From NCBI GenBank assembly GCA_017304945.1, contig JAFKLG010000069.1:61936-125935 (forward strand): a DNA stretch of 64,000 nucleotides, given 5' to 3'. Position numbers and translations under genes: made by a program. The stretch comes from Rhodospirillales bacterium (GTDB taxonomy: Bacteria; Pseudomonadota; Alphaproteobacteria; Acetobacterales; Acetobacteraceae). Below, in pieces: positions 1 to 64,000 of the stretch. Every line of letters begins with the position of its first letter. The stretch's first letter is position 1. A model generated the notes under the pieces. That model was not told the origin of the DNA. It worked only from the letters and a program-made list of their open reading frames with translations, and made no database searches.

Positions 1-2
1 TG

Positions 3-353
3 GTGATCTCCGGCGGCCGTGGGATGCAGAACGGCGAAAACTTTAAGCTTCTGGAACCAATTGCTGATAAGTTGGGTGCCGCCGTCGGAGCCTCGCGCGC
101 GGCGGTGGACGCTGGGTTCGTGCCGAACGAATACCAGGTCGGGCAGACCGGCAAGATCGTCGCCCCGGAACTCTACGTCGCCGTCGGCATCTCGGGGGCC
201 ATTCAGCACCTCGCCGGGATGAAGGACAGCAAGGTGATCGTGGCGATCAACAAGGATGAGGAAGCGCCCATCTTCCAGGTCGCCGATTACGGCCTGGTCG
301 CGGATCTGTTCAACGCGCTGCCCGAGCTGGCGGCGGAACTGGAGCGCTCCTGA
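3..353 (+). CDS. etfA: Electron transfer flavoprotein alpha subunit, C-terminal part (5' end lies outside the window)
   Basis: ORF is open to the window edge. It carries the ETF-alpha FAD-domain signature [19 protein letters not shown] and [14 protein letters not shown]. The stop abuts the hbd start. Confidence 0.85.
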
Positions 354-1283
354 ATGACGATCGACGTCAAGCCGTCACCGGTCACCTCCCCCGCCGACAC
401 CGCGGTCCCCGAGATCGCCCGCGTGGGCGTGATCGGCGCGGGACAGATGGGCAACGGCATTGCGCATGTGACCGCGCTGGCCGGGGTGCCGGTGATGCTG
501 CTCGACGTCAAGCCCGAGGCCCTGTCCAAGGCGGTCGCGACCATCGCCCGCAACATGGACCGGCAGGTCAACCGCTCCATCGTCTCGGCCGAGGATCGTG
601 ACGCGGCGCTCGCCCGCATCACCACCTCGACCGACTATGCCGCCTTCGCCGACGCCGACCTCGTGATCGAGGCGGCGACGGAGAAGGAGGAGGTGAAGCG
701 GGCCATCTTCAAGTCGCTGATGCCGGCGCTGAAGCCGGCATGCCTGGTGGCGTCCAACACCTCCTCGATCTCGATCACCCGGCTCGGCGCCGCGACCGAC
801 CGGCCCGAGAAGTTCATCGGCATGCACTTCATGAACCCGGTGCCGGTCATGAAGCTGGTGGAGATCATCCGCGGCATCGCCACCGACGAGCCGACCTTCC
901 AGGCGGTTCAGGCGCTGGCGGTCAAGCTGGGCAAGATCCCCGCCGTCGCCGAGGATTTCCCTGCCTTCATCGTCAACCGCATCCTGGTGCCGATGATCAA
1001 CGAGGCGGTCTACGCGCTCTACGAAGGCGTCGGATCCGTCTCCGGCATCGACACCTCCATGAAGCTCGGGGCCAACCACCCGATGGGCCCGCTCGAACTC
1101 GCGGACTTCATCGGGCTGGATACGTGCCTCTCGATCATGCAGGTACTGTATGACGGGCTGTCCGACAGCAAGTACCGTCCCTGCCCGCTGCTGGTGAAAT
1201 ACGTCGAAGCGGGCTGGCTGGGCCGCAAGACCGGCCGCGGCTTCTACGACTACGCGCAGAACCCGCCGCGCCCCACGCGCTGA
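354..1283 (+). CDS. hbd: 3-hydroxybutyryl/3-hydroxyacyl-CoA dehydrogenase
   Basis: 309-aa ORF with Rossmann motif VGVIGAGQMGNGIA plus NTSSISIT and HFMNPVP, all typical of the family. The ATG directly follows the etfA TGA. The true start could be slightly internal. Confidence 0.85.
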   Translation: MTIDVKPSPVTSPADTAVPEIARVGVIGAGQMGNGIAHVTALAGVPVMLLDVKPEALSKAVATIARNMDRQVNRSIVSAEDRDAALARITTSTDYAAFADADLVIEAATEKEEVKRAIFKSLMPALKPACLVASNTSSISITRLGAATDRPEKFIGMHFMNPVPVMKLVEIIRGIATDEPTFQAVQALAVKLGKIPAVAEDFPAFIVNRILVPMINEAVYALYEGVGSVSGIDTSMKLGANHPMGPLELADFIGLDTCLSIMQVLYDGLSDSKYRPCPLLVKYVEAGWLGRKTGRGFYDYAQNPPRPTR

Positions 1284-1407
1284 GTCCGCATCGAGCGTGA
1301 TCGGCGGAAGCGTGTTCGCCGCAGCCGTGAATCACGCGATATCAAACAAGCGGCTGGAACCCGCCGGCGAGCGAACGTGAGCCGGACAGGGTCTGGGCTG
1401 GCCGCCG

Positions 1408-1584
1408 CTACACGCGGCCGGCCCTCATGCGACGACCTTGGCCACCGACGCGGCCCATCACCTTGAACCGCTCTTCCCCGTCGCTCTCATGGATGGAGGG
1501 GATGAGGAGATGCGCGTCATCCTCGGCAAGAATCCGGTCCCCGATGGCCAGCGCCAGCTCATGCTCTTGGCGATTGCCGCGTCC
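1408..1584 (-). pseudogene. Possible remnant of a BrnT-type (COG2929) toxin gene, with no start codon and a truncated C-terminus
   Basis: My translation of the minus strand between an upstream TAA (1585-1587) and a TAG (1408-1410) is GRGNRQEHELALAIGDRILAEDDAHLLIPSIHESDGEERFKVMGRVGGQGRRMRAGRV. The spacing N-x3-H-x-L-x-L...IL-x-ED...H-x-S-x-GEERF...G resembles the BrnT core (N..KHGV.F.EA..VF.D...HS..EER...G). There is no ATG, and the conserved C-terminal RIISAR part is missing. Confidence 0.3.
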
Positions 1585-1717
1585 TTACCGCTGATACGAC
1601 TGGCACTGCACACTCTCACACGCTGACGCCGCACACGGACTGTTGCGCTTCGCTGCGACAACCGCTGCGTGCAGGCCTCGTTCCCGGTCCGATTGGATTT
1701 CGGACCGGAGCAACGGA

Positions 1718-2470
1718 ATGCCCAAGGAATCGAGCGAACAGAAGAAAACGGTCGGCCGCGTCATGCACGAGTTCAAGCATGGCGAGCTGGAGACTGCCGG
1801 CGGCCGCAAGGTGAAGAACCCGCGCCAGGCGATCGCGATCGGACTGCGCGAGGCCGGGGCCTCCAACCAGGAGAGCCCGAAGCGCAATCGCCAGTCCCTC
1901 GCCCGCACCAAGGCGAAGGAGCGGCGGGGCGAGACCGCGCAGCAGGAGAAGGAAGGCCGCGGCGCGATGGATCGCGGCCGTGCGCGCCGCGCCGCCACGC
2001 GCAAGAGCAGCGGCACCGCCGGCACGCGCAAGAGCGCCAAGGCGGGCAGCCGCAAGAGCGCGGCGAAGTCCGCAACCGGCACCTCGGCACGCCGCACCGC
2101 CCGCAAGGCGCCGCGCACCGGGGGGACGCAGCGCAAGACGGCAAGCGGCACCCGCAAGGCCGCGAGCGGCACGCGCAAGACGGCGCGCACGGCCCGCAAG
2201 GCCGCAAGCGGCGCCCGCAAGACCGCGAGCCACGCCCGCAAGCCCGCAAGCGGCGCCCGCAAGACCGCGAGCCACGCCCGCACGGCGAACGGCAGCGCCC
2301 GCAAGTCCGCGACCAGCGCCCGCGCGGCGAACGGTGGCGCGGCGCGCAAGACGTCCGGCCGGCGCGGCGAGAAGACCCGCGCGGAACTCTACGCGATGGC
2401 GCGCCGCCGCGGCGTCGAAGGGCGCTCGCACATGAACAAGGCGGAGCTGCAGCAGGCGCTCAGCCGCTGA
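1718..2470 (+). CDS. Basic low-complexity protein: DUF6496-like N-terminus, Ala/Lys/Arg/Thr-rich repeat core, and a Rho-termination-factor-N-like (SAP-like) C-terminus
   Basis: ATG at 1718 with GGAG 7 nt upstream. The N-terminus KKTVGRVMHEFKHGELETAGGRKVKNPRQAIAIGLREAG matches small alphaproteobacterial stress-type proteins. The core consists of (A/T)SG(A/T)RK(T/A)A repeats. The C-terminus is TRAELYAMARRRGVEGRSHMNKAELQQALSR. Confidence 0.7.
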   Translation: MPKESSEQKKTVGRVMHEFKHGELETAGGRKVKNPRQAIAIGLREAGASNQESPKRNRQSLARTKAKERRGETAQQEKEGRGAMDRGRARRAATRKSSGTAGTRKSAKAGSRKSAAKSATGTSARRTARKAPRTGGTQRKTASGTRKAASGTRKTARTARKAASGARKTASHARKPASGARKTASHARTANGSARKSATSARAANGGAARKTSGRRGEKTRAELYAMARRRGVEGRSHMNKAELQQALSR

Positions 2471-3608
2471 CGGCGATGTCCGTCAGCCGGCGGTGTTCGT
2501 CCATCGCGTAGCGGTCGGTCATGCCCGCAACGTAGTCGCCGACCACCACCGCCGCGCGCTGGGTGCCCCCCTCGCCTGCCCGCCCGCGCCAGTCGTCTGG
2601 CAGCAGCGAGGGATCGGCATGCAGCAGGCGGAACACCTCCTCGGTCAGCGCGCGCGCTTTGCGAGTCATGCGGTTGACCCGCCAGTGGCGGTACATGCGG
2701 GCGAACAGGAAGTCCTTGATGACCTGGTTCGCCTCCGCCATCGGCGCGCTGAACGACACCACCCGCTGCCGCGCCCGCCGGATGGCATCGGCGTCCTTCG
2801 GCGCGAGCTTCGCCAGCCGGCGCTGCGTCTCGCCGATCAGGTCGGAGACCAGGGCGTCGATCACCCGCCTGATCGTCTCGTGCCGCAGCCGCGGCGGCGG
2901 CACGTCCAGGCTCGAGCGGCGCGCCGCCGTCAGCGCCTCCTTCACCACCGGGAGATGCGCGATGTCGTCCGGCCCGAACAGCCGCGCGCGCAGCCCGTCA
3001 TCGAGGTCGTGGCTGTGATAGGCGATGTCGTCGGCGAGCGCGGCGATCTGCGCCTCGGCCGAGGCGTGGGTGCCGAGGTCCAGCCGGTGCCGGTCGTTGT
3101 AGTCGGCGATGTAGGGCGGCGGGTTGCGCAGCGGGCCGTTGTGCTTGGCGAGCCCCTCCAGCGTCTCCCAGGTGAGGTTCAGCCCGTCCCAGCCGGCATA
3201 GCGGCTCTCGAGCAGGGTGACGACGCGCAGGCTCTGGGCGTTGTGGTCGAACCCGCCGAACGGCTTCATGGCGAGGTTCAGCGCCTCCTCCCCGGCATGG
3301 CCGAAGGGGGGGTGGCCGAGGTCGTGGGCGAGCGCCAGCGCCTCGGTCAGGTCCTCGTCGAGGCCGAGCGCGCGGGCGATGGAGCGGGCGATCTGCGCGA
3401 CCTCGATCGAGTGGGTCAGGCGGGTGCGGTAGAAATCGCCCTCGTGATTGACGAAGACCTGGGTCTTGTACTGCAACTTGCGGAAGGCGGAGCTGTGGAT
3501 GATCCGGTCCCGGTCGCGCTGCCACGGCGAACGGGTCGGCGCCTCCGGTTCCGGATGGAGCCGACCGCGGGCGGTGGCGGCCTGGACCGCGTAGGGGGCG
3601 AGCGTCAT
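2460..3608 (-). CDS. dgt: dGTP triphosphohydrolase-like HD-domain protein (type 2 dGTPase family)
   Basis: 382 aa with HD motif THSIEVAQIARSIARALGL...ALAHDLGHPPFGHAGE. The ATG at 3608 was verified. The 3' end overlaps the convergent upstream gene by 11 bp. Confidence 0.85.
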   Translation of the reverse strand: MTLAPYAVQAATARGRLHPEPEAPTRSPWQRDRDRIIHSSAFRKLQYKTQVFVNHEGDFYRTRLTHSIEVAQIARSIARALGLDEDLTEALALAHDLGHPPFGHAGEEALNLAMKPFGGFDHNAQSLRVVTLLESRYAGWDGLNLTWETLEGLAKHNGPLRNPPPYIADYNDRHRLDLGTHASAEAQIAALADDIAYHSHDLDDGLRARLFGPDDIAHLPVVKEALTAARRSSLDVPPPRLRHETIRRVIDALVSDLIGETQRRLAKLAPKDADAIRRARQRVVSFSAPMAEANQVIKDFLFARMYRHWRVNRMTRKARALTEEVFRLLHADPSLLPDDWRGRAGEGGTQRAAVVVGDYVAGMTDRYAMDEHRRLTDIAVSG

Positions 3609-3676
3609 CCCGTCCGGCCTTACACTGCGCAGGCCGCGGCTTCAATTCCACGCGCTCCCACCCTATGTTGCGAGGC

Positions 3677-4006
3677 ATGAGCCAGTTTGCCGTGACCGAC
3701 CGCGCGGCAGCGCGGATCGCCGAGATCGTAGCCGCCGAGGGCCGGGACGCAGCATTGCGCGTCGCCGTGCTGGCCGGCGGCTGCAGCGGGTTCCAGTACC
3801 GCTTCGAGCTGGATGCGACACCGCAGGATGATGACCTGGTGATCGAGCGCGCCGGCGCGCGGGTGCTGGTGGACAGCGCGAGCCTCGACCTGCTGGCGGG
3901 CGCGGAGCTCGACTTCACCGACGCGCTGATGGGCAGCCACTTCGCGGTGCGCAACCCGAACGCCAAGTCCGCCTGCGGCTGCGGGACGAGCTTCTCGGTC
4001 GATTGA
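3677..4006 (+). CDS. erpA: Iron-sulfur cluster insertion protein (HesB/IscA/ErpA family)
   Basis: Contains GGCSGFQY and a C-terminal CGCGTSF cysteine triad. ATG at 3677 (MSQFAVTD). Confidence 0.85.
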   Translation: MSQFAVTDRAAARIAEIVAAEGRDAALRVAVLAGGCSGFQYRFELDATPQDDDLVIERAGARVLVDSASLDLLAGAELDFTDALMGSHFAVRNPNAKSACGCGTSFSVD

Positions 4007-4144
4007 GGGCCGGGACCGCCGGCGGCGGGCCGGCCCGCGCGTGCGGCGGCAGTGTCACGCGTCCGCGCTGCCCGCCGGCGCCAGTCGCTCGCGTCAATCG
4101 TCATTTCGTCCCTTCACGCCGCTCGGGGCCGCCAGGGGCTCGCG

Positions 4145-6367
4145 TCAATCGTCCACCGGAGCGGCCGGCAGCGACGAGGCCGGTGGCCGCGCGTGTGGCA
4201 CCGGCGGCACCCAGGGCCGCGCGCCGCGCGCCTCCCGATCCGTCACGATCCGCGCCCCCGCCGGTTCGAGCCAGATCGCCGTGGCGCCGTCGCGCCAGAC
4301 GGTGAAGCGGTCGACCAGGGCCGGCCACGGCTTGGCGCACAGGCCGCGGGCCGGTTCCGCCGAGACCAGCACCACCAGCCCGCCGCAATCGCCGATCCGG
4401 TCCGCCTGACGCACCAGTCGCGCCGCCCCGGCGTCCGGCCGCGGCCGTAACGTGCAGCCGCTGCCGTCGCACAGGATCGCGCCATCGGCGCCCCGGCCCT
4501 CATGCGGCAGGTGCATCGGTGGTCCGGTGTTCCAGAGATGCTGCCACGCCTCCTCGGTGAACCGGCTCCCCCCCTGCGCCGCCTGCACGTACGATCCGCG
4601 TGCGATATGCACGCCGATGAGACGCGAATCCGCGCTGACCAGCAGATCCGGCGGCCGCTCCACCGCCACCGCCCCCAGCCCCACCACGACCAGCGCCAGA
4701 CCCGCGAGCCGCAACCGGGATTGCCACAGCGCGATCCATGCCAGGCCGAGGCACACCAGCCCGAACCCCCAGGCCGGCAGATGCGGCACCCCGATCGTCG
4801 CCCCTGGCAGCGCCGCGACCGACCGGGCGATCCAGAGCGTCGCCTCGATTCCCCACCCCATGACATGGACCGGCCATGCCTCCAGCCCCAGCGGCATCAG
4901 GCAGAGCGCGAGCATGCCGGCCGGCATCACCAGCACCCCGGCCAGCGGCACCGCCGCCATGTTGGCCAGCACGAACCAGGTCTGCACCCGGCCGAAATGG
5001 TAGGCCGAGACGGGCAGCGTCGCTCCGCCGGCGAGCAGGCTGGTCAGCACCGCCCCCGCCCCTGCCGCCGCCGCCCAGCCGACCCAGCCGCGGCGGCCCA
5101 GCCGGCAGAGCCAGGCGCCGGTCACCTCGGCCCCGGCCAGCAGCGCCATCACCGCGAAGAAGCTCATCTGCATGGAGGCGCCGACCACCTGCACCGGGTC
5201 GAGCGCCATCAGCAGCAGCGCCGCCAGGGCCAGGCTGCGCAGCGACAGCACGCGCCGCCCGGTCAGGCTCGCCACCACGAACAGCGCCGCCATCAGGAAG
5301 CTGCGCACCATCGGCACCTGCGTGCCGGTCAGCACCATGTAGAACCCGCCGGCGGCCAACCCCGCGACCAGTCCCACCGGCTTCAGCGGCCAGTGCAGCG
5401 CCGCCCAGGGCCACAGCGCGAGACCGCGCCGCACCGCCACCGCCGCGATGCCGATCACGATCGCGATGTGCAGGCCGGACACCGACAGCAGGTGCGCGAG
5501 GCCGGAGCCGCGGAACGCCTGGATCTCGGGCGGCGCGATCGCGGTCTGCGTGCCGGTCAGCAGTGCCTGCGCGAGCGCCGCCTGGGCCGGCGGCAGCAGG
5601 GCGTCGAGCCGCGCATTGATCGCCTCCCGCCAGCGCGCGATCACCACCAGCGGGCCGCGCGGCGCCGCGCCGACGATCGTCACCGGCGACAACGCCGCGC
5701 CGGTCGCCGTCAGGCCGGAGAAATACGCGTCCCGCTGCATGTCCCAGGCGCCCGGATAGGCCGGCGGCATCGGCGCGCGCAGCAGCGCTCGCACCCGCAC
5801 GCGATCGCCGCTGGCGACCACCGCCGGGTCGCGCGGACGCAGCCGGATGCGCACGGCGCGGCCAAACGGCGCCGGCGCGCCCGCCAGCGTCACGTCGGTG
5901 AGCGTGATGCGCCGGCCGCCCGGCAACGTCTCCACCCCGTAGACCGATCCGGTCACGATCGCGGCGCGGGACGGCACCGGGTCGAAGGGCGGCGCGCGCC
6001 AGGCCGCGACCTCCGCCGCCAGGAACCCGGCCGCGAACGCCGTGCAGGCGCCCGCCAGACCGGCCAGCAGCGGCCAGGGGCGCAGCCGCCACACCGCGGC
6101 CAGCAGGACCGGCGCCGCGGCGAGCCCCCACCACAGCGGCGGCTCACGGCGCAGGTCGAAATAGGCGAGCACGCCGGCGGCCATGCACACCGGCAGCCAC
6201 AGCGCGAACCGGCCGGCCTCCGCCTCCTGCCAGGCGGCGAACCAGCCCAGGCTGGGGGTGCTCGCGCCGATTCCCCCCTGGCCGCGCCGGAGCAGGCCAC
6301 GGCAGCGCAACCCGACCCCGCGCAAGCCGGGACAGCCCAGGCCGGGATGGGTCGGCGCGGCATCCAT
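4145..6367 (-). CDS. comEC: ComEC/Rec2 family DNA internalization channel protein
   Basis: Polytopic membrane ORF with competence-domain motif [16 protein letters not shown] and a C-terminal metallo-beta-lactamase-like tail. The start is uncertain: ATG at 6367 is chosen, but the ORF is open to 6442. Confidence 0.75.
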
Positions 6368-6461
6368 GCGGCGGAGTGTGCGCCCACACCCCTCACCAGC
6401 GGGTGAATGGCTTGCGCCGTCGGACGTTTCGCGCACCCGCATTCTGCACTATCTGCAGCGC

Positions 6462-7859
6462 ATGACCGTCCGCACCCGCTTCGCCCCCAGCCCGACCGGC
6501 CTGCTGCATATCGGCGGCGCCCGCACCGCGCTGTTCAACTTTCTCTACAGCCGCCACACCGGCGGCGAGTTCCTGCTGCGCATCGAGGACACCGATCGCG
6601 AACGCTCCACTGACGCGGCGACGCAGGTGATCCTGGAAGGGCTCGACTGGCTCGGCCTGAAGCATGACGGCCAGACCGTGTTCCAGTCGACCCGTGCCGC
6701 CCGCCACGCCGAGGTCGCGCACCAGTTGCTGGAGGCCGGTCGCGCCTATCGCTGCTACTGCACGGCGGAGGAGCTGAAGCAGATGCGCGAGCAGGCGATC
6801 GCCGAGGGCCGCTCCCCCCGCTATGACGGGCGCTGGCGCGATCGCGACCCGTCGGAGGCGCCCGCCGGCGTCTCCCCCGCCATCCGGCTCAAGGCGCCGC
6901 GCGACGGCGACACGGTGGTGGAGGACCTGGTGCAGGGCACCGTCCGCGTCGCCAACGCCGAACTGGACGACATGATCATCCTGCGCAGCGACGGCACGCC
7001 CACCTACCAGCACGCCGTGGTGGTGGACGACCACGACATGGGCATCACCCACGTCATCCGCGGCGACGACCACCTGACCAACACGTTCCGCCAGGTGCAG
7101 ATCTACCAGGCGATGGGCTGGGAGACGCCCACCTTCGCCCATATCCCGCTGATCCACGGCGCGGACGGCGCCAAGCTGTCGAAGCGGCACGGCGCCGTCT
7201 CGGTGCTGGAATTCCGCGAACAGGGCTTCCTGCCCGAAGCCGTCTGCAACTACCTCCTGCGGCTCGGATGGTCCCACGGCGACCTCGAATTCGTGCCGAT
7301 GGCGGAGGCGATCCGGCTGTTCGACATCGTCGACGTGAACCGCGGCGCGGCGCGCATGGACTACGCCAAGCTCACCCATCTGAACGGCGTCTACATCCGC
7401 CAGGCGGACGACGAGCGGCTGACCAAGGAGGTGCTGCAGCGCCTCGCGCACCGGCACGAGCTGTCGCTGGGCGCGGTCGCGGCGGGGCGGATCCGCGCGC
7501 TGATGCCGGCGCTGAAGGAGCGCGCCAAGACGCTGGTGGAGCTGGCGGACGCGGCGGCGTTCCTGGCGCGGGTGGTGCCCCTGCCCTTCGAGCCCAAGGC
7601 CGCGGCGGCGCTGACGCCGGAGGCCAAGCTGATGCTGCGCGATCTCGCGCCCGCGCTGGCGGCGACGGATTTCTCCGTCCCGGCGCTGGATGCGGCGCTG
7701 CGGGCCTTCGCGGAGGCGACCGGCCGGAAGCTGGGCCAGGTGGCGCAGCCGCTGCGCGCCGCGCTGACCGGCAGCACCGTCAGCCCGGGAATCGACGCGA
7801 CGCTCGCCGCGCTCGGCCGTGACGAATCCCTGGCGCGGATCGCTGCCGCGGCGGCGTAA
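6462..7859 (+). CDS. gltX: Glutamate--tRNA ligase
   Basis: Starts at [26 protein letters not shown] (HIGH motif) and contains KLSKRHG (KMSKS motif). ATG at 6462 verified in sequence. Confidence 0.9.
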
Positions 7860-8028
7860 GCCTCCCGTCGACACCCCCGGGCGGCAAAGCCGCGTGACTG
7901 GGCGCGCCGGCACACCCGGCCGCGCACCCGCGCGAGACGGCACGTCGGAACCCCGAGCCGCTGGAGGCCGACCGTCGCCTCCAGGTCGCGCAGAAAAATC
8001 GGCGCACGCTTACGAAAGCGCGGATGTT

Positions 8029-8042
8029 TTGATCCAGATCAA
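8029..8042 (+). promoter_or_regulatory. Perfect FNR/FixK-type box, TTGATCCAGATCAA
   Basis: Read directly from the sequence: TTGAT-N4-ATCAA in a locally AT-richer stretch of the gltX-czcD spacer. CATGTT at 8065-8070 is positioned as a -10 element for a class II (-41.5) promoter firing rightwards. Confidence 0.55.
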
Positions 8043-8076
8043 TGGCCGCCGCGCGACCTGGCGGCATGTTGTTCCT

Positions 8077-8166
8077 CGAGAAGCGGACGAGGTCTTCTCG
8101 TCTTGCTCCTCTCTTGGACTCCTCCCCAAACTTGGCGGTGCCACCACGGCACCGCCTTTCTTTTTG
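8077..8166 (+). ncRNA. Candidate FNR/FixK-activated small RNA (about 90 nt). The 5' end is inferred; the 3' end is at the intrinsic terminator.
   Basis: There is no ATG or plausible ORF between the predicted TSS and the terminator. The 5' hairpin is GACGAG(8086-8091)/CTCGTC(8097-8102). A single-stranded CU-rich stretch carries CUCCUCUC (8106-8113) and CUCCUCCCC (8119-8127). A terminator hairpin and U-tract follow. Confidence 0.4.
8134..8166 (+). terminator. Rho-independent terminator
   Basis: Perfect 9-bp stem GGCGGTGCC(8134-8142)/GGCACCGCC(8148-8156), 5-nt loop, followed by TTTCTTTTT. Confidence 0.7.
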
Positions 8167-8286
8167 TGTGTCGCGCGCCGAGCGCGCCGCGATGCCTGCG
8201 ATCGGGGATCCGGGGCTGGTCGGGCGGCCCCTCTGGCGCGGCCCGAGGATGACACGGGACCGACGGCCGCGAGTCAGAGAGGGTGG

Positions 8287-9435
8287 TCAGACCACCTCGT
8301 TGGGGCGCAGGCGGCAAAGAGCAGCGTCGGCGTCGCTCTCGATCTGCAGGGTCGCGTGGCCGATGCCGAAGCGCTGACGCAGTTGGGTGGCGAGTTCGTG
8401 CGGTCGCCGGTCCTCCTGCTCTCCGGCGTAGACGAGATGCGCGGTCAGCGCGGTCTCGGTGGTGCTGAGGCCCCAGATGTGCAGGTCGTGCACCTCGACC
8501 ACGCCCGGCAGGTTTGCCAGCCAGGCCCGCACCGCCTCCTGCTCGACCTGCTGCGGCACGGCATCCATCGCGAGGTCGACCGATTCGCGTAGCAGCCCCC
8601 AGGTGCCCACGGCGATCGCAACCGCGATGCCGATGCTGGCGAGCGGATCGATCCAGGCGAGGCCGGTGAGCTGGATCACCAGCGCGGCGATCACCACGCC
8701 CAGGGAGATCAGCGCGTCGCCGCCCAGATGCAGGAACTGCGCCTTGATGTTCAGGTCCTTCTCCCGCCCGGCCATGAACAGCAGCGCGGTGCCGCCGTTC
8801 ACCAGGATGCCGAGTCCGGCGACGATCATCACGGTGACCTCGGCGACGGGCTGCGGGTCGAACAGGCGCTGCACCGCCTCGAGCGCGATGGCGCCGACGC
8901 CGACCAGCAGGATCGCCGCGTTCACCAGCGCCGCCAGGATCGAGCTGCGCCCCCAGCCATAGGTGCGGCGGCCGGCCGGCGGCCGGCGGCTGAGCCATGC
9001 CGCGCCCCAGCCCAGCAGCAGGGCGAGCACGTCGCCCAGATTGTGCACGGCATCGGCGACCAGCGCGACCGAGTTGGCGGCGATGCCGAACGCCACCTCG
9101 GCCAGCACGAAGGCAGTGTTCACCGCGGCGGCGATGGCGAAGGCGCGGTCGTTGCCCTCGGGCGGGAGGTGATGATGATGGTGATGGCCCCCCGCCCCAT
9201 GGCTGTGCCCGTGCCCCGTGTGGTCGTGCCCGGCGTGGTCGTGCCCCGTGTGGTCGTGCCCCGTGTGGTCGTGCCCCGCGTGATCGTCCGCTCCGTGGTC
9301 GTGGCCTGCATGATCGTGCCCGGCGTGATCGTCCGCGGGGCCGCCTTCCGGACCGAATCCGGAACGACGTGGGCTGGAGGGGCCTTGACTCGCGGGAAAA
9401 TTCACGGATTGGTGACCCGACTGCGGCGTGCTCAT
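8287..9435 (-). CDS. czcD: Cation diffusion facilitator (CzcD/ZitB-type divalent metal exporter) with a long His-rich N-terminal extension
   Basis: CDF core motifs HNLGDVLALLLGW and HLGGDALISLGVV, with C-terminal VHDLHIWGLSTTETALTAHL. The N-terminus has (HDHxG)n repeats and HHHHHH. Confidence 0.85.
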   Translation of the reverse strand: MSTPQSGHQSVNFPASQGPSSPRRSGFGPEGGPADDHAGHDHAGHDHGADDHAGHDHTGHDHTGHDHAGHDHTGHGHSHGAGGHHHHHHLPPEGNDRAFAIAAAVNTAFVLAEVAFGIAANSVALVADAVHNLGDVLALLLGWGAAWLSRRPPAGRRTYGWGRSSILAALVNAAILLVGVGAIALEAVQRLFDPQPVAEVTVMIVAGLGILVNGGTALLFMAGREKDLNIKAQFLHLGGDALISLGVVIAALVIQLTGLAWIDPLASIGIAVAIAVGTWGLLRESVDLAMDAVPQQVEQEAVRAWLANLPGVVEVHDLHIWGLSTTETALTAHLVYAGEQEDRRPHELATQLRQRFGIGHATLQIESDADAALCRLRPNEVV

Positions 9436-9569
9436 ACGCTCGGACTATGCCACAGCCTGGGACGCACGTCCCGTGACCCCTCACCGACAGGTGATGCTCA
9501 CGGGTTGCCGGGCAGCCCCATGTCTCGCCGACCGCCAACCCGAAGGGAAAGGGCCGCTCGCGGACGATC

Positions 9570-10151
9570 ATGTTTGGTGCTTCGATCGCCTCGCTCCTGC
9601 TCTGGGCCGGCACGTCCCCCTTCCTCCAGGCTGCTGCAATCGTTCTCGGCACGTTCATCCTGGAAGACGCGGCGACGGTCGGCGCGGCAATGCAGGCCCA
9701 GGCCGGCGGCATCCCAATCCCGCTTGCCCTCGGCTCGCTGTATGTCGGGATCGTGCTGGGCGATCTCGGCCTGTACGGTCTCGGCCGCGCGGCGGCGCAC
9801 GTGCCCTGGATCGCGCGGCGGCTGCCGCCGCAGCGGCATGAGGCGGTGCGTGCCTGGCTGGAGGGCCGGGTGTTCCGCGTCGTGCTGGTCAGCCGCTTCC
9901 TGCCCGGCCTGCGCCTGCCGACCTACACCACCTGCGGCTTCGTCGGGGCCAATTTCCGGCAGTTCGCGCTGGGCGCGATCATCGCGACCTCGGCCTGGAC
10001 GACGCTGCTGTTCGCCGTCTCCCTGCATGTCGGACAATTCCTGATGGATCACCTGGGCGCCTGGCGCTGGGCCGGCGCTGCCGGCTTCGCCATCTTCATC
10101 ATCGTGGCCGGGCGTGCCGCGGCGGCCCGCCTGCAGGCGGCGCGGCGATGA
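9570..10151 (+). CDS. DedA/VTT (SNARE-associated) family membrane protein
   Basis: 193 aa and polytopic. Contains FILEDAATVGAA and SRFLPGLRLPTYTTCG, typical of VTT-domain proteins. The stop overlaps the next ATG (ATGA). Confidence 0.7.
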   Translation: MFGASIASLLLWAGTSPFLQAAAIVLGTFILEDAATVGAAMQAQAGGIPIPLALGSLYVGIVLGDLGLYGLGRAAAHVPWIARRLPPQRHEAVRAWLEGRVFRVVLVSRFLPGLRLPTYTTCGFVGANFRQFALGAIIATSAWTTLLFAVSLHVGQFLMDHLGAWRWAGAAGFAIFIIVAGRAAAARLQAARR

Positions 10152-11248
10152 AGCTGGACACCGCGCTCCGCTTCGCCCGCGACACCGCGCGTGGCGAGAG
10201 CCCGCTCTCCTATTTCGAGTTCTGGCCCGATTGGCTGTTCTACACGCCGGTGGTCGCGCACTGGATCGGCCTCGGCCTGTGGTACGGCGACATGAGCCTG
10301 CCGACCGCGGCCAATCCCCGCATTCCCACCGGCGGTCTGTGCGGCGAATCGAAGCTCGACATCCTCGACCAGGTGAGCCCCGAGGCACGCGACCTGATCG
10401 CGCCCAGCACCGGGATCGTGACGCATGCGTGGAGCGGCGATGCCGACGTTGCGGCGGCCGAGGCGGCGATGGCGAAAGCCGGCCTGGCCTGGCCCGTGGT
10501 GGTGAAGCCGGATATCGGCTGCAACGGCACCGGCGTGCGGCTGCTGCAGAACGCGGGCGACCTGCGCCGCTACGTCAACGCCTTCCCGCGCAACACGCGG
10601 CTGGTGCTGCAGAAATTCGTGCCCGCCCCGCTCGAGGCCGGCCTGTTCTACGTGCGTCTGCCGGGCGAGGCGCAGGGGCGCGTGACCTCGATCACCCTGA
10701 AGCATGCGCCGTCGGTCATCGGGGACGGGCGATCGACCCTGCACCAGCTCATCCTCGCCGATGCGCGCGCGGGCAAGGTGGCGCATCTGTATCTCGAGCG
10801 GTTGCGCCACCGGCTGCACGAAGTGCCGCCGCAGGGCGAGACGGTGCGGCTCGTGTTCGTGGGCAACCACTGCAAGGGCTCGATCTTCGAGGACGGGCGG
10901 CACCTGGCGACGCCGAGCCTCACCGAGGCGGTCGAGCGGCTGGCCCGCGCGATTCCCGACTTCCATTTCGGCCGCATCGACGTGCGCTTCGACTCGGTCC
11001 CGTCGCTGGTCCTTGGTGACTTCACCGTGATCGAGATCAACGGCACCGGCTCCGAGGCGACGCATATCTGGGACCGGCGCACCACGCTGCGGGAGGCCTG
11101 GCGCGCGCAATTCTTCCACTACGGGGCTGCATTCCGCATCGGGGCCGCGAATCGCGCGCGGGGCGCCCGGCCCTCCGGCCTGCGGGCGATGTGGCGGCAT
11201 TGGCGGCTGCAGAAGCGCCTGATGGCGGCGTATCCGCTGAACGACTGA
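10148..11248 (+). CDS. Membrane-anchored ATP-grasp (D-Ala-D-Ala ligase-like carboxylate-amine ligase) protein of unknown substrate
   Basis: N-terminal hydrophobic segment WPDWLFYTPVVAHWIGLGLWY. ATP-grasp elements are WPVVVKPDIGCNGTGVRLL, VLQKFV and FGRIDVRF...VIEINGTGSEATHIWD. There is a 4-nt overlap with the DedA gene. Confidence 0.7.
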   Translation: MKLDTALRFARDTARGESPLSYFEFWPDWLFYTPVVAHWIGLGLWYGDMSLPTAANPRIPTGGLCGESKLDILDQVSPEARDLIAPSTGIVTHAWSGDADVAAAEAAMAKAGLAWPVVVKPDIGCNGTGVRLLQNAGDLRRYVNAFPRNTRLVLQKFVPAPLEAGLFYVRLPGEAQGRVTSITLKHAPSVIGDGRSTLHQLILADARAGKVAHLYLERLRHRLHEVPPQGETVRLVFVGNHCKGSIFEDGRHLATPSLTEAVERLARAIPDFHFGRIDVRFDSVPSLVLGDFTVIEINGTGSEATHIWDRRTTLREAWRAQFFHYGAAFRIGAANRARGARPSGLRAMWRHWRLQKRLMAAYPLND

Positions 11249-11362
11249 GCTCGGTGGGCTTGGTCGCGCTGCTGTGCACCGGTATGACGCGGTTACGAGT
11301 TGCGGAATCGGGCGCCGTCGCACAGGAACCCGGCTTCGCACAGCGTCCCACAGGAACCCGGC

Positions 11363-12199
11363 ATGGACGTCATCCACTCGATCCTGATCGCCATCCTGCA
11401 GGGGGCGACAGAACTCTTCCCTGTGAGCAGCCTGGGGCACGCCGTGATCCTGCCCGCCGTGCTGGGCTGGGGCATCGACCAGCGCTCGCACGAGTTCCTG
11501 CCCTTCCTGGTGATGCTGCATCTCGGCACCGCCGCCGCCCTCCTTCTGTTCTTCTGGCGCGACTGGTGGGCGCTGGGCACCGGCGTGCTGGGCATCGGCG
11601 ACTCGCACCAGGTGAGGGAGAGCCGGCGCGTCTTCATGCTGATCGTACTGGCGACGATCCCCGCCGTGGTGGTGGGCTTCGCGCTGGAGAAGTTCGTGCG
11701 CGGCCTGTTCGGCTCCCCGTTCGTCGCCGCGATCTTCCTGATCGTGAACGGCGCGCTGCTGCTGTTCGGCGAGCAATTGCGCGCACGTGGCGGGCATCGG
11801 AAGCTGTCCAGCCTGACGGTGAAGGACGCGCTGCTGATCGGCTGCTGGCAGTGCACCGCGCTGATCCCCGGCATCTCACGCTCCGGCGCGACGATCGTGG
11901 GCGGGCTGCTGCGCGGCATCGACCATGAAGGGTCGGCGCATTTCTCCTTCCTGATCGCGACGCCGATCATCCTGGGCGCGACGGTGCTGGAAGTGCCGAA
12001 GCTGCTGCATGAGAGCGTGACGCCCGGGGTGTTCCAGATGTCGCTGCTGGCGGCCGTGGTCGCGGGGGTGACCGCCTATGCCAGCACGGTGTTCCTGATG
12101 CGCTACTTCCGCAGCCACGATTCCTGGGCGCTGAACCCGTTCGCCTATTACTGCGGCGTGGTCGGGCTCGCGAGCATCGCGGTGCTGACGCTGCGCTGA
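11363..12199 (+). CDS. uppP: Undecaprenyl-diphosphate phosphatase (BacA/UppP)
   Basis: BacA motifs ELFPVSSLGH and PGISRSGATI. ATG at 11363 (MDVIHSILIA). Confidence 0.9.
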   Translation: MDVIHSILIAILQGATELFPVSSLGHAVILPAVLGWGIDQRSHEFLPFLVMLHLGTAAALLLFFWRDWWALGTGVLGIGDSHQVRESRRVFMLIVLATIPAVVVGFALEKFVRGLFGSPFVAAIFLIVNGALLLFGEQLRARGGHRKLSSLTVKDALLIGCWQCTALIPGISRSGATIVGGLLRGIDHEGSAHFSFLIATPIILGATVLEVPKLLHESVTPGVFQMSLLAAVVAGVTAYASTVFLMRYFRSHDSWALNPFAYYCGVVGLASIAVLTLR

Positions 12200-12227
12200 G
12201 AGGAGCGCGCGGCGGCGTCCGTTCGTC

Positions 12228-13745
12228 CTACCGCTGCGCCGCCCCCTCCGTCCCGTTCGACGGCGGCAGTGCGCCGACGGGCAGCGCGACGGCGGCCGGC
12301 GCGACGGCGGCTGGGGCGGCCGAGAGTTCCGCCTTCGCCTCCCCGGGCGTATCGCGATGGCCGGAGAGTTCGGCGCCGGCGCTCGGATCGAGCCGCGAGG
12401 CCAGCAGCGGCGCCATCATCGAGACCGCCGCCACGAACAGGAAGGCCGCGGAGAAGTCGCCAAGATGCGGTTCCGCATGCCCGGTCAGCGCGACGGAGCC
12501 GGCGAGCGCCGCGGCGGAGAGCGCGATGCCGAGCGTGAGCGACATCTGCTGGAACGTGGTGTAGAAGCTGGTGGCGGCACTCATGTCCGAACGCGGCACG
12601 TCGGCGTAGGCGATCGTGTTGTACGCCATGAACTGCAGCGACTGGAAAAACCCGTTCGCCAGCAGCACGACGTAGATCGCCCAGAGCGGCCAGGCCGGAC
12701 GGAACGCCGCGCTGGTGGCCAGCAACACGGTCGCGAGCGCGCCGATCCACATCAGCACGGGGCGGAAGCCGAGCCGGCGCAGGAACCAGGGAGCGCAGAC
12801 GCGCATGGCGAGGGAGCCGATCGAGCTCACGAAGGTGACGGAACCGCTCTGCACCGCCGACATGCCGAAGCCGAGTTGCAGCATCATCGGCAGCAGGAAC
12901 GGCATGGCGCCGACCGCGATGCGCGACAGCGTGCCGCAATAGACCGACAGCCGGAAGGTCTGGATCCGCATCAGCGCGAAGTCGAGCATCGGGCGCGTGT
13001 GTCGCTTGGCGTGGTGCCAGTATGCGATCGCGGCGGTGCCGCCGATCCCGATCAGGAGCGCGACGATCCACCAGGCACCGACGCCGCGGCTCGCGATCTC
13101 GATCCCGAACATCAGGCAGGCGAGCGCGGTGCCGGACAGCACGAGGCCCACGAGGTCGAAGGGCTGTCGGCGCGTCTCCTTCATCTCGTCGATGAAGACC
13201 GTGACCAGGATGATGCCCAGGATGCCGATCGGCACGTTGATGTAGAAGATCCAGTGCCAGGACAGATAGGTGACGATGAAACCACCGAGCGGCGGGCCGA
13301 CGATGGGGCCGATCGTGGCGGGGACCATCAGCCAGGCCATCGAGCGGACCAGCTCGCTCTTGGACACGACGCGCAGCATCACCAGCCGGCCGACCGGCGA
13401 CATCATCGCCCCGCCCGCGCCTTGCAGCATGCGGGCCGCGACGAGGGTCCAGAGCGTCGGCGCCTGGGCGCAGGCGATCGAGCCCAGGGTGAACAGGCCG
13501 ATCGCGAAGCGGAAGGTGGTGCGGGAGCCGAAGCGGTCGGCGATGCGGCCGCTCGCCGGGATGAACATCGCGAGCGTCAGCAGGTAGGACGTCAGCGCCA
13601 CGTTCATGTGCAGCGGGTCGGCGCCGAAGCTGCGGGCCATGGTGGGCAGCGCGGTCGCGAGGACCGTGCCGTCGAGCTGCTCCATGAACATCGCCGAGGC
13701 GACGATCAGCAGCACGGTGCGGGGATTGGTGCGCCGCTCAGCCAT
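12228..13745 (-). CDS. MFS transporter, DHA2 (14-TMS, EmrB/QacA-like) drug:H+ antiporter family
   Basis: 505 aa with MFS motif A (SGRIADRFGSR) and hydrophobic periodicity consistent with 14 helices. No adjacent MFP or OMF. Confidence 0.8.
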   Translation of the reverse strand: MAERRTNPRTVLLIVASAMFMEQLDGTVLATALPTMARSFGADPLHMNVALTSYLLTLAMFIPASGRIADRFGSRTTFRFAIGLFTLGSIACAQAPTLWTLVAARMLQGAGGAMMSPVGRLVMLRVVSKSELVRSMAWLMVPATIGPIVGPPLGGFIVTYLSWHWIFYINVPIGILGIILVTVFIDEMKETRRQPFDLVGLVLSGTALACLMFGIEIASRGVGAWWIVALLIGIGGTAAIAYWHHAKRHTRPMLDFALMRIQTFRLSVYCGTLSRIAVGAMPFLLPMMLQLGFGMSAVQSGSVTFVSSIGSLAMRVCAPWFLRRLGFRPVLMWIGALATVLLATSAAFRPAWPLWAIYVVLLANGFFQSLQFMAYNTIAYADVPRSDMSAATSFYTTFQQMSLTLGIALSAAALAGSVALTGHAEPHLGDFSAAFLFVAAVSMMAPLLASRLDPSAGAELSGHRDTPGEAKAELSAAPAAVAPAAVALPVGALPPSNGTEGAAQR

Positions 13746-13863
13746 GGATCATGCGTGCACCTGCCATGTCGAGGGTCCCACCCGTCGTCGTCCACCGATC
13801 GCAAAAGCCTAGAGACGGCGCGCCGCATTGCCAACCCGGGATACGACGGCGAAGCTGCACGGA

Positions 13864-15072
13864 ATGGAGATGGAGGGACACGTGCAGAAGGCCTCCGGCC
13901 CGCTCGCCGGCATTCGCGTGATCGACGTGACGACCGTGGTTCTCGGACCGTTCGCGGCGCAGGTGCTGGGCGACATGGGCGCCGACGTGATCAAGGTGGA
14001 AACGACGGAGGGCGATGCGACGCGTTCCATCGGCCCGTCGCGCACGCCCGGGATGGGCAGCTACTTCGCGGCGCTGAACCGCAACAAGCGCAGCCTGGCG
14101 CTGGATCTGAAGCGGCCGGACGCGCGCGAGGCGTTGCTGCGCCTGGTCGAGGGCGCCGACGTGTTCGTGCACAACATGCGGGCCGGGGCGGCGCAGCGGC
14201 TGGGGCTCGACTACGCGAGCCTGGCCGCGCGCAATCCACGGCTGATCTATGCGTCGGCGAGCGGGTTCCGCAAAGGCAGCTCGCTGCAGGAGTTCCCGGC
14301 CTATGACGACCTGATCCAGGGCGTGTCGGGGGTCGCGTCGCTGAATGCCGGGCCGGATGGCGCGCCGCGCTACTTCCCGACGGTGGTGGTGGACAAGCTG
14401 ACCGGCACGGTGCTGGCGTCGATGATCGGGATGGCGCTGTTCCATCGCGAGCGGACCGGCGAAGGGCAGGAGCTGAACGTCCCGATGATGGAGACGATCC
14501 TGTCCTTCATGCTGGTCGAGCATCTCTGGGCGGGCACGCTGGGCGAGCCGGAGAAGGGCCTGGGCTACCCGCGGATGCTGACGCCGCATCGTCGCCCCTA
14601 CCAGACGAAGGACGGCTATATCAGCGTGATCGCGGTGAGCGACACGCAATGGCGCAAGCTGTTCGAGGCGATGGGGGTCGGGCACCTGATCGAGGATCCG
14701 CGGTTCCGCTCCCTGACCGCGCGGGCGGAGAACGTGGACGCGCTGTATGCGACGCTGACCGAGGGGATGCGCCAGCGCACCACCGCCGAGTGGATCGCGG
14801 AGCTGCGGCCGGCCGACATTCCGTGCGGATCGGCGAACCGGCTCGAGGATCTGTTCGACGATGCGTATCTTGAGGAGACCGGGTTCTTCCAGCGGATGGA
14901 GCATCCGGTCGAGGGCGAGGTCGTGGTGCCGGCGGCACCGGCCTGGTTCTCGCGCAGCCCGGCCTCCGTGCGGCGGCTGTGGCCGCGGCATGGGGAGCAC
15001 ACGCGGGAGATCCTGCGCGAGGCGGGCTACGACGACGCGGCGATCGACGCGATGACGGAGAAGCGGACATGA
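13864..15072 (+). CDS. Family III CoA-transferase (CaiB/BaiF/Frc family)
   Basis: Family signature GPLAGIRVIDVTTVVLGPFAAQVLGDMGADVIKVE. The start is ambiguous: ATG at 13864/13870, or GTG at 13882 preceded by GGAGGG. Confidence 0.85.
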   Translation: MEMEGHVQKASGPLAGIRVIDVTTVVLGPFAAQVLGDMGADVIKVETTEGDATRSIGPSRTPGMGSYFAALNRNKRSLALDLKRPDAREALLRLVEGADVFVHNMRAGAAQRLGLDYASLAARNPRLIYASASGFRKGSSLQEFPAYDDLIQGVSGVASLNAGPDGAPRYFPTVVVDKLTGTVLASMIGMALFHRERTGEGQELNVPMMETILSFMLVEHLWAGTLGEPEKGLGYPRMLTPHRRPYQTKDGYISVIAVSDTQWRKLFEAMGVGHLIEDPRFRSLTARAENVDALYATLTEGMRQRTTAEWIAELRPADIPCGSANRLEDLFDDAYLEETGFFQRMEHPVEGEVVVPAAPAWFSRSPASVRRLWPRHGEHTREILREAGYDDAAIDAMTEKRT

Positions 15073-15479
15073 GCGAGGCCTGGGCCGACCGGGAGGCGAT
15101 CCGCGAGCTGCTCGCGGTCTACTGCTTCCACCTGGATGCCGAACGGTTCGAGGAGATGGCGGCGCTGTTCACCGAGGATGGCGTGTGGGAGACCGCGTTC
15201 GGCACCGGCCACGGGCGCGCGGGCATCGTCGCGCAGGCGCGCAGCATCGCCGGTTCGGAAGTTCGGCCGCGGCGCGTGCACCAGACGACCAACATCGTGA
15301 TCGCGCTGGAGGGCGACCGCGCCGAGGTGCGGTCCAACTGGACTCTGGTGCAGAACACGCCCGAGGGTCCGGCGATCGGATCGGGCGGCGCGTATTTCGA
15401 CGTGGTGGTGCGACGCGGCGGCGGCTGGCTGTTCCAGCACCGCCGCATCGACCGCTTCCTGGCGCCGGGGAAGATGTAG
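15069..15479 (+). CDS. NTF2/SnoaL-like fold protein
   Basis: 136 aa. ATG at 15069 overlaps the upstream stop (ATGA). Sequence pattern REAIRELLAVYCFHLDAERFEEMAALFTEDGVWE is typical of SnoaL_4/NTF2-like proteins. Confidence 0.65.
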   Translation: MSEAWADREAIRELLAVYCFHLDAERFEEMAALFTEDGVWETAFGTGHGRAGIVAQARSIAGSEVRPRRVHQTTNIVIALEGDRAEVRSNWTLVQNTPEGPAIGSGGAYFDVVVRRGGGWLFQHRRIDRFLAPGKM

Positions 15480-15506
15480 CGGCGCGCGGGAAAGCGGAGC
15501 GGCGCG

Positions 15507-17048
15507 CTACACCAGGAGCTCGATCAGGAACGGGCCGGGGCGCTTCAGCGAATGCGCGAGGAGGTCGGCGAAGCCTTCCGCGGTATCGGCGGTGGCGCCC
15601 TCCACGCCCATGGACGCGGACAGTTTCGGCCAGTCGATATCCGGGTTGCCGATATCCATCATGTCGAGCGCCGTGCGGCCCGGATTGGCGCCCACGTTGG
15701 CGAGCTCGCCGAGCAGGATCTGGTATTTGCGGTTCGAGAAGATGACGGTGGTGACGTCGAGTTTCTCGCGTGCCTGGGTCCACAGCGCCTGCACGGTGTA
15801 CATCGCCGAGCCATCGGCCTGCAGGTTGATCACGCGCCGGCCGGGGGCACCGATCGCGGCGCCGGTCGCCATCGGGGGGCCGCCGCCGATGGCGCCGCCC
15901 AGCACGTTCAGCCAGTCATGCGGCGCGGCGCTGCGGGTGAGTGGGAAGAAGCCGCGGCCGTAGGTGACCGACTCGTCGGCGATCACCGCGCCTTCCGGCA
16001 TCAGCGCGCCGACGGTGGCGGCGACGCTCTCCGGCGTCAGCTTGCCGCGGCCGACTTCCGGCGCCGGGCCGTAATCGGGCGCAGCGGCGTCGGGCACGCC
16101 CAGCGCGTCGGCGAGACGGGCGAGGGCTTCGACCGGGTCCTGCTCGACGCGGGCGAGGATGTGCAGCTCCGCGCCCTCGGGCACCGAGGTGTGTGGCTTG
16201 TTGGGATAGGCGAAGAAGGTGACCGGCTTCTTGGCGCCGGCGAGGATGAGCTGCTGCGTGCCGGCGAGCGCCTTCACCGCGGTGTCGACCACGTAGGGCA
16301 CACGATCCACGGCGACGCGCCCGCGGCCGCGGGCGACACGGGCGTTGGAGCCTTCGGCCATGAGGCGGCAGCCGGTCGCGGCGCTGATGCGGTGGGCGAG
16401 CGCGAGGCCGGCCTCGCCGAGGGCCTTGCCGCCCAGCAGCAGGAGGATGCCCTCGCCGCCACGGCGCAGCACGGCGGCGGCCTCGTCGATCTGGTTCGGC
16501 GCGGCGAGCGGCGCGGGCACGCGCGGCAGCGGCTTGGCGACGATGCCGCCGGGATTCCAGGAGGTGTCGGACGGCAGGATCAGCGTCGCGATCTGGCCGG
16601 GCGACGTCATCGCGGCCTGCACCGCGCCGGCGGCGTCCGCGCCCACGGTCTTCACGTCCATGGCGGTGCGCACCCAGCCGGAGACGCCGCGGGCCCAGCC
16701 CTCGGTGTCGGCGGTGAGCGGGGCGTCGAGCGGGCGGTGGTAGGTGGCGTGGTCGCCGACGATGTTGACGATCGGGGTGTTGGCGCGGCGCGCGTTGTGC
16801 AGGTTGGCGAGGCCGTTGGCGAGGCCCGGGCCGCAATGCAGCAGGGTCGCGGCGGGCTTGCCGGCCATGCGGGCATAGCCGTCGGCGGCGCCGGTGACCA
16901 CGCCCTCGAACAGGCCGAGGACGCAGCGCATGCCGGGGATGCGGTCCAGCGCGGCGACAAAGTGCATCTCGGACGTGCCGGGGTTGGAGAAACACGTGTC
17001 GACGCCGCTCTCGAGCAGCGTGTGGACCAGACTTTCGGCGCCGTTCAT
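15507..17048 (-). CDS. Thiamine-diphosphate-dependent enzyme (acetolactate synthase large subunit-like, COG0028 family)
   Basis: N-terminus GAESLVHTLLESGVDTCFSNPGTSEMHF. The C-terminal ThDP motif is GGAIGGGPPMATGAAIGAPGRRVINLQADGSAMY. ATG at 17048 verified; the 5' extension of the listed ORF is a translated G-rich repeat. Confidence 0.85.
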   Translation of the reverse strand: MNGAESLVHTLLESGVDTCFSNPGTSEMHFVAALDRIPGMRCVLGLFEGVVTGAADGYARMAGKPAATLLHCGPGLANGLANLHNARRANTPIVNIVGDHATYHRPLDAPLTADTEGWARGVSGWVRTAMDVKTVGADAAGAVQAAMTSPGQIATLILPSDTSWNPGGIVAKPLPRVPAPLAAPNQIDEAAAVLRRGGEGILLLLGGKALGEAGLALAHRISAATGCRLMAEGSNARVARGRGRVAVDRVPYVVDTAVKALAGTQQLILAGAKKPVTFFAYPNKPHTSVPEGAELHILARVEQDPVEALARLADALGVPDAAAPDYGPAPEVGRGKLTPESVAATVGALMPEGAVIADESVTYGRGFFPLTRSAAPHDWLNVLGGAIGGGPPMATGAAIGAPGRRVINLQADGSAMYTVQALWTQAREKLDVTTVIFSNRKYQILLGELANVGANPGRTALDMMDIGNPDIDWPKLSASMGVEGATADTAEGFADLLAHSLKRPGPFLIELLV

Positions 17049-17205
17049 GCAGCGGTCTCCCCTCGCGATTTCGCCAGGGCTATCGCGATTCCGGGAGATT
17101 GGCCAGGGACGGGAGGGAGGTTCGAAGGGGGCTGTGCTGGGTGGGCTCGATTGGGAGGGGTTGGGTGACTGGCGTGGGGCGCGCGGGGGTCGGCGGGAGC
17201 TGGGT

Positions 17206-17254
17206 GGGGTGGAGGTGGGGTGGAGGTGGGGTGGAGGTGGGGTGGAGGTGGGGG
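17206..17254 (+). repeat. Tandem 11-bp repeat (GGGGTGGAGGT) x4 plus a terminal GGGGG; canonical G-quadruplex motif
   Basis: Read directly: five G4+ runs separated by 7-nt loops, embedded in a strongly G-skewed stretch (about 17100-17260), 160-210 bp upstream of the ThDP-enzyme ATG. Confidence 0.9.
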
Positions 17255-17291
17255 CGGAGCGTCCGGGCGGCTCCGTTCGTGCGAGACGCTC

Positions 17292-17716
17292 GAGCTTTGA
17301 TTCAGCACAGAGTTGAGGCGAGTGAGGCGAGGCACAGAGGGAGCCGGACCTTGGAGAGGCTGGTGCCCCCAGGTTCGGCGAGCATCGTTTCCGCGGGCCG
17401 GTTGCGTGATCCCGGACCACGAGATCGCTGAGAGGGCCGCGGAGGCGCTCGGGCAATCCTGGCACCGAGCCCTGGAAAATCTGATGCCGTCAGGCCGAGG
17501 GTGGGCACGCGGCGACATACCGCTCGGTTCCATTGAATTTTCAGCGCTTCGCGCCACTCGATCGCTCGGCCAGATCCCCCTTTCGATCGGACCGTGCGGG
17601 CCGATCACCCTGGCGGCAGCACGTGAAGCAGAATCATCGGTCCGTCCGCTGCCGGTGAGGCAAGGCTCCTCTGTGCCTCGTCTCACTCGCCTCAACTCTG
17701 TGTTGAATCAAAGCTC
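17292..17716. mobile_element. MITE-like or long-hairpin element: 53/54-nt inverted repeats enclosing a 318-bp spacer
   Basis: The left arm (17292-17345) and the reverse complement of the right arm (17664-17716) differ by 2 substitutions and one 1-nt indel in my manual alignment. The spacer has lower GC and no convincing ORF. I see no clear target-site duplication, so mobility is unproven. Confidence 0.35.
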
Positions 17717-17738
17717 CAGCGACCAGCACAGACGTTAC

Positions 17739-17850
17739 GCCATCGACGCACGGACACGGATGCGTGGACCGGCACGGGCGGTGCGGCATCGACGCACGGA
17801 CACGGACACTGGGACTGGCACAGCGTAACGGCATCGACGCACCGACACAC
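17739..17850 (+). repeat. Three phased direct repeats, G(C/G)CATCGACGCAC(G/C)GACAC...
   Basis: Copies start at 17739, 17785 and 17830 (offsets 46 and 45 bp). Copies 1 and 2 are identical over 21 of 22 nt; copy 3 diverges at its 3' end. Confidence 0.8.
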
Positions 17851-17920
17851 AAATCCGAACGCACGGTGACCTCCACGCGGACCCGCCATCTCCGAAGACT
17901 CCAGACCTCCCGCCCCTCCC

Positions 17921-20900
17921 CTACTCCGCCGGTGCCGGCTTCGGGATGGCGCGGCGGCGGCCGGCGAGGCTCTCGAGCGCGAGATACACCACGGGCGTCG
18001 TGTACAGCGTCAGCATCTGCGAGACGATCAGCCCGCCCACGATCGCGATCCCCAGCGGGCGCCGCAGCTCCGCGCCCGTGCCGAAGGCGAAGGCCAGGGG
18101 CAGCGCGCCCAGCAGCGCGGCGAGCGTGGTCATCATGATCGGGCGGAAGCGCTCGAGGCAGGCCTCGTGGATCGCGGCGAAAGCGGACAGGCCGCGCTCG
18201 CGCTCCGCCTCCAGCGCGAAGTCCACCATCATGATCGCGTTCTTCTTCACGATCCCCATCAGCAGGATGATCCCGATGATGCTCATGATGGAGAGTTCGG
18301 TGCCGCTGATCAGCGTCGCGAGCAGCGCGCCCAATCCGGCGGAGGGCAGTGTCGATAGGATCGTCAGCGGGTGCAGCAGGCTCTCGTACAGCACGCCCAG
18401 CACGATGTAGATCGCGATCAGCGCGGCGCCGATCAGCAGCGGCTGGCTCGCCAGCGATTCCTGCAGCCAGCGCGCATTGCCGGCGAACTCGGTGCGCACG
18501 TCCTCGGGCATCCGGAGCTCGAGCGCGGCGCGCTGCACCGCCTGCTCCGCGTCGCCCAGCGCCATGCCGGGGGCGAGATTGAAACTGAGCGTGGCGGCCG
18601 GGAACTGGCCCTGGTGCCGCACCGCGAGCGGTGCGGTGCCGCGCTCGAAATGCGCGACGGCGGATAGCGGAACCTGGATGCCGTCCGAATTGCCGACATA
18701 GATGCGCTCGAGCATGGACGGATCGGTCTGCAGCCGCGGATCGACCTCCAACACCACCTTGTACTGGTTGCGCTGCGCGTAGATCGTGGAGACCTGGCGC
18801 TGCGAGAAGGCGTTGTTCAGGGCGGCGTCGATCGCGCTGACGCTCACCTGCAGCCGCGCCGCCGCGTCGCGGTCGATCACCACGTCTGCCTGCGGGCCGG
18901 CGCGGTCCTGGTCGGAGGTGACGTCGACGATACCGGGCGTCTGCTTCAGCTTCTCTTCGAGCGCCAGCGCCCAACGCCGCAGCGCGACCAGGTCCGGCGC
19001 GATCACCGCATACTGGTACTGCGCGCCGCCGGAGCGGCCGCCGCCGCGCAGGTCCTGGGCCGAGAACAGGAAGGTCTGCACGCCGCCGATCCGCGCGAGC
19101 TTGGGACGCAGGCGTGCGATCACGCCCTCGGACGTCGCATCCCGCTCCGAGACCGGCTTCAGTGCGAGGGTGAGCTGGCCGCGGTTCTGCGACGCCCAGC
19201 CGCTGGAGACGCCGACGGTCGAGCCGACGCTGACCACGGCGGGATCGCTCAGCAGCACGTCCACGACCTGCTTCTGTCGATCAACCATGCTCTGGAAGGA
19301 GATGTCCGGATCGGCGAGCGTGGAGCCCATCACGATCCCGGTGTCCTGCAGCGGCAGGAACCCTTTCGGCACGCTGCCATAGAGCCGCACGGTCACCACG
19401 ACCACCAGCAGCGTGAGCAGCAGCATGAAGGCGCGATGCGCCAGCGCCCAGTCGAGCGTGCGGGCATAGAAGCGCGCCATGCCCCGCATCACCCGGTCGA
19501 TCCCGCGCCAGACCAACCCGTGCGTTTGTTGCGCCGGTTGCGGCCGCATCCATCGGCCGCAGATCATCGGCGTCAGCGTCAGCGACACGGCGGCGGAGAC
19601 GGCGATCGCCAGCGTCATCGTCATCGCGAATTCGTGGAACAGGCGGCCCATCACGCCGCCCATGAAGATCAGCGGGATGAACACCGCGACCAGGGAGATG
19701 CTGATCGACAGCACGGTGAAGCCGATCTGCCGCGCGCCGCGGATCGCCGCTTCGAGCGGCGGGGCGCCCTGTTCCTGATGGCGGACGATGTTCTCGATCA
19801 TGACGATCGCGTCGTCGACCACGAAGCCGACCGAGATGGTCAGCGCCATCAGCGAGAAATTGTCGAGCGAATAGCCGAGGAACCACATGCCGGCGAGCGT
19901 GCCGGCGATCGACAGCGGCACCGTCACGGCGGCGGCGATGGTGGGCACCAGCCGGCGCATGAACACCAGCACCACCATCAGCACCAGGGCGACGGTCAGC
20001 AGCAGCGTCCACTGCACGTCGGCGACGCTCGCGCGGATCGTCGCGGTGCGATCACTGATCACGGTGACCCGGATGTCCGGGGGCAGCCAGGACATGAGCT
20101 GCGGCAGCAAGGCGCGGACATGGTCGGCGGTCTCGATGACGTTCGCGCCGGCGGACTTGGTGATGGTGAGCAGGATCGCGGGCTGCTTGCCGTTCCACGC
20201 CGCGAGCCGCGCATTCGAGGTGGCGTTCACCACCGTCGCCACGTCGGACAGCCGCAGCACGGTGTCGGGTCCGGCCTTGAGGACCAGGCCGGCATACTGG
20301 TCGGCCTGCGAGATCTGCCCGTTGACGCCAATCGTCTCGGCGCGTGCCGGTCCCTGGAACGCCCCGGTCGGCTGCAGCACGTTGGCGCCGCGGAGCGCGT
20401 TGTAGATGTCCTCGCTGGAGAGGCCGGCCGCGGCGAGGCGTTCGGGATCGACCCGCACGCGCACGGCGGGCTTCTCCGCGCCGTTCACGGTGACCTGCGC
20501 GACGCCTTCGGCCTGCGCGAGGCGCTGCGCGAGGATGGTGTCGGCGGCGTCGTAGATCTGCGCGGTGGAGAGGATGTCGGAGGACAGCGCGATGGTCAGG
20601 ATCGGCGCATCCGCCGGGTTGAACTTCCGGTAGTAGGGCCGCGTCGGCAGGTCGCTGGGCAGGTCGGTGGTGGCGGCATTGATCGCCGCCTGCACGTCGT
20701 GCGCGGCGCCGTTGATGTCGCGGTCGAGGTCGAACTGGATGACGATCGAGGTGTTGCCGATCGAGGAGGTGGAGGTGATTTCGGTCACGCCGGGGATTTC
20801 CCCGAGGCGCCGCTCCAGGGGCGCGGCGACGGAGTTCGCCATGGTCTCGGGATCGGCGCCCGGCCGCGCGGCCATCACCACGATGGTGGGGATGTCGACG

Positions 20901-21034
20901 CTGGGCAGCGCGGCGACGGGCAGGAACCGATAGGCGACGCCGCCTGCGAGCAGCAGGCCGATCGCGAGCAGGATGGTCGCGACGGGCCGCGCGATGAAGG
21001 TGCTGGAGAAGCCGGAGAACTGGGGGAGCGCCAT
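17921..21034 (-). CDS. mdtC: RND multidrug efflux permease, second of a tandem pair (MdtC-like)
   Basis: 1037 aa with 12-TMS RND/AcrB architecture (FIARPVATILLAIGLLLAG start and two large periplasmic loops). It lies directly downstream of a paralogous RND gene, as in mdtABC. Confidence 0.85.
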   Translation of the reverse strand: MALPQFSGFSSTFIARPVATILLAIGLLLAGGVAYRFLPVAALPSVDIPTIVVMAARPGADPETMANSVAAPLERRLGEIPGVTEITSTSSIGNTSIVIQFDLDRDINGAAHDVQAAINAATTDLPSDLPTRPYYRKFNPADAPILTIALSSDILSTAQIYDAADTILAQRLAQAEGVAQVTVNGAEKPAVRVRVDPERLAAAGLSSEDIYNALRGANVLQPTGAFQGPARAETIGVNGQISQADQYAGLVLKAGPDTVLRLSDVATVVNATSNARLAAWNGKQPAILLTITKSAGANVIETADHVRALLPQLMSWLPPDIRVTVISDRTATIRASVADVQWTLLLTVALVLMVVLVFMRRLVPTIAAAVTVPLSIAGTLAGMWFLGYSLDNFSLMALTISVGFVVDDAIVMIENIVRHQEQGAPPLEAAIRGARQIGFTVLSISISLVAVFIPLIFMGGVMGRLFHEFAMTMTLAIAVSAAVSLTLTPMICGRWMRPQPAQQTHGLVWRGIDRVMRGMARFYARTLDWALAHRAFMLLLTLLVVVVTVRLYGSVPKGFLPLQDTGIVMGSTLADPDISFQSMVDRQKQVVDVLLSDPAVVSVGSTVGVSSGWASQNRGQLTLALKPVSERDATSEGVIARLRPKLARIGGVQTFLFSAQDLRGGGRSGGAQYQYAVIAPDLVALRRWALALEEKLKQTPGIVDVTSDQDRAGPQADVVIDRDAAARLQVSVSAIDAALNNAFSQRQVSTIYAQRNQYKVVLEVDPRLQTDPSMLERIYVGNSDGIQVPLSAVAHFERGTAPLAVRHQGQFPAATLSFNLAPGMALGDAEQAVQRAALELRMPEDVRTEFAGNARWLQESLASQPLLIGAALIAIYIVLGVLYESLLHPLTILSTLPSAGLGALLATLISGTELSIMSIIGIILLMGIVKKNAIMMVDFALEAERERGLSAFAAIHEACLERFRPIMMTTLAALLGALPLAFAFGTGAELRRPLGIAIVGGLIVSQMLTLYTTPVVYLALESLAGRRRAIPKPAPAE

Positions 21035-21167
21035 GGTCAGTGGCGCGCCGGGATGTGGGCGGAGTGGCGCGCCGTGTCATGGCCGCGCTGGTCGCACGCC
21101 TCGGTGTCAGGGCCGCGCTGGTCGCGGGCAGCCACGACGTGCGCTGCCACATGCAGCAAGGTCGTGG

Positions 21168-21190
21168 ATGGCCGGCCCAAGGCCGGCCAT
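21168..21190. repeat. Perfect 10-bp-stem palindromic hairpin (ATGGCCGGCC-CAA-GGCCGGCCAT) between mdtB and mdtC
   Basis: Read directly from the sequence. It lies in a 181-bp intercistronic spacer that also contains 22-bp and 13-bp direct repeats. Confidence 0.85.
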
Positions 21191-21215
21191 GACACGGAAG
21201 GGAGCGACCGCTTCC

Positions 21216-24200
21216 TCACTCCGCCGGCACCGCGCTGGGGGCGCCGCCGAAGCGGAGGCGGAGGCGCTCGAAGGCCAGGTAGATCGCGGGCGTCGTGTAG
21301 AGCGTCAGCAATTGCGACAGCAGCAGCCCGCCGATGATCGTCACGCCCAGCGGCCAGCGCAGTTCGGAGCCGGAGCCATGCTCCAGCACCAGCGGCAAGG
21401 CGCCCAGCAGCGCCGCCATCGTGGTCATCATGATCGGGCGGAAGCGGAGCAGGCAGGCCTCGCGGATCGCGACCTCGGGCGTGGCGCCGGCATCGCGTTC
21501 GGCCTCGATCGCGAAATCCACCATCATGATCGCGTTCTTCTTCACGATGCCCATCAGCAGCACGATGCCGACCAGCGCCACCAGCGAGAGGTCGGTGCCG
21601 CACAGCATCAGCGCGAGCAGCGCGCCGATGCCGGCCGAGGGCAGCGTCGAGAGGATCGTGATCGGGTGGATCCAGCTCTCGTACAGCACGCCCAGCACGA
21701 TGTAGATCACCACGACCGCGGCCAGGATCAGCCAGGGTTCGGCGGCGAGCGAACGCTGGAACTCCGCGGCATCGCCCGCATAGCTGCCGGCGATCGTCTC
21801 CGGCATGCCGATCTGGCGTTCGGCCGCGGCGATCGCCTCCACCGCATGGCCCAGCGAGGCGTCGGGGGCGAGGTCGAAACTCAGCGTCACCGCCGGGAAC
21901 TGCGCCTGGTGCGTCATCACCAGCGGCGCGATCCCCCGCTGCAGCGTCGCGATCGCGGTCAGCGGAACCTGAGCGCCGTCGCTGCCCGGCACGCGCAGCA
22001 GGCGCAGCGAGTCCGGGTTGGACTGCCAGGTGGGATCGGCCTCCAGCACCACGCGATACTGGTTGGCCTGGCCGAAGATCGTCGCGATCTGGCGCTGACC
22101 GAACGCGTCGTACAACACGTCCTGCACCGCCTGCATCGTGACGCCCAGGCGCATCGCCGCGGCGCGGTCGACGGTGATGAAGGTGCGGAACCCCTCGTTC
22201 TGCTGGTCGGAGGCGACGTTGCGCAACTCGGGCAATTCGGCCAGCGCGTGCTGCAGCCTGGGCGCCCACAGCGCGAGTTCGGCCGCATCGGTATCCATCA
22301 GCGTGTACTGGTACTGCGTGCGGCTGACCCGGGTGCCGATCTGGACGTCCTGCACCGACTGGAAGAACGCGGTGATGCCGGGGATGCCGGCGATCGCCGC
22401 CTGCAGCCGCGCGATCACCACCGGCGCGGGGTCGCGCTGCCGCAGCGGCTTCAGCGCGATGGTCAGCCGGCCCACGTTGGGTGTCGGGTTGATGGTGCCG
22501 GCGCCGACGAAGGACACGACGCCGCTCACCGCCGGGTCGGCCTGCACCTTGGCCGCGATCTCGTCCTGCAGCGCGGCCAGGCGGGGGATCGAGACGCTCT
22601 GGGCGGCCTCGGTGACCGCCAGCACCACGCCGGTGTCCTGCTGTGGCAGGAATCCCTTGGGCACCACGGCATAGAGCAGGATCGTGCCGACCAGGGTCAG
22701 GGCGGCGACGAGCAGCACCAGCGTGCCGTGGCCGAGGCTCCAGTCCAGCGAGCGGCGATAGGCCCCGAGCAGGCGGTCGAAACCGGCCTCGCTCCAGCGC
22801 GCAAAGCGGCCGGGGGGTTTCTCCTCCAACGGACGCAGGAACCGGCCGCACATCATCGGCGTCAGCGTCAGGGAGACGATCGCGGAGACCACCACCGCGA
22901 TCGACAGGGTGACCGCGAACTCCTGGAACAGGCGCCCCACCACGCCGGTCATGAACAGCAGCGGGATGAACACCGCGATCAGCGAGACGGTGAGCGAGAC
23001 GATGGTGAAGCCGATCTGCGCCGCGCCGCGATAGGCGGCCTGCAACGGCGGCACGCCTTTTTCGATGAAGCGCACCACGTTCTCGATCATGACGATCGCG
23101 TCGTCGACCACGAAGCCGGTGGCGACGGTCAGCGCCATCAGCGACAGGTTGTCGAGCGCATAGCCCAGCAGGTGCATCACCCCGAACGTGCCGATCAGCG
23201 ACAGCGGCAGCGCGACCGCGGGGATGAAGGTGGCGCGCCAGGAGCGGAGGAAGGCGAAGATCACCAGCACGACGAGCACGACCGCGAGCACCAGGGTGAA
23301 CTGCACGTCGGCGACCGAGGCGCGGATCGTCTCCGTCCGGTCGCTCACGATGGTCAGCTTGATGCCGGACGGGATCGCCCGCTGCAGCATCGGGAGCTGG
23401 TCCTTCACGGACTGGACCGTCTGCACGATGTTGGCGCCGGGCTGGCGCTGCACGTCGAGCACCACGGCCGGCGTGCGGTTCCAGCTCGCGGCGACGCGGT
23501 CGTTCTCCACCCCGCTGATCACGCTGCCGACGGCGGACAGCCGCACCGGCGCGCCGTTGCGCCAGGCGATCACCAGGTCCCGGTAGGCGGCGGCGTCGAC
23601 CAGTTGGTCGTTGGCGCCGAGGGCGAAGGCGAGCCGGGGGCCGTCGAACCCACCTTTGGCGCCGTTGACGGTGGCCTGGGAAACGGCGGTGCGCACGTCT
23701 TCCATGGACAGGCCATAGGCGGCGAGCCGCGCCGGATCGACCCGCACGCGCACCGCGGGGCGCAGGCCGCCCTGCACGGTGACGCGCCCCACGCCGTCGA
23801 TCTGGGCGAGCTTGGGTTGCAGCAGGGTGTCGGCGGCGTCGCTCACCACGTCGACCGGCAGGCTGTCGGAGGTGAGGGCGATGGTCAGGATCGGCGCGTC
23901 GGCCGGATTCACTTTCGAGTAGGTCGGCGGATAGGGCAGGTTCGGGGGCAGCGTGCCGGCGGCGGCGTTGATCGCGGCCTGGACGTCCTGCGCGGCCGAG
24001 TCCATCGACCGGTTCAGGTCGAACTGCAGGGTGATCTGGCTGGTCCCCTCGGAACTCTGCGAGGTCATGTTGAGCAGGCCGGGGATCTGGCCGAACTGCC
24101 GCTCGAGCGAGGCGGTGATCAGCACCTCGGTCGTCTCGGGCGAGGCGCCGGGGAGCTGGGTCACGACCTGGATGGTGGGGAAGTCGACCTCCGGCAGGGC

Positions 24201-24305
24201 GGAGACCGGCAGGGCGCGGTACCCGAGCCCGCCGGCGAGCAGGATCGCGATCGCGAGCAGCCAGGTGGCGACGGGCCGGCCGATGAACGGGGCGGAGATG
24301 TTCAC
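21216..24305 (-). CDS. mdtB: RND multidrug efflux permease, first of a tandem pair (MdtB-like)
   Basis: 1029 aa. Begins MNISAPFIGRPVATWLLAIAILLAG, and the RND architecture is collinear with the downstream paralog. Confidence 0.85.
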   Translation of the reverse strand: MNISAPFIGRPVATWLLAIAILLAGGLGYRALPVSALPEVDFPTIQVVTQLPGASPETTEVLITASLERQFGQIPGLLNMTSQSSEGTSQITLQFDLNRSMDSAAQDVQAAINAAAGTLPPNLPYPPTYSKVNPADAPILTIALTSDSLPVDVVSDAADTLLQPKLAQIDGVGRVTVQGGLRPAVRVRVDPARLAAYGLSMEDVRTAVSQATVNGAKGGFDGPRLAFALGANDQLVDAAAYRDLVIAWRNGAPVRLSAVGSVISGVENDRVAASWNRTPAVVLDVQRQPGANIVQTVQSVKDQLPMLQRAIPSGIKLTIVSDRTETIRASVADVQFTLVLAVVLVVLVIFAFLRSWRATFIPAVALPLSLIGTFGVMHLLGYALDNLSLMALTVATGFVVDDAIVMIENVVRFIEKGVPPLQAAYRGAAQIGFTIVSLTVSLIAVFIPLLFMTGVVGRLFQEFAVTLSIAVVVSAIVSLTLTPMMCGRFLRPLEEKPPGRFARWSEAGFDRLLGAYRRSLDWSLGHGTLVLLVAALTLVGTILLYAVVPKGFLPQQDTGVVLAVTEAAQSVSIPRLAALQDEIAAKVQADPAVSGVVSFVGAGTINPTPNVGRLTIALKPLRQRDPAPVVIARLQAAIAGIPGITAFFQSVQDVQIGTRVSRTQYQYTLMDTDAAELALWAPRLQHALAELPELRNVASDQQNEGFRTFITVDRAAAMRLGVTMQAVQDVLYDAFGQRQIATIFGQANQYRVVLEADPTWQSNPDSLRLLRVPGSDGAQVPLTAIATLQRGIAPLVMTHQAQFPAVTLSFDLAPDASLGHAVEAIAAAERQIGMPETIAGSYAGDAAEFQRSLAAEPWLILAAVVVIYIVLGVLYESWIHPITILSTLPSAGIGALLALMLCGTDLSLVALVGIVLLMGIVKKNAIMMVDFAIEAERDAGATPEVAIREACLLRFRPIMMTTMAALLGALPLVLEHGSGSELRWPLGVTIIGGLLLSQLLTLYTTPAIYLAFERLRLRFGGAPSAVPAE

Positions 24306-24342
24306 TGCGCCCGCCCCTCGCCGGCCCCGCGCGGGCGCCGGC

Positions 24343-25605
24343 TCACCCCGGGTTACCCGCGCCGCGTGACCGGCGGGTGCCGGGCGGGCTCACCTGGTCG
24401 GGGCCGGGCGCCTGGGCGGCGCCGGTCGGCGGCACCACCGTCACCTTGCTGTTGTCGGACAGGCGGGAGGCACCGTCGATCACCAGGGATTCGCCGCCCT
24501 TCAGCCCGCTGGTCACGATGGAGGCGTGCTCGTCCTCGTAGCCGGTGGTGATCGCCTGGCGCTTCACCGTGTCGCCGTCGATCACGAAGACATAGGGGCC
24601 GCGCGGGCCTCGCTGCACGGCGGCCGGGGGCACGACCACGGCGTTGCGGGCGGTATCCACCTGGAGCTGCACGCGCACGAACCCGCCCGGCCACAGCGTG
24701 TGGTTCGGGTTCGGGAAAGTCGCTTTCAGCTTGATCGTGCCGGTGGTCGTGTCGACCTGGTTGTCCAGCACCGTCAACGTCCCGGTATCCAGCAACGTGG
24801 TCGCGGCGCCGTTCGCGGCCTGGTTGTAGGCGAGCGCCTTGGGCTGGCCGGATTGCAGCGCCTTGGCGACCGCGGGCAGCGCCTGCTGCGGCAGGGTGAA
24901 CACCACCGAGATCGGCTGCAGCTGGGTGATCACGACGATGCCGGTCGTGTCGGAGGCATGCACGATGTTGCCGGGATCGACCTGGCGGATGCCGGTGCGT
25001 CCGTCGATCGGCGAGGTGATGGTGGTGTAGCTCAGGTTGGTCTGGGCGCTCTCGATCTGTGCCTGGTCCTGGCGGACCTGGGCCTCATACTGGGCGACCT
25101 GGCTCTTGGCGGTGTCGGCCTGCTGGGCCGAGGTGTAGTTGTTGGCGACCAGCTTCTGGTAGCGGACGTAGTCGGCGCGCGCATTGGCCAGCAGCGCCTC
25201 GTCCTGCGCCTTCTTCGCCACGGCCTGGTCGAGCGCCGCCTGGTAGGTGCGCGGATCGATCTGCGCCAGCACGGCGCCTTTCTTCACCTCCTGGCCCTCG
25301 GTGAAGTTCACCGAGATCAGCGGGCCGTCGACCATCGGCTTCACGGTGACCGTGTAGAAGGCCTGTACGGTGCCGAGCCCGTCGAGGAAGATGGGCATGT
25401 CGCGGGTGGCGGCGGGGGCGGCGAGGACGGGAATGGGCGCGCTGGCGGGCCGGTTCCGCCCACTCCCCGCGCCGTTGCCGCCGGGCCAGAACCAGATCGC
25501 CGCACCGATCGCCGCGACCACCAGCAGGCACAGCAGCAGCATGGGCCAGCGCCGCACCCGGCGGCCCTCGCGCAGCTCGACCGGTTCTCGGGTCAGGCTA
25601 TCCAT
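24343..25605 (-). CDS. mdtA: RND efflux membrane fusion (periplasmic adaptor) protein, MdtA-like
   Basis: ATG at 25605 (MDSLTREP). Has an N-terminal TM anchor, a coiled-coil region and the lipoyl/beta-barrel motif YTTITSPIDGRTGIRQVDPGNIV. Confidence 0.85.
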   Translation of the reverse strand: MDSLTREPVELREGRRVRRWPMLLLCLLVVAAIGAAIWFWPGGNGAGSGRNRPASAPIPVLAAPAATRDMPIFLDGLGTVQAFYTVTVKPMVDGPLISVNFTEGQEVKKGAVLAQIDPRTYQAALDQAVAKKAQDEALLANARADYVRYQKLVANNYTSAQQADTAKSQVAQYEAQVRQDQAQIESAQTNLSYTTITSPIDGRTGIRQVDPGNIVHASDTTGIVVITQLQPISVVFTLPQQALPAVAKALQSGQPKALAYNQAANGAATTLLDTGTLTVLDNQVDTTTGTIKLKATFPNPNHTLWPGGFVRVQLQVDTARNAVVVPPAAVQRGPRGPYVFVIDGDTVKRQAITTGYEDEHASIVTSGLKGGESLVIDGASRLSDNSKVTVVPPTGAAQAPGPDQVSPPGTRRSRGAGNPG

Positions 25606-25759
25606 CTCGGTCCTTTCGGGGTCCGCGCCGGATATCGGAGCAGGAAGACGGCGTGCCAATGGCTCGCGGCCTGATTTCGCCCGCGGCCACCCGGCCGGGA
25701 TGGCGCGGCGCGCCGGCGGGCGGAGGCGATGGGGCGGGGGGCGGTGGGGCGGGCCTGGG

Positions 25760-27505
25760 TCATCGCAGGTTCCCCCCGACCGGCAGGGCGAAGCCACCCA
25801 GCGCCTGGCCGGGCGTGAGCGGCGGGACCTGGTCGGCAATGGCGCCGGCCGGCCGCTGCCACCCGCCGCCCAGCGCCTTGTAGAGCGAGAGCAGCGCCTG
25901 GAAGCGGGCGAGGCGCACCTGCACCAGCGTGTCCTCGGCATTGAACAGCGTGGTTTCGGCGGTCAGCACCGTGGTGACGTCGACGGTGCCGGCCTGGAGC
26001 TGGGCGCGGGCGATGTCGGCGGCCCGCTGGGCGCGGGCCACCGCGACGCGCTGCAGCCGCTCCTGTTCGGTGGTGAAGCGCCAGGCGGTCAGCGCCAGGT
26101 CCACGTCGGTGAAGGCCTGCACCACCGCCTTGCGGTAGGCGGCCAGGAATTCCGCGTATTCCGCCTTGCTGAGGTCGAGCTGGCCGCGCAGCGTGCCGCC
26201 GTCGAAGATCGGCTGGGTGAGGCCCGAGGCGAGCGAGAGCAGCACGCCGCCCGGTCCGATCAACTGGTTCAGCGCCGCGGCCTGGTAGCCGGCCGACCCG
26301 GTGAGCTGGATGATCGGGAAGAACGCCGCGCGGGCCACCTGGACGTTGAAGTTCTGCGCCACGAGCTGGGCCTCGGCGGAGGCAATGTCGGGCCGCCGCT
26401 CGAGCAGGGTCGAGGGCAGGCCGGGCGCGACCTCCGGCAGGGCGAGCGTGTCGAGCGTGCCGGGCTGCACCGAGACCGCCTCGGGCGGGCGCCCCACCAG
26501 GATGCCCAGGCCGATCACCTGCTGGTCCATCTGGTTCTGCAGGTTGGGGATCACCGCCTGCTCGAGCGCGACCTGGGATTCCTGCTGCGCGACGTCGAGT
26601 GCATTGGCCGTCCCGGCGGCGAAGCGGCCGCGGATCACCGCGAGCGTCTGCTGGGCGTCGGCCAGGTTGCGCCGCGCGACGGCCAGCCGGTCGGCAAAGG
26701 CCAGGGCGGTGAACCAGGTGTTGGCGACGTTGCTGACCACGGTCAGCGCCACGGTCTCCTGGTCGAACCGGCTGAACATGGCCAGCGCCGCGGCACTGGC
26801 GCGGGTGGCGCGGGCGCTGCCCCAGAAGTCGATGTCGTAGGCGGCGTTCAGGCCGATCGCGTAGCTGCGGGTCTCGACCGCGCGGCTGCTGCTGCCGCCG
26901 AGGCTGCTGCTGCTGCTGAAGCGCGACGAGCCGGTGCCCAGCCCGGTGCGCTGCCACTGCGCGCTGCCGGTCGCATCGAGCGTCGGCAGCAGTCCGGCGC
27001 CGGCGATCCGGAGCTGTGCGTCGGCCTGGCGGACCCGCGCCAGCGCCGCCAGGATATCGAAGTTGGCGGTGCGGGCGTCGGCGATCAGCGCATCGAGTTC
27101 GGGGGAGCGGAAGCCCTTCCACCATTGCGGGGACGGCCAGGCCTGGGCCGCGGTCGCGGTGCTGGCGCGATAGGCGGGCGGAATCTCCTGCTCCGGCGTG
27201 TGGTAGTCCGGGCCGAGGCTGCAGCCGGCGAGCAGGCCGGCGCCGAGCAGCAGGCCGAAGCGCCGCCCCCATGCCGCGCCGCGCCCGGGCGAGTTCCCGC
27301 GCCGGGGCGCTTCCCTGCACGCGGGCGTTGCGCTGGCGCCGAGTGCCTTCCCGGATCCGGGCGCCAAGGCGGTGCGGGCGACGCTTGCGAGCGATCGAGG
27401 CACCGTCAGCGCGACCTCCCGGCGCAAGTCGGCAGGGCAGCGGGCGAACCGGCCAGGTTCAGCGGAGTGGCGGGGCGAGCAACGGACACGGCAGCTTCGT
27501 CCCAT
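25760..27505 (-). CDS. NodT-family outer membrane efflux lipoprotein (OMF) of the RND operon; start codon unresolved
   Basis: Lipobox LLAGC followed by SLGPDYHTPE, with two OEP repeats. There is no in-frame ATG close to the signal peptide (see finding at 27266-27272). The ORF is open to 27505. Confidence 0.8.
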   Translation of the reverse strand: MGRSCRVRCSPRHSAEPGRFARCPADLRREVALTVPRSLASVARTALAPGSGKALGASATPACREAPRRGNSPGRGAAWGRRFGLLLGAGLLAGCSLGPDYHTPEQEIPPAYRASTATAAQAWPSPQWWKGFRSPELDALIADARTANFDILAALARVRQADAQLRIAGAGLLPTLDATGSAQWQRTGLGTGSSRFSSSSSLGGSSSRAVETRSYAIGLNAAYDIDFWGSARATRASAAALAMFSRFDQETVALTVVSNVANTWFTALAFADRLAVARRNLADAQQTLAVIRGRFAAGTANALDVAQQESQVALEQAVIPNLQNQMDQQVIGLGILVGRPPEAVSVQPGTLDTLALPEVAPGLPSTLLERRPDIASAEAQLVAQNFNVQVARAAFFPIIQLTGSAGYQAAALNQLIGPGGVLLSLASGLTQPIFDGGTLRGQLDLSKAEYAEFLAAYRKAVVQAFTDVDLALTAWRFTTEQERLQRVAVARAQRAADIARAQLQAGTVDVTTVLTAETTLFNAEDTLVQVRLARFQALLSLYKALGGGWQRPAGAIADQVPPLTPGQALGGFALPVGGNLR

Positions 27506-27865
27506 CTGTGTGTAACGGGTCTATGTCCGCCGCGTCGCCCGAGGACAAGTACGAAACGGTGCCTCGGTTCCTGGACCGGGGCGGCAGTACGGCAGCCGCC
27601 ACGCGATCGTGGTACGCCTCTCGCCGTCACGGCGGCGCGGGCGATCGCAGCGCGACGGGCGGCGGCACAGGGCCGCCTCGATGGGCGAGCCGGCGCGGAG
27701 CGAGCGGGAAAGCCGAGTGGGGACGGGTGCCGGGGTGCGCCGGCGGGTCCGATCAGACCCGCGCGGCGGCATGCCTTCGTCTGAAACAATCTTGCGCGGA
27801 GCGCGGCGATATGCAAATCACCGCGCCCACAGGGATCAAACCGTTTTCATGGGAGACGTCCGGGG

Positions 27866-28610
27866 GTGAACGACACCATCCTGGAAACCGCGGGCATGAC
27901 CCGCGAATTCAGCGGCTTCGTCGCAGTCGACGGGGTGAACCTGCGCGTCCGGACCGGCACGATCCACGCGCTGATCGGCCCGAACGGCGCTGGCAAGACC
28001 ACCTGCTTCAACCTGCTCACCAAGTTCCTGCAGCCAACGCGCGGCACGATCCGGTTCAAGGACCGCGACATCACCGGCTTGAAGCCGGCCCAGGTCGCGC
28101 GTCTCGGCCTCGTGCGGAGCTTCCAGATCTCGGCGGTGTTTCCGCACCTGACCGCGCTCGAGAACGTGCGTCTGGCCCTGCAGCGCGCGCGGGGCGCGAG
28201 CTTCGACTTCTGGCGGTCGGATCGAGCGTTGAGGGTGTACGACGACCGTGCGCACGAGCTGCTGTTCGACGTGGGCCTGTCGGGCTACGCCGAGACGGTG
28301 GTGACGCAGCTCCCATACGGGCGCAAGCGGGCGCTGGAGATCGCGACCACGCTCGCGCTCGATCCGGAGATGATGCTGCTGGACGAGCCGACGGCGGGCA
28401 TGACCCACGGCGACGTCGACCTGATCGTGCAGCTGATCCGCCGCATCCGTGCCAACCGCACGATCCTGATGGTGGAGCACAACCTCTCGGTGGTGGAGGG
28501 CCTGTGCGACACCATCACCGTCCTGACCCGCGGCAAGGTGCTTGCCGAAGGCGACTACGCCTCGGTCTCGAAGAACCCCGAGGTCGTCACCGCCTACCTG
28601 GGAAGCGAGC

Positions 28611-28618
<8 letters not shown>
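27866..28618 (+). CDS. livG: Branched-chain amino acid ABC transporter ATP-binding protein (LivG-like)
   Basis: Walker A GPNGAGKTT, signature LPYGRKRALEIA and Walker B MLLDEPTAG. GTG start. Confidence 0.85.
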
Positions 28619-29306
<688 letters not shown>

Positions 29307-29346
29307 TCGTTCCCCGCAAAGCCGGTCGTTCCAAAGGAAACGTCCC

Positions 29347-30573
29347 ATGCGTCTCTCCCGCCGCGCACTGCTCGCCGCCTCGACCGTCGCCGTCGCCGCG
29401 CAGCCCGCACTCCGCGCCCGTGCGCAGGCGGCACAGACGATCAGGATCGGCTGCCTGACCGACATGTCGGGTCCCTACAAGGACCTCGCCGGCCCGGGCG
29501 CCGTGGCCGCCGCCAACCAGGCGGTGGAGGAGTTCGGCGCCGCCGGCAAGGGGCTGAAGGTCGAGGTGCTGGTCGCCGACCACCTGAACAAGCCCGATGT
29601 CGGCACCACGATCGCGCGGCAATGGTTCGATCGCGACGGCGTCGACGTGCTGGTCGAGGTGGCGAATTCGGGCGTCGCGCTCGCGGTCGCCGGCGTGGCC
29701 AAGGAGAAGAACAAGGTCTACCTCAACTCGGGTGCCGCCACCTCCGACCTGACCGCGGCCGCCTGCAACGCGAACACGATCCACTGGGCCTATGACACCT
29801 ACATGCTGGCCAAATCGACCGGCGGCGCGATGGTGAAGGCCGGTGGCGACTCCTGGTTCTTCGTCACCGCCGACTACGCGTTCGGCAAGGCGCTGCAGCG
29901 CGACACCACGAGCTTCGTCACCGCCGAGAACGGCAAGGTGGTCGGCAGCGTGACCTATCCGTTCCCCGGCACCTCCGATTTCTCCTCCTACCTGCTGCAG
30001 GCGCAGTCGAGCGGCGCCAAGGTCCTCGGCCTCGCCAATGCGGGCACCGACACGATCAACACGATCAAGCAGGCGAAGGAATTCGGCCTGAAGATGCAGC
30101 TGGCCGGCCTGCTGCTGTTCATCACCGACGTGCACTCGCTCGGCCTCGACGTCGCGCAGGGCATCGCGCTGACCGACAGCTTCTACTGGGACATGAACGA
30201 CCGCGCCCGCGCCTTCTCCAACCGGTTCTCGCCCCGCGCGGGTGGCGCGCGCCCGACCATGGTGCAGGCCGGCGTCTACTCCTCGACCCTGCACTATCTG
30301 AAGACCGTCATGGACATGGGGCCCGCCGAGGCACGGAAGGACGGCGCCGCCACCGTCGCCCGCATGAAGGCGATCCCCACCGACGACGACTGCTTCGGCC
30401 CCGGCTCGATCCGCATCGACGGGCGCAAGATCCACCCGTCCTATCTCTGGGAAGTCAAGACGCCCGCCGAGAGCAAGGGCGCCTGGGACTACTACAAGCC
30501 GGTTGCCACCACCCCTGCCGACCAGGCGTTCCGCCCGCTCGACAAGGGTGGTTGCCCCCTGGTCAAAGCCTGA
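29347..30573 (+). CDS. ABC transporter periplasmic substrate-binding protein (Leu/Ile/Val-binding, type I PBP family), copy 1
   Basis: Tat/Sec-like signal MRLSRRALLAASTVAVAAQPALRARA, then IRIGCLTDMSGPY, typical of the LivK-like/amide-binding family. Confidence 0.8.
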   Translation: MRLSRRALLAASTVAVAAQPALRARAQAAQTIRIGCLTDMSGPYKDLAGPGAVAAANQAVEEFGAAGKGLKVEVLVADHLNKPDVGTTIARQWFDRDGVDVLVEVANSGVALAVAGVAKEKNKVYLNSGAATSDLTAAACNANTIHWAYDTYMLAKSTGGAMVKAGGDSWFFVTADYAFGKALQRDTTSFVTAENGKVVGSVTYPFPGTSDFSSYLLQAQSSGAKVLGLANAGTDTINTIKQAKEFGLKMQLAGLLLFITDVHSLGLDVAQGIALTDSFYWDMNDRARAFSNRFSPRAGGARPTMVQAGVYSSTLHYLKTVMDMGPAEARKDGAATVARMKAIPTDDDCFGPGSIRIDGRKIHPSYLWEVKTPAESKGAWDYYKPVATTPADQAFRPLDKGGCPLVKA

Positions 30574-30590
30574 CTCCGAAGGAACGTCAC

Positions 30591-31814
30591 ATGACCATCT
30601 CACGCCGTACCCTTCTGTCCGCCGCCGCCGCCTCCTCCGCCCTGCCGCTCGTCCGCGCCCGCGCCCAGGGCGCGCCGACGATCAAGATCGGCGTGCTGAA
30701 CGACCAGTCGGGCCCCTACACCAACACCGGCGGCGTCACCTCCGTGATCTGCACCAAGCAGGCCGTCGAGGAGTTCGGCAACAAGGGCTTCAACGTCGAG
30801 GTCATCTCGGCCGACCACCAGAACAAGCCCGACCTCGCGGTCTCCATCGTGCGCCAGTGGTTCGACCGCGACGGCGTCGACATGCTGCTCGACGTGCCGA
30901 CCTCCTCGGTCGCGCTGGCGGTGCAGGGCGTGGTGAAGGAGAAGAACAAGGTCTACCTGAACGTCGGCGCCGCCTCCGCCGCGCTGACCGGGGAGCAGTG
31001 CTCGCCCAACTTCATCCACTGGTGCTACGACACCTACATGCTGGCCAAGTCGACCGGCGGCGCGATGGTGAAGGCCGGCGGCACGAGCTGGTACTTCCTC
31101 ACCGCCGACTACGCCTTCGGCAAGCAGCTCCAGTCCGACACCACCGCGCTGGTCAACGCCGCCGGCGGCAAGGTGATGGGCTCCTCCGCCTATCCGTTCC
31201 CCGGCACCACGGACTTCTCCTCCTTCCTGGTGCAGGCGCAGTCCTCCGGCGCGAAGGTCCTCGGCCTCTGCAACGCCGGGGGCGACACGGTGAACTCGAT
31301 CAAGCAGGCCAACGAGTTCGGCCTGAACAAGTCGATGAAGCTCGCGGCGATGCTGATGTTCATCACCGACGTGCATGCCCTCGGCCTCGACGTGGCGCAG
31401 GGCCTGAACCTGACCGAGAGCTTCTACTGGAACCTGAACGACCGCACCCGCGCGTTCACCAACCGGGTGAAGCCGAAGACGCCGAACAACTGGCCGAACA
31501 TGATCCATGCCGGCTGCTACTCGGCCACGCTGCACTACCTGAAGACCTGCGCCGACATGGGCGCGGCGGAAGCGAAGAAGGACGGCGTCGCCACCGTCAA
31601 CCGCATGAAGAAGATGCCGGTCGACGACGACTGCTTCGGCAAGACCACCATCCGTGAGGATGGCCGCAACCTCGTCCCCGCCTACCTCTTCCAGGTGAAG
31701 ACCCCGGCCGAGAGCAAGGGTCCGTGGGACTACTACAAGACGGTCGTCGAGACGCCCGGCAACGAGGCGTTCCGCCCGCTGGCCGACGGCCACTGCTACT
31801 TCATCAAGGCCTGA
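30591..31814 (+). CDS. ABC transporter periplasmic substrate-binding protein, copy 2 (tandem paralog)
   Basis: ATG at 30591 (MTISRRTLLSAAAASSALPLVRARAQG). Collinear with copy 1 over the full length, with long identical blocks (e.g. DTYMLAKSTGGAMVKAGG, SSGAKVLGL, VKTPAESKG). Confidence 0.8.
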   Translation: MTISRRTLLSAAAASSALPLVRARAQGAPTIKIGVLNDQSGPYTNTGGVTSVICTKQAVEEFGNKGFNVEVISADHQNKPDLAVSIVRQWFDRDGVDMLLDVPTSSVALAVQGVVKEKNKVYLNVGAASAALTGEQCSPNFIHWCYDTYMLAKSTGGAMVKAGGTSWYFLTADYAFGKQLQSDTTALVNAAGGKVMGSSAYPFPGTTDFSSFLVQAQSSGAKVLGLCNAGGDTVNSIKQANEFGLNKSMKLAAMLMFITDVHALGLDVAQGLNLTESFYWNLNDRTRAFTNRVKPKTPNNWPNMIHAGCYSATLHYLKTCADMGAAEAKKDGVATVNRMKKMPVDDDCFGKTTIREDGRNLVPAYLFQVKTPAESKGPWDYYKTVVETPGNEAFRPLADGHCYFIKA

Positions 31815-31850
31815 CAACGACAAAGGGAACGGCGCGGCCGGGAAAACTCC

Positions 31851-32738
31851 ATGTTCATGATCTTCGGCATTCCTGGCCCGCTGCTCTTCGGGCAGCTTCT
31901 GCTCGGGCTGATCAACGGTGCATTCTACGCCATGCTCTCGCTGGGCCTGGCGGTGATCTTCGGCATGCTCAACATCATCAACTTCGCCCACGGGGCGCTG
32001 TTCATGATGGGCGCCTTCGTCTCCTGGATGCTGCTGACCTACGTGGGGATCGGCTACTTCCCCAGCCTGATCCTGGCGCCCCTGATCGTCGGCATCTTCG
32101 GCCTGCTGCTCGAGAAGACGATCATCAGCCGGCTCTACAAGCTCGATCACCTCTACGGCCTGCTGCTGACCTTCGGCCTCGCGCTGGTGATCGAAGGCCT
32201 GTTCCGCAACGCCTACGGCTCCTCCGGCATGCCCTACCGCATTCCGTCCGTGCTGCAGGGCGCGACCAACCTCGGCTTCATGTACATGCCGAACTATCGC
32301 GGTTGGGTGGTGCTGGTCGCGGTCGTGGTCTGCCTCGCCACCTGGGCGATCATCGAGAAGACCTCGCTGGGCGCCACGCTGCGCGCCGCCACCGAGAATG
32401 CGCCGCTGGTGCAGGCGTTCGGCGTCGATGTGCCGCGCCTGATCACCCTGACCTATGCCGGCGGCGTCGCCCTCGCGGCCTTCGCCGGCGTGCTCGCCGC
32501 GCCGATCTACTCGGTGAACCCCAACATGGGCACGAACTTCATCAACACCGTGTTCGCGGTGGTGGTGATCGGCGGCATGGGTTCCATCATGGGCTCGATC
32601 GTGACCGGCTTCGCCCTCGGGGTCATCGAAGGGCTCACCAAGGTCTTCTACCCCCAGGCCTCCGCCACCGTCGTCTTCCTGGTGATGGTGATCGTCCTGT
32701 TGACCCGGCCGCGTGGCCTGTTCGGAAAGGCCGCCTGA
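31851..32738 (+). CDS. livH: Branched-chain amino acid ABC transporter permease (LivH-like)
   Basis: 295-aa polytopic protein of the BPD_transp_2 type (INFAHGALFMMGAF). Confidence 0.85.
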   Translation: MFMIFGIPGPLLFGQLLLGLINGAFYAMLSLGLAVIFGMLNIINFAHGALFMMGAFVSWMLLTYVGIGYFPSLILAPLIVGIFGLLLEKTIISRLYKLDHLYGLLLTFGLALVIEGLFRNAYGSSGMPYRIPSVLQGATNLGFMYMPNYRGWVVLVAVVVCLATWAIIEKTSLGATLRAATENAPLVQAFGVDVPRLITLTYAGGVALAAFAGVLAAPIYSVNPNMGTNFINTVFAVVVIGGMGSIMGSIVTGFALGVIEGLTKVFYPQASATVVFLVMVIVLLTRPRGLFGKAA

Positions 32739-32740
32739 GC

Positions 32741-33673
32741 ATGTTCGGTTTCTCTCGTGCCCAGTCCATCGCCTTCCTGGCGATGGTCGCACTGATCGTG
32801 ATCTGCCCCTACGTGCTCTACCCCGTCTTCCTGATGCGCATCCTGTGCATGGCGCTGTTCGCCTGCGCCTTCAACCTGATGATCGGCTATGTCGGGCTGC
32901 TGTCGTTCGGCCACGCCGCCTTCTTCGGCATGGGCAGCTACATCGCCGCCTGGACGATGAAGAACTGGCAGGTCGACGCCGTGGTGGCGATCGCCCTGGG
33001 CGGCCTGACCGGCGCCGCACTCGGCCTCGTTCTCGGCTACCTGGCGATCCGCCGCTCCGGCATCTACTTCGCCATGATCACCCTCGCGCTTGCGCAGATG
33101 GTCTACTTCTTCTGCCTCCAGGCGCCGTTCACCGGCGGCGAGGACGGCATCCAGCAGGTGCCCCGCGGCACGCTGTTCGGCGTGTTCGACCTGTCGAACG
33201 ACATGACGATGTACTGGGTCGTCGCCATCATCTTCATCCTCGGCTTCCTGATGGTGCACCGGATCATCCACTCCCCGTTCGGCCAGGTGCTGAAGGGCAT
33301 CCGTGAGAACGAGCCGCGGGCGATCTCGCTGGGCTACCGCACCGACGACTACAAGCTGATCGCCTTCGTGCTGTCCTGCCTGATCGCCGGCGTCGCCGGC
33401 GGCACCAAGGCGCTGGTGTTCGGCATCGCCACCCTGACCGACGTGCACTACGCGACCTCGGGCGAGGTGGTGCTGATGACCCTGCTGGGCGGCCTCGGCA
33501 CCGTGTTCGGGCCGATCATGGGCGCCACCGTGGTGGTCAGCATGGAGAACTACCTGGCCCAGTTCGGCGCCTGGGTGACCGTGACCCAGGGCGTGATCTT
33601 CATGATCTGCGTGCTCGCCTTCCGCCGCGGCATCATCGGCGAAATCGGCGGCTACCTGCGCCTCGCGCTCTGA
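32741..33673 (+). CDS. livM: Branched-chain amino acid ABC transporter permease (LivM-like)
   Basis: ATG at 32741, 3 nt after the livH stop. Polytopic, with LLSFGHAAFFGMGSY, typical of LivM. Confidence 0.85.
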   Translation: MFGFSRAQSIAFLAMVALIVICPYVLYPVFLMRILCMALFACAFNLMIGYVGLLSFGHAAFFGMGSYIAAWTMKNWQVDAVVAIALGGLTGAALGLVLGYLAIRRSGIYFAMITLALAQMVYFFCLQAPFTGGEDGIQQVPRGTLFGVFDLSNDMTMYWVVAIIFILGFLMVHRIIHSPFGQVLKGIRENEPRAISLGYRTDDYKLIAFVLSCLIAGVAGGTKALVFGIATLTDVHYATSGEVVLMTLLGGLGTVFGPIMGATVVVSMENYLAQFGAWVTVTQGVIFMICVLAFRRGIIGEIGGYLRLAL

Positions 33674-33745
33674 TGTGATCCAACGGCGTTTGCAGGGGCG
33701 GGTCGCGGCATTGCCGCACCCGCCCCGAACCGCTAAGCGCCCGCG

Positions 33746-34201
33746 ATGCATGCCACGCTGCAACGCCTCGCCCGCCGCCTGCCGCCCCCGCTCGCGCGGC
33801 ACGCCACCGACCAGCGGCTGCGCACCCTCGTCCAGTTCACCCAGTTCGGCACCGTCGGCCTCGCCGGCCTCGTGGTCGACACCGCCACCGTCTATGCCCT
33901 GCGCGGCCCGCTCGGACTGTACGGCGCCGGCCTCGCCGCCTACGCCACCGCCGCGACCACCACCTGGCTACTCAACCGGATCTGGACCTTCCGCGGCCAG
34001 GGCAGCGGCCCGGCGCACCACCAATGGGCGCGCTTCGTCGCCGCCAACCTGGTGGGCTTCGTGCTGAACCGCGGCGCCTACGTGCTGTGCGTCGCCTTCA
34101 TCCCGCTCGCCGCCCGCCAACCGGTGATCGCCACCTCCGCCGGCGCGATCGCCGGCATGTTCGTGAACTTCAGCCTCTCGCGCCGCCTCGTGTTCCGCTG
34201 A
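33746..34201 (+). CDS. gtrA: GtrA-family membrane protein (polyprenyl-phosphate-sugar handling)
   Basis: 151 aa with four predicted helices. GtrA-like motifs FGTVGLAGLVVDTA, NRIWTFRG and NFSLSRRLVFR. Confidence 0.75.
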   Translation: MHATLQRLARRLPPPLARHATDQRLRTLVQFTQFGTVGLAGLVVDTATVYALRGPLGLYGAGLAAYATAATTTWLLNRIWTFRGQGSGPAHHQWARFVAANLVGFVLNRGAYVLCVAFIPLAARQPVIATSAGAIAGMFVNFSLSRRLVFR

Positions 34202-34406
34202 CGGCGACGCGTCCGGTCGCACGTCACTCTCCGAATGCGGCGGAATCGCCCGCCGACATCGCCCCGGGGCGTTCGCGTTACGTTCCAAAAATGCGCCTGG
34301 AACAGAAAAATTTCACGCGTTCTATACCCATGCATGCGGCATTAACCGCGCGCTGACCTCTGCCGCGCCATGACTTGCCCGTCGGTCAAACGACGAAGGC
34401 AAGGCT

Positions 34407-35186
34407 ATGTTGGACTATGCCGGTCACGCCCTCGCGCGGTCCCGAGACCCGCATCTGATCCTCGATCGGGTCCCCTACCACCCCGCCCTCCACGCGCGCT
34501 CCGCGCCCCTGCCCGCCCGCCGCTCGGACGGCATGCGCCCCGACCGGGGCCGTCCCGCCGCCCCGGCGCACGGCGTCGGCGTCGCGGGCGCCCGGGTGAA
34601 GCGGCTGCTCGACGTCACCCTGGCCACGCTGCTGCTGCTGCTGCTCAGCCCGCTGCTGCTGCTGGTCGCGATCGCGATCCGGCTGGACAGCCCCGGGCCG
34701 GTGCTGTTCCGCCAGTGCCGCGTCGGGCTGCACCAGCGCCCCTTCGACCTGCTCAAGTTCCGCACGATGTACCACCACGCGCCCTCGGCGCTCGATTGCC
34801 GCCAGGCGACGCGGGATGATCCGCGCATCACACGGGTGGGTCACTGGCTGCGCTGCACCTCGTTCGACGAGCTGCCGCAACTGGTGAACGTGCTGCGGGG
34901 CGAGATGTCGATGGTCGGGCCTCGCCCGCACACGCAAGGCACCTGCGCCGGCGGCCGCCCGTTCGAGGAGGTGGCGCCGCATTACGCCGCGCGCCACGCG
35001 GTGCGTCCCGGCATCACCGGCCTCGCGCAGGTGCGCGGCTGGCGTGGCGAGACGGACACCGAGGAGAAGCTGCTCCGCCGCATCGACTGCGACCTCGAAT
35101 ACATCGCCACCTGGTCGCTCCGCCTCGATCTCCTGATCCTCTGCCGCACGCTCGTCAGCGTGCTCGGCATGCGCAACGCCTATTGA
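34407..35186 (+). CDS. Polyprenyl-phosphate sugar-1-phosphate transferase (small 'bacterial sugar transferase' / ExoY-WbaP C-terminal family)
   Basis: KRLLDVTLATLLLLLLSPLLLLVAIAIRLDSPGPVLFRQCRVG...LLKFRTM and DELPQLVNVLRGEMSMVGPRP. The start is uncertain (ATG at 34407 or 34533). Confidence 0.8.
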   Translation: MLDYAGHALARSRDPHLILDRVPYHPALHARSAPLPARRSDGMRPDRGRPAAPAHGVGVAGARVKRLLDVTLATLLLLLLSPLLLLVAIAIRLDSPGPVLFRQCRVGLHQRPFDLLKFRTMYHHAPSALDCRQATRDDPRITRVGHWLRCTSFDELPQLVNVLRGEMSMVGPRPHTQGTCAGGRPFEEVAPHYAARHAVRPGITGLAQVRGWRGETDTEEKLLRRIDCDLEYIATWSLRLDLLILCRTLVSVLGMRNAY

Positions 35187-35197
35187 GGAGCCGCGCC

Positions 35198-36325
35198 ATG
35201 CCTGGAACCCTGCTCTGCGACACGGTCGCCACGCGGCCCACTCCGGGCCCGGCGACACCGCCGCGCGCGGACACGCCCCCTGCAATCGCGGCGACTTCGA
35301 CAGCTCGCGACCTGCCCGACGGACGCCCCGACCTGCCCTCCGACATGCCTTGGGACTGGGCGGTGGGGATCACGCCCCATTTGTCGTTCGCGCCCACCCC
35401 GCGCGTCGCGGTGCTGATCCCCTGCTGCAACGAGGAAGTCGCGATCGCCAAGGTGATCGCCGACTTCCAGGCCGTGCTGCCGCACGCCACGATCTACGTG
35501 TACGACAACAACTCGACCGACCGCACCGTGTCCGCCGCCCGTGCCGCCGGCGCGCTGGTGCGGAACGAGCGCCTGCAGGGCAAGGGCCACGTCGTGCGCC
35601 GCATGTTCGCCGATATCGAGGCGGACGCCTTCGTCCTGGTGGACGGCGACGACACCTACGACGCCAGCGCGGCGCCCGGTATGATCGCGCTGTTGCTGGG
35701 CCAGCAGCTCGACATGGTCTCCGCGGTGCGCGCGCCGGACGACGGCGCCCAGGCCTATCGCCGCTTCCACCGCTTCGGCAACGCACTGCTCAGCGGGTTC
35801 GTCCGCCATGCCTTCGGCTGCGGCGTGCGAGACATGCTGTCCGGCTATCGGGTGTTCAGCCGGCGCTTCGTGAAATCCTTCCCGGCGCTCTCGACCGGCT
35901 TCGAGATCGAGACCGAACTCACCGTGCACGCGCTCGAGCTGCGCATGCCGATCCAGGAAGTGTCGGCGCCGTATCGCGGCCGCGCCGCCGGCTCGCGCTC
36001 CAAGCTGCGCACGCTGCATGACGGCTGGTGCATCCTGCGCACCATCCTGCATCTCATCGAGCACGAGCGGCCGATGCTGTCCTTCGGCGTGACGGCGCTG
36101 GCGATGCTGGTCACCGGCCTCGGTCTCGGCCTGCCGGTGGTGTGGGAGTTCGTGGCGACCGGCCTGGTGCCGCGGCTGCCGACCGCGCTGCTCGCGACCG
36201 GACTCGTGCTGCTGTCCTTCCTCGCCCTCACCTGCGGGCTCGTGCTCGACGCGCTGTCGCGCGGACGCAAGGAGCTCAAGCGGATGGCCTATCTCGGCAT
36301 CCATCCACTCGGGGACGTGCTCTGA
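35198..36325 (+). CDS. Family 2 glycosyltransferase with a C-terminal two-helix membrane anchor (GtrB/DPM1-like polyprenyl-phosphate glycosyltransferase)
   Basis: VLIPCCNEE, DNNSTDRT and VDGDDTYD (DxD), plus C-terminal hydrophobic helices. ATG at 35198. Confidence 0.8.
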   Translation: MPGTLLCDTVATRPTPGPATPPRADTPPAIAATSTARDLPDGRPDLPSDMPWDWAVGITPHLSFAPTPRVAVLIPCCNEEVAIAKVIADFQAVLPHATIYVYDNNSTDRTVSAARAAGALVRNERLQGKGHVVRRMFADIEADAFVLVDGDDTYDASAAPGMIALLLGQQLDMVSAVRAPDDGAQAYRRFHRFGNALLSGFVRHAFGCGVRDMLSGYRVFSRRFVKSFPALSTGFEIETELTVHALELRMPIQEVSAPYRGRAAGSRSKLRTLHDGWCILRTILHLIEHERPMLSFGVTALAMLVTGLGLGLPVVWEFVATGLVPRLPTALLATGLVLLSFLALTCGLVLDALSRGRKELKRMAYLGIHPLGDVL

Positions 36326-37536
36326 TGCGCCGGCTCGCGGGCGCCGCGCAGCCCCCTTCGGGCCGCTATGACGTCGACGTCATCATCCTCTCCTTCGACC
36401 GCGCGGAGGAGACCTGTGCCGCGATCGAGTCCGCGCTGCGGCAGGAAGGCGTCAGCCGACACGTCACCGTGCTCGACCAGGGCTCCTGCGCGCCGGCGCG
36501 GGCGCGGGTCGCCGCCTTCGTCGACGGCCGTCCGGACGTCACGCTGCTCGCGGTCGAGCGCAATCTCGGCGTTCCCGGCGGCCGCAACCGCGCCAGCGCA
36601 TTCGGGCATGGCGATGCGATCGCCGGCCTCGACAACGATGCGGAGTTCGCCGCGCCGGACACGCTGGCCCGCGCCCGTGAGGCGCTGGCGGCCGCGCCGC
36701 GCACCGGCGTGCTGGGATGCCGCATCCTCACCCATGCGAGCGCGGTCGACGACCTCTCCTCCTGGGGCTATCCGGCCGCGCTGCTGCCGCGGGCCGGCGA
36801 GCGCTTCGACGCCGCGACCTTCGTCGGCGCCGGCCACGTGATCCGGCGCGCCGCCTGGGAGTCGGTCGGTGGCTACGATTCCGCACTGTTCTTCTGCTGG
36901 GAGGAGTTCGATCTCTCGCTGCGCCTGCTCGCGGCGGGATGGGCGATCCGCTACCACGGCGATCTGGCGGTCACGCACAAGGTCAGCGGCGAGCACCGGG
37001 TGCACTGGTCGGGCGCCCGCTGGTACCACCACGTCCGCAACCGCCTCTATATCGGCCGCAAGTTCGGCGCCGGCTGGGTCACGCTCTCGCCCCGGGTCGC
37101 CGCCTACCTCGCCAAAGGCTGGCGCAACGGGCGGCTGGCGGAAACGCGGCGCGCGATCGCGGATGCCGCCCGTATGCCGATGGCGGCACCCCCCCGCCCC
37201 TTGCCGGCGCCGGTCCGCGCCTACCTGCAGGCGGTGGATCGCGCACCGCGCGGGTCATGGCACCAGCGGCTCCGCCGGGAGGTGCTGGCCCCGCTCGACG
37301 CGGCAGCCCTCGTGCGCCCCGCCGCCCCCTGCCCCGCCACGCGGCCGGAATGGGCGCCGGATGCCGCCCCCGCACAGGCGGTCAGCGCCCCGCCGGACGG
37401 CGTGCCGGTGCACGCGGTAATCCCGACACCGTCGGTGCCGACCCCCTCGGCACTGGAACCCTTCTCGCTGTGGGAGCGGCCGGCCGACCGGTTCCCGCGC
37501 CCCGTGCCCGAACGAGAACCAGTCAGCGCCGAATGA
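36325..37536 (+). CDS. Family 2 glycosyltransferase (rhamnosyl/galactosyl-transferase-like) with a Pro/Ala-rich C-terminal tail
   Basis: The ATG overlaps the upstream TGA (ATGA-type overlap at 36323-36327). Contains VDVIILSFDRAEETCAAIES and LDNDAEF (DxD). The last roughly 100 aa are low complexity. Confidence 0.75.
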   Translation: MRRLAGAAQPPSGRYDVDVIILSFDRAEETCAAIESALRQEGVSRHVTVLDQGSCAPARARVAAFVDGRPDVTLLAVERNLGVPGGRNRASAFGHGDAIAGLDNDAEFAAPDTLARAREALAAAPRTGVLGCRILTHASAVDDLSSWGYPAALLPRAGERFDAATFVGAGHVIRRAAWESVGGYDSALFFCWEEFDLSLRLLAAGWAIRYHGDLAVTHKVSGEHRVHWSGARWYHHVRNRLYIGRKFGAGWVTLSPRVAAYLAKGWRNGRLAETRRAIADAARMPMAAPPRPLPAPVRAYLQAVDRAPRGSWHQRLRREVLAPLDAAALVRPAAPCPATRPEWAPDAAPAQAVSAPPDGVPVHAVIPTPSVPTPSALEPFSLWERPADRFPRPVPEREPVSAE

Positions 37537-38254
37537 CCCGTTGGCGCCACAGCAGTGCGAGCACGCGCGGGCTGTCCCACAGGTAGCGCCGGCCCAGCCG
37601 GCGAGGCGCGTGCAGCAGCCGGAACAGCCACTCCGCGCCGATCCGTTGCATCCATCTGGGCGCTCGCCGCTCCGCGCCGGCCAGGAAGGCGAGGCTCGCC
37701 CCGATGCACAGCGCCGTCCCGCGCGCCTGCCCGGTCGCCGCGATCGCCGCCGCCAGCCGCTCCTGCTGCGGCGATCCCACCGCCAGGAACACGAAGCGCG
37801 CCGGATGCGCGAGCACGAAGGCGACTGCCGCGCGCATCGCGTCGGGCCGCTGCGCGAGCCCCATCGGCGGCAGGTGATGCGCCGGCATCGGCAGGCCGAA
37901 CCGCGCCGCGACCCGCCGCACCACCGGTTCGGGCATGCCGATCACCGTCAGCGCATCCGCGGGTCCGACATACGCGGCGAGCAGCCGTTCGGTCAGGTCG
38001 CTGCCCGGTGCCACCGGCGGCGCCGGCAGGGCGCAGAGCCGCGCCGCTGCCGCCACCACGCGGGAGTCGAGCAGCCGCAACGTGGCGCCGCGATATACGG
38101 CGGCGAGTTCCGGGTCGCGGGAGAGGCGCACGAAGTGATCGGCGTTCGGGGTGACCACGTAGCCGAACGGCGCCTCGGCCCCGCGCGCGGCCAGCCATGC
38201 CGCAGCCTCGGTCGCGTCCATGTCCGCGCATTCGAGACCGAGCAGGCGGGTCAC
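37523..38254 (-). CDS. WecB/TagA/CpsF family glycosyltransferase
   Basis: VVTPNADHFV, FLAVGSPQQERL and GASLAFLAG. The GTG at 38254 overlaps the upstream gene's TGA (GTGA). The 3' end overlaps the convergent GT2 gene by 14 bp. Confidence 0.8.
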   Translation of the reverse strand: MTRLLGLECADMDATEAAAWLAARGAEAPFGYVVTPNADHFVRLSRDPELAAVYRGATLRLLDSRVVAAAARLCALPAPPVAPGSDLTERLLAAYVGPADALTVIGMPEPVVRRVAARFGLPMPAHHLPPMGLAQRPDAMRAAVAFVLAHPARFVFLAVGSPQQERLAAAIAATGQARGTALCIGASLAFLAGAERRAPRWMQRIGAEWLFRLLHAPRRLGRRYLWDSPRVLALLWRQRVIRR

Positions 38255-39549
38255 AGACCGAACCGGAGCGTGAGCAGGCCGAGGCTGTGGGTCCCGGCAT
38301 TCGCGGTCGGCTGCGTGCCCGCATGCCCGCTGGTCACGCCACGCAGGTCGTAGCTGGCCGACACCTGCAGCGTGCGGTTCACCCGCCACGTCGCGCCCAC
38401 GCCCACCGCGTAGCCGGTCTGCGCCCCGCCTTGCAGGAAGTCCGCATGCTGGAGCCCGGCCGCGGCGCTCAGCACGACTTCGCGCATGTATTCGTGGTCG
38501 ATCGCCAGCCGACCGGAAGTGTAGGTGTAGCCGGACACGCCCTCCTGCGCCGCGTCCTCGACGCTGCGCGCCAAATGCGCGCGGATCGTCGTCAGGCCGG
38601 AGGGCATCCAGGCGAGTTCGGCCTCGGCGATCAACGCGTCATGGCTGCGATAGGCGGCGAAGCGTCGCGTCTCGCCGCCCACCAGGAGACGCAGGCGCCA
38701 TAGCGCGTCGGCCTCGTAGTCGACGCCGAACAGCAATTGCGTCGCGAAGGAGTTCTGCGATGGCTGCCCGAGCGGTTGGGTGGAATAGGCCTGGCCGATC
38801 ATGCGGCCGACGGTGACCAGCGTGCGGCGCGGGGCCAGCTCGTAGCGCAGCGTGGCGCCGCCCTGGGTGACCAGCCGGTCGCGATAGGCCTGGCTCACCG
38901 ACGCGCCGGCCACGGTCGCGTCGTCGAAGCGCCAGCGCGCGACCTCCGCCGCGGGGGTGAGCGTCCAGCGGCCGAACGAGGCGGCATAGGTGGTGCGCGC
39001 GCTGTCGACCGTGAAGGAGAGCGGCCGGTCGGTCGGCAGGGCGCCGACCTGATTCGCGTCCTGATGCAGCGCGAGATGGGCGACGGCGAGCGACCAGCGG
39101 TCGCGCCCCACATCCACGGCGCCGCCCAGCAGGACGGTGCCGTCGGTGCGGCTCTGGGTCGGCGTGTCGAGATAGTGCGTGTCGGTCAGCGACACGTAGC
39201 CGCCCAGCGCATGGCGCGACCAGTCGGAGGCGGCCAGCAACGCGGGCGCGGTGCGCACCAGCCAGCTGCCCGGCGCGCCGCGCAGGCCGGTCGGGTTCCC
39301 GTCATATCCGGTCGCGGTCTCCAGCGACGGCCGCAGCACGAAGCTGCCCACTCGCACGCCTTCCGGCTCGAGTTGCGGATGCAGGCGGGAGCGCACGGTG
39401 ACGCCGGGACTGGCGTCGAAGCCGGGCACGCCCTCGGGGAACAGCGTGGCGATGGCCTGCGCCGCGGTTCGGCCCGCGGCGGTCAGGCCGAGGGCGATGG
39501 TGACGCCCGCGACCACTGTCCGCCAGGATTGCGTCCGTACTGCCCGCAT
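38251..39549 (-). CDS. Outer membrane beta-barrel protein of the exopolysaccharide-associated 'putative beta-barrel porin 2' type
   Basis: Signal peptide VVAGVTIALGLTAAGRTAAQA. Alternating amphipathic beta-strand pattern throughout, with aromatic-rich C-terminal strand LGLLTLRFGL. Translationally coupled to the TagA-like gene. Confidence 0.65.
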   Translation of the reverse strand: MRAVRTQSWRTVVAGVTIALGLTAAGRTAAQAIATLFPEGVPGFDASPGVTVRSRLHPQLEPEGVRVGSFVLRPSLETATGYDGNPTGLRGAPGSWLVRTAPALLAASDWSRHALGGYVSLTDTHYLDTPTQSRTDGTVLLGGAVDVGRDRWSLAVAHLALHQDANQVGALPTDRPLSFTVDSARTTYAASFGRWTLTPAAEVARWRFDDATVAGASVSQAYRDRLVTQGGATLRYELAPRRTLVTVGRMIGQAYSTQPLGQPSQNSFATQLLFGVDYEADALWRLRLLVGGETRRFAAYRSHDALIAEAELAWMPSGLTTIRAHLARSVEDAAQEGVSGYTYTSGRLAIDHEYMREVVLSAAAGLQHADFLQGGAQTGYAVGVGATWRVNRTLQVSASYDLRGVTSGHAGTQPTANAGTHSLGLLTLRFGL

Positions 39550-39701
39550 GGCGGCGAGGATGACGCCCCTCGCCTACCATCGCGTTAACGCGCGACGCCG
39601 GATGAGCGGTGGGCGGCGTCCGCGTGCGACGGGGGGGCCAGTCCGCCGGTCCGCCGCGCCCGCGTGGACGCGGAAGGCCGCCCAGTCCTCGCGGCGGCGC
39701 G

Positions 39702-41249
39702 CTACTTCACGGCGGTCTGCTGCTGGACCGGGAGATTCGTTTCCCAGCCGCCGCCCAGCGCCTTGTAGAGGGCGACCAGGTTCGCCGAGACGGTGGTCGT
39801 GCTGTCGGCGAGCTGCTGCTGCGAGGACAGCAGGCTCCGCTCCGCATCCAGCACCGCGAGGAAGTCGGCGACGCCCTGCTGGTAGCGGCTCTGCGCCAGG
39901 CTGACGGCGCGCTGGTTCTCCACCACCGCCTGCTGCAACTGCACCCGCCGCTCCTGTTCGGTGCGGTAGGCGGTCAGCGCGTTGTCGACGTCATGCCAGG
40001 CCTGAAGCACCGTCTTCTGGTAGTTGATCGCCGCTTCCTGCTGCTGCGCCTCGCGCAACTGGAGCTGCGCGCGCAACTGCCCGCCGCGGAACAGCGGCAC
40101 CGTCAGGCCAGGCCCTAGCCCGTAGTTGCGCGAGTTGAGATCGAACACGTGCGCGAACTGCAGCGATTGCAGCCCGACGCTGCCGTTCAACGTCAACGAC
40201 GGATAGAAGTCGGCGACGGCGACGCCGATATCGGCGGTGGCCGCGTGCAACTGCGCTTCGGCCTGGCGGATATCGGGACGGCGGCGCGCCAGTTCCGAGG
40301 GCAGGCCCACGGGCACCGTCGGCGGCACCGGTGGAATCGGCTTCGGAACCGCGAGCTCCGCGCGCAGCGCGTTGGGCGGCTGGCCCAGCAGCAGGCTGAG
40401 CGCGTTGATCAGCGCCGCCTCCTGCTGCTCCAGGGCCGGGATCTGCGCCGCGGTCACCCGGAGCTGGGCCGAGGCGTTGGCGACGTCGAGATCGGTGGTC
40501 ACGCCACCCGCCGCGCGTTGCTGCGTCAGCCGCAGGCTCTGCTGGGCGGTGTGCAGGTTCTCCCGCGCGATCCGCAACTGCTCCTGCGCGCCGCGCAACT
40601 GGATGTAGTCGCGCGCCACTTCCGCGAGGCTGCTCAGCAGCGTGGCCCGCTGCGCTTCCTCGGCCGCCTGCTGGTTGGCGGTGGCGGATTCGACCGAGCG
40701 GCGCACCCGGCCCCACAGGTCGACCTCCCACGAGGCGTCGAAGCCGGTCTGGTAGACGTCGAAGGCGGAGATGTTCTGCCCCGAGATGCCGCCCGTGGTG
40801 TTGCCGTATGCCCCGTTCGCCCCCAGCGCGTCGGGCACCGCTGCAAATTCACCCGTATTGCTCGGCTTCTGCCGCTCATAGGACGCGTTGGCATTCAGGC
40901 TGGGGAACAGCGAGGAGCGCACGCTGGCGAGTTGGGCGCGGGATTCCGCGAAGCGGATGGCGGCGACCCGCACGTCCAGGTTCTCCGCCGCGACGCGATC
41001 CTCGAGCGCGGTGAGCTGCGCGTCGGCGAACAGCCGCCACCAGTTCGGGTCGACCGGTTCGGCCACCGCGTAGCTGAGCTTGGGCTGCGGCGGTGGTTCC
41101 TGTTTGCGCGAGAACCACGAGGCCGGGGACGCCCAGGACGGCGGGGAGAAGTCGGGCCCGACGGTACACCCCCCCAGAGACAGGGCAGCGGCCATCAACG
41201 AGACGGGGGCGAGCGCCGTCCCGCGCTTCAGGAAACTCATGCCGAACAT
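39702..41249 (-). CDS. NodT-family outer membrane efflux lipoprotein (OMF) of the EmrAB-type pump
   Basis: Signal plus lipobox MAAALSLGGCTVGPDF, with two OEP repeats. Downstream of emrB on the same strand. Confidence 0.85.
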   Translation of the reverse strand: MFGMSFLKRGTALAPVSLMAAALSLGGCTVGPDFSPPSWASPASWFSRKQEPPPQPKLSYAVAEPVDPNWWRLFADAQLTALEDRVAAENLDVRVAAIRFAESRAQLASVRSSLFPSLNANASYERQKPSNTGEFAAVPDALGANGAYGNTTGGISGQNISAFDVYQTGFDASWEVDLWGRVRRSVESATANQQAAEEAQRATLLSSLAEVARDYIQLRGAQEQLRIARENLHTAQQSLRLTQQRAAGGVTTDLDVANASAQLRVTAAQIPALEQQEAALINALSLLLGQPPNALRAELAVPKPIPPVPPTVPVGLPSELARRRPDIRQAEAQLHAATADIGVAVADFYPSLTLNGSVGLQSLQFAHVFDLNSRNYGLGPGLTVPLFRGGQLRAQLQLREAQQQEAAINYQKTVLQAWHDVDNALTAYRTEQERRVQLQQAVVENQRAVSLAQSRYQQGVADFLAVLDAERSLLSSQQQLADSTTTVSANLVALYKALGGGWETNLPVQQQTAVK

Positions 41250-41278
41250 CGTATCCCGCGGTTAGAAGAGAGCCATGG

Positions 41279-42805
41279 TCAGTGCGCCGGCGCCGTCCCC
41301 TTCGGCACCCGCGGCAACAGCAGCACGAGCGGCCAGATCAGGAAAGCCACGATGCCCAATGCCCAGAAGATGTCGAGATAGCTCATGATCGAGGCCTGGG
41401 CCTGGATCATGGCGTCGATCGGCGCCAGCGGCGTGGGCCAGCCATAGCCGTTGTACGCCGTGATGTGCTCCGCCAATCGCGCATGATGGAACTGCGTGCG
41501 TTCCTGCAGCATGGTCGTGGTGAAGGACACGCCGACGCTGCCGCCGAGGTTGCGCATCAGGTTGATCAGCGCCGAGGCGTCGTTGCTGCGGTCCGGCGGC
41601 ACCCCGACATAGGACACCGCGCTCAACGGGATGAACAGGAACGGCAGCCACACCACCTGGGTGATGCGGGTGACGGAGATGTTCCAGAACGACACGTCGA
41701 GATTGAGGTAGGCGGCGCTCATCATCGACCAGCCGGTGCCCAGCACCGCCATCAGGATCAGCCATTTCGGCTGGATCAGCCGCCCGGTGATCACGCCGGC
41801 CACCGGCATCAGCACGAGCGAGGCGACCCCGCCCAGGCCCAGCGTCATGCCGGCGGTGGTCGCATCATAGCCCAGCAGTCCCTGCGCGAGCTGCGGCAGT
41901 AACTGCGTCGTGCTGATCAGGATGAAGCCGACCGCGAACATCATGGTGCAGGAGATCGCGAAGGCCCGTACCCGCAGCAGCTTCACGTTCACCACCGGCT
42001 GATCGTGCAACAGTTCCCAGATCACCAGCCCGCCCAGGCAGATCGCGGCGGTCAGTCCGAGCACGGTGATGAAGGTGGAGGAGAAGCCGTCGTCGCGCTC
42101 GTAGCGGTCGAGCATGATCTGCAGCGCGCCGAAGCCCAGCACCACCAGCATCACACCGATATAGTCGACGCGGAGCCCGCCGGAGAGCAGCTTGCGGCGA
42201 TCCTCCTGCAGCGCCTTCGGCTCCACGACGAGCCACTGCACCAGGAACAGCGACAGCAGCCCGACCGGCAGATTGATCAGGAACACCCAGTGCCACGAGG
42301 CATGGTCGGTGAGCCAGCCGCCCAGCACCGGTCCGATCGCCGGGGCGCTGACCACGGTCAGGCCATAGAGGGCGAAGGCCTGCGCTCGCTTCTCGGGCGG
42401 GAACGTGTCGGCGAACATCGACTGTTCGGTGGGCGCCATGCCGCCGCCGCCGATGCCCTGCAGCACGCGCGCGGTCAGCATCATGCCCAGCGAGGTGGAC
42501 AGCGCGCACATGACCGAGGCCGCGGTGAACAGCCCGACGCAGAGCATGTAGAAGCGCTTGCGGCCGATCACGTTGGCGAGCCAGCCGCTGACCGGCAGCA
42601 CGATGGCGTTGGAGACGAGATAGCTGGTCAGGATCCAGGTCGCCTCGTCCTGGCTCGCCGCGAGACTGCCGGCGATGTGGCGCAGGGCGACGTTGGCGAT
42701 GGTGGTGTCCAGCACCTCCATGAAGGTTGCGATCGAAACCACCACCGCGATCAGCCACGGGTTGCGGTTCCCCGCGGCGGAGCGGGGCAGCGCGGCGTCG
42801 GCCAC
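41279..42805 (-). CDS. emrB: DHA2-family MFS multidrug efflux permease (EmrB-like, 14 TMS)
   Basis: 508 aa. Contains MEVLDTTIANVALRHIAG and SGWLANVIGRKR (motif A). Lies 3 nt downstream of emrA. Confidence 0.85.
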   Translation of the reverse strand: MADAALPRSAAGNRNPWLIAVVVSIATFMEVLDTTIANVALRHIAGSLAASQDEATWILTSYLVSNAIVLPVSGWLANVIGRKRFYMLCVGLFTAASVMCALSTSLGMMLTARVLQGIGGGGMAPTEQSMFADTFPPEKRAQAFALYGLTVVSAPAIGPVLGGWLTDHASWHWVFLINLPVGLLSLFLVQWLVVEPKALQEDRRKLLSGGLRVDYIGVMLVVLGFGALQIMLDRYERDDGFSSTFITVLGLTAAICLGGLVIWELLHDQPVVNVKLLRVRAFAISCTMMFAVGFILISTTQLLPQLAQGLLGYDATTAGMTLGLGGVASLVLMPVAGVITGRLIQPKWLILMAVLGTGWSMMSAAYLNLDVSFWNISVTRITQVVWLPFLFIPLSAVSYVGVPPDRSNDASALINLMRNLGGSVGVSFTTTMLQERTQFHHARLAEHITAYNGYGWPTPLAPIDAMIQAQASIMSYLDIFWALGIVAFLIWPLVLLLPRVPKGTAPAH

Positions 42806-42807
42806 GC

Positions 42808-43947
42808 TCAGCGGATCCGGATCGACGGCACGACCGACATGCCGGGCGCCAGGCGGTGGTCCTTCAGCCGGTCGTCGTCGAACACGATCTTCACCGGCAG
42901 GCGCTGCACCACCTTCACGTAGTTGCCGGTGGCGTTCTCGGCCGGCAGCACGCTGAAGGCGGAGCCGGTGCCGGGCTGGAAACTGTCGACCCGGCCATGG
43001 AAGGTGACCGACGGCACCGCGTCGATCGACAGCTCCACGTCCTGGCCCGGACGCATATGGGCGAGCTGCGTCTCCTTGAAGTTCGCCGTCACCCAGCGGT
43101 CGTCCTGCACGATCGCGAACAGCGCCTGGCCGGGATTGACGTAGTTGCCGACATCCACCTTGCGGCTGGCGATGGTGCCGCTGACCGGCGCGAGGATGGT
43201 GCAGTAGGAGAGCTGCAGGCTCGCCGCGGCCGCGTTGGCGTCGGCCTGCTGCACCTGCGCCTCGGCGGCGAGCACCTGCGCGCCCGCGGCCGCGAGCTGC
43301 GCCCGCGCGCCGCCCACCGCCTGCCGCGCGGCATCGAGCTTGGCCTGCGCGCCATGATAGGTGGCGGTCGCGGTGTCGACCTGCTGGCGCGTCACCGCAT
43401 GCGGGTCGATCGCGCGGTAGCGGTTGTAGTCCTGCTGCGCCTGCAGCAGGTCGGCCTCGTTCACCCGGACATTGGCCTCGGATTGATCGAGGTTGGCCTG
43501 CTGCATGATCACCTGCGCCCGCGCCTGCTCGAGTCCGGCCCGCGCGTTCGCCTGCTGTGCCTTCGCCTGATCGAGCTTGGCCTGGTAGTCGCGCGGGTCG
43601 ATCCGCACCAGCACCTGCCCCGCCTCGACGTGCTGGTTGTCGGCGAAGGCGAGCTCCGTCACCCGCCCGGCGACCTGCGGCGCCATCTGGGTGGTGTCGG
43701 CGTCAACGAACGCGTCGTCGGTGCTGACGAAGTCGCGCGCATGCAGCCAGTAGGCGACCCCACCGCCGATCACCAGCAGGGCGACCACGATGCCCGTGAT
43801 CCAGACCAGGGGCCGGCGCCGTGGCCGTTGGTCGGCATCGCGCGGTTCGGCCGCCCCGTCGCGCCGCGACTCGGCCTCATCCCGCCGCGACACCGCTTCG
43901 GCCTGGGTGTCACGGTCCGCCGGCTGGTGCACCTGGTCGTCCATCAT
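42808..43947 (-). CDS. emrA: HlyD-family membrane fusion protein (EmrA-like)
   Basis: N-terminal TM helix, VSTDDAFVDADTTQMAPQVAGRVTEL, a coiled-coil region and YCTILAPVSGTIASRKVDVGNYV. Confidence 0.85.
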   Translation of the reverse strand: MMDDQVHQPADRDTQAEAVSRRDEAESRRDGAAEPRDADQRPRRRPLVWITGIVVALLVIGGGVAYWLHARDFVSTDDAFVDADTTQMAPQVAGRVTELAFADNQHVEAGQVLVRIDPRDYQAKLDQAKAQQANARAGLEQARAQVIMQQANLDQSEANVRVNEADLLQAQQDYNRYRAIDPHAVTRQQVDTATATYHGAQAKLDAARQAVGGARAQLAAAGAQVLAAEAQVQQADANAAAASLQLSYCTILAPVSGTIASRKVDVGNYVNPGQALFAIVQDDRWVTANFKETQLAHMRPGQDVELSIDAVPSVTFHGRVDSFQPGTGSAFSVLPAENATGNYVKVVQRLPVKIVFDDDRLKDHRLAPGMSVVPSIRIR

Positions 43948-43975
43948 GCCTCCACGCAGGCCCGATCACATATTG

Positions 43976-43996
43976 ATGACCAAACCGTTCGGTCAT
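43976..43996. promoter_or_regulatory. Candidate TetR operator: 21-bp imperfect palindrome ATGACCAAACCGTTCGGTCAT
   Basis: 18 of 21 positions are self-complementary in my comparison. It lies in the 117-bp divergent emrA/tetR spacer. Confidence 0.5.
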
Positions 43997-44064
43997 TTGG
44001 GCACAGAGGTGGCACGTCAGCCCCGGTTGTCAACACGGTCCTGAGGCCCGATGGTGCGCAAGAC

Positions 44065-44694
44065 ATGGACATCACGGACGCCTTATCCCCAGAAAAGCAC
44101 GCGCAGATCCTGCGCGGGGCTGCCGAGGTCTTCGCCGCCGACGGCTATGAGGGGGCGAGCATGGCGCGGATCGCCACCGTGGCCGGCGTCTCCAAGGGCA
44201 CGCTGTACAACTACTTTCCCAGCAAGGCGGCGCTGTTCACCGCCTTCGTGCAGGACCAGTGCGATCGCAACCTGGCGCACATCTTCGATGCCGCGGATCA
44301 CGATGGCGATCCGGCGACGGTGCTGGCCGGGATCTGCCGCCGGATGATGCAGATGATGCTGTCGCCGGTCGGCCTGACCATCTACCGGGTGATGATCGCC
44401 GAGGCAGCGAAATTCCCCGAACTGGCGCAGTCCTTCTTCGAGCTGGGGCCGGAACGCGGCATCCGCTCGATGGCCGCCTGGCTCTCGGAGGAAACCCGGC
44501 GGGGCCGCCTGCAGGTCCCCGACCCGGAATTCGCCGCCGGACAGTTCTTCGCGATGAGCCAGAACGTCCTGGTGCTCCGCCGCCGTCTCGGCCTGCTGCT
44601 GGATCCGCCCGCCGCGGAGCTCGAGCGGATCGTGGACGGCGCCGTGACCATGTTCCTCGCCACCTACGCGGTCCGCGACGCCGCGACCGCCTGA
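44065..44694 (+). CDS. TetR/AcrR family transcriptional repressor, divergent from emrAB-OMF
   Basis: ATG at 44065. HTH ARIATVAGVSKGTLYNYFPSKAALF. Confidence 0.85.
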   Translation: MDITDALSPEKHAQILRGAAEVFAADGYEGASMARIATVAGVSKGTLYNYFPSKAALFTAFVQDQCDRNLAHIFDAADHDGDPATVLAGICRRMMQMMLSPVGLTIYRVMIAEAAKFPELAQSFFELGPERGIRSMAAWLSEETRRGRLQVPDPEFAAGQFFAMSQNVLVLRRRLGLLLDPPAAELERIVDGAVTMFLATYAVRDAATA

Positions 44695-44725
44695 CCGGCG
44701 CGCCGCCCAGCAGGAGAACTGCCCG

Positions 44726-46120
44726 ATGTCCTCACCGATCGATGCCGTACTCCGTCACGTCGATGGCGCGCTCGACCAGTCGCGCGCGCGGCTGTTCGAG
44801 CTGCTGCGCATCCCCTCGATCAGCGCCCAGCCCGACCACGCGCCGGATTGCGTGCGGGCGGCGGAATGGTGCCGCGCCCAGCTCGCCGGCCTGGGCTTCG
44901 CCGCCGAACTCCGCCCGACGCCGGGCCATCCGATCGTGGTGGCGCATCACCCCGGGCCGGCCGGCTATGCCGGTCCGCACGTGCTGTTCTATGGCCATTA
45001 CGACGTGCAGCCGGTCGACCCGCTGGAGCTGTGGCACAGCGCGCCGTTCGATCCGCAATATGTCGACGGGCCACGCGGCAAGCGATTCGTCGCGCGTGGC
45101 GCGGTGGACGACAAGGGCCAGACGATGATGTTCATCGAGGCCCTGCGCGCCTGGAAGGAGGCCGGCGGCGGCATCCCGGCCCGCATCACGGTGCTGATCG
45201 AGGGGGAGGAGGAGGTCGGCTCGCGCAACCTGGAGCCGTTCCTGGCGGCGAACAAGGCGGAGCTCGCGGCCGATCTCGCGCTGATCAGCGATACCGGCAT
45301 GTGGGACATCGACACGCCGGCCATCACCACGCGGCTGCGCGGCATGTGCTACGTGCAGGTCACGCTGAAGGCCGCCAACCGCGACCTGCATTCGGGCCTG
45401 TATGGCGGGTCGGCGCTGAACCCGATCAACGCGCTGACCAAGATCCTTGGCGACCTGCACGACGATCAGGGCCGCATCCAACTGCCCGGCTTCTATGACG
45501 GCATTCCCCCGATCAGCAACGCCCAGCGCGCCCAATGGGATCAACTCGGCTTCGACGAGGGCGCGTTCCTCGGCGATATCGGACTGACCGTGCCGATCGG
45601 CGAACGGGGCTACTCGGCGCTGGAGCGCCTGTGGGCGCGGCCGACCGCCGACGTGAACGGGATCTGGGGCGGCTATACCGGCGCGGGCAGCAAGACGGTG
45701 ATCCCGTCCGAGGCCGCCGCCAAGGTGACGTTCCGCCTGGTGCCCGGCCAGGACCCGGACGCGATCGCCGACCGGTTCAAGCGCTTCGTGGAGGAGCGGC
45801 TGCCGGCGGGCGCGACGGTCACGTATGAAACCGGCACCGCGACGCCGGGCATCGAGGTGAGCACCGACAGTCCCTGGGTCCGCGCGGCACAGGACGTGCT
45901 GGCGGCGGAGTACGGCCGTCCGGCGATGCTGATCGGCAGCGGCGGATCGATCCCGGTGGTGACCTCGCTGCGCAAGGTGCTGGAGATCGATGCGCTGCTG
46001 ATGGGATTCGGCCTGGACGACGACCAGGTGCACAGCCCGAACGAGAAGTTCGAGGAGCGGTGCTTCCATCACGGCATCAGGTCGCATGCGCGGCTGCTGG
46101 ATCGCTTCGCCGCCGGTTGA
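44726..46120 (+). CDS. M20-family metallopeptidase (dipeptidase/ArgE-DapE-like)
   Basis: HVLFYGHYDVQP, RGAVDDKGQ and IEGEEEVGS metal-ligand motifs. Confidence 0.85.
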   Translation: MSSPIDAVLRHVDGALDQSRARLFELLRIPSISAQPDHAPDCVRAAEWCRAQLAGLGFAAELRPTPGHPIVVAHHPGPAGYAGPHVLFYGHYDVQPVDPLELWHSAPFDPQYVDGPRGKRFVARGAVDDKGQTMMFIEALRAWKEAGGGIPARITVLIEGEEEVGSRNLEPFLAANKAELAADLALISDTGMWDIDTPAITTRLRGMCYVQVTLKAANRDLHSGLYGGSALNPINALTKILGDLHDDQGRIQLPGFYDGIPPISNAQRAQWDQLGFDEGAFLGDIGLTVPIGERGYSALERLWARPTADVNGIWGGYTGAGSKTVIPSEAAAKVTFRLVPGQDPDAIADRFKRFVEERLPAGATVTYETGTATPGIEVSTDSPWVRAAQDVLAAEYGRPAMLIGSGGSIPVVTSLRKVLEIDALLMGFGLDDDQVHSPNEKFEERCFHHGIRSHARLLDRFAAG

Positions 46121-46357
46121 GGTCGTAGCCCGCGCGTCCGCGGGTGCGCCTGCGGATGCGTCCGTGATTGCCCCTGGCGCCGGCGTCGCCCTGGATGCCC
46201 CTTGGGGTTGCCGCTGGCGCGTCCGAGCCGCGGGCTGTTCGACGCACCACGTAGGCGAAAGCCTGCATGCCGCGCACGGCCGATCGTCGGTGCTGGCGGT
46301 ACCGGGACGCGCACGGAATGGTGTAGTCTGCCGGCAGCAAGTTCGAGGACCGCTCCA

Positions 46358-47074
46358 ATGATCGTCGCCGACGTCATGACCCGCCACGTTCTGTCCGTCG
46401 CACCAGAGAGCACCGTCGAAGAGGCGGCGGCGACGATGCTCGAGCGCGGCTTCTCCGGCCTGTTCGTGGTCGACGCCAAGGGCGACCTGGTGGGCGTGGT
46501 AACCGAGGGCGACCTGCTGCGCCGCGACGAGATCGGCACCCAGCGGCACCGGCCCTGGTGGCTGCGGCTGCTGGTCTCGCCCGGTCGCCAGGCGGCGGAC
46601 TTCACCCGCACGCATGGGCGCCGCGTCAGCGACGTGATGACCGAGTCGGTGATCAGCGTGCCGCACGACGCGGAACTCGAGACCGTGGTCGACCTGATGG
46701 AGCGGAACCGGATCAAGCGCGTGCCGGTGACGCAGGACGGGCGCGTGGTGGGCGTGGTCAGCCGTGCCGACCTGCTGCGCGCCCTGGTGACCCGCGCGCG
46801 CAAGGAAGCCCCGGTGAGCGCGGACGACCGGACGGTGCGCGCGGCGATCCTGGACGGGCTCGACAAGCAGTCCTGGGCGCCGATGACGACGCTGAACGTG
46901 ACCGTGGTCGACGGCGTGGTCGATGTCTGGGGCACCATCACCAACGACGACGAGCGGCGCGCGATCTGCGTGATCGCCGAGAACACGCCGGGGGTGAAGT
47001 CGGTGCGCGACCATCTCGTGTTCGTCGAGCCCTATTCGGGCACGGTGATCGAAGCCCCTGACGACAAGGCGTGA
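46358..47074 (+). CDS. CBS-pair plus BON domain protein
   Basis: ATG at 46358. Two CBS repeats (VMTRHVLSVAPESTVEEAAATMLERGFSGLFVVD; VMTESVISVPHDAELETVVDLMERNRIKRVPV) and a C-terminal BON-like segment VTVVDGVVDVWGTI...PGVKSVRDHL. Confidence 0.8.
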   Translation: MIVADVMTRHVLSVAPESTVEEAAATMLERGFSGLFVVDAKGDLVGVVTEGDLLRRDEIGTQRHRPWWLRLLVSPGRQAADFTRTHGRRVSDVMTESVISVPHDAELETVVDLMERNRIKRVPVTQDGRVVGVVSRADLLRALVTRARKEAPVSADDRTVRAAILDGLDKQSWAPMTTLNVTVVDGVVDVWGTITNDDERRAICVIAENTPGVKSVRDHLVFVEPYSGTVIEAPDDKA

Positions 47075-48537
47075 GCGGGGTCTTCGATCTCGCCATCATC
47101 GGCGGCGGTATCAACGGGGCCGGCATCGCGCGCGACGCGGCCGGTCGCGGCCTGTCCGTGCTGCTGCTCGAGCAGGCGGACCTGGCCGGCGCGACCTCCT
47201 CCGCCTCCACCAAGCTGATCCATGGCGGCCTGCGCTACCTGGAGCATTACGAGTTCCGCCTGGTGCGGGAGGCGCTGGCCGAACGGGAGGTGCTGCTGCA
47301 GGCGGCGCCGCACATCGCCTGGCCCCTGCGCTTCGTGCTGCCGCACCATGCCGGCTTGCGGCCCTGGTGGATGGTGCGCACCGGGCTGTTCCTCTACGAC
47401 CATCTGGGCGGGCGCCGCATCCTGCCGCCGACCCGCGTGCTCGACCTGCGGACCGATCCCGCCGGCGCGCCGCTGAAGCCCGACTTCACCCGCGGCTTCG
47501 AGTATTCCGATTGCTGGGTGGACGACGCACGCCTGGTCGTGCTGGCCGCGCGCGACGCGGCGCTGCGGGGTGCCGACATCCGCACGCGCACCGCGTGCGT
47601 GGGCGCACGGGTCGAGGACGGCGCGTGGTCGCTGACCCTGGGCGACGGCACGCAGGCGCGCGCGCGCGTGCTGGTGAATGCCGCCGGCCCCTGGGTGTCG
47701 CAGGTGCTGGCGGAGGTCGTGGGCGCCAACGCCCCGACTCGGGTCCGACTGGTGAAAGGCGCGCACATCGTGGTGCCGCGCCTGTTCGCGCATGACCGCT
47801 GCTACATCTTCCAGAACGCGGACCAGCGGATCGTCTTCGCGATCCCTTACCAGGACGACTTCACCCTGATCGGCACCACCGACGAGGAGGTCGAGGGCGA
47901 TCCACGCCAGGTTGCCTGCACGCCGGCGGACGAGGCCTATCTCTGCGCCGCGGTCGGCACCTATCTGCGCACGCCCGTCGATCCCGCCAGCATCGTCTGG
48001 CGCTATGCCGGGGTACGGCCGCTGCGCGACGACGGCGCCAGCAAGGCGCAGGAGGCGACGCGCGACTACGTGCTGGAACTGTCCGGCACGCCGCCGGTGC
48101 TGAGCGTGTTCGGCGGCAAGATCACCACGTTCCGGCGGCTCGCGGAGTCCGCCATGGCCAGGCTGGCGCCGTTCTTTCCCGGACTGAAGGGGGCCTGGAC
48201 CGCCGGTGCCCCGCTGCCCGGCGGCGACTTCCCCTGGGATGGCGCGCCGGCGCTGCAGGCGGAGCTGATGCGCCGGCATCCGTTCCTGCCCGACAAGACC
48301 GCGCGGCGGCTGGTGCGCGCCTATGGCACCGAGGCGGCGGAGGTGCTGGGGGACGCCCAGGGCTGGGACGACCTCGGCCGCTGGTTCGGCGGCGGCCTGA
48401 CGGCGCGCGAGGTCGATTGGCTGGTGCGGCACGAATGGGCGCGCAGCGCAGAGGACGTGCTGTGGCGCCGGAGCAAGCTGGGGCTGCGGCTGAGCGCCCA
48501 GGAACGCGCAGGCCTGGCCGAGGTCCTGGGCGGCTGA
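47071..48537 (+). CDS. glpD: Aerobic glycerol-3-phosphate dehydrogenase
   Basis: FDLAIIGGGINGAGIARDAAGRG FAD fold and STKLIHGGLRYLE. The GTG start overlaps the upstream TGA. Confidence 0.85.
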   Translation: MSGVFDLAIIGGGINGAGIARDAAGRGLSVLLLEQADLAGATSSASTKLIHGGLRYLEHYEFRLVREALAEREVLLQAAPHIAWPLRFVLPHHAGLRPWWMVRTGLFLYDHLGGRRILPPTRVLDLRTDPAGAPLKPDFTRGFEYSDCWVDDARLVVLAARDAALRGADIRTRTACVGARVEDGAWSLTLGDGTQARARVLVNAAGPWVSQVLAEVVGANAPTRVRLVKGAHIVVPRLFAHDRCYIFQNADQRIVFAIPYQDDFTLIGTTDEEVEGDPRQVACTPADEAYLCAAVGTYLRTPVDPASIVWRYAGVRPLRDDGASKAQEATRDYVLELSGTPPVLSVFGGKITTFRRLAESAMARLAPFFPGLKGAWTAGAPLPGGDFPWDGAPALQAELMRRHPFLPDKTARRLVRAYGTEAAEVLGDAQGWDDLGRWFGGGLTAREVDWLVRHEWARSAEDVLWRRSKLGLRLSAQERAGLAEVLGG

Positions 48538-48606
48538 GGGTGTGAGCGGCTGAGACCGCAGGGGCCGCGCCCGGGACGGCAGAGGGTCCGTAAGCTTATC
48601 GGAAGG

Positions 48607-48753
48607 TCAGGATCGGTCGTCGTCGAACAGGATGCGGTTCGCGGCCCCTTCCAGGTCGTCGTACTGGCCGGACCGGAGCGCCCAGAGGAACACCGCGAGC
48701 CCGCCGCCGCCCAGCACCAGGCTGCCGGCCAGCAGATACAGGATGACGCTCAT
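48607..48753 (-). CDS. ccoS: cbb3 oxidase maturation protein CcoS/FixS
   Basis: 48 aa: MSVILYLLAGSLVLGGGGLAVFLWALRSGQYDDLEGAANRILFDDD. ATG verified at 48753; 4-nt overlap with the ccoI stop. Confidence 0.85.
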   Translation of the reverse strand: MSVILYLLAGSLVLGGGGLAVFLWALRSGQYDDLEGAANRILFDDDRS

Positions 48754-51179
48754 CTTGCCCCTCCCCGCCTCAGGCGGAAGCTGTTCAGGATCACCAGCAG
48801 CGACGAGCTCGACATGGCCGCCGCCGCGAGCCAGGGCGTGACCAGGCCGGCCACCGCCAGCGGCACCATCAGCACGTTGTAGCCGATCGACAGCGCCAGA
48901 TTTTCCCGCATGGTCGCCCGCGCGCGGCGCGCGGTGTCGAGGATCGTGGCGACGGGGGCGAGGTCGTGGCCCTGGAACACCACGTCCGCCACGGTCTGGC
49001 TGATATCGGCTGCCGTCGCCGGCGAGGCGGAGACATGCGCCGCCGCCAGCGAGGGCCCGTCGTTGAGCCCGTCGCCCACCATCAGCACGCGCCGGCCGGA
49101 CGCCGCGAGCGCTTCGATCGCGGCGACCTTCTCGACCGGCGAGCAGCCCGCCTGCCATGCATCGATGCCCAGCGTCGCGGCCACCCGCTCGACCGCCCCC
49201 GCGCGGTCGCCGGAGAGGAGGCGAATGTCGACGCCCATGCGGCGCAGGCGCGCGATGACGGCAGCGGCGTCGGGGCGCAGCCGCTCGTCGAACACGAAGC
49301 GCACCGGCGCCTGGTGCGGCCGCGCGAGCCACAATTCCGGACGGTCGGCCGGCGGCGCGTCCGGATCGCCGCAGAAGGCGCGGCTGCCGAGGCGGATCTC
49401 GCCCAGGCTCAGGCCCTGGCCTTGATGTTCCACCACGCCGGCGGCGGCATGCACCGGACCGGCGGCGGCGAGCAGCGAGCGCGCGAGCGGATGCCGGCTG
49501 CTCGCCGCGAGCGAGGCCGCGAGACGCAAGCTCTCCGGATCGGGCGCGTTGGCGTCCCGGGTCTGCTCCCCTGCCCCGACCAGGCCCAGCGTGGGGTCGG
49601 TCAGCGTGCCGGTCTTGTCGAACACGACGGTGTCGACCTCGGCCAGCCGCTCGAGCGCGGTCGCCGACTTGAGCAGCACGCCCGACTGGAACAGCCGGCT
49701 GGTGGCGATCACCTGCACCGCCGGCACCGCGAGCGCCAGCGCGCAGGGGCAGGTGATGATCAGCACCGCGCTCGCGATCAGCAGCGCGGGGGCGAGCGCC
49801 ATGCCGCCGATCAGGTACCAGTAGAGGAAGCTCAGCAGCGCGGTCAGGTGGACGGCGGGCGCGTAGCGGCGCGCGACCCGGTCGGCGAGCACCACGAAGC
49901 GCGAGCGCCGCGCCTCCGCCGCCTCGATCAGCCGCACGCATTCGGCGAGCAGGGTCGCACCGCCGGTGGCGGTCGCCCGCACGACCAGCGGCTCGCCCAG
50001 GTTCAGCGTACCGGCGAACACTTGCGTGCCGATGCCTGCCTGCACCGGCAGGCTCTCGCCGGTCACCAGGCTGGCATCGAGCGCCGAGGTCCCGCGTTCC
50101 ACCACCCCGTCCACGCCGATGCGTTCGCCGAGGCCGACCAGGATGCGATCGCCGGGGGCGACGGCCTGCTGCGCGCGGCGGAGCGTGGTGCCGTCCGGCT
50201 GCAGCACGGCGACGTCGCTGGCGCGCAGCGTCAGGAGCTGTTCGGCGGTGGCGCGGGCGACGCCGCGGGCGCGGTGGTCGAGCACGCGGCCGATCAGCAG
50301 GAAGAACAGCAGCGAGACCGCGCTGTCGAAATAGGTGTGCTCGCCGTGGCGGTAGCTCTCCACCAGGCTCATCACCGTGACCAGCATCACGCCGATGCTG
50401 ATCGGCACGTCCATGTTGCTGCGGCCCTGGCGCAGCGCCGCGGCGGCGGAGCGGAAGAACGGCATGCCGGCATAGGCAATGGCCGGGAGCGCGATCAGTG
50501 CGGAGAACCAGTGCAGCAGGTCGCGCGTCGCCGGCCCCATGCCGTCGAGCCAGCCCGCCGCCTCCCCGGCCCAGATGCCGATCGAGATGAACATGACGTT
50601 GCCGGCCGCGAACCCCGCGACGGCGAGCGCGCGCATCAGGGCGCGGCCGGTATGGTCCTGCGCCGCCTTCAGCGCGGCGGCGTCGAACGGAACCAGCCGG
50701 TAGCCGAGCGCCTCGATCCGGCCGACCAGGCGTTCGGCATCGGCGGCGGCGCCGCGCCAAACCAGGCGGAGGCGGCGCGTGGTCATGTTGACACGGCCCG
50801 CGGCGACGGCGGGCTCGCGGCCGAGCACGCTCTCGATCAGCCAGACGCAGGCACCGCATTGCAGCCCGTCGATCGCCATCGAGAGTTCGCAGGTTCCGTC
50901 TTCGTTGACCGTGACCGCGCGGTCGAGGTCCCAGCGCTCCCCGGTTTCGGGGCGCGGCGCCCGCAACGCCGGGTCGAGCAGCCGCTGCTGGTAGTAGCGG
51001 CCGAGACCGAGGCCCTGGATGGTCTCGAAGGCGGCGCTGCAGCCGGGGCAGCAGAAGCGCGGGCCACGCGCGCCCGATCCGCCGCCGTCCGGGATCGGCT
51101 GGCCGCAATGGGCGCAGACGGTTTCGGCGGCCTCGGCCGATGCGGCGTGCAGGAGACGGTCGGCGGTGACGGCGGTCAT
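48750..51179 (-). CDS. ccoI: Copper-translocating P1B-type ATPase CcoI/FixI
   Basis: N-terminal CAHCGQP metal site, CPC motif (ITCPCALALAVP), DKTGTLT phosphorylation site and GDGLNDGP. Confidence 0.9.
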   Translation of the reverse strand: MTAVTADRLLHAASAEAAETVCAHCGQPIPDGGGSGARGPRFCCPGCSAAFETIQGLGLGRYYQQRLLDPALRAPRPETGERWDLDRAVTVNEDGTCELSMAIDGLQCGACVWLIESVLGREPAVAAGRVNMTTRRLRLVWRGAAADAERLVGRIEALGYRLVPFDAAALKAAQDHTGRALMRALAVAGFAAGNVMFISIGIWAGEAAGWLDGMGPATRDLLHWFSALIALPAIAYAGMPFFRSAAAALRQGRSNMDVPISIGVMLVTVMSLVESYRHGEHTYFDSAVSLLFFLLIGRVLDHRARGVARATAEQLLTLRASDVAVLQPDGTTLRRAQQAVAPGDRILVGLGERIGVDGVVERGTSALDASLVTGESLPVQAGIGTQVFAGTLNLGEPLVVRATATGGATLLAECVRLIEAAEARRSRFVVLADRVARRYAPAVHLTALLSFLYWYLIGGMALAPALLIASAVLIITCPCALALAVPAVQVIATSRLFQSGVLLKSATALERLAEVDTVVFDKTGTLTDPTLGLVGAGEQTRDANAPDPESLRLAASLAASSRHPLARSLLAAAGPVHAAAGVVEHQGQGLSLGEIRLGSRAFCGDPDAPPADRPELWLARPHQAPVRFVFDERLRPDAAAVIARLRRMGVDIRLLSGDRAGAVERVAATLGIDAWQAGCSPVEKVAAIEALAASGRRVLMVGDGLNDGPSLAAAHVSASPATAADISQTVADVVFQGHDLAPVATILDTARRARATMRENLALSIGYNVLMVPLAVAGLVTPWLAAAAMSSSSLLVILNSFRLRRGGAR

Positions 51180-51190
51180 GCGTCGCTCGT

Positions 51191-51688
51191 TCAGCGCACC
51201 AGGATGCGGCGGGTCACCGCGACGTCGTGTCCGACCGCGTGGGCCGCCAGGTGGAGGTCCCACTGGCCGGGCGCGACCAGCGGCACATCGGCCAGGTAGC
51301 GGCCGGGCGCGACCTGCTGGAACGCCAGGCGCGTGGTGTGCGCGGCTCCCACCGGCCGTTCGGCGACCGCGGTAACGGTGGCATCCGCGAGCGGCGCGCC
51401 GCTGGGATCGGTCAGCACCAGGACCGGCCGCCGGTTCGCATCGGCATCGGCCTGCAAGCTCCAGCCGAGCGCGTTCTGCTGCGCGCGGGCGTCGAGGACG
51501 GTGTTGTAGTGGTTGGAGAGGTCGAACCCGTCGGCGCCGGCCTTGCCGGGGAAGCTGCCGATCGCGGCATAGATCATGCCGCCGTTCACCGACATCACCA
51601 CCAGCATCCCGCCGATCACGACGGCGGGGAAGAACCGCCAGCCCGACCGCTGCGGTCGGCGCGCGTGCATGCCATCCTGGAGACGCAT
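51191..51688 (-). CDS. ccoH: cbb3 oxidase assembly protein CcoH/FixH
   Basis: 165 aa with a single N-terminal TM helix (FFPAVVIGGMLVVMSVNGGMIY). FixH-like periplasmic domain. Sits between ccoG and ccoI. Confidence 0.8.
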   Translation of the reverse strand: MRLQDGMHARRPQRSGWRFFPAVVIGGMLVVMSVNGGMIYAAIGSFPGKAGADGFDLSNHYNTVLDARAQQNALGWSLQADADANRRPVLVLTDPSGAPLADATVTAVAERPVGAAHTTRLAFQQVAPGRYLADVPLVAPGQWDLHLAAHAVGHDVAVTRRILVR

Positions 51689-51692
51689 CGTG

Positions 51693-53285
51693 TTACCTCC
51701 GCCCCTGCGAATTCGGGCCCATGAAGACCGAGTGGTAGACCGTCTGCTCGCCGGTCACCGCGTTGCGCAGCTTGAAGTCGATCGGCTGCGAGCCGTCGTC
51801 GAGCGCGGTGGGCGTGCCGGTGACCAGGATGCGGAACGTACCGACGCGATCGGCGCCGACCGGCAGGCCCAGCGTCGTGGCGGGACTGGACGCCTCGTCG
51901 GCCTCGGTCAGCACCGCACCGGGAAGCCCGTCGGTGCTGAGTTCGAACGTGACCGGGACCTGCGTCTTGTTGCTGATCTTGATCGTGTAGCCGTTGCGCA
52001 GGGATCCATCGACGAGCTTGACGAACAGCGGCGCGCGGTCGTGCTGCACCGAGAGGTCGATGGTCGGGCGCATCGCGAGCGCGACCGCCATGGCCAGCGC
52101 GGCGATGCAGAGTGCCGAGAGATAGATGATCGTGCGCGGACGGAAGAAGCGGAACCCGGCATGGGTGCCGGCCGCCTTCGCAGCCTGGTCGGCCAGCGTG
52201 TCCCAGGTGATCAGCCAGCCGGGCTTGCCGGTCTTCTGCATGACGTGGTTGCACGCATCGATGCACAGGCCGCAGTTGATGCATTCGAGCTGGATGCCGT
52301 CGCGGATATCGATGCCGGTGGGGCAGGCGGTGACGCAGGCGCCGCAATCGACGCAGTCCCCTGCCCTGGCGGTCACGGGAGCGGCGGCCGCGCCCGCAGC
52401 GGCGGTGGCGCTCGCAGCGACGGCTACGGGCGCACCCGCAGCGGCGACGGCAACGGGCGCTCCCGGAGCGGCGGTGGCGTTCGCAGGGGTGGCATCGGGC
52501 CGCTTGCCGCGCATGCGCGGCTCGCCGCGCCAGCTCTGGTAGGTGACGGTCAGGCTCTGCTCGTCGAGCATCGCGGACTGGAAGCGCGGCCAGGGGCACA
52601 TGTAGGTGCAGACCTGCTCGCGCGCCCAGCCGGCCAGCAGGTAGGTGGTCGCGGTGAACAGGAAGGTGAAGAAATACACCTCGCTGGAGGCGGTGCCGGT
52701 CCAGAACTCCACCGTCACCGTCGGCGCATCGACGTAGTACATGATCCACGCGCCGCCGGTCCAGAACGCGATCCCCAGCCACAGCACGTGCTTGAGCGTC
52801 TTGCGCCACACGACGTCGGCGGTGACCGGACCGGCGTCGCGTTTCATGCGCTCGTTGCGGTCGCCCTCGATCTGGCGCTCGATCCACATGTAGAGATCGG
52901 TCCAGACCGTCTGCGGGCAGGCGTAGCCGCACCAGACGCGGCCCACCAGGCTGGTCACCAGGAACAGCCCGACCGCACCCATGATCAGCAGGCCGGTCAG
53001 GTAGTAGATGTCCTGCGGCCAGAACTCGAGATTGAAGAAGTAGAAGCGCTCATGCCACAGGTCCAGCAGCACCGCCTGGTCCGGCTGGTGCGGCGCGCGG
53101 GACCAGCGCAGCCAGGGGAGCAGGTAGTAGACGCTGAGGCAGAAGGCCAGCACCGCCCACTTGAACCGCCGCACCGGGCCGCGCACGGATTTCGGGTAGA
53201 CCCGCACACGGTTGGCGTAGAGGTGCTGGCCGGCCTCCTCCTGCTCGACTTGCAGCTTCCGGTCGGTCTTGCTGATCCGGGACAC
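51693..53285 (-). CDS. ccoG: cbb3 oxidase accessory ferredoxin/cupric reductase CcoG/FixG
   Basis: GTG at 53285 (VSRISKT). Membrane domain plus two 4Fe-4S motifs, CVDCGACVTACP and CINCGLCIDACN. Carries an Ala/Pro-rich insert upstream of the first cluster. Confidence 0.85.
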   Translation of the reverse strand: MSRISKTDRKLQVEQEEAGQHLYANRVRVYPKSVRGPVRRFKWAVLAFCLSVYYLLPWLRWSRAPHQPDQAVLLDLWHERFYFFNLEFWPQDIYYLTGLLIMGAVGLFLVTSLVGRVWCGYACPQTVWTDLYMWIERQIEGDRNERMKRDAGPVTADVVWRKTLKHVLWLGIAFWTGGAWIMYYVDAPTVTVEFWTGTASSEVYFFTFLFTATTYLLAGWAREQVCTYMCPWPRFQSAMLDEQSLTVTYQSWRGEPRMRGKRPDATPANATAAPGAPVAVAAAGAPVAVAASATAAAGAAAAPVTARAGDCVDCGACVTACPTGIDIRDGIQLECINCGLCIDACNHVMQKTGKPGWLITWDTLADQAAKAAGTHAGFRFFRPRTIIYLSALCIAALAMAVALAMRPTIDLSVQHDRAPLFVKLVDGSLRNGYTIKISNKTQVPVTFELSTDGLPGAVLTEADEASSPATTLGLPVGADRVGTFRILVTGTPTALDDGSQPIDFKLRNAVTGEQTVYHSVFMGPNSQGRR

Positions 53286-53302
53286 GCGCGCTTCTCCGTT
53301 GG

Positions 53303-54172
53303 TTACTCGCCGCCGCCCAGTGAATGGACGTAGATGGCGAGGCTCTTGATCGTCGCGGTGTCCAGCCGGGTGTGCCAGGCGGGCATCACGCCCATCTTCG
53401 GGTTGGTCACCTGGGCCACGATCGCGGCGAGGTCGTCGCCGTAGAGATGCGTGCGCGCGGCGAGCTTCGGCGCGCCCATCTCGCGGTTTCCCTGTCCGGC
53501 GTCGCCGTGGCAGACGGCGCAGTTCTCGGCGAAGATCTGCTTGCCGGCTTCCACCGCCTTGCCCGTCTCCGGCTTGCCGTAGAGCGTGGCGACGTAGGTC
53601 GCGACCTGCTGGATCTCGTCGGGCTTCAGCACGCCGTCGGCGCCGAAGCGCGGCATCTGGCTGTTGCGCGCATCGGCATCGCCGCTGCGGATGCCGTAGG
53701 TGATGGTCTGCTGGATCTCCGGCAGCGTGCCGCCCCACAGCCAGTTGCCCGCGGCGAGCGCCGGGTAGCCCGGGTTGCCGCCGCCGCCCGCGCCATGGCA
53801 GGGCTGGCAGTTGTTGGCGAAGGTGATGCGGCCCGCGGTCTCGGCCATCGCCATCAGTTGCGGATCCTTGCGGATCTCGTCGAAGGGCAGCGCCGCGATC
53901 TTGTCCATCGCGCCGGCGCGCTGCTTCGCGACCGCGGCGACGTCGGCCTCAACCTTGTCACGCTGCGAGTAGCCCAGCGTGCCGCGGAAGTAGCCGTTGA
54001 CGCCCGGCCAGGACGGGTAGAGCACGAACCACACGGCGGCCCAGACGATGGTGGCGTACATCGTGTACAGCCACCATTTGGGCAGCGGGCGGTTCAGCTC
54101 CTTCAGCCCGTCCCACTCGTGACCGGTCGTGGTGTGACCGGTGACGGAGTCCTTTTCGATCTTGGTTGGCAC
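53303..54172 (-). CDS. ccoP: cbb3-type cytochrome c oxidase subunit III, diheme (CcoP/FixP)
   Basis: N-terminal TM helix and two CxxCH motifs (CQPCHG, CAVCHG). Confidence 0.9.
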   Translation of the reverse strand: MPTKIEKDSVTGHTTTGHEWDGLKELNRPLPKWWLYTMYATIVWAAVWFVLYPSWPGVNGYFRGTLGYSQRDKVEADVAAVAKQRAGAMDKIAALPFDEIRKDPQLMAMAETAGRITFANNCQPCHGAGGGGNPGYPALAAGNWLWGGTLPEIQQTITYGIRSGDADARNSQMPRFGADGVLKPDEIQQVATYVATLYGKPETGKAVEAGKQIFAENCAVCHGDAGQGNREMGAPKLAARTHLYGDDLAAIVAQVTNPKMGVMPAWHTRLDTATIKSLAIYVHSLGGGE

Positions 54173-54184
54173 GAGGAAACTCCT

Positions 54185-54337
54185 TCAGCGGTCGTCTTCG
54201 AGAGGGATGCGGCTGATCTGGTCGAAGGTCCGCCGGCGACCCGGCCAGAAGGTCACGACCACGATCAGGACGAAGACCGCGAACATCCACAGGATCGAGT
54301 GATGCTGCAGCCAGAGGAGGATCGGCATGACGTCCAT
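54185..54337 (-). CDS. ccoQ: cbb3-type cytochrome c oxidase subunit CcoQ/FixQ
   Basis: Not in the supplied ORF track (under 60 aa). My translation is MDVMPILLWLQHHSILWMFAVFVLIVVVTFWPGRRRTFDQISRIPLEDDR (50 aa, one TM). It sits between ccoO and ccoP. Confidence 0.75.
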   Translation of the reverse strand: MDVMPILLWLQHHSILWMFAVFVLIVVVTFWPGRRRTFDQISRIPLEDDR

Positions 54338-54346
54338 GGTCGCCTC

Positions 54347-55063
54347 CTATTGCCGCGGCTTCTCGTTCGCCGGATCGGCGAAGTCGACCATGGTTCCGAG
54401 CACCTGGAGGTAGGCGACGAGCGCGTCCATTTCGGTGGGCTGCTTGCCATCGCCGGGCACCGTGACCGCTTTCGGATAGCGCTTCAGCAGGTCGGTGTTG
54501 TCGGCGGACGGATCCGCCTGCGTGCGCAGGTCGGCGGCCGCGTTGGCGATGTCCTCGTCGCTGTACGGCACGCCCACCGCCCGCTGCGCCTTCATCCGCG
54601 CCACCGCGTCGGCCGTCTCGAGCGGGGTGTCGGCGAGGAAGGCGTAGTGCGGCATCAACGATTCCGGCACCACGCTCTGCGCGTTGATCAGATGCGCATA
54701 GTGCCAGTCGCTCGAATACTTGCCGCCGACGCGCGCCAGGTCCGGCCCGATGCGCTTGGAGCCCCACTGGAACGGGTGGTCATACATGCTCTCGGCCGCG
54801 ATCGAGTAGTGGCCGTAGCGCTCCACCTCGTCGCGCAGCGCGCGGATCATCTGGCTGTGGCAGGTATAGCAGCCCTCCCGCACGTAGATGTCGCGGCCAC
54901 GCGCCTCGAGCGGCGAATAGGGACGCACCCCCTTCACGTGCTCGACGGTGGTTTCGATCGTAAACAGCGGCACCACCTCGACGATGCCGCCGATCGCCAC
55001 CGTGAGCAGCGTCAGCACCAGCATCAGGATGGCGTTCTTCTCGATGAGTTCGTGGCGGAACAT
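54347..55063 (-). CDS. ccoO: cbb3-type cytochrome c oxidase subunit II, monoheme (CcoO/FixO)
   Basis: ATG at 55063 ([10 protein letters not shown]). CYTCHSQ heme site. Confidence 0.9.
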
Positions 55064-55067
55064 CGTC

Positions 55068-56558
55068 TCACTCCCCCGCCACGGCCACGCCGGCCGGCAG
55101 CGCCTCACGACGCGCGGTCGAGGGGCTGCGGACGGTCTGGATCAGGTTGTAGACCATGATCAGCGCACCGCTCAGGAAGAACACGCCGCCGATCAGCCGG
55201 ATCACGTAGTAGGGGTGCACCGCGTTCACGGACTCCGCGAACGAGTACTGCAGGAAGCCGAACTGGTCGTAGGCGCGCCACATCAGGCCCTGCATGATGC
55301 CGGCCACCCACATCGAGGTGATGTAGAAGACGATGCCCAGCGTCGCGACCCAGTAGTGCCAGGACACCAGCCGGGTGGAATACAGACGCTCGCGTTTCCA
55401 CAGCACCGGCACCAGGTAATAGATCGCGCCGAAGCTGATGAACGCGACCCAGCCCAGCGCGCCGGAATGCACGTGGCCGATGCCCCAGTCGGTGTAGTGC
55501 GACAGCGAGTTCACGTCGCGGATCGACATCACCGGGCCCTCGAAGGTCGACATGCCGTAGAAGCCGACGGCGGTCACCGAGAAGCGCAGGCCGGGATCGG
55601 TGCGCAGTTTGTCCCAGGCGCCCGACAGGGTCATGATGCCGTTGATCATGCCGCCCCAGGACGGCATCCACAGCATGACCGAGAACGCCATGCCCAGCGT
55701 CTGCGTCCAGTCGGGCAGCGCGGTCCAGTGCAGGTGGTGCGGACCCGCCCACATGTACATGAAGATCAGCGACCAGAAGTGCACGATCGACAGCCGGTAG
55801 GAGTAGACCGGCCGTCCCGCCGCCTTCGGAATGAAGTAGTACATCATTCCCAGGAAGCCCGCGGTCAGGAAGAAGCCCACCGCGTTGTGGCCGTACCACC
55901 ACTGGATCATGGCGTTCTGCACGCCGGAGGCGAAGTTGTAGCTCTTGGCGGTGTAGATCGAGACCGGCAGGGCGACGTTGTTGCCCAAATGCAGGATCGC
56001 GACGGTCAGGATGAACGCCAGATAGAACCAGTTGGCGACATAGATGTGCGGCTCCTCGCGCTTCAGCAAGGTGCCGATGAACACCACCGCATAGAGCACC
56101 CAGACGACCGTCAGCCACAGGTCGAGATGCCACTCGGGTTCGGCGTATTCCTGGCCCTGGCTGAACCCCATCACGTAGGACAGCGCAGCCATTACGATGA
56201 AGAACTGGTAGCCCCAGAACAGGAAGTTCGCGAGCGCCTCGCCGCCGAACAGCCGCGCGCGGCAGGTGCGCTGCACGACGTAGAGCGAGGTGCCGAACAG
56301 CGCGGAGCCGCCGAAGGCGAAGATCGCGGCCGAGGTGTGCACCGGACGGAGGCGGCCGAAATTGGTGAAGGACAGGCCGAGGTTGAGTTGCGGCCAAGCG
56401 AGCTGGGCTGCGATCACCACGCCCACCAGGAAGGCCACCACCGCCCAGAACATCGCGGCGATGGTGAACTTGCGTACCACCGCCTCGTTGTAGACGACGG
56501 CCGTACGTGCCGGTGCGTGTGCCACCGGCATCACCCCACCGATGGCGAGGTCAGACAT
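55068..56558 (-). CDS. ccoN: cbb3-type cytochrome c oxidase subunit I (CcoN/FixN)
   Basis: 496 aa with 12+ TM helices. Heme-copper oxidase His ligands lie in the conserved contexts [19 protein letters not shown] and [10 protein letters not shown]. Confidence 0.9.
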
Positions 56559-56772
56559 GATCCGCCTCCCCCCGGAGCGCCTTCTGCCGCAGCTCCGCCT
56601 TGTCGAAGTGGCGGCGGATCAGGCCGAAGTCGAACACGACCGCGAACCCGAGAAGGGACAGGCCGAACACGTAGATTTCGTTGTCGGTCGCGCCGGCTGC
56701 CATGATCAGGCCGATCAGCCCGAACACGGCCATCATGATTCCGACAATGAGGTCGCTTGCCTCGATGTCCAT
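56551..56772 (-). CDS. Hypothetical 73-aa two-helix membrane protein, translationally coupled to ccoN
   Basis: ATG at 56772 with GGAG 6 nt upstream. Sequence [73 protein letters not shown]. Third codon positions are G/C-rich like the neighbouring genes. The stop overlaps the ccoN ATG (ATGTCTGA, 8 nt). Confidence 0.55.
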
Positions 56773-56863
56773 CTGCAACTCCGGTGAAGGTGCACGCTAA
56801 GGGCACGGCGGCCGGGACTCGGCGCGCTTCACCGCAAATTGGAGAGGCGGGATTACCCCAGCA

Positions 56864-56877
56864 TTGACGCAGATCAA
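56864..56877. promoter_or_regulatory. FNR/FixK-type box TTGACGCAGATCAA (one mismatch to TTGAT-N4-ATCAA) in the divergent spacer upstream of the cco operon
   Basis: Read directly from the sequence. Its centre lies about 98 bp from the small-ORF ATG (minus strand) and about 41 bp from the GTG at 56912 (plus strand). Confidence 0.6.
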
Positions 56878-56935
56878 TGCTGGCGACAGGTCCCGTCCAC
56901 ATGGTTGCAGCGTGGACACGGGACTCGCCGCGTTG

Positions 56936-57676
56936 ATGGCTTGGTGCGGGTCCGTCCCCATCGGGGGCGGGCTGCTGGCCGGTCTTGCCCTGGCGGGGCT
57001 CGCCGGAGCGCCGATGCATTGCGCACCGATGTGTGGCGGCTTCGTCCTGGGCCAGGTCGCCGACCGCATGGCCGCGCTGCCGGCCGCGCGGCTATGCGAA
57101 TGGCGACGCCTGCGCGCTGGCCTGCTGCTGCCGTACCATCTCGGACGCCTCACCACCTACGCCGCGCTGGGCGCGCTCGCCGGCGCGGGCGGCGGGGCGC
57201 TGCTGCGGCTGCCCTGGTTCGGCCGGCTGTCGGCGTTGCTGCTGCTGCTGGGCGCGGCGCTGTTCCTGGTGCATGCGCTGCGCCGCCTCGCCCCCCGCCT
57301 CGGGCGCGCCCTGCCCGCCCTCGACCACGTGCCTTCCGGCTGGAACCGGCTGCTCGCACGCACGAGCCGCCGCATCGACCGCACCCGCCCCCACGGCTTC
57401 TACCTCCTCGGCGTGCTGCTCGGTTTTCTCCCCTGCGGCGTGCTGTATGCGGCGCTGATCGCCGCCGCCGGAGCCGGATCGGCCGCGCTGGGTGCCGCCG
57501 GGATGCTCGCCTTCGGCCTCGGCACCGCGCCCACGCTGATGCTGATCGGGATCGCCGGGCAGGCCGCGGGCGCGCGCTGGCAGGCGGGCGTCGCGCGCTG
57601 CGCACCGGCCGTGATGCTGCTCAACGCGGTGCTGCTGGCACTGCTCGCGATGCGCGGGCTGGGCACCGCGGCATGA
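56936..57676 (+). CDS. DsbD_2 / TauE-SafE-like membrane protein with an HCxxMCG motif
   Basis: Six or more hydrophobic helices and GAPMHCAPMCGGFVLG near the N-terminus. The start is uncertain (GTG at 56912 or ATG at 56936). The listed TTG at 56864 falls inside the FixK box and is unlikely to be the start. Confidence 0.7.
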   Translation: MAWCGSVPIGGGLLAGLALAGLAGAPMHCAPMCGGFVLGQVADRMAALPAARLCEWRRLRAGLLLPYHLGRLTTYAALGALAGAGGGALLRLPWFGRLSALLLLLGAALFLVHALRRLAPRLGRALPALDHVPSGWNRLLARTSRRIDRTRPHGFYLLGVLLGFLPCGVLYAALIAAAGAGSAALGAAGMLAFGLGTAPTLMLIGIAGQAAGARWQAGVARCAPAVMLLNAVLLALLAMRGLGTAA

Positions 57677-57738
57677 GCGGGCGGCATGTGATGCGGATCC
57701 CGGCCCCGCGATGCGGCCGGTGAACAGAGGATCGTGGC

Positions 57739-57939
57739 ATGACACGCAATGTCGGTTCGGTCGATCGGGTGCTGCGGGTGATCGTGGGCCTGGTGCTGAT
57801 CGCCCTCGTCTTCGTCGGGCCGGAGACCCCATGGGGCTGGATCGGCCTCATCCCGCTGGGCTCCGCCCTGATCGGCTTCTGCCCGCTCTATTCCCTCCTG
57901 GGCGTCAACACCTGCCGGCGCACGCAGCCGGAGGGCTGA
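57739..57939 (+). CDS. DUF2892 (YgaP C-terminal-like) small membrane protein
   Basis: 66 aa: NVGSVDRVLRVIVGLVLIALVF...IGLIPLGSALIGFCPLYSLLGVNTC, the typical two-helix DUF2892 pattern. Confidence 0.75.
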   Translation: MTRNVGSVDRVLRVIVGLVLIALVFVGPETPWGWIGLIPLGSALIGFCPLYSLLGVNTCRRTQPEG

Positions 57940-58002
57940 GCCAGGGCCGCGACCCGAACGCGTCCCCCGATCCGGCCCGCCGAGCGGGCGCGCCGCCGCG
58001 GG

Positions 58003-59589
58003 TCATGCGGCATGGTCTGCGGCCGGCGGTGCCCCGCGCAGCTCCGCCCGCAGCGCGTCGGTGACCGCGGCGAGCACGGCATCCCAGGCGGCAGGCGCCG
58101 GCTGGCGGATCAGGCGCAGCGTCGGATACCACGGGCAGGTCCCGTCCTCGCCCCGCCAGCGCCAATCCGGCACGTGCGGCAGCAGCACCCAGCCGCGCAG
58201 GCCGAGGCCGCCGGCGAGATGCGCGACCGAGGTGTCGATCGTGACCACGCGGTCCATCCGTTCGGCCAGTGCCGCGGTGTCGGCGAAGTCGGCGAGCGCT
58301 GCGTCGTGCAGCGTGACGCCATGCGCGCGCAGCCAGGCCGCGTCCGCCTCCGCGATGTCCTTCTGCAAGGCGTGAAAGGCGCAGCCCTCGAGCGCCAGCA
58401 GCGGGGTGAGCGCGGTCACCGGCAAGGTGCGTTCGGGAATGTGCTGCAGTCCGCGCCAGGCGAGCCCGATGCGCCATCCGCGCCGGCGGCCGATCCGCGC
58501 GCGCCAGGCGGCGCGGCGATCCGGCGGGACGTGCAGATAGGGGACGCCGCCCGGCACGGTCTGCGGCGTGGTGCGGAACGCGAGCGGGAGGCTGAGCAGC
58601 GGGGTCGCCACGTCGCAGGCCGGCGCCGCGGCCTCGGTGGAAATCACTTGCACCCCGCTCATCCCCTGCAACACTGGCACCAGGTCGGGATAGACCTGCA
58701 ACGTCACCCGCGCGGCGCGGGCGGCCACCAGCGGGGCATAGCGGGCGAATTGCAGCACGTCGCCCCGCCCCTGCTCGGCCAGGATCAGCACGTGCCGGCC
58801 GGCAACGCGGGCGAGGTCCAGCACCTCGGTCGGGCGCTCCGGCGGGTCATGCGCCGGCACGCGCCAGCGTGACTCGTAGAGCGGCCACGCCTCCTCCCAG
58901 CGTCCGAGCGCGAGGAGGGCGAGCGATTCGTTCCAGCAGGCGGAGGCGCGGTCCGGCACCAGGCGGCGTTCTGCGCGGCAGAGCGCCACGGTCTCCTCGA
59001 AGCGGCCGCGCGCGGCGTAGGCGGACACCAGGGCGCCGGCCACGTCGTCCCGCTTCGGCTCGTCCGCCGGCAGCGCGTCGAGGACGGCGCGGAGTTCGGC
59101 GATCGCCGCCTCGGCGCGGCCGTTCGCCGCCAGCAGCCGGCCCAGATTGTAGCGCGCCGGCGCATACCCGGGGGCCCGCGCGAGGGCTCGGCGATAGACG
59201 CCCTCGGCTTCGGCAGCGGCGCCGGCGGCGCCCAGTGCGGTGCCGAGGTCGTTCAGCCGGTCCGGCGAGTCGGGGTCGGCGGCCAGGGCGATGCGGTAGG
59301 CGGCAACGGCATGCTCCGGTGCATCGAGCCCCATCCAGGCGCGGCCGAGATTGCCGGCGATCTGCGGGTCCGCCGGCCGCAGCGCGGCGGCTCGGCGCAG
59401 CAGCGACGCGGCATCGGCGAAGTCGCCGCGACGGCAGGCGATCACCCCCAGCAGGTGCAGCGCGTCGTCATGCGCCGGCGCGCGTTCCAGGATGGCGCGG
59501 CACCGCGCCGCCGCCGCGTCCTCCTGCCCGGCCTGGAACAGCCGCCCCGCCTCGGCCAGCAGGGCGTCCGGGCCGGCGGAGGTGGCCAT
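58003..59589 (-). CDS. TPR-repeat protein fused to a GT-B (heptosyltransferase/GT9-like) glycosyltransferase domain
   Basis: The N-terminal half has multiple 34-aa TPR units (e.g. AAYRIALAADPDSPDRLNDLGTAL). The C-terminal half has VLILAEQGRGDVLQFARY and VVTIDTSVAHLAGGLG, typical of GT9-like folds. Confidence 0.7.
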   Translation of the reverse strand: MATSAGPDALLAEAGRLFQAGQEDAAAARCRAILERAPAHDDALHLLGVIACRRGDFADAASLLRRAAALRPADPQIAGNLGRAWMGLDAPEHAVAAYRIALAADPDSPDRLNDLGTALGAAGAAAEAEGVYRRALARAPGYAPARYNLGRLLAANGRAEAAIAELRAVLDALPADEPKRDDVAGALVSAYAARGRFEETVALCRAERRLVPDRASACWNESLALLALGRWEEAWPLYESRWRVPAHDPPERPTEVLDLARVAGRHVLILAEQGRGDVLQFARYAPLVAARAARVTLQVYPDLVPVLQGMSGVQVISTEAAAPACDVATPLLSLPLAFRTTPQTVPGGVPYLHVPPDRRAAWRARIGRRRGWRIGLAWRGLQHIPERTLPVTALTPLLALEGCAFHALQKDIAEADAAWLRAHGVTLHDAALADFADTAALAERMDRVVTIDTSVAHLAGGLGLRGWVLLPHVPDWRWRGEDGTCPWYPTLRLIRQPAPAAWDAVLAAVTDALRAELRGAPPAADHAA

Positions 59590-59598
59590 CGCCCCCGC

Positions 59599-61371
59599 TC
59601 AGCTCCGCTTCTTGGTCGCCGGTCCGCGCGTTGACGCCGGATGCTTCGCCGCGGGCGCGCGCTTCGCCTTGGCGGCGGGCTTGGGCGGCGTCTTGCCCGC
59701 CCGCAGGTCCGCGATGGTCGCGCGCGTCGTGATCTGCTCCGGGTTCATCCGCAGCTCCAGCACCGCCGGCTTGCCGCTGTCGACCGCGCGGCGAAAGGCG
59801 GGGCCGAACTCGGCGGTTTCCGTCACCACCTCGCCGTGGCCGCCGAACGCCTCGATGTAGCGGGCGAAATCGGGGTTGGTGAGGGCGGTGCCGGAAACGC
59901 GCCAGGGATAGGCGCGCTCCTGATGCATGCGGATCGTGCCGTACATCTGGTTGTTGAACACCAGCACGATCGGCGCGACGCCGTGATGGAAGGCGGTGGC
60001 GATCTCCTGCCCGGTCATCATGAAGCCGCCATCACCGACCATGGAGACGACCATGCGGTCGGGATAGGTGATCTTGGCGCCGATCGCGGCCGGCACCGAA
60101 TAGCCCATCGCGCCGTTGGTCGGGCCGATATAGCGCTGGCCGTCGCCGAAATTCAGGAAGCGCGTGGCCCAGCCGGCGAAGTTGCCGGCATCGGTGGTGA
60201 CGATCGCGTCGGGCGCCAGCAGCGTCTCGAGTTCCCGCATGCAGGTGCCGAGGTTCAGCGGGCCGTCATAGTTGGGCACCGCGCGCTGTGCCTCGCGGAG
60301 CGAGCGGAGTTCCCGCGTCCAGCGCGACCAGCCGGGCTGCAACGGCTCGAGCGCGGCGGCGGCGGTGGCGAAGGCGTTGAGGTCGGAAACGATGCCGAGG
60401 GCGGGGCGGAACACGCGACCGATCTCGGCGCCGTCGGCCAGGACCTGCACGATCGGCACGCGGCCGGCCATGTCGAGCAGCGTGTAGCCCTGCGTCACGG
60501 CGTCGCCCAGCCGGGAGCCGATCGCCAGGATCAGGTCGGCGTCCTTCACCTTGCCGATCAGCCCGGGATCGGAGCCGACGCCGAGATCGCCGGCGAAATT
60601 GTCGAGCGTGCCGTCGTAATGCGCCTGGCGGCGGAAGCCGACGGTGACGGGCACGTCGTTGGCGGTCAGGAAGGCGTGCAGCGCGGCGCGGCCCTCGGCG
60701 CTCCAGCAGGAACCGCCGACCACCGCGACCGGCTTCTTCGCCTTCGCCAGCAATGCGCGCATGTGCTGCAGCGCCGCCGGATCCGGGAAGGCGACGGAGC
60801 GCGGCACGCGCGGCAGGTCGGGCACCTCGGCGGTGGCCTTCTGCATCTCTTCGGAAAGGGCGATCACCACCGGACCGGGCCGCCCGGAGGTGGCGACGTC
60901 GACGGCGTGCGCGACGACCTCGGGAATGCGATGGGCATGGTCGATCTGCGTTACCCATTTGGCGAGCGGCGCGAACATCTGGCGGTAGTCGACTTCCTGG
61001 AACGCGTCGCGGCCGGTGTCCTCGTGCGGGATCTGGCCGACGAACAGCAGCATGGGCGTGCTGTCCTGGAAGGCGACGTGCACGCCGATCGCGCCGTGGC
61101 AGGCGCCGGGGCCGCGGGTGACGAAGGCGGCGGCGGGACGACCGGTGAGCTTGCCATAGGCTTCGGCCATGTTCACCGCGCCCGCCTCGAACCGGCAGGT
61201 GACCAGCTTCAGCTTCTTGCTCGCGGCATACAGCCCATCGAGCGTGTCGAGGAAGCTCTCCCCCGGCACTTCGAAGACGTGGTCGATGCCTTGCGCGACC
61301 AGCGCATCCGCGAGGATGTGCCCGCCCAGCCGCGGCGTGATCCGCGACCGGCGCGCCTGTGCCAGTTCCAT
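59599..61371 (-). CDS. Thiamine-diphosphate-dependent enzyme (acetolactate synthase-like, COG0028) with a basic Ala/Lys/Pro C-terminal tail
   Basis: GGHILADALVAQGIDHVFEVPGESF at the N-terminus. ThDP motif MVGDGGFMMTGQEIATAFHHGVAPIVLVFNNQMYG. Tail is KTPPKPAAKAKRAPAAKHPASTRGPATKKRS. Confidence 0.8.
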   Translation of the reverse strand: MELAQARRSRITPRLGGHILADALVAQGIDHVFEVPGESFLDTLDGLYAASKKLKLVTCRFEAGAVNMAEAYGKLTGRPAAAFVTRGPGACHGAIGVHVAFQDSTPMLLFVGQIPHEDTGRDAFQEVDYRQMFAPLAKWVTQIDHAHRIPEVVAHAVDVATSGRPGPVVIALSEEMQKATAEVPDLPRVPRSVAFPDPAALQHMRALLAKAKKPVAVVGGSCWSAEGRAALHAFLTANDVPVTVGFRRQAHYDGTLDNFAGDLGVGSDPGLIGKVKDADLILAIGSRLGDAVTQGYTLLDMAGRVPIVQVLADGAEIGRVFRPALGIVSDLNAFATAAAALEPLQPGWSRWTRELRSLREAQRAVPNYDGPLNLGTCMRELETLLAPDAIVTTDAGNFAGWATRFLNFGDGQRYIGPTNGAMGYSVPAAIGAKITYPDRMVVSMVGDGGFMMTGQEIATAFHHGVAPIVLVFNNQMYGTIRMHQERAYPWRVSGTALTNPDFARYIEAFGGHGEVVTETAEFGPAFRRAVDSGKPAVLELRMNPEQITTRATIADLRAGKTPPKPAAKAKRAPAAKHPASTRGPATKKRS

Positions 61372-61596
61372 GCCGTTTGTCCCCCTTGACCGAACGACGA
61401 GGATACAGGCGTCGCCGTGATCTCGTCACCTGGGCGTCGATGCGCCGATCGGCCCGCGTGCGAGGGTGCTTGCAGCCTCGTGATCGGCGCTCACGCGCCG
61501 GTGTCGTTGCCGCCACAAATCAACCATGGTTCGTGCCGATTCCCGCCCCGACCGGCACCAACATTCGACCTCGGAACCGAAAGACGGGGAGTCCGG

Positions 61597-61863
61597 ATGT
61601 TGCAGAACCCTGGCTGGCAGAAGATCGACCACGTGGTGCGGGCGCAATTCGCGCTGTTCGACGAAGCGGCGAGCGGTCGCGGGCTGAGCGTCGCCGAACG
61701 GCGGGCGCGTGTGGGCCTGGACGTGGACGGATGGATGGGCTGGACGGAGTTCGCGAAGGGTGGCGCGCTGCCGGCGGCCCCGTCGATCCCGGAGATGCTG
61801 ATCCGGCTGGCCGCCGCCGCCTATGAGCTGGCGGCGGACGAAGGGGCGCAGTTGGCCGCCTGA
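61597..61863 (+). CDS. Hypothetical 88-aa protein
   Basis: ATG at 61597 with GGGGAG 6-7 nt upstream. G/C-rich third codon positions. No family recognised. Confidence 0.5.
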   Translation: MLQNPGWQKIDHVVRAQFALFDEAASGRGLSVAERRARVGLDVDGWMGWTEFAKGGALPAAPSIPEMLIRLAAAAYELAADEGAQLAA

Positions 61864-61935
61864 CGCGACCGGCGTCGCGCGCGGGACGGCCGGCCCCTCA
61901 GCGGGGACGCGCCCGCGCGCATGCGGGCGATGTGG

Positions 61936-62574
61936 TCAGTCGGAAGCCGCCTCGGCGGACGGCGCGAGGCATCCCGCGAGCACGCTGCGGGTGAGTCGCT
62001 CGACCTTCTCGTCGTCGAGCGATTCGTTCAGCAGCATCCACACATAGAGCGGCGCGTAGAGGCCGGCGAGCACGAGGTCGAGCTCGAGATCCGCCCGCAA
62101 CTCGCCGCTCGCGATGCCGCGCTGCAGAATCGCGCTGCCCTCGGCGCGCCGGGGCGTGACGAAGCCGTCCATGAACGCCGCGACCGTCTCCGGGTCGCTC
62201 TGACCCTCGGCGATGATGCCCCGGATGATGCGGCCGACGGTGCCGCGCAGCAGGCGTGCAAAGCGCTTCACTTGCTCGCGCAGGTCGCGCGCCGCCGATC
62301 CGCTGGGCGGCACCGCGATCTCGGGCGCCACCGCCGCGAGGAACCCCTCCATCGCGAGCGCGCCCTTGCTGGGCCACCACCGGTAGATGGTCGAACGCGC
62401 GACGCCGGAGCGCGCCGCCACCCGCTCGATCGTGAAACGGCCGATCCCGTCTTCCGCCAGCAACGCAAAGGCGGCGTCGAGCACCGCCTTGTGGGTGACG
62501 TCGCAACGCGGCCGTCCCGGCGTGCGATGGGCCGTGACCGGACGCGGACGGACGGCGGACGCTACGGCTGACAC
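61936..62574 (-). CDS. TetR/AcrR family transcriptional regulator, divergent from an emrA-like gene
   Basis: HTH ERVAARSGVARSTIYRWWPSKGAL. GTG at 62574 preceded by AGGAGG, 5 nt upstream. Confidence 0.8.
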   Translation of the reverse strand: MSAVASAVRPRPVTAHRTPGRPRCDVTHKAVLDAAFALLAEDGIGRFTIERVAARSGVARSTIYRWWPSKGALAMEGFLAAVAPEIAVPPSGSAARDLREQVKRFARLLRGTVGRIIRGIIAEGQSDPETVAAFMDGFVTPRRAEGSAILQRGIASGELRADLELDLVLAGLYAPLYVWMLLNESLDDEKVERLTRSVLAGCLAPSAEAASD

Positions 62575-62646
62575 ACGAACCTCCTGTTCCTGGCCTTCCG
62601 AAGATGGGGACGCGCTCGTCACCTGGCCGGAGCGTACGGCGAATTT

Positions 62647-62733
62647 CGCTACACTATGTCGCATATCTGCCCTGCGCACCAGCGCGGGTGTTTGCCCCTC
62701 CCTGCCGCGCGGCATAACGCTACATTGTGTCGC
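62647..62733. promoter_or_regulatory. Two copies of a 16-bp motif CGCTACA(C/T)T(A/G)TGTCGC, 71 bp apart, in the divergent TetR/emrA-like spacer
   Basis: Copies at 62647-62662 and 62718-62733 read directly from the sequence (14 of 16 identical). Each has an ACA-N3-TGT palindromic core. Confidence 0.45.
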
Positions 62734-62769
62734 GGAAATGCGCCGGAATGGCGCGAAGAGGTGGAGCCC

Positions 62770-63984
62770 ATGGACCAGATCGTATCGCGCCCCGCGCCGC
62801 TCGAGCGGGCTTCACCCCGTGACGTGTCGCGGGCCGACGTGTCGCGCGGCGACGCGCCGCGTGAGGAGACCGCGCGTGCCGACCGGCCGACCGACGATCC
62901 CCGGCTCGCCGCCCCCGCGCGCCCGCGCCGCTTCAGCGCCAAGCGCCTGGTGATCGGTGCGGCGGTCGTGCTGGGTGTCGCGGCCGCGGCGCATTTCGGC
63001 CTCGACTACTGGCAGAACGGGCGCTTCCTGGTGGCGACCGACGACGCCTATGTGCAGGCCGACAATACGCTGATCGCGCCGCGCGTCTCGGGCTATATCA
63101 GCGAGGTGCTGGTCAGCGACAACCAGCAGGTGAAGGCCGGCCAGGTGCTGGCCCGCATCGACGACCGCGACTTCCAGACCGCGCTGCGCCAGGCGAGCGC
63201 CGACCGCGCCACGGCGGAGAGCGACATCGGCTCGATCGACGCGCAGATCACCCGACAGGCGTCGCTGATCGAGGAGGCCAATGCCCAGGTCGCCGCGGCC
63301 GAGGCGGCGCTGCGCTTCGCCCAGCAGGACCAGGCACGCTACGACACGCTCGCCCGCACCGGCGCCGGATCGGTGCAGCAGCAGCAGCAGACCGTGTCGC
63401 TGCTGCTGCAGCGGCAGGCCGGTCTCGCCCAGGCCCGAGCCGCCGCGGCCGGCGCGCAGCAGCAGCTCGCGGTGCTGCAGGCGGCGCGGGTGAAGGCGGT
63501 GGCGCAGCTCGCGCACTACCAGGCCGCCGAGGCGCAGGCGAAGCTGAACCTGGGCTACACGACGATCACCGCGCCGGTGGACGGCATGGTCGGCGCCCGC
63601 ACGCTGCGCGTCGGCCAGTATGTCCAAGCGGGCACCCAGCTCATGGCGGTGGTGCCGCTGAATGCGGTCTACGTGGTGGCCAACTACAAGGAGACGCAGC
63701 TCACCGCAGTGCGGCCCGGCCAGCCGGTGGAGATCAGCGTCGACACCTTCCCCGATGCCGAGATCCGTGGCCATGTCGACAGCATCGCGCCGGCGACCGG
63801 CCTGCAATTCGCGCTGCTGCCGCCCGACAACGCCACCGGGAACTTCACCAAGATCGTGCAGCGGCTGCCGGTGAAGATCGTGCTCGACCACACGCCCGGC
63901 CTGGATGCCGCCCGGCTGCTGCGGCCCGGCATGTCGGTGGAGCCGGTGATCGACACCCGCGGCAGCACCCACCCGGCCCCCTGA
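62770..63984 (+). CDS. HlyD-family membrane fusion protein (EmrA-like), first gene of a second MFS-type pump that continues beyond the window
   Basis: ATG at 62770. Has a TM anchor, VATDDAYVQADNTLIAPRVSGYISEV, a coiled-coil region and GYTTITAPVDGMVGARTLRVGQYV. Confidence 0.85.
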   Translation: MDQIVSRPAPLERASPRDVSRADVSRGDAPREETARADRPTDDPRLAAPARPRRFSAKRLVIGAAVVLGVAAAAHFGLDYWQNGRFLVATDDAYVQADNTLIAPRVSGYISEVLVSDNQQVKAGQVLARIDDRDFQTALRQASADRATAESDIGSIDAQITRQASLIEEANAQVAAAEAALRFAQQDQARYDTLARTGAGSVQQQQQTVSLLLQRQAGLAQARAAAAGAQQQLAVLQAARVKAVAQLAHYQAAEAQAKLNLGYTTITAPVDGMVGARTLRVGQYVQAGTQLMAVVPLNAVYVVANYKETQLTAVRPGQPVEISVDTFPDAEIRGHVDSIAPATGLQFALLPPDNATGNFTKIVQRLPVKIVLDHTPGLDAARLLRPGMSVEPVIDTRGSTHPAP

Positions 63985-64000
63985 GGCGCAACGGACACGC

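Follow-up and report, generated by a model that had tools for sequence, protein, structure and literature searches.

The spacer between gltX and czcD, in the stretch of 64,000 nucleotides of Acetobacteraceae DNA analysed here (the window), raises the question of whether it holds the gene of a small RNA that responds to oxygen. FNR-controlled small RNAs (sRNAs) are well studied in enterobacteria, with FnrS as the example, and AniS is an FNR-activated, Hfq-dependent sRNA of Neisseria with a role similar to that of FnrS. In Alphaproteobacteria, the link between FNR/FixK and riboregulation so far rests on ChIP peaks and on indirect effects. The original prediction placed in this spacer a class II FNR/FixK-type promoter and an intrinsic terminator, delimiting a non-coding RNA of about 90 nt with anti-Shine-Dalgarno motifs. 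This is supported by co-conservation of the elements, by covarying stems, by copies in other genomic contexts and by tandem copies, and the comparative data point to a real, independently transcribed small-RNA gene.

Gene organization of the locus

The spacer from the gltX stop codon (7859) to the czcD end (8287) measures 427 bp, as first described, and the ORF at 8287-9435, the czcD of the window, belongs to the Cation_efflux family (Pfam). The features of the locus are listed in Table 1. A terminator scan found no intrinsic terminator between the gltX stop codon and the sRNA promoter, the stem candidates ahead of 8134 being weak ones only. Convergent czcD follows the RNA in the window and in one further locus (L160); across the family the downstream neighbour is an orphan gene, pyrB or czcD.

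Table 1 Features of the gltX-czcD region, numbered from the first nucleotide of the window
Feature	Position	Strand	Basis or remark
gltX (glutamyl-tRNA synthetase)	6462..7859	+	ORF and translation; same-strand gene upstream of the sRNA
A-rich tract, CGAAAG in the window	8013..8018	+	55-91% A at -16 to -11 from the box start (87 unique promoters)
FNR/FixK-type box TTGATCCAGATCAA	8029..8042	+	family consensus TTGATC-YR-GATCAA
Conserved TG directly 3' of the box	8043..8044	+	T 90%, G 98% (87 unique promoters)
-10 hexamer CATGTT	8065..8070	+	starts 36 nt after the box start; family consensus CATnnT
Inferred transcription start	8077..8078	+	7-8 nt past the -10 hexamer; conservation resumes, CG(A/T)GA(A/G)G
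Predicted small RNA, ~88 nt	8078..8165	+	covariance model R1 score, MFE z, no ATG, no conserved reading frame
Stem-loop 1	8078..8111	+	P1a 8078-8085/8104-8111; P1b 8086-8091/8097-8102
CU motif 1 CUCCUCUC	8106..8113	+	largely sequestered in P1a; pairing counts
Invariant core CTCTCTTGGACTCCTCCCCA	8109..8128	+	bases invariant in the window and 14 genome homologues
Hairpin P2 (UUGG/CCAA), 8-nt loop ACUCCUCC at 8118-8125	8114..8129	+	putative anti-Shine-Dalgarno seed
Intrinsic terminator	8134..8165	+	stem-loop 8134-8156, T-run 8157-8165; terminator scan

Conservation and genomic contexts of the RNA

Orthologues of gltX at 74-95% identity were present in 80 Acetobacteraceae-type genomes, and 14 related Acetobacteraceae genomes, reached through GltX and not through the RNA core, carried a homologue of the RNA. 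When metagenomes were searched with nothing but the 19-nt RNA core, the box being absent from the query, 90 matches to the core turned up in 88 stretches; six of them lack a terminator, a number in line with chance. The family thus defined comprises 99 copies, namely the window's own, those of the 14 genomes and 84 from metagenomes, and its hosts are mostly uncultured soil and peat Acetobacteraceae. Because the metagenome copies were found by exact match to the core, the invariance of the core in that set is there by construction. No more divergent copies were found with model R1 in 66 other gltX loci, and no match in a plasmid collection (blastn, distant mode). One 20.7-bit match to R1 (L008) is coding-like and was discarded as spurious.

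The TTGAT-N4-ATCAA box occurs in all 93 copies that have at least 110 nt of upstream sequence, 81 of them perfect and 12 with one mismatch, as compared with 0.4% of random 110-nt segments of the window that contain a box with at most one mismatch; its presence in the homologues is far beyond chance. The alignment of relatives, a check proposed with the original prediction, showed that 93/93 homologues keep the box, its spacing, the -10 element, the RNA core and the terminator together. Among gltX loci, the box was found in 14/14 with the RNA and in 3/64 without it (Fisher p = 7e-13). The segment from box to terminator is far more conserved than the flanks on either side.

The distance from the gltX end to the RNA core is 90-157 nt in 63 of 70 evaluable metagenome copies, and no more than 10-70 nt separate the gltX stop codon from the box start in most loci, with no terminator between. 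Since most loci lack a terminator belonging to gltX itself, the RNA sequence is probably also part of the gltX 3' UTR and could arise by processing. The same arrangement speaks for a reading with no separate gene, the terminator being that of gltX and the box unrelated or non-functional. Such a reading is extremely unlikely, given the conservation of the box-to-terminator segment with its covarying stems, the -10 element at fixed spacing in 87 unique promoters, and the presence of the module in tandem copies and in seven loci away from gltX. Each of these seven copies away from gltX has a perfect box. In L105 the upstream gene is divergent, so that this copy must have its own promoter; L111 exhibits three copies in tandem, all of them equipped with a perfect box, a -10-like hexamer and a terminator of their own, and L147 two tandem copies. 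The RNA module is independent of its genomic context.

Architecture of the promoter

The perfect TTGAT-N4-ATCAA palindrome announced at 8029-8042 was confirmed and is the only perfect one in the 64-kb window, in which three sites with at most one mismatch were counted against 0.23 expected from shuffles. In the 87 unique promoters, conservation amounts to 100% for TTGA/TCAA, the outer bases of the half-sites, and to 90-97% for the inner base, the two central bases being variable. The -10-like CATGTT lies at 8065-8070, where it had been placed, and the corresponding CATnnT at +36 to +41 from the box start is conserved at 93% for C, 98% for A, 89% for T and 95% for the final T; the 19-nt spacer ahead of it holds about 0.1-0.6 bit of information content per position. 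No -35-like hexamer was found, the sequence at that position being TCAATG, and profiling to 25 nt upstream of the box gave no conserved element at the mirror position across the palindrome. Sequence conservation restarts at +48/+49 from the box start. With transcription starting there, the box centre (8035.5) would be at -41.5 or -42.5, a geometry that fits a class II FNR promoter, and the A-rich tract may represent an UP-like contact at about -59 to -64.

Structure of the predicted RNA

Covariance model R1 scored the window copy at 88.4 bits and gave 96 further matches of 44-100 bits in the loci searched; three copies searched separately (L025, L028 and L041) reached 93.5-98.5 bits. The 90-nt segment folds at -40.4 kcal/mol, with z = -5.7 versus shuffles. 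As first described, no ATG is present in 8077-8165, and the family alignments revealed no reading frame conserved across indels. Coding of a small peptide was rejected on this lack of ATG and on indels that are not multiples of three, between clades and in loops. A role as a CsrA-type sponge was likewise discarded, the RNA sequence having a single GGA motif.

The 5' hairpin proposed at 8086-8102 is borne out by the fold of the 90-nt segment, where it sits inside a longer stem. P1a shows changes on both sides in 4 pairs (for example G-C 44 / A-U 29), P1b shows compensatory changes in all 5 modelled pairs with 98% of cells paired, and the terminator in 6/7 modelled pairs with 99.7% of cells paired. 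Taken over the model, changes on both sides affect 15 of 23 modelled pairs and 91.5% of cells are paired, values reached by 0/500 shuffles, and slid controls gave 47-61% of pairing. The predicted two-part 5' stem-loop followed by the terminator is therefore supported by compensatory changes. The terminator itself was found as described, with a 9-bp stem (8 G-C) at 8134-8156 followed by TTTCTTTTT, and its T-run varies from 6 to 9 across the family.

Both CU-rich motifs had been taken as unpaired. This did not hold for the first one (8106-8113), which constitutes the 3' arm of the covarying basal stem with 5' GAGAAGCG and exhibits a low unpaired probability at its paired positions in 80 unique RNAs. 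It did hold for the second, the ACUCCUCC loop at 8118-8125, the sole one predicted to be accessible, with mean unpaired probabilities of 0.81-0.99 at the loop positions in the same set of RNAs. The three inner stem pairs of P2 never vary, so that covariation speaks neither for nor against this hairpin, and its outer U-A pair is unpaired in about half of the sequences. In L016 the C-run of the core has one extra C.

Relation to the alphaR8 family

The Rfam scan suggested with the original prediction returned no RNA family at gathering score in the window, and tRNA only in the 14 homologous loci. Permissive scans yielded sub-threshold hits only. The best Rfam match of the window copy was RF00519 (alphaR8/MmgR), with 35.4 bits and E = 9.7e-6 in a 431-nt search and with the whole model covered; in the second clade the same family recurs at 21.5-26.1 bits in 5 of 7 homologues. 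The RNA might thus be a divergent member of alphaR8 (MmgR/SuhB/SisA-D) that acquired an FNR-type promoter, which would be compatible with the mechanism proposed below. The layout is common to both: a short RNA in which a C/U-rich CCUCCC, preceded by UCUUGG, lies just 5' of an intrinsic terminator, which directly follows the C/U-rich segment as in alphaR8. In addition, alphaR8 is reported in all Alphaproteobacteria except Rickettsiales, with unrelated promoters among siblings (PMC12559287). All 15 genome-derived copies, however, score below the RF00519 gathering threshold of 41 bits, and the scores in the second clade are no better than those of spurious rpsL_pseudo and ylbH matches. A sequence-only family profile gave 3.5 bits against the RF00519 consensus, and decoys with a shuffled 5' half gave 3.1-3.3 bits, so that this comparison did not set the RF00519 consensus apart from the decoys. 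The extra covarying 5' stem-loop is not in the RF00519 model.

The internal single-stranded 10-mer of alphaR8, UUUCCUCCCU, lies downstream of a weak hairpin (PMC12559287). At this place our family has ACUCCUCCCC, which matches at 7/10 positions and is accessible, yet is predicted to form the loop of a hairpin whose 3-4 bp do not vary. A weak hairpin like that of alphaR8 could form from UCC/GGA, but it is invariant too, and so outside the reach of covariation. The usual neighbour of alphaR8, an N-formylglutamate amidohydrolase (FGase) gene (PMC12559287), is replaced here by gltX and the orphan gene; linkage to FGase is typical of alphaR8 and not obligatory, because paralogous alphaR8 copies lie elsewhere. 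On these data we consider membership in alphaR8 rather unlikely. The RNA is probably a new family of a known kind, the probable counterpart in soil and peat Acetobacteraceae of oxygen-controlled regulatory RNAs.

The linked orphan gene

In 68 of 76 loci, some of them not adjacent to gltX, an orphan gene lies 100-200 nt past the RNA and its terminator, on the same strand. The encoded protein matched no Pfam or NCBIfam family, every named homologue is labelled 'hypothetical protein' in sources whose titles name Acetobacteraceae only, and its AlphaFold2 model (mean pLDDT 71) gave no PDB fold match at E <= 0.001.

This linkage leaves room for a cis-acting role. The RNA would then be a 5' leader or attenuator of the orphan membrane-protein gene, driven by the FNR promoter and with the terminator as a conditional stop, and in two loci lacking the RNA (L010 and L012) an FNR-like box, TTGACTTRCATCAA, is found directly upstream of the orphan gene. 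Against this, the window clade keeps the RNA though the usual downstream hypothetical-protein gene is absent, and box, RNA and terminator are intact without the orphan gene in the window and in L001, L003, L017 and L160. Tandem arrays of two or three full units are not expected of a leader, and the terminator is strong (9 bp, 8 G-C, 7-9 U). Inspection of the alignment gave no conserved antiterminator pairing, pairing of the P1b 3' arm with the terminator 5' arm being possible in one clade only. A separate conserved palindrome, TTYA-N7-TGAA, is moreover present between the terminator and the orphan gene in half of the loci and suggests a separate promoter region. We judge a leader function to be very unlikely.

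The candidate regulator and the low-oxygen regulon

The cbb3 oxidase operon is a classic low-oxygen target of FnrL/FixK in Alphaproteobacteria. In the window, the ccoN operon is preceded by a near-consensus box, TTGACGCAGATCAATG, with -10-like hexamers at +36 on both strands and the conserved TG (56878-56879) following the box. The FNR/FixK regulon that had been claimed for this genome finds support in this box, which exhibits the same geometry as that of the sRNA. A scan that covered part of the window ORFs brought up no gene of the Crp/Fnr family, and tblastn gave no close relative of the L105 FnrL/FixK-type protein in the whole window. A 246-aa ORF at 57092-57832 on the minus strand was considered as a Crp/Fnr gene and rejected; it has no Pfam match, and the real gene there codes for a DsbD_2 protein on the plus strand. 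The only regulator gene found adjoining a copy is that of L105, located ~640 nt from the RNA; its product is FnrL/FixK-like, with best scores for the FnrL and FixK models, and has the N-terminal C-x2-C-x7-C motif of the Fe-S FnrN/FnrL proteins.

TTGAT-N4-ATCAA is common to several Crp/Fnr subfamilies, including NO-sensing NnrR/Dnr types and FixK downstream of FixLJ, so that the signal is not necessarily oxygen sensed by an Fe-S FNR. The sRNA gene could then be real and its box bound by a non-oxygen member, for instance an NO-responsive NnrR/Dnr type or another effector-binding paralogue, and no regulator gene turned up among the window ORFs examined. Such a regulator is nevertheless improbable in view of the same box type and geometry ahead of the cbb3 oxidase operon of the window and of the cysteine motif and FnrL/FixK scores of the L105 protein.

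Proposed mechanism

The locus probably encodes a low-oxygen-induced, FNR/FixK-activated, trans-acting sRNA of ~88 nt that pairs with ribosome-binding sites, from a stand-alone gene in the gltX 3' region. The traits of a base-pairing sRNA are present: an own promoter, no conserved frame, an invariant accessible loop and a terminator with a U tail. In the proposed sequence of events, an activator of the FNR/FnrL/FixK type within the Crp/Fnr family would bind the TTGATC-N2-GATCAA box, whose centre lies some 41.5-42.5 bp ahead of the start, and, by class II activation, recruit RNA polymerase to a promoter with a CATnnT -10 element and no -35. Transcription would end at the strong intrinsic terminator, and the RNA would fold into the two-part 5' stem-loop, a weak hairpin exposing the invariant ACUCCUCC in its 8-nt loop, and the terminator with its U tail. 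It would accumulate while the activator is active, most likely at low oxygen, and the C/U-rich loop would pair with ribosome-binding sites of the GGAGG type in a number of mRNAs and repress their translation, probably with Hfq. We infer from the sequence the identity of the regulator, the oxygen signal, the exact 5' end, the Hfq dependence, the targets and the direction of regulation.

An RNAduplex scan of the 64 kb gave no convincing target within the window; the top tiles, once the RNA's own antisense strand was set aside, are G-rich and mostly unrelated to start codons. One translation-initiation-like match, at 48746-48785 and probably in ccoS, is anecdotal.

The invariance of the ~20-nt CUCUCUUGGACUCCUCCCCA in the 15 copies that were not selected by it exceeds by far the needs of an anti-Shine-Dalgarno seed; divergence in this set of copies extends to the promoter spacer, the stems and even GltX (80-95% identity). 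One may imagine a hypoxia-induced RNA that engages a single highly conserved partner and is not an ordinary multi-target repressor, with the orphan gene and the FNR-type regulator forming a low-oxygen module not recognised before and restricted to soil and peat Acetobacteraceae. The partner could be a specific conserved mRNA, that of the linked orphan membrane protein being one candidate; it could also be a sponge RNA comparable to CrfA for alphaR8, or the translation machinery, if the RNA mimics the 3' end of 16S rRNA. We consider this unlikely.

If a low-oxygen-induced, base-pairing sRNA is indeed encoded here, the low-oxygen regulon of this group of Acetobacteraceae would gain a post-transcriptional arm, and a new RNA family model, missing from the current Rfam annotation, would be justified. 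The locus is an unusually clean case, with about 100 copies and a consensus box at class II spacing in every evaluable promoter, and its parts are compact: a 50-bp promoter, an 88-nt RNA and an 8-nt seed. No concept is overturned; the value lies in the annotation and in a question made experimentally tractable.

Comparison with known systems

FnrS depends directly on FNR, and its repression extends to more than 30 mRNAs that are not needed under anaerobic conditions (PMC8139620). The predicted RNA shares with FnrS of Escherichia coli and other enterobacteria, and with AniS of Neisseria, the short length, the class II FNR box, the intrinsic terminator and a single-stranded C/U-rich segment with a presumed role in pairing to ribosome-binding sites, its own FNR dependence being predicted from the sequence. 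The likeness is functional and architectural only, neither sequence family being matched at E <= 10 in a permissive Rfam scan of 7860-8290. It differs from both in the bacterial class, in a seed held in an 8-nt hairpin loop and in a gene located behind gltX and often followed by the orphan gene.

With alphaR8 (MmgR of Sinorhizobium meliloti, SuhB of Sphingopyxis granuli, SisA-D of Caulobacter crescentus) it has in common a length of ~80 nt and an accessible CCUCCC segment followed by the terminator. The alphaR8 copies can be multiple, with different promoters for siblings (PMC12559287); MmgR is regulated by NtrC/AniA (PMC7143759) and SuhB by a LysR-type protein (bioRxiv 10.64898/2025.12.09.693200), neither by FNR.

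The original prediction knew of no described equivalent in such bacteria, which is partly right and has to be narrowed for Rhodobacter sphaeroides. In this species ChIP-seq placed FnrL peaks in the putative promoters of two sRNAs, RSs0019 and RSs2461 (PMC4263372), an effect of FnrL on both being not established, and induction of PcrZ at low oxygen depends on PrrA and FnrL (PMC8139620), control by FnrL being possibly indirect. Like the gene proposed here, these sRNA genes belong to Alphaproteobacteria and have a regulator of the FNR family acting at the promoter or upstream of it, but none is described with a consensus class II box conserved family-wide. No sequence relation to the FnrL-linked sRNAs of R. 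sphaeroides appeared in the Rfam scan, in which SorY reached 22.6 bits against a gathering score of 111.

A scan of the locus gave no Rfam match to the alphar14/NfeR1, alphar15/AbcR and CcsR ('cuckoo') families. In these RNAs a conserved C/U-rich anti-Shine-Dalgarno motif is unpaired in a loop or linker, siblings occur in tandem, and translation initiation regions are the expected targets (PMC7143759). The RNA predicted here differs from them in its promoter logic and in having one accessible motif and one masked, instead of two or three.

A candidate sRNA gene between gltX and a czcD-like gene

The 427-bp spacer between the gltX stop codon and the 3′ end of the czcD-like gene houses an FNR/FixK-type box, a -10 element and a terminator, all lying where the original prediction of an oxygen-responsive, anti-Shine-Dalgarno (anti-SD) sRNA of about 90 nt had placed them. 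The box is the sole perfect TTGAT-N4-ATCAA of the 64-kb window, in which three sites with at most one mismatch were observed against 0.23 expected from shuffles. The segment 8077-8166 is free of ATG, as had also been claimed, and its folding energy is -40.4 kcal/mol (z = -5.7).

Positions of the candidate sRNA gene and associated features (plain numbers, window; L-numbers, homologous loci in their local coordinates)
Feature	Position	Strand	Remark
gltX	stop at 7859		upstream gene
FNR/FixK-type box	8029-8042		TTGATCCAGATCAA
-10 element	8065-8070		CATGTT
Inferred transcription start	8077/8078		conservation onset in promoter profile
Apical hairpin P1b	8086-8102
First CU motif	8106-8113
Loop	8118-8125		ACUCCUCC
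Terminator	stem 8134-8156		9-bp stem (8 G-C pairs), then TTTCTTTTT
Cation-efflux (czcD-like) gene	8287-9435	minus
Repetitive-protein ORF	1643-2470	plus	repeats of type ARKTASGARKTASHARK
Initiation-like region	48746-48785	minus	GGGGAGGGGCAAGAUG
ccoN	55068-56558	minus	COX1 family (Pfam)
ccoO, ccoP, fixI candidates	ORFs in those positions		named by position and size; fixI a long ORF
Near-consensus FNR/FixK box	56864-56879 (box 56864-56877; region 56836-56905)		TTGACGCAGATCAATG
Three tandem sRNA units	L111:728-1205	minus
Two tandem sRNA copies	L147:2226-2549
One partial, one complete sRNA copy, tandem	L086:1-270
FnrL/FixK-like regulator	L105:11343-12101	minus
Globin-domain protein gene	L120:1531-2073	plus
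Orphan gene, example	L018:5684-6166	plus
TTYA-N7-TGAA, examples	L105:10740-10754; L019 about 5680; L016 about 5680
FNR-like boxes before orphan gene	L010:1581-1594; L012:5426-5439; L006 about 7000		TTGACTTACATCAA, TTGACTTGCATCAA or TTGACTTGCCTCAA

At its N-terminus the czcD-like cation efflux protein has an extended His-rich repeat (HAGHDHAGHDH..., then HHHHHH), which suggests a metal-binding extension. The ORF at 1643-2470 encodes a highly repetitive Lys/Arg/Ala-rich protein whose C-terminal end resembles a Rho-N/SAP-like helix and which may be histone-like or nucleoid-associated.

Homologues of the sRNA

By its GltX orthologues (74-95% identity), carried nearly all by uncultured MAGs from soil or peat, the window belongs with the Acetobacteraceae relatives of Rhodopila and Acidocella. 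The same module was found downstream of gltX in 14 of 80 gltX loci, and in the best-matching ones the blastn alignment begins at the box. In the metagenome scan the 19-nt RNA core (CTCTCTTGGACTCCTCCCC) was the sole query, the box being left out, and 90 core matches in 88 stretches were obtained; six matches lacked a terminator, in keeping with chance expectation, and the remaining ones are homologues. Invariance of the core within this set is by construction, whereas presence of the box is not. With the covariance model R1, which derives from the window copy plus the 14 genome-locus copies, the window copy reached 88.4 bits. Another 96 sites of the searched loci reached 44-100 bits, including one tandem copy (the third of L111) without the exact core, and the other 66 gltX loci gave no credible match.

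Conserved promoter architecture

In all 93 copies for which 110 nt or more of upstream sequence was available, TTGAT-N4-ATCAA was present (perfect in 81, with a single mismatch in the other 12), located 71-83 nt upstream of the core; of random 110-nt window segments, 0.4% have a site of at most one mismatch. At the gltX loci the box was present in 14/14 with the RNA and in 3/64 without it (p = 7e-13). The profile of 87 unique promoters, which extended 25 nt 5′ of the box, gave the consensus TTGATC-YR-GATCAA, with the outer TTGA/TCAA bases at 100%, the inner base at 90-97% and the central two variable. Directly 3′ of the box a TG is conserved; the 19-nt spacer to the -10 is almost information-free and is followed by C-A-T-n-n-T at +36 to +41 from the box (89-98% conserved), a second short uninformative stretch and CG(A/T)GA(A/G)G from +48/+49. 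An A-tract occupies positions -16 to -11 counted from the box, and no conserved element was found on the mirror side of the palindrome within the profiled 25 nt. Because the conserved -10 is followed by a resumption of conservation at +48/+49, transcription would start at 8077/8078, with the box centre (8035.5) at -41.5/-42.5. The sequence geometry, which is fixed in the family, is that of a predicted class II promoter of the FNR type lacking a -35 hexamer, in support of the promoter type first proposed. It is very probable that the locus is an sRNA gene that is transcribed independently and has an FNR-type promoter.

RNA structure and relation to alphaR8

In the alignment of 80 unique RNAs of 78-95 nt, pair counts showed a basal stem (P1a) between the 5′ GAGRRG and the first CU motif, with four pairs changed on both sides (e.g. 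G-C 44, A-U 29). Compensatory changes were found in 5/5 modelled pairs of the apical hairpin P1b, with 98% of cells paired, and in 6/7 pairs of the terminator helix; together with the ubiquitous box, they agree with the conservation in relatives that the original prediction proposed to look for. In the helix P2 (UUGG/CCAA) the outer U-A pair is open in about half of the sequences and the three inner ones are invariant, so that covariation is neutral on P2, neither for nor against. Overall, the four helices have 91.5% of cells paired versus 47-61% with slid partners, and 0/500 shuffles reached the observed pairing values. Ensemble folding of the 80 RNAs gave the loop an unpaired probability of 0.81-0.99 and left the first CU motif mostly paired; of the one long unpaired CU stretch envisaged earlier, the loop is predicted to be open but the first motif is not. 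A peptide-coding reading was rejected, as no frame survives inter-clade indels.

The Rfam scan suggested at the outset returned RF00519 (alphaR8/MmgR) as the best match of the window copy, with 35.4 bits and E = 9.7e-6. This score and a similar layout speak for membership of that family, but every copy stays under the 41-bit threshold, the second clade, at 21.5-26.1 bits, does no better than spurious matches, a sequence-only profile fails to separate the RF00519 consensus from decoys, the 10-mer agrees at 7/10 positions, and the reported FGase linkage of the family (PMC12559287) is absent here. We consider membership doubtful; the sRNA family may be a distant alphaR8 offshoot, which is a question of ancestry and no competitor to the mechanism. 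Within alphaR8, MmgR is controlled by NtrC/AniA (PMC7143759) and SuhB by a LysR-type regulator (bioRxiv 10.64898/2025.12.09.693200), and unrelated promoters precede the siblings SisA-D (PMC12559287).

Genomic context and the downstream orphan gene

gltX was directly upstream in 63 of 70 evaluable metagenome copies, usually with no terminator in the interval, so the gltX 3′ UTR probably includes the RNA too. The element could be read as a mere gltX terminator, which we find hardly credible; the seven copies away from gltX all have perfect boxes, and at L105 the gene upstream of the copy is divergent. Tandem copies occur in three loci. In L111 every one of the three units comes with a perfect box, a -10-like hexamer and a terminator of its own, and in the third unit a single substitution changes the core, which is otherwise invariant (CTCTTTTGG).

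Two gltX-unlinked copies have oxygen-related neighbours. About 640 nt from the L105 copy lies the gene of an FnrL/FixK-like regulator with the domains cNMP_binding and HTH_Crp_2, a C-x2-C-x7-C motif at the N-terminus, and FnrL and FixK as best NCBIfam matches; the L120 copy is near a globin-domain gene.

In 68/76 loci, gltX-unlinked ones included, an orphan gene for a membrane-anchored protein of about 160 aa lies 100-200 nt past the terminator. Its product has an N-terminal transmembrane helix and a beta-rich domain; two Cys residues, His84, His106 and Trp107 are invariant. No Pfam or NCBIfam family and, for the AlphaFold2 model (pLDDT 71), no significant PDB fold match was found; the named homologues are all 'hypothetical protein', from sources whose titles name Acetobacteraceae only. 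This synteny would fit a role of the element as 5′ leader for the orphan gene, but the window and its closest relatives lack the gene and keep the sRNA gene intact, and the tandem units, the strong terminator and the lack of a conserved antiterminator also oppose a leader, as does a separate palindrome, TTYA-N7-TGAA, found between terminator and gene, 25-40 nt before its start, in 38/76 loci. We judge a leader very unlikely. The palindrome fits T-N11-A, the form of LysR-type sites. In sRNA-less relatives an FNR-like box lies directly upstream of the orphan gene, which may itself belong to the FNR/FixK regulon.

A candidate FNR/FixK box at the cbb3 oxidase locus

Between the cco operon (minus strand) and a plus-strand gene for a DsbD_2-family membrane protein lies a near-consensus box with -10-like hexamers exactly at +36 on both strands (CATGGT plus, CAATTT minus), the same geometry as in the sRNA promoter, and the arrangement resembles a pair of class II promoters acting in both directions. 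Of the window ORFs examined, none was identified as a Crp/Fnr gene, and by tblastn the L105 regulator had no close relative in the window. Binding of the sRNA-promoter box by a non-oxygen Crp/Fnr paralogue is unlikely in our estimation. As an anecdotal observation, the best initiation-region-like partner of the sRNA seed in the window (-26.8 kcal/mol; all tiles, mean -10.2, sd 3.8) is the apparent RBS and start of a small ORF, possibly ccoS, after the fixI/ccoI-like gene.

Discussion

We propose that an FNR/FnrL/FixK-type activator, when active, most likely at low oxygen, would bind the box and recruit RNA polymerase by a class II mechanism; an RNA of about 88 nt would be transcribed and terminated, and its invariant C/U-rich loop would pair with GGAGG-type ribosome-binding sites and repress translation, probably together with Hfq. 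With oxygen control and anti-SD repression counted in, the chain as a whole appears reasonably likely. The features first described are confirmed, and the comparative data support their original interpretation. Judged from its sequence, the family is an undescribed one, uncaught by Rfam at curated thresholds, of putative FNR-activated, anti-SD, terminator-ended trans sRNAs. For Acetobacteraceae and other Alphaproteobacteria, a non-exhaustive literature search turned up no FNR-box sRNA described as family-wide; FnrL ChIP peaks are reported at the RSs0019 and RSs2461 promoters (PMC4263372), and PcrZ depends on PrrA and FnrL, on FnrL perhaps indirectly (PMC8139620). The comparative signature is exceptionally clean and the kind of system, an FNR-activated anti-SD trans sRNA, is already known; under the proposed mechanism, the sRNA would be a functional analogue of FnrS.
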